In this document: positions 1 to 39,803 of the stretch, piece after piece | Numbering within the stretch: position 1 is the stretch's first letter | Layout of the letters: each line of letters starts with the position of its first letter | Source: Nitrospirota bacterium | GTDB lineage: Bacteria > Nitrospirota > Nitrospiria > Nitrospirales > UBA8639 | Length of the DNA stretch: 39,803 nucleotides | Direction: 5' to 3' | NCBI GenBank assembly: GCA_003233615.1 | Contig: QIMB01000477.1 | Span: forward strand, 1 to 39,803 | Position numbers and translations under genes: made by a program | The notes under the pieces: generated by a model | Told to the model about the DNA's origin: nothing | Seen by the model: the letters and a program-made list of their open reading frames with translations, nothing else | Databases searched by the model: none

Positions 1-108
1 CTTTGCTTCTTCTCCCCAAGGCAAAGCACCAGCTTGCGAATAAACAGAATACCGTGAGAAATCATAAGAAACTGCCGTATCATCGTATTGCTTAATCCGA
101 TTTGCCAC
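1..108 (-). CDS. Possible 5' end of a hypothetical protein running off the window (MANRIKQYDDTAVSYDFSRYSVYSQAGALPWGEEAK...)
   Basis: GTG at 108 preceded by purine-rich GGGGACGGA; frame open to the window edge; no family recognised. Confidence 0.3.
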   Translation of the reverse strand, partial: MANRIKQYDDTAVSYDFSRYSVYSQAGALPWGEEAK

Positions 109-495
109 TCCGTCCCCGCCTAGTTAGTCATCCATGAAGTACCGCCCTCGAGGAATTGGCGATGTACCCAGCCGAGATAGCCCTTTCATCGTTTAAAAAT
201 ACAACAAAAAGCTCCCGCCTATTTATCATAAAAGCAAAAACAAAAAATAACCCCCTGCAACTTACTGAGTCACAGTGGGTTAAACATCACTCCCTGACAC
301 AAAAAAACCCAAACTTTTACATACTTATTTATGGGGGAATGAATTATAAGAAGAGTGAGAGAAGTGCAATTATCTTTTGAATGTTAATAGGGCAGCGTCC
401 TCTATTATCCGGAGAGATGTTGGCGTTATAAGGCAAAGTGGAAAGTTAACGTGAAGACCATTAGGAATCCAAGGCTGATTATCACCAGACTTTTT

Positions 496-1080
496 TTATC
501 CCAAGAGAGTTTCATTTTTTTCTTTCTCATCGGCTTCTGTCTGATCCGGCTCAGGCAGATAGCCAAGATCTTCCAACATCCTGATTATTTTCTTCACGCC
601 TTCTTCGGGGGTTTCCTTATCAGTCTCAACAAGAACTTCCGGATGAGGCGGCTCTTCGTAAGGAGCGGATACTCCCGTAAAGGTCTCTATCTCTCCAGCT
701 ATAGCTTTCCGATACAATCCCTTTTTATCCCTCTTCCGGCAGACCTCCAAGGGGCATTTCACAAATACTTCCACGAAAGGGCCTACCTCTCTCCTGACAC
801 GGGCTCTTATCTTCCGGTAAGGGGAGACAAAAGAAGCTAATACGGTTATCCCATTGCCGGTCAGTAGCTTGGCCACAAAGGTGACCCTTTCTATGTTCTT
901 ATTTCTGTCTTCCTCTGAGAAACCAAGGTCACGGGAGAGGCTTTTTCTCACTATATCTCCATCTAACCTCTCCAGCTTCAGGCCCCTTTTCTTTAACTCC
1001 TCAGCAGTCAGGTCGGCTAAGGTAGTTTTCCCCGAGGCTGACAGGCCAGTGAACCAAAGGGTGAATCCTTTCCCTCTCAT
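496..1080 (-). CDS. cysC: Adenylyl-sulfate (APS) kinase
   Basis: LWFTGLSASGKTT P-loop, LDGDIVR, DLGFSEEDR, SFVSPY, KGLY, FTGVSAPYEEP; 194 aa, typical length. Confidence 0.95.
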   Translation of the reverse strand: MRGKGFTLWFTGLSASGKTTLADLTAEELKKRGLKLERLDGDIVRKSLSRDLGFSEEDRNKNIERVTFVAKLLTGNGITVLASFVSPYRKIRARVRREVGPFVEVFVKCPLEVCRKRDKKGLYRKAIAGEIETFTGVSAPYEEPPHPEVLVETDKETPEEGVKKIIRMLEDLGYLPEPDQTEADEKEKNETLLG

Positions 1081-1085
1081 ATCTC

Positions 1086-1319
1086 TTATCCCCTCATATC
1101 CGCCGGGACTGACACCCCCATAAGGTGCAGTATAGTTGGAGCAATCTTATAGAGACTTAGGTTAATCCTGCCATATCTCTTCTTAGGGTCATAGAGCAGG
1201 AATACTCCCTCCGGGGAGTGAACAGCATCATCCGGACCAGTATCATTCCCGCTCAGGAAGAGAGTCTGATACCCGACGGTTCCGGCTGAGCGGTAGTTGA
1301 GACAATCTAAATAAATCAT
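1086..1319 (-). pseudogene. C-terminal remnant of an alkaline phosphatase/phosphodiesterase-family protein
   Basis: RSAGTVG...NDTGPDDAVH..EGVF and IAPTILHLMGVSVPADMRG resemble the C-terminus of this family; only 77 aa remain. Confidence 0.6.
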
Positions 1320-1483
1320 GAGGACAGAGACCCTGTCCTGGCGGTGGCCCGGCAGTTTACTATATAAAATCCATTCCCATATATTCCCTTAAACCCATAG
1401 GGATTTTTATGCTACCATAAAGAAAAGACCCTTTAATTTAACTCCTTTCTCAAAAGAAAGGGTGTAATCGTTATCCCCCCCTA

Positions 1484-2113
1484 CTAAATTACTACATTTC
1501 CGGAATCTCTTTCTTGCTCTCCTAGTATCCAGGCAATTGTTTCCTCACACGCCCCATACATGCCCGCAACCGGAATCTCATAAAAATGCCTTGCCCACTT
1601 TAAGCGAAGCTGTCCAGGCTCTAATGTTAAACCATTAGTTCGTCTAGACAGCATGGCAAAATATGGCAAACCGGGCTCCGGCGGCATTACCTGCGCATTT
1701 GGCATCTCTACACCGTAGGGCAATAATTGTTCAATGTGGCGTTGCGTGTTCTCGATTGTTTTCTTGCTTTCACCAGGAAACCCAAGAATAAAGCTCAGGT
1801 GAATCCCAATATTGTGCCGGCTAAGAATTTGTGCCGCCTTTAGATTTTGGTTAGTGTTGCTGCCCTTGTTCGTTTCGAGCAGAAAGCTATCATTCCCGCT
1901 CCCTGCGCTGAGGAAAACCCGTTTGCAGCTGACTTGAGAAAGAAGCTCTGCAGTGTATTCCGATACTTCATCAGCTCGAATGTAGAAGTAAAAATCACAA
2001 GCAACGAAGGCAGGTCTACTGGAAACAAACTCCTTAAGCCAAGAAATATTGATAGTAATGCTGTCTGATACTTCCCAAATTAAATCTGCCCAAAAATTTG
2101 TCCAGACCGAAGG
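1484..2113 (-). pseudogene. 5'-truncated radical SAM enzyme (C-terminal half, B12-binding type)
   Basis: Extending ORF 1484..1723 upstream by hand gives an open frame to an in-frame TAA at 2114-2116 with no ATG in the extension: ...IWEVSDSIT..WLKEF..YIRADEV..CKRVFLSAGSGND..NKG..HLSFILGFPGESKKTIENT...; CxxxCxxC absent. Confidence 0.75.
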
Positions 2114-2445
2114 TTAGTTTTGTGCTATAATATACTGGTATAATGAGTAGGGACAGATGTCACAAACCCAGAGAACTATGCGGACGATGACGGTTATAGT
2201 CACCCCGCCACTGTTTTATCTTATCACGAGCATCGGCCAATGACAAGGTCCCATTTTGCATTTAAACACTCGGCTCATAATTTGCCATTTAAAGACTCTA
2301 TAAATGCATACTTCGGTATTGAGCAACGGGGGGGATAATAGTTGACGTCCATCACTGGAGCTTTTGTTCAATAACATCAGCCAGTGTATTAACTTTTCAA
2401 AGAGCAATTATTGAAATTATTGTCTCGCTATGGTCCTACGGTCGC

Positions 2446-2474
2446 TTGACAAACGCAAGGTTTCGCTCTATATT
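2446..2474 (+). promoter_or_regulatory. Sigma-70 promoter of the + strand biosynthetic operon
   Basis: TTGACA (2446-2451), 17 bp spacer, TATATT (2469-2474), 80 bp upstream of the sbnA ATG. Confidence 0.7.
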
Positions 2475-2554
2475 GCGAACAAGTGTGAATAAACCTCTTT
2501 GGCTAAAATAACGATCCATAGCATTATATCCACATTGGGATATATCTATTTACT

Positions 2555-3583
2555 ATGCGTAACGATGAGATAGAGTCTGTTCAATTGAATAGTAGCTACA
2601 TAGCAAACATTTTGGAGGCTATTGGCAATACACCTCTAATAGCCCTTCAAAAGTTCTTACCTGATATAGAATTCTTTCTTTATGGCAAGCTGGAAGGCAT
2701 AAATCCAGGAGGAAGTGCAAAGGATAGATCGGCATTCAGTATGCTTCAACATGCAATTCGTTCAGGAGTTATAAAGAAAGGATCCATAGTCATTGAATCG
2801 AGTTCCGGTAATTTGGCAATAGGTTTAGCCCAAGCATGCTGCTATATGGACCTGAAACTTGTTTGCGTTGTGGACACTAAGATAACAATGCAGAATATTA
2901 ATATCCTTCGTGCATTCGGCGCAAAAGTTATAACTGTGTCTGAGCCAGATCCACACACCGGTGATTTTCTTCAAGCCAGGATTAAACGCGTGCAACAGTT
3001 GCTGCTAGAAATTCCGGGCAGCTTTTGGCCTAATCAGTATGCCAACTATCACAATGCATATGCGCATATCATCACAATGAAAGAAATAGCAGAATCGCTT
3101 AACTATAATGTGAATTATCTAATATGTTCCACAAGCACATGTGGAACTCTCCGTGGATGTTTTCAGTACATAAAGGAACAAAAGCTTGATGTGAAAATCA
3201 TTGCGGTGGATGCGGTTGGAAGTGTTATTTTTGGAGGTGAAAAACGTGAACGCCTGCTTCCAGGCCATGGCAGCGCTAAAAAGCCAGAACTCTTGGATGG
3301 TGTTGAAGTTGACCATATTATTCATGTCAGTGATTTGGACTGTGTCATTGGATGCAGGCATCTTGTTGCTACAGAAGGTATTCTTGCAGGAGCATCATCT
3401 GGGGGCGTAGTTATTGCCACAAGTCGTTTGCGAGATTATTTCAAACCAAAGTCAAATTGTGTTGCCATTCTACCCGATCGTGGCGAGCGATATCTTGATA
3501 CTGTATACTCGGACAAATGGGTGAATAAGCAGTTTGGTGAAATCCCAACGATGGAAGATATTGTTGACTTGGATACAAGATGA
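2555..3583 (+). CDS. sbnA: SbnA-type PLP enzyme (cysteine synthase family) for 2,3-diaminopropionate synthesis
   Basis: KLEGINPGGSAKDR (PLP Lys), ESSSGNL, STSTCGTL, DAVGSVIFGG, LPGHG, PDRGERYLDTVY; ATGA overlap with an sbnB-like gene. Confidence 0.9.
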   Translation: MRNDEIESVQLNSSYIANILEAIGNTPLIALQKFLPDIEFFLYGKLEGINPGGSAKDRSAFSMLQHAIRSGVIKKGSIVIESSSGNLAIGLAQACCYMDLKLVCVVDTKITMQNINILRAFGAKVITVSEPDPHTGDFLQARIKRVQQLLLEIPGSFWPNQYANYHNAYAHIITMKEIAESLNYNVNYLICSTSTCGTLRGCFQYIKEQKLDVKIIAVDAVGSVIFGGEKRERLLPGHGSAKKPELLDGVEVDHIIHVSDLDCVIGCRHLVATEGILAGASSGGVVIATSRLRDYFKPKSNCVAILPDRGERYLDTVYSDKWVNKQFGEIPTMEDIVDLDTR

Positions 3584-4623
3584 ACGATTCTGATATCATC
3601 CTGATAACTAGTGATAACATAAGGAAGACACTAAGAAACCAGGAAAATGTGGTTCTTGACACTGTCCGGAAGGCCTATGAGCTTCATCATTGTGGAAACT
3701 CAGTCTTACCGAACTCTGTGCTTCTACGTCTTCCGGGAAACGATGGGAATCGCGTGATAGGTCTTCCGGCTCAGATTGGCGGCGAGAAACCAGTTGTGGG
3801 AATGAAGTGGATTGCATCGTTCCCTCAGAATGTCCAGCGAGGATTAGATCGTGCATCTGCTGTTATCGTACTCAATGATCCTGATACCGGCCGTCCAAAA
3901 ACAATTCTAGAAGGCAGTGTGATCAGCTCTGTACGAACAGCCGCAAGTGCGGCCCTTGCGTCAAAATTGATAGCGAACGTGCAACAGGTTGATAGCTATG
4001 GTGTCATAGGATGTGGACGGATTAACTTCGAAATCGTGCATTTCCTACTAGCTGTACACTCTGATCTCCACACACTAGTACTATATGATAGAGAATCTGA
4101 ACACACATATACCTTTATGAAAAAATGCAATCGTATCTGGCCCAAACTAAAGATAGTAGTCTCAAAAACGCTAAAGGCTCTCGCCAAGCGTGTCCAGTTT
4201 GTTTCATTCGCAACCACAGCGTCCACTCCCCACGTATTTTCACGCACAATCTTTCATGACACATCTCTGATTCTCCACATATCCTTACGCGATCTGTCAC
4301 CCAAGATGATCTTGGAATGTGATAATGTGGTTGATGACATTGGACATGTCTGCCGCGAAAACACATCTGTTCATCTAGTAGAAAAAATGATAGGCTCCAG
4401 AGCATTCATTCGCTGTACGCTGGGAGATATAATACTTGGCAAGGCTAGTGCGAAATGCACTAACAAACGCACAACAGTTTTTAGCCCATTTGGACTTGGT
4501 GTACTGGATCTCGCGGTTGCTAAACTCGTCCTTGACTTTGCAATCGCATCTGGAGAATTCTGCCAGATAGGATCGTTTTTACCCTCCCCCTGGACAGAAG
4601 ATCTCCAAAAGGGAATAAATTAA
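3580..4623 (+). CDS. sbnB: SbnB-type ornithine cyclodeaminase-family protein for 2,3-diaminopropionate synthesis
   Basis: RVIGLPA, GMKWIASFPQN, RASAVIVLN, RTAASAAL, GCGRIN, LHISLRDL, FSPFGLGVLDL. Confidence 0.9.
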   Translation: MNDSDIILITSDNIRKTLRNQENVVLDTVRKAYELHHCGNSVLPNSVLLRLPGNDGNRVIGLPAQIGGEKPVVGMKWIASFPQNVQRGLDRASAVIVLNDPDTGRPKTILEGSVISSVRTAASAALASKLIANVQQVDSYGVIGCGRINFEIVHFLLAVHSDLHTLVLYDRESEHTYTFMKKCNRIWPKLKIVVSKTLKALAKRVQFVSFATTASTPHVFSRTIFHDTSLILHISLRDLSPKMILECDNVVDDIGHVCRENTSVHLVEKMIGSRAFIRCTLGDIILGKASAKCTNKRTTVFSPFGLGVLDLAVAKLVLDFAIASGEFCQIGSFLPSPWTEDLQKGIN

Positions 4624-4624
4624 G

Positions 4625-5821
4625 ATGCAATTGCCTGCTTCAATCAAGTCAAACATTCATAGTGACAATGCGGGGGAAAATTTCCGTATGTTCATTTTGG
4701 ATGAAGCAGCCCAACAGAAAGAGCTTCAAGGATTTGACATCATTCGGCTAACCCTTGGGAAATCGGACCTGCCTCTCCATGACGATATTACGAACGCAAT
4801 TGTCAAAACAACAAAAGATGCTTATAGGAATAACTTGGTTTTCCCAGAAGGACTTCCAGAATTGCGAAATGCCTTGAGTTGTTACTACTCCGAGTTGGTG
4901 GGGACGACCATCCCTTATGAGCGTATCATCATAGACGCCGGAACGAGTTCCTTGTATCCAAGCCTGTTTCAACTCATTCTAAAAACAGGGAGTGAAGTAC
5001 TGCTACCTCTACCGTACTATCCCCTGTATCGTATCTCATCCCTACTTGCTGGAACTACCATACGCCACTATCGCATTAATACAGATACAATGCAAATTGA
5101 CATGGAGTCTTACGAGGCGAATCTCAACAACAAGACTCGGATCGTAGTCGTTAACTCACCGGGAAATCCTCTAGGAAATATTATCACCAGAGAAGAGATC
5201 TCTCGTATGCTAGAGATATTACCAGAACAGGCATACTTGGTGTTTGATGAAATATATGAAAATACCATGTTTGAGGAACAACCGAGCATTGCCCCAATGT
5301 TGCTTTCGCAAATAGATCGGTTACGCAATCGGATAATCGTTACAAACTCCTTTTCCAAAGGATATCGAATGTACACAAAAAGGGTTGGCTGGTGTATTTT
5401 GCCCGATCATATAGTCAATGCAATGAGAATTATCCTGCACCACACCCGATTAACAGTCGACCCAGCTGTTCAATATGCAGCGGTAGAGGCACTAAAGCAC
5501 CCCGAAGAAATCCAGTATCTTAGAGAAGTCCATCTTAGACGCTGGAGATATGCCAAACATGTGCTATCAGCAATACCTCACATTCGTTTATTTTCATCGT
5601 CAGGTGGTTTCTACTGCACGATTGACTGCAGGGAGTTCATGAAGGCTTACACTATTAGCAACTGTCTGAACCTTGCGCTGGACTTGCTAGATAAAACCGG
5701 GGTAGCAACCGTTCCAGGAGAAGACTTTGGCTTGCCCGGAACTCTCAGAATTTCATTCACTTCGTCGCGATTCAATGAAGCTATGAATAAACTAGTTCAT
5801 TACTTTGCGAGAGACTTATAA
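4625..5821 (+). CDS. PLP-dependent aminotransferase class I/II
   Basis: GLPELR, NSPGNPLG, FDEIYE, NSFSKGY..RVGW (PLP Lys), VPGEDFG, LRISF. Confidence 0.88.
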   Translation: MQLPASIKSNIHSDNAGENFRMFILDEAAQQKELQGFDIIRLTLGKSDLPLHDDITNAIVKTTKDAYRNNLVFPEGLPELRNALSCYYSELVGTTIPYERIIIDAGTSSLYPSLFQLILKTGSEVLLPLPYYPLYRISSLLAGTTIRHYRINTDTMQIDMESYEANLNNKTRIVVVNSPGNPLGNIITREEISRMLEILPEQAYLVFDEIYENTMFEEQPSIAPMLLSQIDRLRNRIIVTNSFSKGYRMYTKRVGWCILPDHIVNAMRIILHHTRLTVDPAVQYAAVEALKHPEEIQYLREVHLRRWRYAKHVLSAIPHIRLFSSSGGFYCTIDCREFMKAYTISNCLNLALDLLDKTGVATVPGEDFGLPGTLRISFTSSRFNEAMNKLVHYFARDL

Positions 5822-5823
5822 AA

Positions 5824-6636
5824 ATGGCTGCTACATGTGGAGAAAACAGTTGCTCAACTAATAAGCCGTCTGATCTGACACCGAAATTGGAGGTAGATGT
5901 TATATTTGCTTGCCCCAATGAGATGGACACTGAGACAACAGAATGTCTATTCAGCGTTCTAGACGAATCAGAAAAACAGCGTTTAAAACTGTTTAGGGAT
6001 TCGAGTGCACAACGCCAATATCTTGTTGCCCATGTTCTACTTAGAGCTGGCCTCTCTGCGCGATATCCAGTTGAACCGTCGACATGGAAGTTTGCAAAAA
6101 CACACTCTGGACAACCTTACGTAAGCCATCCAGATAAACTGCCCAATCTTTCGTTTAGTCTCTCCCATACTGGTTCACTCGTAGCCTGCGCATTCACCCA
6201 AAAAGTCAGAATAGGGATAGATATTGAAAAAATCGACACTATTGTCGATATCCACGACCTTGCGCCACACATATTATCTAATTTTGAGTACACGTGGTGG
6301 CAAAGAGAGCCTACCAACAACCAAACGCGCCGTTTCTACCAACTGTGGACGATTAAAGAGTCATTGCTCAAGGCCCTTGGCTACGGCCTGGCAGTGGCAC
6401 CGTCGCAACTTTGCATCCAGCTACAAGATAAGGCTGCTCCCAAACTCTTAGATTTGCCCCAGGAATTAGGGTCTTGTGAGCATTGGGCTTTTCATCTGAT
6501 TCAACCAACTGGTTTTCACATCAATGCACTGGCCGTAAATGTCTCTCCTGGAAACAGACTACATATCAATTATAGTTATATAACTATAAAAATGCTTCAT
6601 AGTATAGTTTGCGGTAAATGGTTCCAGCATACTTGA
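5824..6636 (+). CDS. Sfp-type 4'-phosphopantetheinyl transferase
   Basis: G.PY, FSLSHTG, IGIDIE, FYQLWTIKESLLKALGYGL. Confidence 0.92.
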   Translation: MAATCGENSCSTNKPSDLTPKLEVDVIFACPNEMDTETTECLFSVLDESEKQRLKLFRDSSAQRQYLVAHVLLRAGLSARYPVEPSTWKFAKTHSGQPYVSHPDKLPNLSFSLSHTGSLVACAFTQKVRIGIDIEKIDTIVDIHDLAPHILSNFEYTWWQREPTNNQTRRFYQLWTIKESLLKALGYGLAVAPSQLCIQLQDKAAPKLLDLPQELGSCEHWAFHLIQPTGFHINALAVNVSPGNRLHINYSYITIKMLHSIVCGKWFQHT

Positions 6637-6680
6637 AAATGACTCTATCTTAAGGGATTTGTGTAACCCATAGGGACATC

Positions 6681-8708
6681 ATGAATAATATATGGTTAAT
6701 ACCTGAGCACATGCAACGATTGTGGTTTGTATACTCTACGGCACAAAATAAAGGACTGCTTAATATCGGTGCCGATATTGTAATCAAAGGTAAGTATAAT
6801 TTGGAGGAACTGAGATCGGCATTTACCGCCGCTATTTACAGGCATGATGCATTCAGAACTCGATTCAATATTGGACCCTCAGGAGTAGAGTGCCAGCTGC
6901 TTGAGGAACCTATCATTAGATGGCAGATCGAGAATGTCAGTGCCTATTCAGGACAATCACACGAGTCATTTCACACATTAATCGCCGACAAAGAGAGTGC
7001 CCCTTTGCCTGTTGAAAAGGGATCCCCTATCCGTGGCACTCTATATCTATTTGGGAAGGGGCTAGCAGTTTTAGCTGTAACCGCTCATCATCTCGTTGCA
7101 GATGCTTGGACTATCCGTATCCTAATAGAAGATATGCTCCATGAGTGGCGACAGCTGCGAGGTGAGAGTCTGTTAAATCTTCCTCCGCAAGGTTCAATAT
7201 GCAGTATTTTGGCGCAGCCTAATGCGTACCGTATACCACAAGAAACAAGCGTTTTAGAATGCAGTCAGAAATCATCATTCACACTTCCATTGGATCATGT
7301 AGTCAGCCATGATAAACGTACTGGTAACGGCGCAGAAATTGTGATCACGCTTGACAAAAGGCTTTCTCAAAAACTACGTCAACTAGATAGAAAAAAAAAC
7401 CTGACACTCTTTGCAAAATTTACAGGATCATTTTTTCTTCACTTATCAGAAGTTTGCGCCACACAAACTGTAGAGGCGGGTATCTTGATAACTATCCGTA
7501 ATCTCCGCCACAATCAACGAACCGCAGGCTGTTTTGTTCACGCATCGCCCTTAGTAGTCACTATTCCTCTGGACGCGACCGCAATTCAAGTAATAGAAGA
7601 TGTCAACAAACAATTACAGAAGCTTCGGGGCCAAACACTACAGAACCATACTCTTGGAACGAAGCGATTTCCCATTATGATTTCCATGGTCAGGGATTCT
7701 TTAACACATCTAATTGGACCTGATGGTATTGGAATTCACTACGAGAGGCGCATTCGTACTCAAGCCGAGTGCGACTTACATGTATTCTTCTACCAACATA
7801 ATGAGAATGTGGATATCATTTTCAACTACGACTCAGATGTACTGAATGCTGATACTGTATCATCATGGGCAAAAGGCTATGTACAACTGCTTAACAAGAT
7901 ATGTCGATCTCCAATGATTCCCTTGAGAGATATAAGAACTGCTCAGAGAATTCATGCCTTGAAACAAGACCCTCCACATATCGATTGCAATCTTCAGCAC
8001 ATAGGTCTAGCTGCCTGGGAACTCGATATCGGTCTTCAGAGATTGGCAGCAGTTGGCATTTTCCAGCATGGAAAATCATGGGAAGATCATGAAACAGGAG
8101 TGGCAATGGCTCTTGCAGGATTACCCAAAGGATTGCAGTTGGAGGTAATTGCTCCTATGCATGCGAATGCACCTTGTGTTGGAGCTCTAACGCGAGATGG
8201 AGAGGGACCCTATCATTGTTGCTGGCGAGTGTCAAATGTTAACGACCTACTCTCTGCCATGACCCGATTATCCATCAAGCACACTGTGATTCGGCAAAAC
8301 GGAGAATCCGACTTGTTCCCATCTGAGAAAGTTACATTCGTTGTAATAGAAGGCTTCGTTTTAGTTGAATTCCTCGACCATGTGATACCAAACAGTAAAG
8401 GAAGGAAACAGAATGAAGACATGGTACGGATAGGTATCAAATCAGACAATATGACAAACGCCCGCCTATTTCTTCAACTCATGGGATATTGCCCATATGA
8501 AATGGCCGGACCAGATAGTACGATCGAATCCTGGGCAAAGACTGATGCTGGTCACATTATTTGCCTTGTTCCGGCAAACTCGCAGCAGGCATCTATGCTT
8601 GCTTGGGTTGATTATCCTAAAACTCCAGAACCAGCGTCTATATGTCGAAAATCCGGTAGCATTAAAATGAGCACTACATGGTGGGCCCGTTTACGACTTG
8701 GCAACTGA
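6681..8708 (+). CDS. Stand-alone NRPS condensation domain fused to a C-terminal VOC (glyoxalase/methylmalonyl-CoA epimerase-like) region
   Basis: QRLWF, RHDAFRTRF, intact HHLVADAW, FNYDSDV over the first ~410 aa; then LQHIGLA...QLEVIAP...GEGPYHCCWRV...LVEFL (VOC pattern). Confidence 0.78.
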   Translation: MNNIWLIPEHMQRLWFVYSTAQNKGLLNIGADIVIKGKYNLEELRSAFTAAIYRHDAFRTRFNIGPSGVECQLLEEPIIRWQIENVSAYSGQSHESFHTLIADKESAPLPVEKGSPIRGTLYLFGKGLAVLAVTAHHLVADAWTIRILIEDMLHEWRQLRGESLLNLPPQGSICSILAQPNAYRIPQETSVLECSQKSSFTLPLDHVVSHDKRTGNGAEIVITLDKRLSQKLRQLDRKKNLTLFAKFTGSFFLHLSEVCATQTVEAGILITIRNLRHNQRTAGCFVHASPLVVTIPLDATAIQVIEDVNKQLQKLRGQTLQNHTLGTKRFPIMISMVRDSLTHLIGPDGIGIHYERRIRTQAECDLHVFFYQHNENVDIIFNYDSDVLNADTVSSWAKGYVQLLNKICRSPMIPLRDIRTAQRIHALKQDPPHIDCNLQHIGLAAWELDIGLQRLAAVGIFQHGKSWEDHETGVAMALAGLPKGLQLEVIAPMHANAPCVGALTRDGEGPYHCCWRVSNVNDLLSAMTRLSIKHTVIRQNGESDLFPSEKVTFVVIEGFVLVEFLDHVIPNSKGRKQNEDMVRIGIKSDNMTNARLFLQLMGYCPYEMAGPDSTIESWAKTDAGHIICLVPANSQQASMLAWVDYPKTPEPASICRKSGSIKMSTTWWARLRLGN

Positions 8709-8826
8709 TTAGATGTTAAACCTTTTTGGATGTAGAGCAATCTTCTTTTTCGTGTCGTGATCAGCAGTATTCATTTTAGTGGCACGGCATAATAGTGTTC
8801 ACTAAAACTTAGGAAAGGTTCTGAAT

Positions 8827-9912
8827 ATGCCAGCACAAGATTCACCCTGCAAAGCCCTGCGGGAAGACATAACTATTCTCCTTACTAACAAATGTGGTAA
8901 TCAATGCAAGCACTGCATACCCGAAAGCGGGACTCTTCTCCCAGACGAGATGACTGCGGCAGACATTATCCGCAGTTTCCCACTCTTACAAAGCTATGCC
9001 GACGCGTCGGGTATTGCGCTTAGTGGCGGCGAACCACTCCTAAGACCTGATTTCCGTAGTATCTATGAAGTAGCTTGCAAGTTTTTCAGGATCACACTAT
9101 TCACTAGTGGTATTGGACTTACTAGTGACCTCATGACATTATTTCGAGACAGTCCCCCAAAGCGAGTCATCGTTTCCCTTTATGGATTGCAAACTTCCCA
9201 TGACTCATTCTGTAACAGGAAAGGAGCCTTCTCTGATGTAGATCAAGCTCTGACCTTTTTTAGGGAAATTGGGGCACCAACAGTTGTAAATCTCGTATGC
9301 CATAGTGGCAACCTTACCGAAATCAAGCAGGTAATTGAGAATTTGAAAACGCGTGGGGTGGCCGATAAGTTTAAAGTATTAACGTTCTCACCTCTTGGGA
9401 GAGGACAGTCTCTGGACTCTTTACTTGTCAAAAACATCGAGTGGATAGGGTTCGTGGATGACCTCCGGGAACATTTTCTTCGAACCGACAAATGCTTCGG
9501 ATCCAAAATAGAGGTTGAAAGACATGTCCGGAGTATTGGCCTCAGCAATTCACACAGGCCCAATTGCTGTTCCGTGTCTATCGATAGGAACGGCGTGTTC
9601 GCGTCTTGCATACATATTGATGCCAACGGCGACATGTACCCATGTGTAATGCTTCTGAGAAATCCAGTTTTTAGATTTGGCAATATCAGGACTATTGATA
9701 CGATTGACCTATGTAGTTACTATGAGAGAGTTAGTACAGAAGTATCAATGATTAAGAAACGAAACTGCACTCAGTGCAGTGCTACAAACGATTGCACGGG
9801 AGGATGCTTGGGCTACCACCTGACGACAGGAAAGGATCGCAGGTGCGAGGATTTCACTTTTGATCTTGGTTGTCCAACTCGTTACGAGCCTTTGTTTTTG
9901 CCGCCGGATTAG
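8827..9912 (+). CDS. Radical SAM/SPASM protein (paralogue 1)
   Basis: CGNQCKHC, SGGEPLL, VSLYG, IDANGDMYPC, FGNI, CTQC...CTGGC. Confidence 0.9.
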   Translation: MPAQDSPCKALREDITILLTNKCGNQCKHCIPESGTLLPDEMTAADIIRSFPLLQSYADASGIALSGGEPLLRPDFRSIYEVACKFFRITLFTSGIGLTSDLMTLFRDSPPKRVIVSLYGLQTSHDSFCNRKGAFSDVDQALTFFREIGAPTVVNLVCHSGNLTEIKQVIENLKTRGVADKFKVLTFSPLGRGQSLDSLLVKNIEWIGFVDDLREHFLRTDKCFGSKIEVERHVRSIGLSNSHRPNCCSVSIDRNGVFASCIHIDANGDMYPCVMLLRNPVFRFGNIRTIDTIDLCSYYERVSTEVSMIKKRNCTQCSATNDCTGGCLGYHLTTGKDRRCEDFTFDLGCPTRYEPLFLPPD

Positions 9913-9991
9913 AGGTATAGATGCAAACAAGTTACAGCTGGTATTAGCCTCTTAAGACAAACTAAAAACAGTAAACCAAAGGAATAGTTGT

Positions 9992-11074
9992 ATGGAATCA
10001 CAAATTACGATTACTCGACCGGATATTGACTTTCTGATCACGAATAGATGCCCGAATCAGTGCCGTCACTGCGTATTTTGCAGCGGACAACAGCTTCCTG
10101 ACGAAATGAGTACTGCGGAAGTTGTTACGTCTCTCCAGAACATAAAAAATGCATTGCATGTAGAGTGGATATCTATAAGCGGAGGAGAACCTTTTTCTCG
10201 ACGGGACTTTTGCAATATCTATATCGAGGCTAGCAAATTATTCAACATAACGCTCATTAGTACCGGTATCGGTGCAGATGAACACATATTTCAACTGTTA
10301 GCGGAACATCCGCCACGACAGGCTATAGTATCCTTATACGGCCTACGTGATTACCATAATGAATTTTGTCAAGCAGAGAATGCGTTTGAATCTACGATTA
10401 GGTACTTGAAGTACTTAAAGCAATTACGACATCATAGCGGAATCATTGTTTCTGTTAATGTCGTTTGTCACCGCGGCAATATCAATGCCGTGCCTGAAAT
10501 AATGGATTACCTCAGTGCTTCGGATCTAACCGACGAGGTCAAGATTCTTGCCCTTTCACCAGTCGGCAGAGGACAACATATTATACATGAGTGCCTTGGT
10601 GGCCTAGAGTGGATTGCATTGATCAAGCATCTTAAAGAATATACCAAGAAAGGGGACATCCGGTTCAACAAGGGCATTAGAATCGAAAAGCATATAGAAG
10701 ACTCTGCATCGAGCGAAAAACATATCTCACAGTGTTACATAATAAACGACAAGGGGAAGATATTTTCATCCTGTATTCACATTGATGCTGACGGTGAAAT
10801 CTATCCCTGCACAATGCTGGTTAGACAGCAAGCGTTCAGTCTTGGTAATATTCGATATCCTGAGAAAATTGATCATCAAAAGTGTAAATCCCTTATTAAA
10901 CAAACACATATACAAATAATGCAAGAAAATTGTGCTGGATGCAAAACACAAGTACAATGTCTTGGTGGATGTTTTGGGTATCATCTGGTTAATAAAACAG
11001 ACTATAGGTGCAATGAAGAGAGAATCCGATTTGGATGCCCCGACAGATATGAACTTTTGGATGCAGACCAATAG
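9992..11074 (+). CDS. Radical SAM/SPASM protein (paralogue 2)
   Basis: CPNQCRHC, SGGEPFS, VSLYG, IDADGEIYPC, LGNI, CAGC...CLGGC; collinear with the preceding gene. Confidence 0.9.
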   Translation: MESQITITRPDIDFLITNRCPNQCRHCVFCSGQQLPDEMSTAEVVTSLQNIKNALHVEWISISGGEPFSRRDFCNIYIEASKLFNITLISTGIGADEHIFQLLAEHPPRQAIVSLYGLRDYHNEFCQAENAFESTIRYLKYLKQLRHHSGIIVSVNVVCHRGNINAVPEIMDYLSASDLTDEVKILALSPVGRGQHIIHECLGGLEWIALIKHLKEYTKKGDIRFNKGIRIEKHIEDSASSEKHISQCYIINDKGKIFSSCIHIDADGEIYPCTMLVRQQAFSLGNIRYPEKIDHQKCKSLIKQTHIQIMQENCAGCKTQVQCLGGCFGYHLVNKTDYRCNEERIRFGCPDRYELLDADQ

Positions 11075-11147
11075 ACACGACGTCGTAAAAAAACCATAAT
11101 AACGCAGGTGTTATCCAAAAAAAATATTCATATTTGCCTTCATTGCG

Positions 11148-14100
11148 CTACATCTTCTTAGATTTCGCTGCAAGTACCACCCGAAAACCTGTTCTTCTTC
11201 CGGCCCACCCGGGATGCTCTTTATGGCGACAGGCACATCGCATATTCACCTTTGGACGGCCAAAAGATCCGCCACGTAGCACACGACGGTCAGTTTTAAT
11301 GTTTGAAATCCCTTGCTCACTATTCTTTTTATATTCGTTTTCGTAGCTATCGGTATATTTACTCTGACACCATTCCCATACATTCCCTGCCATGTCCATA
11401 CACCCACATGGGCTCGCGCCTTCAGGAAAAATACCCACTGCATTCGGAACCTTAGTCTCGCCAAAATTGCATTTATTCTCATTGAATTCATAGCCCCAAG
11501 GATAGGTTCGGTCAAGTTTTTCCTCTGCCGTCTCCCGGCCAGCTGCCTTTTCCCAGTCTTCCCTTTCCCAGTTAGCTGTCTTTTTCCACTCCGCATGGTC
11601 CCATCTAGCCGCCTTTTCCCATTCGGCTTCCGCTGGTAAACGAATCTCAATTTTTCCCGCCTCTATTGCTGACCTTAATTTGCTATCATATTTTGTGGGA
11701 TATAGTAGCTTGGTATCCTTCAGTAGCTCCGTTAGCCATCTGCAATACGCGACAGCTTCAAACCAACTCACACCGACTACAGGATGATTATTCAGCCCGT
11801 GCCTCTCATTGTAAAAATGCGGTTCGTTCTCACCTCTTTCCACATATTGTTCCTCTTGGTCATCCCAGAAACGTTTGGTGATTTTTCCATTAGTCCACTG
11901 CTCGTCAGCATTTTTTGCTTCTTGCCAGTATTTCTCGTTGCTATAGCCATGGGAAGAAAACTGTTTGTACTGTGCGTTCGTTACGAGACATTTGCTGATG
12001 AGATAAGACTGATCAATGCTCCTTACATGTAGTGGCCACTCGTCGGCAAGACTTTCAGCATCTTTATCTTTATTACTGCCCATTAGGAAAGGTCCAGCAG
12101 GCACTTCACGCCATTCGATATTCAGTTTTTCATTGCCGAAAGATTCTTCGGCAAGAAGATTTTCTATATGATTAAGAACTGTGCCTGCTTCCACAATTTC
12201 GCATGGCTCCAGCAATTTACATTTACCCTCCTCCTTAAGACTCCCAATATGCTCACGTATACGTTTTAAAAAGGTTTCACCTCCATCAGGCTTATACTTA
12301 TCCTCAATGGTCTCGCCTAGATTCTTTGCATCGCGTGCATTTTTCAGCATGAGGCCGGCCCACAGGATACCTCGCCAAGCCTCTTCAGTTTTGGGGTTGG
12401 AAGAAGGACAGAGATTATACATCGCGTCAAGAGCTTTGTAAGTTTTCTTGTGATACTGATCCTGAGCGCAATTGCGAGTTCGTTTGGACAGAAGGTATTC
12501 TACGGCTAAACAAGCAGCAAGTTTGCAATCCTTAATTTTCAGCAATTCATATAGCTTCCTGTCGAATCCCACAATCTTATCAGCCATGTGACGACCAGCT
12601 AAGAAATCTATCAGTTTGGGATCTGGAAAACCGGACACAGGTTTGTTTTCTGAAGTATTATTATTCAAGAGGTCATAAGCATTTTTTTGCCACTTCTCCA
12701 GCTCTTTGTCTATGACAGATGAATCGCAAATTTGTTTAGCAAATATTATGGCGATACATTCATACAATTCAGATTGCTTAATTGGCAATTCTCGAGGTTC
12801 ACGCGTGTAAATTACAGTGAGAGCTGTTAAGAGATGAGGGTTTCTAGCAATCTGCCCACGAGCGGTGTAATGTTTTACGTCTTTGTTCAAACATTTAATA
12901 AGTTCATTTTTCTCTTTCACTAGATCTTTTTTAGACATGTGTACTACGGGAACCAAAGCATGGTACCACTTTGTAATAAAATTTTTGATTTGATTCCACT
13001 TCAATTCTCCGATTGTAACATCTTTCTCGAATCGATCCTGAATATCAAGCTTCGTAAATGAATCTTTCGTACAAGTAAGTATGAATCGATTAGATGGATA
13101 CCAACGCATAAAACAATCAATAGCTTGGCCAACATTACCCCACTGATCATTCGTTTTATATGTGTCCAGATCATCGAATACAACCAAGCAGTCCTTGTCT
13201 TCATCATCAAGATCCTGCCTGATAATATCCTCACAATATTCCACATTGATGCTCGTGAGTTCTTTATGAATATGACTCCACATTGCACTAGGGGATTCGT
13301 CTTTATCAGGACATTGGGCATCCAAAGCGAATCCACTCATGGAAATTCGAATAGGGGAAAGTCCTTCGTGCTCCCACTCCTTGTGAATACTGCCATCCTC
13401 CTCGTTAAGGCATGTTCTTGCTAACTTTAATATCAAATAATTTACAAATGCAGATTTCCCGCTTCGAGGCTCTCCAAAAATTGCAAGTGTATCATTATCA
13501 TTTGCGGCAGACATGATAGTCTTTGCCTTTTCGATTTCATTCCTGTCTTCTGAATGCTCCTCCTCACTGCAAACTTCTTCAACTAAACCTTTTCGATAGT
13601 GTTTTAGATCTATGAATATCTGATCAAGCGTAATAGGTTTGCCATTCTTTTTCTTCTTAATAAGTTTCTCCAATGGCACTTCGCTGCAAACTGACACAAG
13701 ATGTTCGTGATAACATTTCAAGGCTGCTTGACATTCCTCCTTACTTGGTTCGGGATCTAGTGTGGAGTCGAGACGAATGGGTAAAGCTCTACACCCATCG
13801 GGGGTTGGATAACCAGGTTCGGGCTCCCAACCACAGCTCTTGCTTTTCTTCATTATCCGTGGCCAATGGCAAAGACTCGCATTCTGGTTGTCCTCAAACA
13901 TAATACTACCAGCCACGTAACCATGTGTACGCTTTATCTTATCACCCTGCCCGCCATTATACGTTTCCAAGCTAATAATCGCAGGGCATTGACAGCTATG
14001 GCCATTCTCCTTTCCATCTTCCACTATATTTAACCATTTTTCTTCATGCGTGTGGCCAAAGAGATGGACAGTGAAGCGGTTCGATCGACGAACTTCGGGG

Positions 14101-14936
14101 TAAAGGTTCTTGTCTATCCAAGCGGGGCCGTGGTGGGTCATAAGAATGCACGCATGGTGACGTATCCACCAATCAACCTCATCGTTTTTGCCGCAGCATA
14201 CAGCCTGGAATTGACGTCTATCCCAGGCAAGGTGCCCCTTATACTTTTTCCCCTCATCTTTCTTTAGTTGTAGGAAAGCTGTATTTAGGCCCAGAACACC
14301 AATACGCTTGCCTCCTTTTGTTTTGAACGTAGCGGAAAAATCGCCTGGCAATATTCCTTTATCTTGAATAAAAATTGAATTGTCCCTGCCCAGTCGGAAT
14401 GGCTGTTTGTTCCACCATTTCAAGTACTCTTTAAAGGCTTCATTGATCACCTTTCGATACGGCGAGGTTTCTTCATTCAAGAGAAGGTTTCTAATATTGT
14501 CTTCTATCTTAGTCCTTTTACCCGCCTCACCTATCTTGTATATCTCAACTTTGTCGGTTTTTTTGAACACTCCTGGCTTTGCAAGTTCTTCTGCTTGGGG
14601 CAGAAACTTTCCGTCTTTCGGCCATTTAATTTTGTCTATACATTGAAGATCGTGGTTTCCTGGCACGGCCAGCAAAACAGGGGAATGGCCAAGCTCACCA
14701 AGCTTCTTAAACAAGGGTTCTAGAAGGTCTTTTTGCATATTCTTGTATTCATCTTGATATCCCTTGAATACTAAGTCTCCTGTGAAGAAGACTGCATTCA
14801 AAGGACCCCATTCTTGAGGAATATTCTTAATATCCTTGCAAAGTTCGTCCCGGATTTCAGGCCAGTTACAATTATTCCATCTCGGGTCACCCCAATGCAA
14901 GTCCGACAAGTGTAGCCAGTTGAAACGGTCGCCCAT
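11148..14936 (-). CDS. Metallophosphoesterase + NACHT (STAND) NTPase + FGE-sulfatase/SUMF1-like domain protein (NLR-like)
   Basis: N-term LHLSDLH, FTGDL, VPGNHD, MTHH, LFGHTH; middle GEPRSGKS, VVFDDLD, NPHLLT; C-term VPAGPFLMGS, VTNAQY, PVVGVSWFEAVAYCRW, LPAEAEWEKAAR, DMAGNVWEWC, RGGSF, GFRVV. Confidence 0.85.
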   Translation of the reverse strand: MGDRFNWLHLSDLHWGDPRWNNCNWPEIRDELCKDIKNIPQEWGPLNAVFFTGDLVFKGYQDEYKNMQKDLLEPLFKKLGELGHSPVLLAVPGNHDLQCIDKIKWPKDGKFLPQAEELAKPGVFKKTDKVEIYKIGEAGKRTKIEDNIRNLLLNEETSPYRKVINEAFKEYLKWWNKQPFRLGRDNSIFIQDKGILPGDFSATFKTKGGKRIGVLGLNTAFLQLKKDEGKKYKGHLAWDRRQFQAVCCGKNDEVDWWIRHHACILMTHHGPAWIDKNLYPEVRRSNRFTVHLFGHTHEEKWLNIVEDGKENGHSCQCPAIISLETYNGGQGDKIKRTHGYVAGSIMFEDNQNASLCHWPRIMKKSKSCGWEPEPGYPTPDGCRALPIRLDSTLDPEPSKEECQAALKCYHEHLVSVCSEVPLEKLIKKKKNGKPITLDQIFIDLKHYRKGLVEEVCSEEEHSEDRNEIEKAKTIMSAANDNDTLAIFGEPRSGKSAFVNYLILKLARTCLNEEDGSIHKEWEHEGLSPIRISMSGFALDAQCPDKDESPSAMWSHIHKELTSINVEYCEDIIRQDLDDEDKDCLVVFDDLDTYKTNDQWGNVGQAIDCFMRWYPSNRFILTCTKDSFTKLDIQDRFEKDVTIGELKWNQIKNFITKWYHALVPVVHMSKKDLVKEKNELIKCLNKDVKHYTARGQIARNPHLLTALTVIYTREPRELPIKQSELYECIAIIFAKQICDSSVIDKELEKWQKNAYDLLNNNTSENKPVSGFPDPKLIDFLAGRHMADKIVGFDRKLYELLKIKDCKLAACLAVEYLLSKRTRNCAQDQYHKKTYKALDAMYNLCPSSNPKTEEAWRGILWAGLMLKNARDAKNLGETIEDKYKPDGGETFLKRIREHIGSLKEEGKCKLLEPCEIVEAGTVLNHIENLLAEESFGNEKLNIEWREVPAGPFLMGSNKDKDAESLADEWPLHVRSIDQSYLISKCLVTNAQYKQFSSHGYSNEKYWQEAKNADEQWTNGKITKRFWDDQEEQYVERGENEPHFYNERHGLNNHPVVGVSWFEAVAYCRWLTELLKDTKLLYPTKYDSKLRSAIEAGKIEIRLPAEAEWEKAARWDHAEWKKTANWEREDWEKAAGRETAEEKLDRTYPWGYEFNENKCNFGETKVPNAVGIFPEGASPCGCMDMAGNVWEWCQSKYTDSYENEYKKNSEQGISNIKTDRRVLRGGSFGRPKVNMRCACRHKEHPGWAGRRTGFRVVLAAKSKKM

Positions 14937-14984
14937 TGAATACCTTCCTTTCTATTCTCAAATCTGCGCTAATTTTATGTTCAA

Positions 14985-15731
14985 TCAGTTATAACAGTAT
15001 CCTAGCAACCGGGACAGATATCTGAAGATGGCCTCTTCTCTCAACAGAACGTCCGGTGACCAGGTCTCCCAATCCTCAGCACTCGTATATCCAAGCCGGG
15101 CAAGGGTCCTCTCAAAAAAATCCCGTTCGATGTCGTTAGTGCAAAGAGACTTCCACTCCACGGGGGAATGGCCAATCGATGTTTGGTCAATAGGACGTTT
15201 TCTATAATAGGGAAAAGCATAGTACTCAATTTCCTCAAAAACTCTGTCCGGAACAAAAGATGGGTAGTTGCTGAAAGGTGCTGTAGGTTGCAAATTCAGT
15301 GTTGTCACGAGATGTTCCTGTACCAAATCCGGTGTTTTGACCAAGTCTTCGTATCTTACCTGCAGTGCAATATCTTTTCTAAATCGCTGAGCTTGCAATA
15401 TACAGCCAATCCAGCGGTTTACATTGACACGTGGACCAGTAGGATTCTGGTGAACAACATCCCTGCCATCACGAACAATATTGACTATTTGAATATCATG
15501 CTGATGTATAAGTTTCAATTGACGCTCAAGTTCTATCCCGGGAAGAGGAACAGAGAGAATCGTGAGGGGAGTCCGCTTGGCGACAAAAACACTGTTATCA
15601 CTTGAAAGAGCACAGAAGGCATCTATGCTGGTCTCAGGGCTAACAACCTCCGTATCTTCGAAGGAATGGAATAGTCGATTCAGAAGTGTTGTACCGCTCC
15701 GGGCACATCCCGTAATAAAAATTCGTTTCAT
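14985..15731 (-). CDS. PAPS-dependent sulfotransferase
   Basis: IFITGCARSGTTLL (5'-PSB loop), IVRDGRDV (3'-PB), VRYEDLV; ATGA overlap with the upstream gene. Confidence 0.85.
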   Translation of the reverse strand: MKRIFITGCARSGTTLLNRLFHSFEDTEVVSPETSIDAFCALSSDNSVFVAKRTPLTILSVPLPGIELERQLKLIHQHDIQIVNIVRDGRDVVHQNPTGPRVNVNRWIGCILQAQRFRKDIALQVRYEDLVKTPDLVQEHLVTTLNLQPTAPFSNYPSFVPDRVFEEIEYYAFPYYRKRPIDQTSIGHSPVEWKSLCTNDIERDFFERTLARLGYTSAEDWETWSPDVLLREEAIFRYLSRLLGYCYN

Positions 15732-16678
15732 TGCAAGCCCCTCTTTTCGTTACTATCGGTATTCAGCGAATCCAATCTACTGTCATTGCTTTTAGCAATA
15801 CTAAATGGCTGAACGCTCTCTTTGATTATGCGATCACAAGCAATAAATTCCTGTTTCCCAATGCTATTTCCAAGCAGGTTACTTGCATAGAGATATAATC
15901 CGACCAACTCCCGCAAAGCAGTCAATAATGCATCTCTTGTTGGTCTGGCTATGGTTCGTTTTAACCATGGCAAAATTTCATCTGGCAATTTCGTTTCCAT
16001 CCTTCGATAGTTCTCAAATGGCACATTGTAAATCTGACACAAGAGTCGTGTGATAATTGGGTCACGCATATGGTTCATGATATCTAACGCTTCAAGAAGT
16101 TCTCCTCGACGGACCATTCGAACAACTGACCATGCACTTATAGAAAATGGAGTGTGCGACTGGTGCGAAATAGCTTGCACTTGGCTAGATTTGATTGCTT
16201 TAAACATATCTTCTACTTTACCAAAACAGTCATACAAAAGTTTGCGATCGAAGAGATAAGTCATCGTGCTCATTGACAATGCAATCAAATCAGGTAAATT
16301 CTTCATGCTATAATAATCGTAGTCAACTTTTACTATCTTACCAGATACATCATATAAGGCAGAATAGCAAGTTGAATCACAAATCCAGCCGCTGGCTAAT
16401 ACTGGCCCCACAACAGCCGCAATATTATCAGCATCCTTAATAATTGAATCGTGATTTTCCTTACTCACCAGAATACAGAGATCCACATCCGAATTAACAT
16501 CTGCATCACCACGAGATAGGGATCCAATCAAATAAATGGACGTTACCCTTGAATCCATTTTTAGGACTGCACAGCATTTGTTTACCATATCACTTAGCAT
16601 TGAAATAAATTCAGTAGTCACTATGTTCAAAACCCCTTCTACTTTATTCCAGCATACAGGCACAACCCAAACTTGCAC
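15728..16678 (-). CDS. Pol-beta-superfamily nucleotidyltransferase, antibiotic adenylyltransferase-like (true start may be ~16600-16631)
   Basis: IYLIGSLSRGDADVNSDVDL (hGS..DxD); helical C-terminus RRGELLEALD...RRMETKLP. Confidence 0.78.
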   Translation of the reverse strand: MQVWVVPVCWNKVEGVLNIVTTEFISMLSDMVNKCCAVLKMDSRVTSIYLIGSLSRGDADVNSDVDLCILVSKENHDSIIKDADNIAAVVGPVLASGWICDSTCYSALYDVSGKIVKVDYDYYSMKNLPDLIALSMSTMTYLFDRKLLYDCFGKVEDMFKAIKSSQVQAISHQSHTPFSISAWSVVRMVRRGELLEALDIMNHMRDPIITRLLCQIYNVPFENYRRMETKLPDEILPWLKRTIARPTRDALLTALRELVGLYLYASNLLGNSIGKQEFIACDRIIKESVQPFSIAKSNDSRLDSLNTDSNEKRGLQ

Positions 16679-17546
16679 ATTGGGCAGTCCTGAGGTTTTC
16701 CGGGATGGTTTTATTCAAAAGCACTTTCAAATCAGTCTCATAAACGTTTCCAATCCGAAGATCCTGCCGATGAAAACATGGATATAAACTTCCATCAGCA
16801 TTTAGAAAGAAATGGTCACTTCCCATTGGACAACTCATTCCTACGGGAGACTTTCCGTGAATGAAGTCAAGTGCTACACAAGTGTATTTCCTTCGCCCCT
16901 TATGAGTACTTGCCCACGCAAGCATCGCACTTTCGAGGTTAGTAATGTCAACACTACAACTAGAACGCAGTCGCATATGGTCCAGACTAGTAAAAAATGC
17001 CGGGATCTCAGCTGGATGGACTAGTAGATCGAAGCCCAATTCCTGACAGAATTGCATCATAGGTAATATTGAATCAATATTGGATAGGCATACAGTCTGT
17101 ATGATGGTAACCGGTAGATAGTTTGGTCGATCTGCCAGAGCAGTTAAATTCGCAATGATCCTTTTTGTGACTCCTTGTTTAGCATTTCGAAGAGGCCTCA
17201 GAGATTCGTTTACCTCTGGATCCAAAGAATCTAACGATACAGCGACTTGCGACACTTCATAATGCAGCCCGTTGTTTGCCGTGGTCGTATCAAGCAGTAT
17301 ACCATCCGTAAGGAAAGACACTGCCAAACCTACTGTCCGTGCTAATCTAACTATTTCCCAAAACGCCGGATTAAGAAGGCATTCACCGCCAGTGAAAAAT
17401 ACATGATCAAAGCAATTCGCAATACTATTAATGATGCATTCTGCATGCGAAATACCAACAGAGCGGTTAGGCCTAGGATTTACCCCTGTCTCGTAAAAAC
17501 AGTAGCGACAAGCGAGCTGACATTGACCTGTAATAGCCCAATACAA
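16644..17546 (-). CDS. Radical SAM protein with short SPASM/twitch C-terminus
   Basis: CQLACRYC, FTGGECLL, VSLDS, CPMG...NADGSLYPC...IGNV...CASLGCAC. Confidence 0.88.
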   Translation of the reverse strand: MYWAITGQCQLACRYCFYETGVNPRPNRSVGISHAECIINSIANCFDHVFFTGGECLLNPAFWEIVRLARTVGLAVSFLTDGILLDTTTANNGLHYEVSQVAVSLDSLDPEVNESLRPLRNAKQGVTKRIIANLTALADRPNYLPVTIIQTVCLSNIDSILPMMQFCQELGFDLLVHPAEIPAFFTSLDHMRLRSSCSVDITNLESAMLAWASTHKGRRKYTCVALDFIHGKSPVGMSCPMGSDHFFLNADGSLYPCFHRQDLRIGNVYETDLKVLLNKTIPENLRTAQCASLGCACMLE

Positions 17547-17565
17547 TGATGATCTTGTTTTTATG

Positions 17566-20500
17566 TTAAATTCTCCCGATAAAAGCCTTAAGCACTTTTA
17601 CTAACTCTTTGCCAATATAAGTTTGCATTGGTTGAGTAAATTGAAATTTGAGACGCAACATATTATCATAGATTTCAGCAAGAAGTTCAACATCACATTC
17701 TGTTGCGGGACGTGAAGAACGTTCTCGATTAACTGTGGTCACTGAATGTATTGCACGGCTGTTCTCCTGCCATACAGCTGAATCCCCAAGATAGTCTATT
17801 GCTATTTTCAATTGCTCAATACACATATCCTTTGGGTAGTACCTCTCACTCTCTAAGCTATTCAACAGCATGCCGTTCATTTTTGGCAGCACCTGTTCCA
17901 TCTTTGCTTCTTTATTCACTTCAACCTTAAACATAACAGGAAAGGAAAAACGTCCAACAGTTCGTTGCATATCGTTCTCACCTGCCTCACAGTGCCGGCC
18001 ATGTATACCAATAGCCATATAAACGTCCTTCTTCTTTCTTGCGTGAGTAACCGAACATGCCATCGCTGAAGCAAGTATCATCTCTATCAAGTAGTCATTG
18101 TTTCTGGCAAATACTAAAAGGCGATTGGTCTTTTGTACGGATAAATCAAACACTAATTCACTTGACTCAAAAGGAATAAAAACAGTTCGTCGATCCATCC
18201 TTGATTCTTTAGGTGCAACAAGCCTATGTTCTCGCGAAAATGCCAATTCAAAATCATCCAGAAGAATCTGCCATGAAACAAGGTCACATATCAAATAATG
18301 AGCCACTACCAGAAGCCAGAGTTCATCACAATTCATAAACAGAGTTGCGCGGAACAAAGGTCCATTGTTGCCTGGCGTGCGGTTACGTTCGTTTGCGATG
18401 GTCCGTCTAATCCACTCCTGCGGACCACCTGAAATATCGAGAATCGAGAATGGTACGGGAACACTGGATGGTAGGATTGCCTTCTGCCATCCAATCTCAT
18501 CTTCATGCCAATACTTGGCCCTTAAACTATCATACCTATTCCAGAGAGATTCAATAACCTCCTCAATGACGTTCGCTTTGATTTGTGGCGCAAGAGCCAA
18601 TAAGAATGCACTATCACACAGATGGGCATCTATATAGTCTTGAGCAAGAAACCATCGTTCTCCACGAGTCAATTGCGACGCGGCTTTTGGCCTGGCTATA
18701 GATGTGCAAGACACAACCAAATTTTCACAAGAATCCGATAGGTCCTGCAAGCTGGGATGAGCACAAACATCAGCTACTGTAACCTTGATTCCCTGTTTTT
18801 GCGCTATCGCGACAACACGAATGGCCTTGAGAGAGTCGCCACCAATGTCAAAAAAATTGGTATCATTTGGTACGAAATCCCGGCCAAGTACTTGACACCA
18901 TATTCTATGCAATATGCTCATATGATCTGATTGCTCCGGGAAAATGCCATGAGTCTTCGATAGCTCATTAGCGGAACCTCTAACCAACACCATTTTTTGA
19001 AGAGCAACACGATCCACTTTTCCTGACGGGGTTTTTGGTATCACTTCCGTTAGCAAAAAAGAAGAAGGAAGCATAGAAGCTGGCAATTGGACTTTAGCAT
19101 ATTCTCGTAAAATCTGAAAGTCAATGCAAGATTTATTGGATGCTTGTGTTACCAAAGCAACAAGAGCCCTGCCATCATTATCCGGAGCAACAGCCAAATC
19201 ACCAACTTCTGAACAGTTTCGCAGTATGGCCTCGACCTCTTCCACTTCAATACGAACCCCACGTATCTTAACCTGACTATCCAACCGGCCAAGGTACTCA
19301 ACATTACCATCGTGCCGCCATTTTCCAAGGTCCCCGGTCTTGTATAAACGGGTCCCTTTTTTATTAGCGAAGGAATCCGACATAAAGGACTCCGACGTGC
19401 GTTTGGGCTCATTAATATAACCAGGTCCCACACAAACTCCACCCACACAGATCTCTCCGATTGCTCCTACAGGTACAGGTTCATATTCGTCATCAAGAAT
19501 ATAGATTTTCGTATTCGGAAGCGGTCTACCGATTGGAATACTATCAATATTAGAAGATGGAGCCTCCGCAACAATGTATTGAAGCACATCATCAGAGCAC
19601 TCAGTGGGTCCATACATATTTACAATGGGTATTTCAGGGTATAAGGCAAGCCATCGTCGGCATGTCTCGACGGTAAGTTTTTCTCCCGTAGCAAGCATAT
19701 ACCTCAAATGTGACAGTTCTCTCCTATGATGGGCTAGATACCCCAGGAGCACATCTAAATACGATGGGACAATTTCAACTATGTCCACGTGATCTGTATC
19801 AAGCCGCTTCAATAAAACGGGGACATCCATCACCTGTTCATCGCTTACTATGACAACTGCGCCTCCTACTAAAAGAGGAGCAAGGCATTGCCAGATAGAG
19901 ATATCAAAACACACTGGAGCAGTGAATGCTATCCTACTGGAAGTATTCATGCCAAGTGTATGAATCTTTGCATATAGGTGATTGAGCATCCCTGCCTGAT
20001 GCACCATTGCTCCTTTGGGTTTACCTGTGGATCCAGATGTGTAAATAACGTAAGCAAGATCCATCGTCGGACGAGTAAATGTTTCCTGCGGGAAAAAATT
20101 GTCACTCAACTGGTCAATCACCGTCTTTGTAATTGTTCCTTCTACCGCAGGCTCTATCTGTATAGTAAAACGATCCAAATACTGCTCAGATGTAACAATA
20201 TGATTCACATGTGTTGATTGTATCATATTGGACAAGCGTGAGTCCGGCAGAGAAACGTCCAAGGGAAGGAAGGCCGCTCCACATGCTATAATAGATAGCA
20301 AAGCCTGAACATAGGATTCTGAACGATGACAAAACACACCAACAATGTCTCCGGTGACTATCCCATTGGCATGAAGCCGTGCAGCCAAGGTTTGAGAACG
20401 ATGGAGCAATTCCTGATATGTAGATGCTGATCCGTCCGATGCGATAATGGCTAGAGATGCACTGTTCTGGGCTACCTGCCGTTTGAAGAGATCCCAAAAA

Positions 20501-23500
20501 CTTTGCTTACCAAAACCGAAATCCAGCTCAGTCTGATTCCATTTCTCCAGCAGGGTATATCGTTCAATATCAGAGATAAGTGATAGCTGTGATATATGTG
20601 CTTCTGGTTTAGATACTACAGATTCGATGAGCTGGATATAGCACTGTGACAGATTCTTAATAGTGCGAGAATCGAACAATTCCGAATCATACTCCCATTT
20701 CCCTGCCAACCTTTTGTCGTCCAACTCCTCCAGTGTTAACTCAATGTCGAACTTGCACGTGCCATTGTGCACGGGCACAGGCTCAACGATTAGCCCTGGC
20801 ACTGCGACTTTGGGACGTGGAACACTCTGAAATGCAATCAATATATCAAAGAAGGGATTGCGTGAAGCGACTCTGAACGGATTAAGAGCATCGACAACCA
20901 TTGAAAACGGGAGTTGGTGATCATAGGCTTCTAGCACAGTGTTTCTTATTCTTTTAAGAGCTTCTACAAATGTTGGATTTCCCGAAAGATCGGTACGCAA
21001 TGGAACAGTATTAGTGAACAGGCCAACTACATCCTGAACCTCTGCATTTTCCCGACCTGCAATGTTGGTGCCTATGCAGATATCTGACTGTCGGGTGTGC
21101 CGGACGAGCAATATCTTGAGTGCTGCAGTAAGCACCATAAACGGGGTTGCCTTGTACTCTTGAGCAAGCGCTCTAACTAATTCATATCTCTTGGCTGTTA
21201 GGTTGAAGGGCACGATAGAACCCCTATACGCCCTCTGTTGCAGACGGGGACGATCATAAGGAAGATCGAGGTTTTGGCAACCCCGCAGCCTAGACTTCCA
21301 GTAATTCACCCTGGATTGAGCCAATTTAGAGACCAACCACTTTTGCTGATTTCTGGCGTAATCGCCAAAAATCATCGGCAACGGTGGCAAGGCAGGCTCC
21401 CCATTCTTCACGCGTGCAGCATAAAACTCTAGTATATCCCTTAGCACTATTTGTGCAGACCACTCATCCGAAATAATGTGGTGAGAAATAACTGAAATTA
21501 GGCAAACGGTTTCTGTTATGCGGATTACCTTAACAGATAGCAGAGGTGGATTCATTAGGTCAATGACCATCTTGCCATGTTCTGTCAAGTGATCCAAGGC
21601 AGATATCTCATCCCAAGTACCATCTACCAGTTCCCAAGGTACGGGATCACATTCCGTGAGCACTTCCTGATAGACTTGCCCATTTATCTCGCAAAACCGA
21701 GTTCGGAATACATCCTGTCTCTGTATGAGATCTGACAATGCTTGATGTAGGGCTTCAACGTCAACTACTCCGCTGAGACGGAAAACTGCCTGGACAGTAT
21801 AAGCTGGCGATTCTGGATTTATCGTCCGTATAATCCACAGGCTTTGCTGTCCTGGCGTCAGAGGAAACTGTATTTCTTTATCACATTCTTTGGATTGCAC
21901 CACAGTCTTCACGAGATCAGAAAAACTTGAAGCGTTAAGTATATATGTTATCGATATATTAACTCCAAACGCATTCTTGATTTTAACTGATAACTGCGTA
22001 GCCTTTAGCGAATCTCCCCCGACCTCAATGAATTGATCTGATGGATTTGGCCTTCTACCTATGACCTGTTTCCATAAATCTTCGAGCACAGTATATGGCT
22101 TTCGGGTATCTAATGACACGGACGCACGAAGAGAGGGAACTGACGTCGCAATAACTGGCGGAAACCAGACTCGCGTGCGACGGAAAGAACAGGCCTTAAA
22201 ATCAGATCTTGAATGGGAGCTTAATACATGTGATAATAATGGCGTCTCTTCAAGCACCACATGGCAATTTGTCCCTCCTATGCCAAAAGAACTGACTGCG
22301 GCCCTCCGAGAGCTATATAAAAGAGGGAAAGCTGCCCTACGGTTGGCAATCCTTAAAGGACTCCTCGCAAAATCGATCTCTGGATTAGCTGAAGAGAACC
22401 CTAGGGTTGGATAGATTTCACCATACTTAACAGAGAGAATAGCCTTAATAAGGCTAGCTACACCAGCAGCACTCTCGAGATGGCCAAAATTGGACTTAAC
22501 TGAGCCGATATAGCAAAGCGACCTTGCAGAAGACGCTGCTTCAAAAGCCATGCTTAGGGCTCGATGTTCCATAGGATCTCCCATCTTGGTACCCGTACCA
22601 TGCGTCTCAACGTATCCAATAGTAGACGGATCAATCCTAGCAACAGAAAGAGCTTCTGAAATGACTGCCGCTTGGCCTTCAATACTAGGGGCAGTGTATG
22701 CAACCTTCTGGCTTCCATCGTTATTAACAGCAGAGCCCTTGATCACCGCCCAAATGGGAACCTGTTCGGAGATAGCATCAGCCAGCCTCCTTAACACAAC
22801 AACACCCACACCACTAGAAAGAACAGTGCCATCCGCACGCTTATCAAATGGTCTACATATACCTGTTTGAGACAATATGCCACCGTCACGATAAAGATAG
22901 CCACGGGTTTGAGGACCACGTATTGATATTCCACCAGCCAAAGCTACATCGCAGTCACCTGCTATTAGTGCCTGCAGAGCCAGATGCACTGCGACAAGCG
23001 AGGTTGAACAGGCGGTCTGAACACCAATGCTTGGACCGCACAGGCCAAGCTTATGAGAGATGTATGTTGTTAAAAAATGGCTGTCGTTGCCCAACAGTTC
23101 ACGCCAACATCCAACAGGATCCCAAAGTGCATCATCAGGGATCCGTCGGAGCGCAAAATAGCTTAGATCTGCGCCGGCAAACACACCGATACGCGATTTT
23201 TTTGTCTCTGGTAAACAACCAGCCATTTGAAGCGCTTCATAAGAACACTCCATAAAATGATAGTGCTGAGGATCCATCATTCCCGCCTCAGAAGATGTAA
23301 TGTGGAAAAACTCCGTATCAAACTCATCAATCCCCTTAAGCGGAGCCGCTACTTTTACATAATGTGGATCAGCAGCAACCGAAGAAGGCACTCCAGTAGC
23401 GATAATCTCGTCCAAGGACAGATCTCTAAATGCAGATTTCCCATGGCTAAGCATATTGTGGTATGCAGAAATAGATCGTGCTTCCGGAAACCTGCAACTG

Positions 23501-23541
23501 AGCCCTGTAATTGCGATATCTGTTATTGAAACATCTGACAT
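17566..23541 (-). CDS. Hybrid PKS-NRPS: KS-ACP-C-A-PCP-C/E* (no AT, no TE)
   Basis: KS VQTACSTS, ETHGTGT, KSNFGH; ACP GGDSL; C HHIISDEWS; A YTSGSTGKPKG, YGPTE, YKTGD, PKTPSGKVDR; PCP FFDIGGDSL; degenerate terminal HYLICDLVSW. Confidence 0.93.
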   Translation of the reverse strand: MSDVSITDIAITGLSCRFPEARSISAYHNMLSHGKSAFRDLSLDEIIATGVPSSVAADPHYVKVAAPLKGIDEFDTEFFHITSSEAGMMDPQHYHFMECSYEALQMAGCLPETKKSRIGVFAGADLSYFALRRIPDDALWDPVGCWRELLGNDSHFLTTYISHKLGLCGPSIGVQTACSTSLVAVHLALQALIAGDCDVALAGGISIRGPQTRGYLYRDGGILSQTGICRPFDKRADGTVLSSGVGVVVLRRLADAISEQVPIWAVIKGSAVNNDGSQKVAYTAPSIEGQAAVISEALSVARIDPSTIGYVETHGTGTKMGDPMEHRALSMAFEAASSARSLCYIGSVKSNFGHLESAAGVASLIKAILSVKYGEIYPTLGFSSANPEIDFARSPLRIANRRAAFPLLYSSRRAAVSSFGIGGTNCHVVLEETPLLSHVLSSHSRSDFKACSFRRTRVWFPPVIATSVPSLRASVSLDTRKPYTVLEDLWKQVIGRRPNPSDQFIEVGGDSLKATQLSVKIKNAFGVNISITYILNASSFSDLVKTVVQSKECDKEIQFPLTPGQQSLWIIRTINPESPAYTVQAVFRLSGVVDVEALHQALSDLIQRQDVFRTRFCEINGQVYQEVLTECDPVPWELVDGTWDEISALDHLTEHGKMVIDLMNPPLLSVKVIRITETVCLISVISHHIISDEWSAQIVLRDILEFYAARVKNGEPALPPLPMIFGDYARNQQKWLVSKLAQSRVNYWKSRLRGCQNLDLPYDRPRLQQRAYRGSIVPFNLTAKRYELVRALAQEYKATPFMVLTAALKILLVRHTRQSDICIGTNIAGRENAEVQDVVGLFTNTVPLRTDLSGNPTFVEALKRIRNTVLEAYDHQLPFSMVVDALNPFRVASRNPFFDILIAFQSVPRPKVAVPGLIVEPVPVHNGTCKFDIELTLEELDDKRLAGKWEYDSELFDSRTIKNLSQCYIQLIESVVSKPEAHISQLSLISDIERYTLLEKWNQTELDFGFGKQSFWDLFKRQVAQNSASLAIIASDGSASTYQELLHRSQTLAARLHANGIVTGDIVGVFCHRSESYVQALLSIIACGAAFLPLDVSLPDSRLSNMIQSTHVNHIVTSEQYLDRFTIQIEPAVEGTITKTVIDQLSDNFFPQETFTRPTMDLAYVIYTSGSTGKPKGAMVHQAGMLNHLYAKIHTLGMNTSSRIAFTAPVCFDISIWQCLAPLLVGGAVVIVSDEQVMDVPVLLKRLDTDHVDIVEIVPSYLDVLLGYLAHHRRELSHLRYMLATGEKLTVETCRRWLALYPEIPIVNMYGPTECSDDVLQYIVAEAPSSNIDSIPIGRPLPNTKIYILDDEYEPVPVGAIGEICVGGVCVGPGYINEPKRTSESFMSDSFANKKGTRLYKTGDLGKWRHDGNVEYLGRLDSQVKIRGVRIEVEEVEAILRNCSEVGDLAVAPDNDGRALVALVTQASNKSCIDFQILREYAKVQLPASMLPSSFLLTEVIPKTPSGKVDRVALQKMVLVRGSANELSKTHGIFPEQSDHMSILHRIWCQVLGRDFVPNDTNFFDIGGDSLKAIRVVAIAQKQGIKVTVADVCAHPSLQDLSDSCENLVVSCTSIARPKAASQLTRGERWFLAQDYIDAHLCDSAFLLALAPQIKANVIEEVIESLWNRYDSLRAKYWHEDEIGWQKAILPSSVPVPFSILDISGGPQEWIRRTIANERNRTPGNNGPLFRATLFMNCDELWLLVVAHYLICDLVSWQILLDDFELAFSREHRLVAPKESRMDRRTVFIPFESSELVFDLSVQKTNRLLVFARNNDYLIEMILASAMACSVTHARKKKDVYMAIGIHGRHCEAGENDMQRTVGRFSFPVMFKVEVNKEAKMEQVLPKMNGMLLNSLESERYYPKDMCIEQLKIAIDYLGDSAVWQENSRAIHSVTTVNRERSSRPATECDVELLAEIYDNMLRLKFQFTQPMQTYIGKELVKVLKAFIGRI

Positions 23542-23550
23542 TATATTACT

Positions 23551-25518
23551 CTATGCCTCGTGATTTAGAGGATCTCTTAAAGACTTAAGCACTGCTGGAT
23601 TTCGCATTGTCCCCATTGGACCTGAAGGGATAGAGATAGAACGCTCTGCAAGTTCCTCTTGAATCTTTTGAGAAAGCGAACGAATCGTTGGGTAATGCAA
23701 TAAATCTGGTATACTCACAACACGCTGATAAACAGAAGGAAATCTAGCATAGAGGCGTACAAGTAGGAGGCTATTGCCACCAGCAGCGAAAAATCCTTCA
23801 TCAATACCAAAGCCTTCGTGTCCAAGCACTTCAGCCCAAACTTGGTAGATATCGTGCGCAACACTTCCAAGCAAGGGCTTTTCGACACACTTGGTGCTAC
23901 GAACAGGAAGCGACATACGAAGTAGTTTGGCACGATCAGTTTTGTTGTGGGCTGTTACCGGGAAAGAATCCAGTCTAACACATCGAGTCGGGATCATATA
24001 GCTTGGGAGGGCTCCTTCTAAATGATCGAGAACAGCCTTCTCATCTGGATCATCTTCATATACAGTGTAGAATGCAATCAGGGTTCTATTCTCTCCCTCC
24101 CCATGAATCACAACGGCAACTTGCTTTACACAGGGGTGATCGAGCAACGCACGCTCTACTTCTCCTAGTTCTATGCGCATGCCCCTAATCTTGACTTGGT
24201 GATCTTTCCTGCCAAGATACGCAATCTGACCATCGTACCTGACTGAACCGTAGTCCCCGGTCCGGTAAAACGTTCTACCAGTTTGTGAATGTGATATCAA
24301 AGCCTGTGATGTAAGTTCCGGTTTCTCCCAGTAAGAGTTCATTAGGCTCCTACCGCCAATACAAATCTCACCAACCTGATCTGGTTCAAGTGTTTCGTTG
24401 TTCTCTCCCATAATAACGACTTCTGCATTAGTGATCGGTTTGCCAATTGGAATTCTACGCATCCCCCACACTGGAGCAGTTTTCATGAAATAGCACGTCG
24501 CATAGATAGCTGATTCGGTCATGCCATAAGAATTGGCATAGCCAATGTTCGGGAACACATTAAACCATCGATCTACGAGGCTCCTTGGCAACTCCTCGCC
24601 ACCATTCAAAATCCAACGTAAGCTCGGTAATGCAGGAGATGGAATCTCCCGACAGACGCCATCGAGGAATGTTGAAAGTGCTGATGGCACAAATTGTGTA
24701 ACCACTGCCTTGTTTTCGTTGAGTTCGTGATATAACGCAATTGGATTTATGACAGTCTCGTCATCAATAAAGACTACTCTTCCGCCAACCAATAGAGGCA
24801 AAAACATCTCCCATAGAGAGTCCGTAAATCCCCACGGAGTTTTCTGAGGAATACTTTCACCAGCACGTACATCAAATGCTCCGATCATCCATATTAGTGT
24901 ATTCATTAATGCTGAGTGAGGAACAACCACACCTTTGGGTCTTCCAGTCGAGCCAGAAGTATATAAGATATAGGCGGCACGGCTTGTATTCCCATCCGAT
25001 AGAGCTGATTTGCGAGTTTGATAATCAAGCAATTTGTTTTCACATTTTAAGATGTCTTGAATAATAAGAGCATTGACTCTTTTGGGGCATTTATCTAAGT
25101 ACGATTGATCAACAATAGCAAGATGGCTCGCACTGTCTTTTGCGATGTAGTCAATTCTTGCAGTTGGATAATTAGGAGAGATAGGAACATAGACACCTCC
25201 TATCATAAGAACTCCCAACACTGCAGAAAGACTACATCCATTCCGCGGGCATAGTATAATCACGCGGTCACCAGTCTTTACATTAGCCTGAAGGAGATAT
25301 TCAGATACAACCATAGCGTTTGCTAAAAGTTTGGCATAGGTTAAGGTGCCATTTTTGTCATCAATTGCTACATTGTTAGATTTGATGCTTGCTATTGCAC
25401 AAATTACCCAATCCACCGTAGAATTTGTTGAAACAGACCTCAGTTGCTGTAATTCTGTTTCGTTCTTATTCGATTTTTCAGAGCAACTATCCATATTAGC
25501 CTTAACATGAGGAAGCAA
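23551..25518 (-). CDS. Stand-alone NRPS adenylation-PCP loading module
   Basis: YTSGSTGRPKG, YGMTE, YRTGD, QVKIRGMRIELGEVE, LPSYMIP, NKTDR; PCP FFAAGGNSL. Confidence 0.92.
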   Translation of the reverse strand: MLPHVKANMDSCSEKSNKNETELQQLRSVSTNSTVDWVICAIASIKSNNVAIDDKNGTLTYAKLLANAMVVSEYLLQANVKTGDRVIILCPRNGCSLSAVLGVLMIGGVYVPISPNYPTARIDYIAKDSASHLAIVDQSYLDKCPKRVNALIIQDILKCENKLLDYQTRKSALSDGNTSRAAYILYTSGSTGRPKGVVVPHSALMNTLIWMIGAFDVRAGESIPQKTPWGFTDSLWEMFLPLLVGGRVVFIDDETVINPIALYHELNENKAVVTQFVPSALSTFLDGVCREIPSPALPSLRWILNGGEELPRSLVDRWFNVFPNIGYANSYGMTESAIYATCYFMKTAPVWGMRRIPIGKPITNAEVVIMGENNETLEPDQVGEICIGGRSLMNSYWEKPELTSQALISHSQTGRTFYRTGDYGSVRYDGQIAYLGRKDHQVKIRGMRIELGEVERALLDHPCVKQVAVVIHGEGENRTLIAFYTVYEDDPDEKAVLDHLEGALPSYMIPTRCVRLDSFPVTAHNKTDRAKLLRMSLPVRSTKCVEKPLLGSVAHDIYQVWAEVLGHEGFGIDEGFFAAGGNSLLLVRLYARFPSVYQRVVSIPDLLHYPTIRSLSQKIQEELAERSISIPSGPMGTMRNPAVLKSLRDPLNHEA

Positions 25519-25534
25519 GTGTTACTTGTTCCTA

Positions 25535-26527
25535 TTAAACACATGTCACTTTATTCATTGAGTTTTTTACTATCGGTGAAGCTAAAATCTCACCGGTTGA
25601 TGCCCTCATAACCACACGTTGTACTGTAATCGGTTGACAGAAAGGGGGTAATGCTAAAAGCGAGAAGCACGCTTTCATACTTCTTGGAATCTCGAGCGAT
25701 AATTGTTTTAAAACCTCTTTATACCGTCCACGTGAATTTCTTCCAACAGGTTCCTGTCCAGTTGGTATGTAACCTGGCTTATTAGACCCAGCTTCGAGCA
25801 AGCAATAGTGGTTTGTAATTAAGTGAACTTTTCTATCAGTGCGACAAACAATACTCCGAAGTGGTGTTCGCTCAATAACTGCGATTTCTCCCTGATGAAC
25901 TCCACTAACAAGAAGAAGACAGTTACAAGAAATTTTTGCCTCAGCAAGAAATATCACAGCATCATCAAATTTCTCAATCTCAGTCAATGCCTTCCGTAGA
26001 AGAAATGCCACTGGCTCACCTAAGCTGCCTTCGTCTTCCGACCATACAGCATTCAATGTCACTGCAAAACGGCTCGGAGCAATACCAACGAATACTCCCA
26101 GAAATCCCGGCCACCCCACAGATAAGAATTTTGTTGATTCGCCTTGGGATATAAACCTAAAGAGATGCGAATGATCACGTAAAACATTAAATCCAGAATC
26201 CCAGTCAAGACAGTGAGCATGTATCGGTCCTTTGGGACTATTAACAGCAAAAGCAGTACAAGCAGGATATTGCATTGACAAATCGTAATAGACGTTTGCA
26301 GCAAAAACTGCCATGGGATCAACGATAGCAATGTCAGCAACACGTGTGCTTTCTTCCCAGATATTAGGAAATGCTTGCCTGAGAGCAACTAGTAAGAACC
26401 GAGCCTCTTCATACTCTGCCCACTTTGAGAATTCAGTTATAATACGCCTCACCCCATTGGAATATGGACGTAGAGGTGCCCAATCACATGATCCATGGAA
26501 GTCAATTGGAAGAGAGATTTCATTCAT
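25535..26527 (-). CDS. Ntn-hydrolase of the C45 / acid ceramidase / isopenicillin-N acyltransferase type
   Basis: ANVYYD..ACTAFAV..GPIHAHCLDW (Cys90 putative nucleophile), SVGWPGFLG, FAVTLN, FLLRKAL, VIER, TNHY. Confidence 0.75.
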   Translation of the reverse strand: MNEISLPIDFHGSCDWAPLRPYSNGVRRIITEFSKWAEYEEARFLLVALRQAFPNIWEESTRVADIAIVDPMAVFAANVYYDLSMQYPACTAFAVNSPKGPIHAHCLDWDSGFNVLRDHSHLFRFISQGESTKFLSVGWPGFLGVFVGIAPSRFAVTLNAVWSEDEGSLGEPVAFLLRKALTEIEKFDDAVIFLAEAKISCNCLLLVSGVHQGEIAVIERTPLRSIVCRTDRKVHLITNHYCLLEAGSNKPGYIPTGQEPVGRNSRGRYKEVLKQLSLEIPRSMKACFSLLALPPFCQPITVQRVVMRASTGEILASPIVKNSMNKVTCV

Positions 26528-26825
26528 GAAGCCCCCAGCACTTTAATCTTACACATAAAAAAAAGTAAAAACCTTTCCTTATATGATCCTGATATATCTT
26601 AGAGGCTTAACTGACAAGGTGATGCTTTAATTTCAGTAATCCGTTTCTGATTATTTTTCTATCTTCTTTTTCGATTTGCAGTAATTTTCTGCGATTTTTG
26701 TAGGGAAAATCAGTTGCAGAGAACTCAATTAATTTTATTCCGTGCTTGGGCAATATGTCTCTCCGTCTTTGACCGTAGATGGCATTGCCCCTCTAAATTG
26801 TACCAGTTCATAATTTATAATGGAA

Positions 26826-27157
26826 CCCTACTGTCCGGTTATAACTAAAAGAGTAACAATTGCTTAAGAGAATCGTCTGTTTCCTTTGTGTAATCGGATT
26901 CTGTAAGTATTTGCAAAATAGGGAGTTTCTCAAAAACCGTTACACTTAAAATCTGTAATATTGTGTAGAGATTTGATTCTATCTTTAACAAAGACATGCC
27001 AGAATTCCCCGTGTGGAAGCGCGGAGATATTTACTTGTTTTTTGATAATTGCGATTAGCACATATATAGAGATTGCTATCCATATCTGAGTCTTTACTGC
27101 ACTTTCTGATGTTCCGTAAAATGCTTTTATTCTCAAATGCTGCTTTATCCATTGAGC
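26826..27157 (-). mobile_element. IS4-family remnant (transposase C-terminus and probable right end)
   Basis: WIKQHLRIKAFYGTSESAVKTQIWIAISIYVLIAIIKK continues after a 46-bp insert as LKIESNLYTILQILSVTVFEKLPILQIL...QLLLF*; IR-like TAACCGGACAGTAG ending near 26828. Confidence 0.85.
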
Positions 27158-27265
27158 ATCTAATTCCGGGGACATGATACATAATTATCTAAGAGTTAAG
27201 TAGCATATCCCCCCGAATTTGCTGTAAACTATATGAAAAACAAACAAGGTAATGGTCACCAGGGG

Positions 27266-29710
27266 CTACAGGTTCAGACTATCCATTAGTTGTTCTATTC
27301 CAAAACTCAGAAGGAACTCGGAATAGTGATTGGAGAAAATGTCCTTCAGGAAGTCTGCAAAATCAACTTCACCGTCTCCACGTTTGATACTGTAGTTGCG
27401 ACTCTTGGCAATGGTAAAAAGGAACAGAACATGAAAATAGACTGAGCTGATGTACTTTTTTTCAGCAAGTTCGACTTGCTCCTCAGATATTTCTCTTATC
27501 CGTCCCTTGTGTGTCTTAAGAACATTGCTGTCCATATTGATGTAGATTGAGACGAGTTTGTCGCCTTCTACAAAAGGATGCATAATTGTTAAGAAGTCCA
27601 TATCCTGACCGGTGTTCTCTTCGAATTTCTCCCAGGTGAGATGACTTTCATGCGGGTTCCTATAAACTAAATGGTATTGCGGCAGACCTAATGCTTCCGG
27701 CCTGATTTCCTCTTTCGTCTTCGTCACTTGCGGGGGTTTCTGTTTATCAACAATCTGCACCCAGAAGGACTCTTCGAATTCTGTGCCTGGACCTCCCAAC
27801 ACGGCCTTGACCTGAATCAGATCGCCGATCTTCGCTTCTTTTGTAGGATTCATTGCAATCCTAATCTGGCCGTTATTTGGACTTGACCTGCTGACATTAA
27901 GAAGATCTGAAAGTTCTTTCGGAGAACCTTGATCTGTGCCACCGGTTGTCGCATTTGGTCTAAAACTAAGGAGTGAAATCTGCAGATCTCCCGGTTCATG
28001 GGTTCTATCGAAGTACTGATCTTCGACGTCCGTGAAAAACTTAACAGTCCGCATTCCTTCAAGGGGAATTTTTGCAGCAGGTTTCTCCTCCGACCCTTCA
28101 CCGGCAAGCTTGAAAAAGCTCGGGAACCGTCGTGGAATGAACGGTTGTTCCTGTTGCTTACGCTTCTCTTTACTCCTTGTTTTCTCTCCATGCCCATTTT
28201 CCTTAGGGATATCTATTTTGAACGTGCTGTGTAGTAGCTTCAATAGCTCACTATTAAGTGGAATGGATTTTGTGAAAGACTTCAGCAGTTCGGCAGTATC
28301 TCCACTCTCCAAGGAGATTGAATCCTTCCGGCTTTTGTAAATGTCACGCAAACGGCTTTTCAAGAGAAGATCTCTCAGGCACAGGCGAAGGTGCCGGGTT
28401 TCTTCACAGTCTTTCAAACGATCGCGGGAAGCCATAAAGAGTTCTTTTCGAAACAGGTACGTCATATGGGTACAATCCACATGTATCAGGAGATGATTCT
28501 TCAGAAGCGGCATTTTGAGGGCTCTTGTAATGAACTCCGAAGTGTAGTGGCCATGGACCTGGCCGTTAAGGGAAAAAAGAACAGACATGTTGTTCTTGAA
28601 GAACTCGCGCCGGATCGTCTCTCTTGTCTCCTTAACAGTCCGTTCATCAACCTTGCTGCGGAAAACATAGCAGGCAACCTTCATCCGGCCGATGGTGGCA
28701 GACTGAAAATCTTCCGAGTGCATTTCTTCCACATATTTTGAGTCGTCGGCTTCTACCCGACGTTTCAGACCGAACAATTCACGGGCAAGGTTCTTATCTT
28801 TGGGATAACGTTCAGCTTTATCAATGGTGTAAACCGGCAAAGCGGCTTCAAATAAGAACTCGTTAATGCTTTGGTTAAGGTCTCTGGATATTACAGATCT
28901 TGCCCCGCTCGGAAGGTCATAGCTGTACAATTTGATGATAGTCCCGGTGGTGAATTTCCTGCCCTTTAAGCGTAGATCCAGAGAATCAATAGAAAAGTTA
29001 GGAATCTCATCATCGATCTTGAAATATTCATACCACGTCTCTTTTTTCGTTCCTACCTCATGTTCTGTCATCGGATGTTCTCTTATGAGCGTAAAACCAA
29101 AGTTGCCTCTCCCGTCATACCTCCGAGAGCCTATAAGTTGATACCTTTTCTTCCCGCAAAAAACAATGGATCCGGTTCCACCCATGTTGTATTTTCCTTG
29201 AACAAAGGGGATGTCATTTTTGTTACCATGGAGCAAGGAAAGAAATGTTTTCTCGAAATCCTCGGGGTGCTGTCCTTCACCATTGTCATATATGATCAAT
29301 GAGGTTTCCATCCTTGGGCCATCTGCATGAATCTGGATTTCTTCAGCCTGTTTCTGACGGAACGTTGATAAATGCCATGTATCGGACCAACTCCCGCTAT
29401 CCCTGTGGAAAAAACGTCTGGTGGCATCCTCCATGCTCTGCGGAGCCTCTGGTGATTTTGGGTCAATTCCAGCTTCTTCGCATTTTCGCATGAGAATCGC
29501 ATCAATGGAGTTTATGATCTTCTCAATAAGCGCGGCAATTGGGGACGACTGCTGATTCTTAATCACAGCGTAATTGCCTTCATTTCCGCCGAGGGGATGC
29601 CAGTTTGTCGGCACTTCAAAATATTCTTCATATTTTGATAAAACTCCGTTAACTTCTCGCTCAGTCGAGGCGTTGAACAGGGCTTCGAATAGCAATCTCA
29701 TATTACCCAT
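27266..29710 (-). CDS. GHKL/MORC-like ATPase with a long uncharacterised C-terminus
   Basis: GHKL motifs EKIINSIDA, IYDNGEG, QGKYNMGG, TGTII; 814 aa. Confidence 0.75.
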   Translation of the reverse strand: MGNMRLLFEALFNASTEREVNGVLSKYEEYFEVPTNWHPLGGNEGNYAVIKNQQSSPIAALIEKIINSIDAILMRKCEEAGIDPKSPEAPQSMEDATRRFFHRDSGSWSDTWHLSTFRQKQAEEIQIHADGPRMETSLIIYDNGEGQHPEDFEKTFLSLLHGNKNDIPFVQGKYNMGGTGSIVFCGKKRYQLIGSRRYDGRGNFGFTLIREHPMTEHEVGTKKETWYEYFKIDDEIPNFSIDSLDLRLKGRKFTTGTIIKLYSYDLPSGARSVISRDLNQSINEFLFEAALPVYTIDKAERYPKDKNLARELFGLKRRVEADDSKYVEEMHSEDFQSATIGRMKVACYVFRSKVDERTVKETRETIRREFFKNNMSVLFSLNGQVHGHYTSEFITRALKMPLLKNHLLIHVDCTHMTYLFRKELFMASRDRLKDCEETRHLRLCLRDLLLKSRLRDIYKSRKDSISLESGDTAELLKSFTKSIPLNSELLKLLHSTFKIDIPKENGHGEKTRSKEKRKQQEQPFIPRRFPSFFKLAGEGSEEKPAAKIPLEGMRTVKFFTDVEDQYFDRTHEPGDLQISLLSFRPNATTGGTDQGSPKELSDLLNVSRSSPNNGQIRIAMNPTKEAKIGDLIQVKAVLGGPGTEFEESFWVQIVDKQKPPQVTKTKEEIRPEALGLPQYHLVYRNPHESHLTWEKFEENTGQDMDFLTIMHPFVEGDKLVSIYINMDSNVLKTHKGRIREISEEQVELAEKKYISSVYFHVLFLFTIAKSRNYSIKRGDGEVDFADFLKDIFSNHYSEFLLSFGIEQLMDSLNL

Positions 29711-29862
29711 GGTTTTCTTCCCGACGATAGATCAACCAAGAAAATTATGACAAACTAACTTTCCACTGTTTACGAAATTTCGGTCACTTCTTTATCTCTC
29801 TGAAATACCCGAAGCTAAACTAAGGTGATTTCTATAAGCATAATCCTTTTGGGCGCTTTCGC

Positions 29863-30495
29863 TCATCGCTTTACTTTTTTCCTTCTCACCACAAGGGCTT
29901 CCACCTTCTCTACAAACTCCAGAATGCCTATCTCATTCACTTCAAAATAGGACGCTCCCTTCCTTATCGTATACAGATGATAAAAGCCTGCATAACCAGC
30001 AGCCTTTGCCTTCTCTTTAAGTCTCCCTACAGCTGCGGGCGAGCAACATTCTGAAAAGAGAAAGACATTCTTTATCTTGTATGGTCTTAGAGCTTTACAA
30101 TATTTTTCATCAACACTTCGTGTCAGAGACTTGCAGCTAATAACAGCTAGGGCTTCCGTGCACTTAATGAACTTGAAATCCATTATCGGATGCTTAGCTC
30201 CGGTAGTCCATTTCCGAATCCATCCTGGGTTATGGATAATAACGTCGCATTCAGGGGAACATGACGCACCTGTTTCATCTATAAGATGTCCCCAACTTAC
30301 GTGCAAATCTTTACCCTCCAGAATGTCGCGAATGAGATACGCAATACGTGCAGAGAATCGCAATCCCTTCACAAATTGTAGCACCCGTCCCTTATCTCTT
30401 TTTTTGTCCATCAAGGAAAGTTCAGGATTCGTGCGCCATGTAGCGAGCGTACCGGAAAGCGCACGGAACTCTTCTGTAAGCAAACCTTTCTCCAT
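29863..30495 (-). CDS. PD-(D/E)xK-like putative nuclease (DUF6602-like); likely start MEKGLL at 30495
   Basis: GHLIDETG..SPECDVIIH...AVISCKS resembles the G.I.D...S.QxD.II....A.IEVKS pattern; a start at 30495 avoids the overlap with the upstream gene. Confidence 0.55.
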   Translation of the reverse strand: MEKGLLTEEFRALSGTLATWRTNPELSLMDKKRDKGRVLQFVKGLRFSARIAYLIRDILEGKDLHVSWGHLIDETGASCSPECDVIIHNPGWIRKWTTGAKHPIMDFKFIKCTEALAVISCKSLTRSVDEKYCKALRPYKIKNVFLFSECCSPAAVGRLKEKAKAAGYAGFYHLYTIRKGASYFEVNEIGILEFVEKVEALVVRRKKVKR

Positions 30496-30524
30496 AATTC
30501 CGCGACCCGTCTGTTTCTTTGCCG

Positions 30525-31223
30525 TCACTGAAGTATATCTCCCTGCGCAATCGAAGTTATCACGCCTTTCCTCGTCAAGCCGGCCGTCCGACACAATCGC
30601 GCCAGGTTCTTTTTACCAGAAGCAGTTAATGTTATCTTTCCTATCAAACCATCCACCTCAAGAGAGAACACGTTCTTTTCCCCAAGGGCATCAGAGAAGA
30701 GTTTCTTTAACAGTGCAACATCGCTAGTGTGGCCTCTTATAACAAACTCGGCAACATAGTGCTTGATATTGCGTGTTGTCTTGATGTATTCAATTACCTT
30801 GGATATCGGCATCCGTAAATTCCGTCTGCTAAAATCATGAATCGCTCTCACGTCTGCGGTATCAATCTTGCCTGCCGCCAATTCTCTTGCAACGGACAAC
30901 TGATCAGTACGTGATAACTTGCTCAGATGTACTGCGGCATCCACACTGTCAATCTGTCGGCTAGCGAAGAGCGCCCGAACAGGCTTTGACAATCTGCTGA
31001 CGTATTGAAATTGGCCTAGCATTTTCGCAGAAAGGTCAATCCTGTCTGCAACCCCTTTCAAGCTGCCTATCCTATTCACCGCAACCTTCAGCCACTGCTC
31101 CATTTCGACCAGAGAAAGGTGCCGAGACCCAGTTCGCGTATTGCGGATTAGTGCCGCAAGTGCTTCTTGCACGTCTCGGGGAGATACGGTCTTGTCGTTC
31201 TTCCTTGTCGCTTTCTTTTTCAC
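30525..31223 (-). CDS. ParB/KorB-like HTH protein lacking the N-terminal CTPase domain
   Basis: LSLVE...SLKGVADRIDLSAKML...LSKPVRALF..I...AVHLSKL...Q..VA mirrors the ParB HTH region; GTGA overlap with ParB. Confidence 0.6.
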   Translation of the reverse strand: MKKKATRKNDKTVSPRDVQEALAALIRNTRTGSRHLSLVEMEQWLKVAVNRIGSLKGVADRIDLSAKMLGQFQYVSRLSKPVRALFASRQIDSVDAAVHLSKLSRTDQLSVARELAAGKIDTADVRAIHDFSRRNLRMPISKVIEYIKTTRNIKHYVAEFVIRGHTSDVALLKKLFSDALGEKNVFSLEVDGLIGKITLTASGKKNLARLCRTAGLTRKGVITSIAQGDILQ

Positions 31224-32032
31224 TTAAAGAAACCCTGAGAATCAAGCCATTGCTGCAGAACATCAGTCACAATTTCTTCTGCCTCTTTGGAGAGATTCTT
31301 TACGGCCTTCTCCAGAGCTGTGCGTATTTTCTCAGGCAGGCTGACTATTATGCTTGCCTCGACCCGTGGGCGCATTGCTTCTGTGACGATCTTCTTTGCA
31401 GCTGCACGCTGGTTATTCGTCCCATACTCGACCACTCGCTTCTTCTGGTGTTTGTTTAGCGGATACTGTTCCATCAGATCGAGAAGTTCCTCAGCCTTGC
31501 GCATGTCTCCCATCGCTGCCCTAATCGCGCGTTTCACATCTGCTATGGACACTTTCTTTCTGGCCAGCTTCTTCTTCATCTTCTCCGAGGCTTGTGCCTC
31601 AATAGATATGTAGTCCCTTACCCGCTGAATAGAGAGACCCGTTTCCTGTTGTACCTTGCGCTCATTTTTTCCGTATTTCTTGTACAATACAGTTATTGCT
31701 CGGGCCGTATCTGCATGATTAAGATCAACTCTCTGAAGATTCTCAACCAGAGAACGAAGCATAATCTGCTCGTTCGTGAGGGGGCCTGCAAACACAGATC
31801 GAATCCTTTTCCTGCCCAGCCGTTGGTGGGCCAATAAACGCCTTTGTCCCGCGACCAACTCATACGGCGGATTGTCATGAGTTCCCTTGAGAACGACGGG
31901 CTGCAACAAATCGTGCTTTTTGATGCTAGCCGCCAGTTCGCTGAGATCCTTGTTTGCATTCTCTATCCGAACGTTCTGCTTGCTCACCGTGATATCTTCG
32001 ATAGCTACTTCGTGAATAGCGTCGATAGACAT
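31220..32032 (-). CDS. ParB/RepB/Spo0J-family protein; likely start MSIDAIHEV at 32032
   Basis: NVR, ELAASIKKHDLLQPVV, VAGQRRL (GxRR patch), SLVENLQRVDL; AGGAG RBS before ATG 32032; no parA in the window. Confidence 0.85.
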   Translation of the reverse strand: MSIDAIHEVAIEDITVSKQNVRIENANKDLSELAASIKKHDLLQPVVLKGTHDNPPYELVAGQRRLLAHQRLGRKRIRSVFAGPLTNEQIMLRSLVENLQRVDLNHADTARAITVLYKKYGKNERKVQQETGLSIQRVRDYISIEAQASEKMKKKLARKKVSIADVKRAIRAAMGDMRKAEELLDLMEQYPLNKHQKKRVVEYGTNNQRAAAKKIVTEAMRPRVEASIIVSLPEKIRTALEKAVKNLSKEAEEIVTDVLQQWLDSQGFFK

Positions 32033-32052
32033 GACTATTCTCCTAATCGTAA

Positions 32053-32859
32053 TCAAAGTTGACAAATCAAGCACGCCGTCGGGCTATCGTCTTCAAGCTC
32101 CATCCCCGCCAGTGTCTCGATCAAACGTCTACTGCCTCGCTGCGCGCGCTGTCTGCGTAACCGTTCCTCGTGCCGACTCCTGATAGCAGCGATGTTTTCC
32201 GGCTTTCGCAGTTCACTCAGTGGCATACCCTGTATCCACGTAAATGGCCGCCCGAGCCCGCCGTCACCTGATTTCTCATAAGCCTGTGCCTTGTCAAAAT
32301 CCTCGGGGTATTTCTCAAGCAAGCGTACCCATTCGATCTTTTTCTGGAAAAAGCAGAAATAGCATCCTGAATGGGTCCGTCCCCATTCAAGGTATGGCGG
32401 TAAGCCAATGCCGCTGTCCCTTAAAATCTTCATGACTCCGGCGTACTCGATACCGTCTTCTTTGAACGGATACACGGTGGTAATGTTATTCTTGTGACTG
32501 ATGTATCCGGTTCTGTCTTCATCCGCACGGATGCCAATGTAACTGACAACCGGATCATCACCTATTTCCATTTCAAATGGTCGCAGCTTCAGCATCTTTG
32601 TACACCATCGCATGTTTGCTGCCGGCAAATACCCACCGTATACCTTCAGCCAATGGTCAAATGTGGCTTTGGAATTCAGCCGTTTGATCTTTTTGCCAAG
32701 GTAGCTTTCGATCTGGTCAAGATAGGCATACGTTTCCCTAAGCTCCTCTCCGGTGTCACAGAAAATGTATTCCATATCCGGCACCTTGTCCCGCATGTGG
32801 AGGGCTAAAGCAGTGCTGTCCTTGCCTCCTGACAGGCTTAGTATGTGACGTGTTTTCAC
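32053..32859 (-). CDS. sspD: PAPS-reductase-family PP-loop protein, SspD-like; likely GTG start at 32859
   Basis: SLSGGKDS, FCDTGEEL, RWCTKMLK, GIRADE, SGCYFCFFQ, terminal CLIC; third gene after DUF4007 and the ATPase. Confidence 0.8.
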   Translation of the reverse strand: MKTRHILSLSGGKDSTALALHMRDKVPDMEYIFCDTGEELRETYAYLDQIESYLGKKIKRLNSKATFDHWLKVYGGYLPAANMRWCTKMLKLRPFEMEIGDDPVVSYIGIRADEDRTGYISHKNNITTVYPFKEDGIEYAGVMKILRDSGIGLPPYLEWGRTHSGCYFCFFQKKIEWVRLLEKYPEDFDKAQAYEKSGDGGLGRPFTWIQGMPLSELRKPENIAAIRSRHEERLRRQRAQRGSRRLIETLAGMELEDDSPTACLICQL

Positions 32860-32869
32860 GATACTCTCT

Positions 32870-35800
32870 CTATTCCTTCTCGTTGAGGGCAGACCAGACG
32901 GCCCTTGACACAGCGGCAAGACCAAGACGGCCATCCCGCGCAAGAATCTTGCTCACTTCTTTCTGAAGCTGCCGTAACCTCTCGCTCTCGGAAGGATCGA
33001 CATATACCACTTCTTGTTTCTCATGCCCATCTGAGCGCGTCACTGCGAGCCGGATGCCGGTTCGCTTACCCGAACCGCCACGCTTACCAAAGACTGCACT
33101 CTCAACTCTCTTGAACCGTTCCGTCAGTTCAAGCAACCGACGTGAGAACAGATCCTCATCGGCGTCTTCCCAGCGCGATGGAGGTTTCGCGGTCACATAG
33201 CTCCCAACAGATTCTATCCATTCCGAGTCCGGCAGGCCGTCGTCAAGAAGCCGTAACGAGAATGCCTTGAGCCTGGACTCAGTTACACCAAGAAGGATTT
33301 CCTCAGCTCTCTTTGCAACATGGCTGCGAACATGGTTTGACACATCCCGGGGCAAGTCGAACGCAGCCTTGATCTCCTTGAACAGTCTGTCCTTGAGTTG
33401 TGGGTATGCCATCCTCAACTCATTCAATGCCTTACTCAGATCCCGCGCACACGCAATTGCCTTTGCGCTTTCCCTGCCGGCAACACGACCATTACTATTG
33501 AACGGATTATGCCCGCAAGCCTTCGGCAATTCTTCGAAGAGGAGCCGAGCCGGGTCTCTAGCCTGAAGGATGGACTCTCTGACCTTGAGCGTCCTGGCCG
33601 ACAACTTCTTTGTGTGGTGGACATACTCTGGCAACTCGGCAACGAAAACGCATAGGGGCCTGACAACGTCTAGCAAGTATGACTCTGCTTCATTGGACGA
33701 GTCCAGATTTAGCACCTTCACGAACTGTTTGAGCAGATCGGCCCTCACGCCCTCGATGCTACAATACTGAACCTCAAATGTATCAGGAGCCTTGGTCAAG
33801 CGGAGCAGAGCCTCTCTGCCCAGGTTACTCAGAAATGTTCCCTCTTCGTAGAAGGCAATCTCGTGACCATGTATCTTGGCGAAGATCGTCAGAAGAATGG
33901 GCAGTATGCCGTTGCGAATGCCGTAAGGAGGACACTGTAATTCAGCGAACAGGGCGGCAACTGAGACTTTACTGTCCGGTTGCTTCTTGAGGATAGCTTC
34001 GATCCGCTGCAGTGATGGCAGCACTTTGCATGTATCTTTGCTCTTCGTTGGCACGCTAATCTTCCAGGAACCTTCCGATTCAACGTGGATGCCGCCGGCC
34101 TTGAGAATCGAAAGATAAATTGACATCTCGGGCGGTTTCCTCTCAGGGTCCATGCCAAGGAAAGGAGCATCTGAGTTTGTGATGAGTCTTTCAAGCAGGC
34201 GCATACGGGCTCCGGCGGCGGCGGAACTTAGGAAACGACGATTGACCAGCTCGTTCTTGATCTTTGGGGCCTTGCTGTAGATTTCATCGCAAATATCGGA
34301 TAAATTGCTGAGAAGTTTCTTGCCTGAACGTATGCTCAGTTTCTTGCCCTGCCGAAACCACTCAAGAGACATCTGATCAGAGAATTGGCGAAGGCCCAGG
34401 AAACCATTGATCTTCTTTTCAAGAAGCATTCGTGATGCCTCCCTCTGCCGCGACACCTCTTCGGCAGCGAATCGGTCAGTGCTTAGCTCTGGCGTGTTTG
34501 ACGCAATCCATTCCCAGCGTTGCGCTTCTTGAACAGGACCGTGTAATGCTGTAAGCGGGGGCGACACGGCGATAAGAATTTCCGGACGTTGCTCAAATCT
34601 TTTCTGCATAGCGGTTGTTCTTGCCTTCTTCTGGTCCTCCTTCGTCTCACAAAGACAGACGGCAACAATACCATCACAGGAACCATAATCAGGGTCCTTG
34701 AGTTCCTGCAGCGCCGCCGGCGAACAGTACACAACATCAAAATGCCGAAGATTTCCTGTCTGAATATAGTGCCGCCTAGCCACAATCGGCTGAGGATCGA
34801 CGTATTTCTCAACCATGCTTGTGACACTCTTCAATGGCCCAAGTGACTTTGAAGCTTCCTCATACACGTGATCAAGATCAACACTGGAATGCGGCCACAA
34901 GCAGAAGCCGCCGGCAGCGCCTCGATGGTACAAGATACGCTTATCCTTTTGCAGCGTGGAAAGAACCGTCCAAATCTGTTTTCTTTCAGAGGTCGTGTTT
35001 GATCTACCTACTGCCAAAGCTATGGTTTCCTTCGTTGCCAGGAGGTCGCTATCATTAAGAAGATTGAGAAGGCCCACTGTCTTCACTACCTTGAGTTCAG
35101 TGCCGTTTCTGGCCGCAAAACTCTCAATCATGGAATCTATCTGATTCCAATGACTGCGATAGCTTTGCGCTCTCAACCGGTGTCCGAAGTGAAACCTGAC
35201 GTAGTCGTAGAGATGGTGTAACTGGTAAAGCTCCCCAGTGCCTATCGTGCTCTCCGCGGCAAATGCCTGGAGGCCAAAAGGCTCGTTTGAGAGGAGAAAG
35301 CTGAAAAGCGATCTCTCATTCTGACCACAACGACGAAATATCCTGACGAGGACAGGGAGAACGGTCGGGGCAATAGGATATATCTTGGGAGCATTCTGCA
35401 GTAGGATCTGTTTTGCAGGCGCAGCGCCGAACCACCCTACGTCCAGCGCAGATTTCATACAGTCAACTGCATATGACGACTGCCTCTTCGGAAGCAGCTC
35501 CGTTTGAAGGCTCAGGGCTGAAGATATGAGTACCGCAACTTGTTCAATGGGTTGGTTGAAGATAATCTCTTCGAACCGGGATGCCACTTTTTCCCATTCA
35601 CGTTGTCCTGTCAGCGAAAGCTGGTCTGCGTATGCGCTAAATCCCTGGTGCAGTAAACCCAAAACGAAAATTGGTTTTGCACCGCTTCGCGACGCAATCT
35701 CGGCCACTCTCTGCAGCAGATACACATCCTGTTGCTCCGGGTTGAAGGCAGCGTATTCGAGGAATTTCCCAAGCTCATCCAGAATCAGGAGTAGCCCGTT

Positions 35801-36340
35801 CCGTTTTTTATCCCTTGTGAGCCAATTGCTTACCTCAATTAACTTCTCGATGACCAGATCGTCTGTTGGACGATTTCCTGACTCAAGAATGTGGTCGAGT
35901 TGGTGGAAGAGACGTGACTTTTTGCCTCTTCCATTGACCCCCCGCATTGTTTCGAAAAGGCCGCGTAGAATGGCCTGGCCGAGAGGTATGCGAGAGCCGG
36001 TCACCAACACCGGGACGAATGTCAGTCTTCCGAGCGTCCGACATGAGGCCGTACGTTGTCTGATTGGAACAGGTAACGCCTGTGTGTGTCCTGCAAACCA
36101 ATGCGCGAGGAATAATGCAAAACTCGATTTTCCGGACCCGTAGTCTCCGGTGATTCGCCAAGCCCTTTGTCCCGAATTGCTGGCCAGGCCCTGCGCAATT
36201 CGCTCAAGACACGAGTGTGTGTGGTCGCTTAGGATATATCCCTGCAGTGCACACGGGTCTTTGAAGTCTCTTTCAAGATGAACGGACCGTAAGAATCTGC
36301 CGCTTACATTGAATAATGTTGATATGGTTCGTTCAGCCAC
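32870..36340 (-). CDS. sspC: Large P-loop ATPase, SspC/BrxC-like
   Basis: RFLRSVHLERD, GDYGSGKSS (Walker A), LILDELGKFLE (Walker B), QNERSLFSFL, PPYGI. Confidence 0.8.
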   Translation of the reverse strand: MAERTISTLFNVSGRFLRSVHLERDFKDPCALQGYILSDHTHSCLERIAQGLASNSGQRAWRITGDYGSGKSSFALFLAHWFAGHTQALPVPIRQRTASCRTLGRLTFVPVLVTGSRIPLGQAILRGLFETMRGVNGRGKKSRLFHQLDHILESGNRPTDDLVIEKLIEVSNWLTRDKKRNGLLLILDELGKFLEYAAFNPEQQDVYLLQRVAEIASRSGAKPIFVLGLLHQGFSAYADQLSLTGQREWEKVASRFEEIIFNQPIEQVAVLISSALSLQTELLPKRQSSYAVDCMKSALDVGWFGAAPAKQILLQNAPKIYPIAPTVLPVLVRIFRRCGQNERSLFSFLLSNEPFGLQAFAAESTIGTGELYQLHHLYDYVRFHFGHRLRAQSYRSHWNQIDSMIESFAARNGTELKVVKTVGLLNLLNDSDLLATKETIALAVGRSNTTSERKQIWTVLSTLQKDKRILYHRGAAGGFCLWPHSSVDLDHVYEEASKSLGPLKSVTSMVEKYVDPQPIVARRHYIQTGNLRHFDVVYCSPAALQELKDPDYGSCDGIVAVCLCETKEDQKKARTTAMQKRFEQRPEILIAVSPPLTALHGPVQEAQRWEWIASNTPELSTDRFAAEEVSRQREASRMLLEKKINGFLGLRQFSDQMSLEWFRQGKKLSIRSGKKLLSNLSDICDEIYSKAPKIKNELVNRRFLSSAAAGARMRLLERLITNSDAPFLGMDPERKPPEMSIYLSILKAGGIHVESEGSWKISVPTKSKDTCKVLPSLQRIEAILKKQPDSKVSVAALFAELQCPPYGIRNGILPILLTIFAKIHGHEIAFYEEGTFLSNLGREALLRLTKAPDTFEVQYCSIEGVRADLLKQFVKVLNLDSSNEAESYLLDVVRPLCVFVAELPEYVHHTKKLSARTLKVRESILQARDPARLLFEELPKACGHNPFNSNGRVAGRESAKAIACARDLSKALNELRMAYPQLKDRLFKEIKAAFDLPRDVSNHVRSHVAKRAEEILLGVTESRLKAFSLRLLDDGLPDSEWIESVGSYVTAKPPSRWEDADEDLFSRRLLELTERFKRVESAVFGKRGGSGKRTGIRLAVTRSDGHEKQEVVYVDPSESERLRQLQKEVSKILARDGRLGLAAVSRAVWSALNEKE

Positions 36341-37316
36341 GTCGGCTCTCCGGTGAATAAATGCGTTTCAGCAACACACGTTCTCTTTCACTGCACGTTT
36401 TCTGTACCTGTTGCAGATTTGCAGACTCCTGGTAGACGAACAAGCCTTGGGTATCCCTCTCGATTGACTCTAATCGGTCGCGGATATGGGACTCCGGCAG
36501 TTTAAACACTTGTCCGGGACTTGCATAACCAACAGATATCTCACGAAAGGAGAGCGTAGATTCCGAAGGGTGGATGCGTGCAAAGAAATCGTTTAGACAA
36601 TAGGCGAACAGTTCTGCGCTAATCTCCGGTTTCGACTCCCGATTCAGCGCGTAGATTGGCTCGCGCTTACCGCAATCCAGGGGCACCTGTCTGTCGCCTA
36701 TTCTGCGCAAGAGATCAAGTTCCACAAGTGGACAGTCAAGGTTATCTTCCCTCACTAGCCCTTTCTTCCCGCGCGTGGGAACGTATGAATGAAAGAAGGT
36801 GTCGACATGATGAGAGAGGGTAGTGTCAGATGGTGGCTTATCAAGGTGCTTGAGTTCATCCCGGGAAGACGACAGAACCGCACTTCGCGTCATTTCAGGC
36901 TCATGCCATTGATTTAACAGATAATGCCAAGCGAAAAGTGGCCCTCTGTCTTGGGTGGATAGTTTCCAGTGTATGAGCCATAGGGTTCGGACATCCTCCA
37001 AATACGAGTCATGTCCGTTCTTGCCTAATACCTGTTGCCCAAATTCGGTAGGGAATATACCTTCTTGCCCGCGAGATTCGGTGATACCTGATGCCTCGGC
37101 CCAAAAGCGGATTGACCTTACCATGTTCTTCCCAACACCCAGAAGAACCATGGCCTCATTTTCTGCAGCGAACACTTTGGGATTGCTACATAGGACATCT
37201 ATCGCTTTCGGTAGCCACGCGTAACGGCATATAAAAGACTCATGACCGGAAAAGCGGAACTTTCTGTTGTGGTTATTCTTCGGTATGAGTGGCGCAGCTT
37301 GTGTTCTATTTCTCAT
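36333..37316 (-). CDS. sspB: DUF4007-family protein, SspB-like
   Basis: FSGHESF..RYAWLPK, LGVGKNMVRSIRFW, DSYLED..TLWLIHW, PLVELDL, SPGQVFKL. Confidence 0.85.
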   Translation of the reverse strand: MRNRTQAAPLIPKNNHNRKFRFSGHESFICRYAWLPKAIDVLCSNPKVFAAENEAMVLLGVGKNMVRSIRFWAEASGITESRGQEGIFPTEFGQQVLGKNGHDSYLEDVRTLWLIHWKLSTQDRGPLFAWHYLLNQWHEPEMTRSAVLSSSRDELKHLDKPPSDTTLSHHVDTFFHSYVPTRGKKGLVREDNLDCPLVELDLLRRIGDRQVPLDCGKREPIYALNRESKPEISAELFAYCLNDFFARIHPSESTLSFREISVGYASPGQVFKLPESHIRDRLESIERDTQGLFVYQESANLQQVQKTCSERERVLLKRIYSPESRRG

Positions 37317-37513
37317 AAGTCACCAGACTGGCCTGACGCCCAGCTCCCGGAAGCAACCCACAGGCTAACTTTGTTTACCTTGAATTTCCACAGTCGGCTG
37401 TCTTGACCGCACAACATTTTCTTCAAGCTCAATTCATCGCTTGGAACAGTTCCATCTGTTCATTCTCGGATAGGTCATCAAGAATGTTTCCAAACGCATC
37501 ATGGCATAAACTA

Positions 37514-37542
37514 AGTATAGCATCCTCTCTTATATGGGTCAA
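37514..37542 (-). promoter_or_regulatory. Sigma-70 promoter upstream of the ssp-like operon
   Basis: - strand TTGACC (37542-37537), 17 bp spacer ending TGC (extended -10), TATACT (37519-37514). Confidence 0.65.
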
Positions 37543-37795
37543 TAATTTTTTGGCTTTTCCTACTTGGTCTTTGGAACCGGACATTTGGCTAAAAGACAGG
37601 GGCTAAAAACATCTTGGCTAATGTTGACTAAATAATACGACACCCCTTGTGAACGTGTTATTTTTTGTGTCACGCTTTGGGAAAATCCGGCAAAACATGC
37701 AAAAGCTATCTAATAGGAACAAAAAAGTTAACTCCTTTATTTTATTATGTCTATGCATAAATCTAAAGAAATTAACCCGGGATGAAAGGATATAA

Positions 37796-37882
37796 CGGAG
37801 AGGCCGGGATTCGAACCCGGGGTGGAGTTGCCCCCACAACTGCTTAGCAGGCAGCTGCCTTAAACCGCTCGGCCACCTCTCT
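37796..37882 (-). tRNA. tRNA-Ser(GCT), CCA not encoded
   Basis: Folded by hand: anticodon arm GCTGC-CT GCT AA-GCAGT, long variable arm GTGGGG-GCAA-CTCCAC, T arm CCGGG-TTCGAAT-CCCGG, discriminator G73. Confidence 0.93.
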
Positions 37883-37918
37883 GGAATAAGTTTCTTGAAG
37901 AAAATTGCAATTTCTTCC

Positions 37919-37947
37919 CTTATACCAGAAATCAGCTTGAAAAGCAA
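37919..37947 (-). promoter_or_regulatory. Probable sigma-70 promoter of tRNA-Ser(GCT)
   Basis: - strand TTGCTT, 17 bp spacer ending TGG, TATAAG, about 37 bp upstream of the tRNA. Confidence 0.5.
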
Positions 37948-37977
37948 TTGAATTAATGTCCCCCCGGCAATAAATTA

Positions 37978-37995
37978 TTGTCAAATATTGTAAAG
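37978..37995 (+). repeat. 18-bp direct repeat, copy 1 (TTGTCAAATATTGTAAAG)
   Basis: Identical to 39395-39412. Confidence 0.85.
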
Positions 37996-38242
37996 CTCCG
38001 GGGAGAGGAGAATGGGGGGAGACGGAGGTGCATATGTTTGCTAAAAGAGGAAGAGGGCGGGGGTACCTTTCTATGGGGGTTACTACCTGCCCAATAACTT
38101 TTCCCCTGCTTGCTACTTTCTCTTCCGATAAGTTTCCAAGAATGCCGTTGGGGATACTACCAGCATATTTTGTTGTTTCCTTACCGGATAATGCTTAGGG
38201 TTCCCGGTAAGTGCCACCTCTAAGAAGGGTTCAGCTTTTGCG

Positions 38243-38975
38243 CTAAATTATTTTCTTCGAAGATGCCCCTGCTTTATGAAGGTGCAACAATAAAGACTTG
38301 CTCCTTCTAAAGGCCAACAGCCCAATTATGCCGGAACTAAATAACCAAACTGCTGCTGGTTCAGGAATCGAACTCAATTGCAATGAAACATCATCGAAAA
38401 ATCCATCACTGGACGCGCCTATAGTCCGACCAGTGGTAAGCAAAATTTTAATTGAGCGTGTCGCGCTGGGAAGTAGGCGGGTATCCGAAAAGAAGTTCCA
38501 GTCAGGCAAAGTTACATTGCTTGTATCCACAAAAAAGAAAGAATCTAATACTCTCTTATCTCCAGCGAGAAAGGATACGTCAACCTGAGCCGTATCCACA
38601 TATGATGGAGCAGCTGGATCAGCACGGCTTTGTAGCTCAATACCAAATATCGATTTTATTTTCCCGGCATCAATCTTGATCGAATTACCACTCACGTCAA
38701 TAGTCTGTAGTAATGTTTGAGTATATGGTACCTGTGCCGCCAGTAAAAACAAAGGACCCAAACCCTGCTGCCGGGGTACCAGGAGACGTTACAGCATCAA
38801 TACCTGTACTAATCCAACCTGTTGTGCCTCCCTCTTCTGCTCCACCATTTATAACCAACTCTGTATTTAACAAAGCAGCATTTGCCTGTGGAGCACCAAT
38901 CATCGCGCCTATACTAAAGAACATCACTCCCATAAACAGTAAAACTTTTTTTATATTTACTTTTAAGCTTATCAT
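38243..38975 (-). pseudogene. PEP-CTERM-type surface protein split by a frameshift near 38730
   Basis: ORF 38697..38975 gives a signal peptide plus ELVINGGAE..TGW..FTGGTG; ORF 38243..38761 continues PYTQTLLQTIDVS...FFDDVSL..IPEPAAVWLFSSGIIGLLAFRR (PEP, transmembrane segment, basic tail). Confidence 0.85.
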
Positions 38976-39088
38976 TTTTCAATCTCCATTATTTTAAAGT
39001 TGCTTTAAATACATTTAATCATTATTTGCTCAACAAAATGATAGGAACTTCGTTTTTCCGGACAGCGGCACTATTACCCGTATTAAGT

Positions 39089-39104
39089 AGCAATTTTCGT
39101 GCCA
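39089..39104 (-). promoter_or_regulatory. Sigma-54 (-24/-12) promoter of the PEP-CTERM gene
   Basis: - strand TGGCAC-GAAAA-TTGCT matches consensus TGGCAC-N5-TTGC(A/T); about 114 bp upstream of the ATG. Confidence 0.8.
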
Positions 39105-39394
39105 GATTCCCTTCCCACCAAAAATTATTTTGATTGTTTCCTTAAATCCTTGCCTGACAAAGGCTTATGATGATGAGGTTTTTCATTCCCCCGAGGGGAC
39201 ATCTCCTCTCTTATTATCCAGATGCCCAAATAAATGAACACCCACTCCTTAAACAACAGGGGAAATTTGATCTAACCTGCTGTTATACAACAAATTAACT
39301 TGAATGTTGATATTTATCAACAAGGAGTGCCGTCAACGGGAGCGAAGCCCGGGATCATTTAAATGGTCGCTATCCTTATTAAAACCTGGTGTTT

Positions 39395-39412
39395 TTGTCA
39401 AATATTGTAAAG
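39395..39412 (+). repeat. 18-bp direct repeat, copy 2 (TTGTCAAATATTGTAAAG)
   Basis: Identical to 37978-37995. Confidence 0.85.
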
Positions 39413-39438
39413 TGAAACCGGCTTTTATTGTAAAGCAA

Positions 39439-39630
39439 CTATTTGGCCTTGGCCCTTCTTATCATAAAATCAACCGCCTTACAACAATTCATCGTCTCGA
39501 TGGTGATATGGGGATGGTTATTTTGAAATACCCTGAATATCTCATCGGCAAAGCCTTGCCCTACCATTTTAACTTTATTGAAATCCAAGGCAATAATTTT
39601 AAATTTAATGTGGGTATTTATCGACACATA
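39439..39630 (-). pseudogene. C-terminal remnant of a DUF4325/STAS-like domain protein
   Basis: FKIIALDFNKVKMVGQGFADEIFRVFQNNHPHITIE..N...V.FMIRRA; the upstream part of the ORF runs through an inverted repeat. Confidence 0.65.
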
Positions 39631-39653
39631 TTTAACCAATGAACGTTTTTGAA

Positions 39654-39699
39654 CGAAAATGGGGACAGTCCGCTGAAGGGACAGTTGTCCCCATTTTCG
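39654..39699. repeat. Perfect 14-bp inverted repeat (terminator-like or REP-like hairpin) 3' of tRNA-Ser(TGA)
   Basis: CGAAAATGGGGACA (39654-39667) pairs with TGTCCCCATTTTCG (39686-39699); inner GTCC/GGAC can also pair. Confidence 0.75.
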
Positions 39700-39727
39700 A
39701 ATCCTCAAGAGTTCGAATTGGTTACAA

Positions 39728-39803
39728 TGGCGGAGGGCGAGGGATTCGAACCCCCAAGGGCTTGCGCCCGGCGGTTTTCAAGACCGCTGCCTTACCGTTA
39801 GGT
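39728..39803 (-). tRNA. tRNA-Ser(TGA), 5' end outside the window, CCA encoded
   Basis: - strand ...GCGGT-CT TGA AA-ACCGC, variable arm GGGC-GCAA-GCCC, GGGGTTCGAATCCC, ends CCCTCCGCCA. Confidence 0.92.

What the first reader, a model, noticed from the sequence alone, without database searches (positions are those of the whole stretch)
27266..37316. SspBCD-like phosphorothioation core coupled to a non-canonical ParB / ParB-HTH / nuclease / GHKL-MORC module
Seen: seven co-directional genes downstream of one sigma-70 promoter, six of them overlapping or within about 30 bp: DUF4007, large ATPase, PAPS-reductase-like, ParB, HTH-only ParB, PD-(D/E)xK-like protein, then a GHKL ATPase after a ~150 bp gap. 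Known: DUF4007 + ATPase + PAPS-reductase is the SspB/C/D core for single-strand DNA phosphorothioation (shared with BREX type 4), usually paired with SspE or SspFGH, or with PglZ/BrxL. None of those partners is recognisable here. Inference: the four downstream genes are an alternative restriction or sensing module for the PT mark, with ParB as a CTP-dependent DNA clamp, MORC as the motor and the nuclease as effector. I cannot confirm from here that this architecture is undescribed.
Basis: partly seen in the sequence, partly recalled or inferred. Interest (0 to 1): 0.88.

Follow-up and report, generated by a model that had tools for sequence, protein, structure and literature searches.

The report
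Sulfur-DNA immunity with swappable ParB nuclease
This locus joins the known SspBCD genes, predicted to put sulfur into the cell's own DNA backbone, to two unnamed partners (a ParB / ParB-like / NucC-like trio and a GHKL ATPase) that recur beside such genes in many bacteria but travel independently of each other, and they are likely new, untested anti-phage parts of this system.

Summary
The seven genes are real and intact. SspB/C/D are confirmed by PADLOC; SspF, the SspE nuclease domain and PglZ were not found in this 84%-complete genome. The four downstream genes are not one module but two.

(1) ParB + ParB-type HTH + NucC-like protein form a fixed trio: ParB upstream in 48 of 50, nuclease downstream in 53 of 55 informative loci. 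It follows a PAPS-reductase-family gene (21 of 22): either SspD or a separate Zn-ribbon enzyme without SspBC. It also occurs with SspFGH, so it does not simply replace it.

(2) The GHKL ATPase clade follows SspBCD (10 of 13 close homologues), mostly without the trio; distant homologues often adjoin methyltransferases.

In four related genomes the SspBCD-GHKL backbone is kept while the cassette between is exchanged. Best reading: a phosphorothioate writer, a recurrent GHKL clamp, and a plug-in reader-cutter working like a split SspE/DndI (about 50%). The nuclease site is non-canonical (S-C-K for E-x-K) and nothing is tested. Neither module was found in the papers searched. This scan noted each half earlier on other DNA.

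The parts
36333..37316 (-). sspB (DUF4007, DNA recognition), 327 aa
   Evidence: PF13182 E 1.2e-69; PADLOC SspB E 3.8e-108
32870..36340 (-). sspC (P-loop ATPase), 1156 aa
   Evidence: PADLOC SspC 1334.7 bits against BrxC 462 bits
32053..32859 (-). sspD (PAPS-reductase / PP-loop sulfur-inserting enzyme), 268 aa from GTG 32859
   Evidence: PADLOC SspD E 9e-110; start chosen from homologue lengths
31220..32032 (-). ParB-family protein: ParB_N with GQRR and EN..R motifs, HTH, predicted C-terminal ribbon-helix-helix-like end; 270 aa from ATG 32032
   Evidence: PF02195 E 1e-14; TIGR00180 above cut-off; motif residues in 29-30 of 30 rows
30525..31223 (-). ParB-type HTH protein lacking the CTPase domain, with a small alpha/beta C-terminal domain; 232 aa
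   Evidence: model pLDDT 89.6; Spo0J Z 11.7, rmsd 3.0, 111 aligned; profile match to the adjacent ParB family E 9.4e-6
29863..30528 (-). NucC-related PD-(D/E)xK-fold protein with non-canonical site (E82-C-D84, S120-C-K122, E149-C-C; numbering from ATG 30495; true start probably GTG 30528)
   Evidence: model pLDDT 92; Foldseek NucC E 2.6e-7; Z 13.6, rmsd 2.9, 175 aligned; profile to NucC E 2e-9; conservation
27266..29710 (-). 814-aa GHKL ATPase of an unnamed paraMORC-like family; its close clade sits beside sspBCD
   Evidence: PF13589 E 1.1e-4; E63/N67, D142-x-G-x-G, G172/G177 and R429 in 20 of 20 aligned rows; neighbourhood
37514..37542 (-). candidate sigma-70 promoter upstream of sspB
   Evidence: 10 of 12 consensus match with TG; site count not above shuffles
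29744..29772 (-). candidate separate promoter in the gap before the GHKL gene
   Evidence: 9 of 12 match with TG; weak
37795..37883 (-). tRNA-Ser(GCT) upstream of the locus; possible island boundary
   Evidence: a different Ser(GCT) copy lies on C15
26930..27175 (-). IS4 transposase remnant at the downstream boundary
   Evidence: NF033592 E 3e-8 to the last 41 profile positions

Best explanation
The locus is an SspBCD DNA-phosphorothioation operon carrying two separately mobile partners, a ParB / ParB-HTH / NucC-like trio and a GHKL ATPase, which likely act as its anti-phage reader-and-cutter arm. Step 1 (family knowledge; genes shown): SspB-C-D with a housekeeping cysteine desulfurase would put single-strand phosphorothioate marks on host DNA. 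Step 2 (inferred): the trio works like a split SspE/DndI. The ParB-fold NTP switch and the two ParB-type HTH domains scan DNA and report the mark, and the NucC-like subunit nicks or cuts DNA once licensed, probably using E82/D84/K122 with E149 standing in for the lost E of E-x-K. Step 3 (inferred): the GHKL ATPase is an ATP-gated DNA clamp that serves the Ssp system whatever effector cassette occupies the slot after sspD; no nuclease domain was recognised in it. Step 4 (inferred from trees and gene order): the trio's native partner is a Zn-ribbon PAPS-reductase in a four-gene cassette, and one branch lost that enzyme and plugged into SspBCD.
For: SspBCD identity. Trio fixed in 48 of 50 and 53 of 55 informative loci, with a PAPS-reductase-family gene in 21 of 22; a distant nuclease-anchored hit again gave the four-gene cassette. 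The trio tree splits into an SspD-linked and a Zn-ribbon-PAPS-linked clade, each with support 1.0. GHKL homologues at 46% or more lie within 7.1 kb of sspD in 10 of 13 loci, the other 3 being at contig ends; those at 26-37% do so in 0 of 13, and 5 adjoin DNA methyltransferases. In four related genomes the cassettes cross the backbone pairing. NucC fold and sequence homology. SspE and DndI are ParB-superfamily NTPase plus nuclease PT readers (PMC11662687, PMC13251355, passages). Distribution is patchy: sspD in 0 of 9 same-genus genomes.
Against: No functional data. The NucC helix Glu and the E of E-A-K are both Ser in all 41 aligned rows, and a distant member has Q-x-R, so the protein may be inactive. 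The trio co-occurs with SspFGH in 5 of 63 loci, where restriction is already supplied. Trio distances track SspD and SspC less well (rho 0.33-0.59) than the Zn-ribbon enzyme (0.82-0.84). No conserved loading site was seen. G267 and G347 carry unlinked GmrSD_C-domain genes that could be the real effector there. One near-identical pair of loci (L051/L052) has the HTH gene without ParB, and L052 also lacks the nuclease. The own genome is only 84% complete.
Confidence: 0.5

Rival explanations
1. The trio regulates or assists the writer rather than cutting: a DndB/KorB-like ParB repressor or loader with a catalytically dead NucC-fold subunit. Restriction is then done by the GHKL ATPase, by SspFGH or by unlinked genes.
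For: The trio follows the PAPS-reductase gene rather than any restriction partner; it coexists with SspFGH; two acidic site residues are Ser; the HTH model matches KorB/ParB DNA-binding domains; DndB, a ParB-superfamily protein, is a proposed negative regulator of Dnd PT (PMC10853773 passages); a DndB sits beside the GHKL in L097.
Against: D84, K122, E82 and E149 are invariant in 41 of 41 rows, more than a scaffold would need. In the four-gene form the trio is the only partner of the putative writer, so a restriction role is needed if the cassette is defensive. SspBCD works without such genes in characterised systems.
Confidence: 0.25
2. Defence-island hitchhiking: the trio is a PT-independent abortive-infection or nuclease system that favours the slot after sspD, and the GHKL is likewise independent.
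For: The slot after sspD takes many unrelated cassettes: PIN-like/AAA+ trio, DUF262+SIR2, kinase pair, methyltransferase. NucC relatives are abortive-infection effectors.
Against: A PAPS-reductase-family gene is present in 21 of 22 informative trio loci, of three different types; overlapping or near-adjacent coupling to it; the tree splits by writer type; GHKL linkage is 10 of 13 against 0 of 13.
Confidence: 0.15
3. One reading: ParB, HTH, nuclease and GHKL form one obligatory four-subunit restriction machine that replaces SspE/SspFGH.
For: The seven-gene order recurs in 6 of 63 HTH-anchored loci (L001, L003, L011, L013, L017, L022) and in G156, across several phyla; no SspF, SspE nuclease domain or PglZ was found in G000 or the 98%-complete G156. 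GHKL ATPases usually work with a separate nuclease (PMC2292703), so the GHKL may well cooperate with the trio where both occur.
Against: The trio occurs without the GHKL in the SspFGH and four-gene loci, and the GHKL was not found in four such genomes. The GHKL occurs without the trio in 8 of 10 Ssp loci and is often on the opposite strand. GHKL and SspFGH partners are interspersed on the trio tree.
Confidence: 0.1

Closest known systems
SspABCD-SspE and SspABCD-SspFGH (Xiong 2020, not read; Wang 2021, PMC8092258, passages)
   Same: Same three-gene sspBCD writer in the same order; no adjacent sspA, as in IscS-dependent systems; the trio is found together with genuine SspFGH in some relatives.
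   Different: No sspE or sspFGH here; the slot is filled by a canonical-type ParB, a ParB-HTH protein, a NucC-like protein and a GHKL ATPase, none with a significant Ssp-family PADLOC match.
SspE / DndI PT readers (PMC13251355, PMC11662687, passages)
   Same: ParB-superfamily NTPase with a G-Q-x-R-type motif coupled to a nuclease, next to a PT writer.
   Different: Those are single chains of DUF262 plus HNH nickase using GTP or ATP. Here a ParB_N/HTH protein of the Spo0J type, a second HTH protein and a PD-(D/E)xK-fold protein are separate genes.
NucC (CBASS / type III CRISPR effector; bioRxiv 10.1101/694703, passages)
   Same: Fold (Z 13.6) and detectable sequence homology (E 2e-9); catalytic Asp and Lys positions kept.
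   Different: ID-x30-EAK is E-C-D ... S-C-K; no cyclase gene was recognised in the operon; cA3 binding and trimer formation untested.
Prokaryotic MORC / paraMORC ATPases of restriction-modification systems (Iyer 2008, PMC2292703, parts 1-2 of 4 read)
   Same: N-terminal GHKL with intact motifs and long C-terminal extension; distant homologues adjoin DNA methyltransferases.
   Different: Lacks the MORC S5 motif; no SF2 helicase neighbour here; its clade is tied to a phosphorothioate writer, not a methylase.
TdpABC (known here only from one sentence in PMC12914056; primary paper not read)
   Same: Precedent for PT synthesis by a single gene (tdpC), as would be needed for the four-gene trio + Zn-ribbon PAPS-reductase form.
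   Different: No sequence comparison with TdpC was possible; by recall the Tdp partners are not ParB-type.
BREX type 4 (PMC12914056, PMC12839542, passages)
   Same: BrxP and BrxC are homologous to SspD/SspB and SspC.
   Different: No PglZ found in the genome; SspB and SspD are separate genes; Ssp models score far above Brx models.

Membership tests
SspBCD modification module | Adjacent sspB (DUF4007), sspC (P-loop ATPase), sspD (PAPS-reductase domain) | tested here: met
SspBCD modification module | Cysteine desulfurase (SspA or IscS/SufS) available | tested here: inconclusive
   none adjacent; class-V aminotransferase matches elsewhere (E 2.6e-88, 1.4e-54), not assigned further
SspBCD modification module | Phosphorothioate present in DNA | not testable with these tools
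   needs LC-MS or iodine cleavage
SspABCD-SspFGH | sspF, sspG, sspH next to sspBCD | tested here: not met
   no PADLOC SspF/G/H match among the downstream genes; SspF not found in G000 (the search rings in two control genomes); SspH hits only an FtsK-type stretch on C14; genome 84% complete
SspABCD-SspE | DUF262 + DUF1524 protein beside sspBCD | tested here: not met
   none in the locus; PF07510 not found in G000; genome 84% complete
BREX type 4 | PglZ and BrxL with BrxP/BrxC | tested here: not met
   none in the locus; PglZ not found in G000; BrxL was not searched genome-wide
ParB CTPase | ParB_N domain with GxxR and EN motifs plus HTH | tested here: met
   (motif names recalled)
ParB CTPase | parS-type loading site and ParA partner (segregation function) | tested here: inconclusive
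   no ParA among the seven genes; recalled parS consensus at chance level; no shared palindrome in 13 upstream regions by eye
ParB CTPase | CTP binding, hydrolysis and clamp sliding | not testable with these tools
   biochemistry needed; the fold can bind CTP, ATP or GTP (PMC12704722 passage)
NucC | Restriction-endonuclease fold of NucC type | tested here: met
NucC | ID-x30-EAK active-site motif | tested here: not met
   D84 kept, E-A-K is S120-C-K122 in 41 of 41 rows
NucC | Homotrimer with cA3 pocket, linked to a cyclase | not tested
   no cyclase recognised among the neighbours; oligomer not modelled
GHKL ATPase | Motifs E-x3-N, D-x-G-x-G and Gly-rich lid | tested here: met
MORC (strict, Iyer 2008) | GhXhhpXXRhl motif in the S5 domain | tested here: not met
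   pattern absent from the 814-aa protein (motif)
paraMORC1-5 | Family-specific S5 or C-terminal features (ExxxH, RE-fold nuclease, TIR, HxH) | tested here: inconclusive
   only short motif-like matches (EETRH 436, HGH 386); no Pfam, PDB or Atlas hit for the C-terminal part; no reference sequences compared

The most novel reading that the evidence does not exclude
The trio plus a single PAPS-reductase-type enzyme is a distinct, very compact class of DNA modification-restriction system with no P-loop motor. A ParB CTP clamp, borrowed from chromosome segregation, does the DNA scanning that SspC/DndD do elsewhere, and a cysteine-rich NucC-like nuclease (E-C-D, S-C-K, E-C-C) reads or cleaves according to a sulfur mark.
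Probability: 0.25. Interest if true: 0.88.

Novelty: new variant of a known kind. Interest (0 to 1): 0.68.

Why it matters
Wang et al. 2021 report that 2,211 of 2,678 sspBCD loci had neither sspE nor sspFGH and suggested unknown restriction partners (PMC8092258 passage). This locus supplies two concrete, separable candidates, and the GHKL clade is also on plasmids of cultured Hymenobacter, Ensifer and Devosia, so it can be tested directly. The trio would be a case of a Spo0J-type ParB switch used in immunity; a search for that idea returned one unrelated paper. Its four-gene form points to a DNA-marking enzyme working without SspB/SspC.

Tried and rejected
Complex prediction of ParB + nuclease + HTH (partner HTH): no answer, score 0.00 in two runs, controls not folded; not used as evidence either way.

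Viral contigs: no relative of the nuclease and only 6 distant ParBs, none with an HTH or nuclease match of the trio. Plasmids: no nuclease match.

parS or conserved palindrome: recalled consensus at chance level; nothing shared among 13 upstream regions; repeats in the locus look like chance. Rfam: tRNAs only.

Zn-ribbon PAPS-reductase in 401 genomes of the phylum of G401: only the seed genome, so whether it always travels with the trio could not be counted. Its family (400 proteins at E <= 1e-40) is larger than the trio families found (46 HTH proteins; 124 nuclease representatives), which may mean other partners or lower search sensitivity.

Rejected: BREX-4 (no PglZ), CBASS (no cyclase), strict MORC (motif absent), plasmid partitioning (no ParA).

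Literature searches found no description of either module. 'GHKL + phosphorothioat + SspB' gave 0 papers; 'NucC + ParB + phosphorothioat' gave one review, seen as a listing only. Subscription papers are not covered, and the supplement of PMC10853773, which may list such neighbourhoods, could not be read.
Full report
OBSERVATION. Seven intact minus-strand genes lie at 37316-27266. The first three are SspB, SspC and SspD by PADLOC (E 4e-108, 0 and 9e-110), far above the BREX models. The fourth is a ParB (PF02195 E 1e-14; TIGR00180 above cut-off). The last three have only weak library hits. With starts corrected from homologues the gaps are -8, 10, 20, -4, 29 (or -4 from GTG 30528) and 152 nt. 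The promoter at 37542-37514 is the best local match, but promoter-like sites are not enriched (18 against 14.1 +/- 3.8), and candidates also precede the GHKL gene. The locus lies between a tRNA-Ser(GCT) and an IS4 remnant. sspD was found in 0 of 9 and the GHKL in 0 of 6 same-genus genomes, so it is accessory DNA. In the own genome (83.9% complete) SspF, GmrSD_C and PglZ were not found, and SspH matched only an FtsK-type stretch (SspF positive control).

THE TRIO. An alignment of the HTH family (47 rows) fetched 7 genome and 56 metagenome loci, 54 distinct at 90% identity. ParB lies directly upstream in 48 of 50 loci with at least 150 nt on that side, and the nuclease directly downstream in 53 of 55. 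A PAPS-reductase-family gene is in the locus in 21 of 22 loci long enough on both sides. Over all 63 loci that gene is SspD in 15, a distinct enzyme with an N-terminal CPxC...H...C motif ('Zn-ribbon PAPS-reductase', my label) in 19, and a third type in 1; most of the rest are short contigs. After the trio come the GHKL in 6 and SspF(GH) in 5 (PADLOC-confirmed in L002). The exceptions are the near-identical pair L051/L052, where the HTH gene follows an unknown 1000-aa ORF, and one locus cut 157 nt downstream. Three genomes with the non-Ssp forms gave no SspB, SspC or SspF match (completeness not given). An independent search with the nuclease alignment in 351 genomes gave the seed and one distant hit, which is again ParB-HTH-nuclease-Zn-ribbon PAPS-reductase.

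A FastTree tree of HTH + nuclease (46 rows; 18 short or incomplete loci left out; midpoint root) splits into a Zn-ribbon-linked and an SspD-linked clade, each with support 1.0. GHKL and SspFGH partners are interspersed in the second clade. Pairwise identities correlate among trio genes (rho 0.68-0.78, n 14) and with the Zn-ribbon enzyme (0.82-0.84, n 14), less with SspD (0.41-0.59, n 14) or SspC (0.33-0.54, n 11). This shows shared inheritance, not co-evolution.

ANATOMY OF THE TRIO. ParB keeps N20, R22, G62-Q-R-R65 and E97-N98..R101 in 29-30 of 30 rows (the role of these residues in NTP binding is recalled). The HTH protein models at pLDDT 89.6 as a Spo0J/ParB DNA-binding domain (Z 11.7, rmsd 3.0, 111 aligned) plus a small alpha/beta domain with only weak matches (Z about 6). 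It is a distant paralogue of the ParB C-terminal two-thirds (E 9.4e-6). The nuclease models at pLDDT 92 and matches NucC best (Foldseek E 2.6e-7; Z 13.6, rmsd 2.9, 175 aligned), then BbvCI, NgoMIV and SgrAI. A profile including distant members hits NucC by sequence (E 2e-9). Against NucC's ID-x30-EAK motif (bioRxiv 10.1101/694703, passages), D84 and K122 are kept, but the E is S120 and the helix Glu of NucC's GDASE is S48 in 41 of 41 rows. E82, E149, C83, C121 and C151 are equally invariant. Many more distant relatives have E-x-K or variants of it, and the distant four-gene member has Q-x-R but keeps E-C-D and A-E-C-C. A migrated Glu, as recalled for the Cfr10I/NgoMIV group, is plausible; loss of activity is not excluded.

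THE GHKL ATPase. It belongs to a large unnamed family (3,102 hits among 7,996 candidates scored) with all ATPase motifs intact in 20 of 20 aligned rows and without the MORC motif of Iyer 2008. I took GHKL-anchored loci from 401 genomes of the own phylum, 401 and 351 of two other phyla, and the plasmid collection, and fetched 26. Left out were the window, G404 (already L001) and three archaeal plasmid hits at 23-28%. Of 13 loci at 46% identity or more, 10 have sspD within 7.1 kb and the other 3 end within 132-1011 nt of a contig edge; only 2 of the 10 carry the trio. Of 13 at 26-37%, none has ssp genes in the fetched stretch and 5 directly adjoin a DNA methyltransferase. In L097, L102 and L103 the GHKL converges on the ssp genes. 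In the own family, G347 (trio) is closest to G267 (other cassette: 394 aa, PIN-like 221 aa, AAA+-like 379 aa) at 87/88/97/92% for SspB/C/D/GHKL. G156 (trio) is closest to G237 (other cassette) at 86/86/94/89%. So the backbone is sspBCD + GHKL and the middle is exchangeable (swap, or differential loss from a larger ancestor). G347 is the same genome as L003, so the two data sets overlap by that locus. G165 has sspBCD with yet another cassette and no GHKL.

MECHANISM. Shown: gene identities, folds, linkage and modularity. From family knowledge: SspBCD with a desulfurase writes single-strand PT (PMC12914056 passages). Inferred: the trio is a reader-cutter working like a split SspE/DndI, whose ParB-superfamily NTPase senses PT and controls a nuclease (PMC11662687, PMC13251355, passages). 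The GHKL is an ATP-gated clamp that supports whichever effector is present, as GHKL ATPases do with separate nucleases in RM systems and MutL (PMC2292703, parts 1-2 of 4). I give this 0.5. A regulatory or writer-assisting trio gets 0.25, PT-independent hitchhiking 0.15, and the obligatory four-gene machine 0.1.

COMPARISON AND NOVELTY. The writer is a member of a known family. The partners fail membership of SspE, SspFGH, BREX-4, NucC (motif) and strict MORC. PADLOC gave no match for the HTH or GHKL and only weak unrelated ones for ParB and the nuclease. Ten literature searches and term look-ups in PMC10853773, PMC12839542, PMC12704722 and PMC12914056 (passages only) found neither module. MORC/GHKL occur 0 times in the first two and ParB 0 times in the last. 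Subscription papers and the unreadable supplement of PMC10853773 may bear on this. Earlier notes of this scan describe the Ssp-linked GHKL and the four-gene trio separately on other genomes. I reached both results before seeing them and do not count them as support. What this window adds is the hybrid of the two and the evidence that they are separable. Verdict: new variant of a known kind, interest 0.68.

Noticed in passing
window 37795-37883 (-) and 39731-39803: A second, divergent tRNA-Ser(GCT) with an unpaired first acceptor pair and no encoded CCA (the genome has another copy on C15); a further tRNA fragment lies at the contig end.
   Followed up: partly
window 2555-26527: NRPS/PKS hybrid cluster with radical SAM/SPASM enzymes, sulfotransferase, nucleotidyltransferase, PLP enzymes, a C45 peptidase and APS kinase nearby; a metallophosphoesterase-NACHT-FGE gene (11148-14936) sits inside it.
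   Followed up: no
L082:10743-13745, L083:5552-8473: Alternative three-gene cassette (394 aa, PIN-like 221 aa, AAA+-like 379 aa) between sspD and the GHKL, with no Pfam or PADLOC match; another candidate Ssp effector.
   Followed up: partly
L117:7474-12959 (G165): sspBCD converges on a five-gene cassette starting with a related AAA+-like gene, without GHKL.
   Followed up: no
L051:3941-7739, L052:6954-10690: The HTH gene alone behind an unannotated 1000-aa ORF with a partial paralogue upstream; ParB is absent, and in L052 the nuclease too.
   Followed up: no
L004:2206-5273: The trio follows a third, unrelated PAPS-reductase-family gene although it nests in the SspD-linked clade: a possible further writer swap.
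   Followed up: partly
L061:1037-2599 and L103:12439-14317: A DUF262 + SIR2 pair follows the trio in one locus and follows sspD directly in a Hymenobacter plasmid with the GHKL.
   Followed up: no
L017, L029, L055: A conserved SAM-dependent methyltransferase (about 460-475 aa) follows the trio or the GHKL.
   Followed up: no
L089, L090, L091, L093, L094: Distant GHKL homologues form tight two-gene units with N6/N4 or C5 DNA methyltransferases.
   Followed up: partly
L101, L102, L085: Three GHKL homologues are broken by stops or frameshifts, showing decay in some loci.
   Followed up: no
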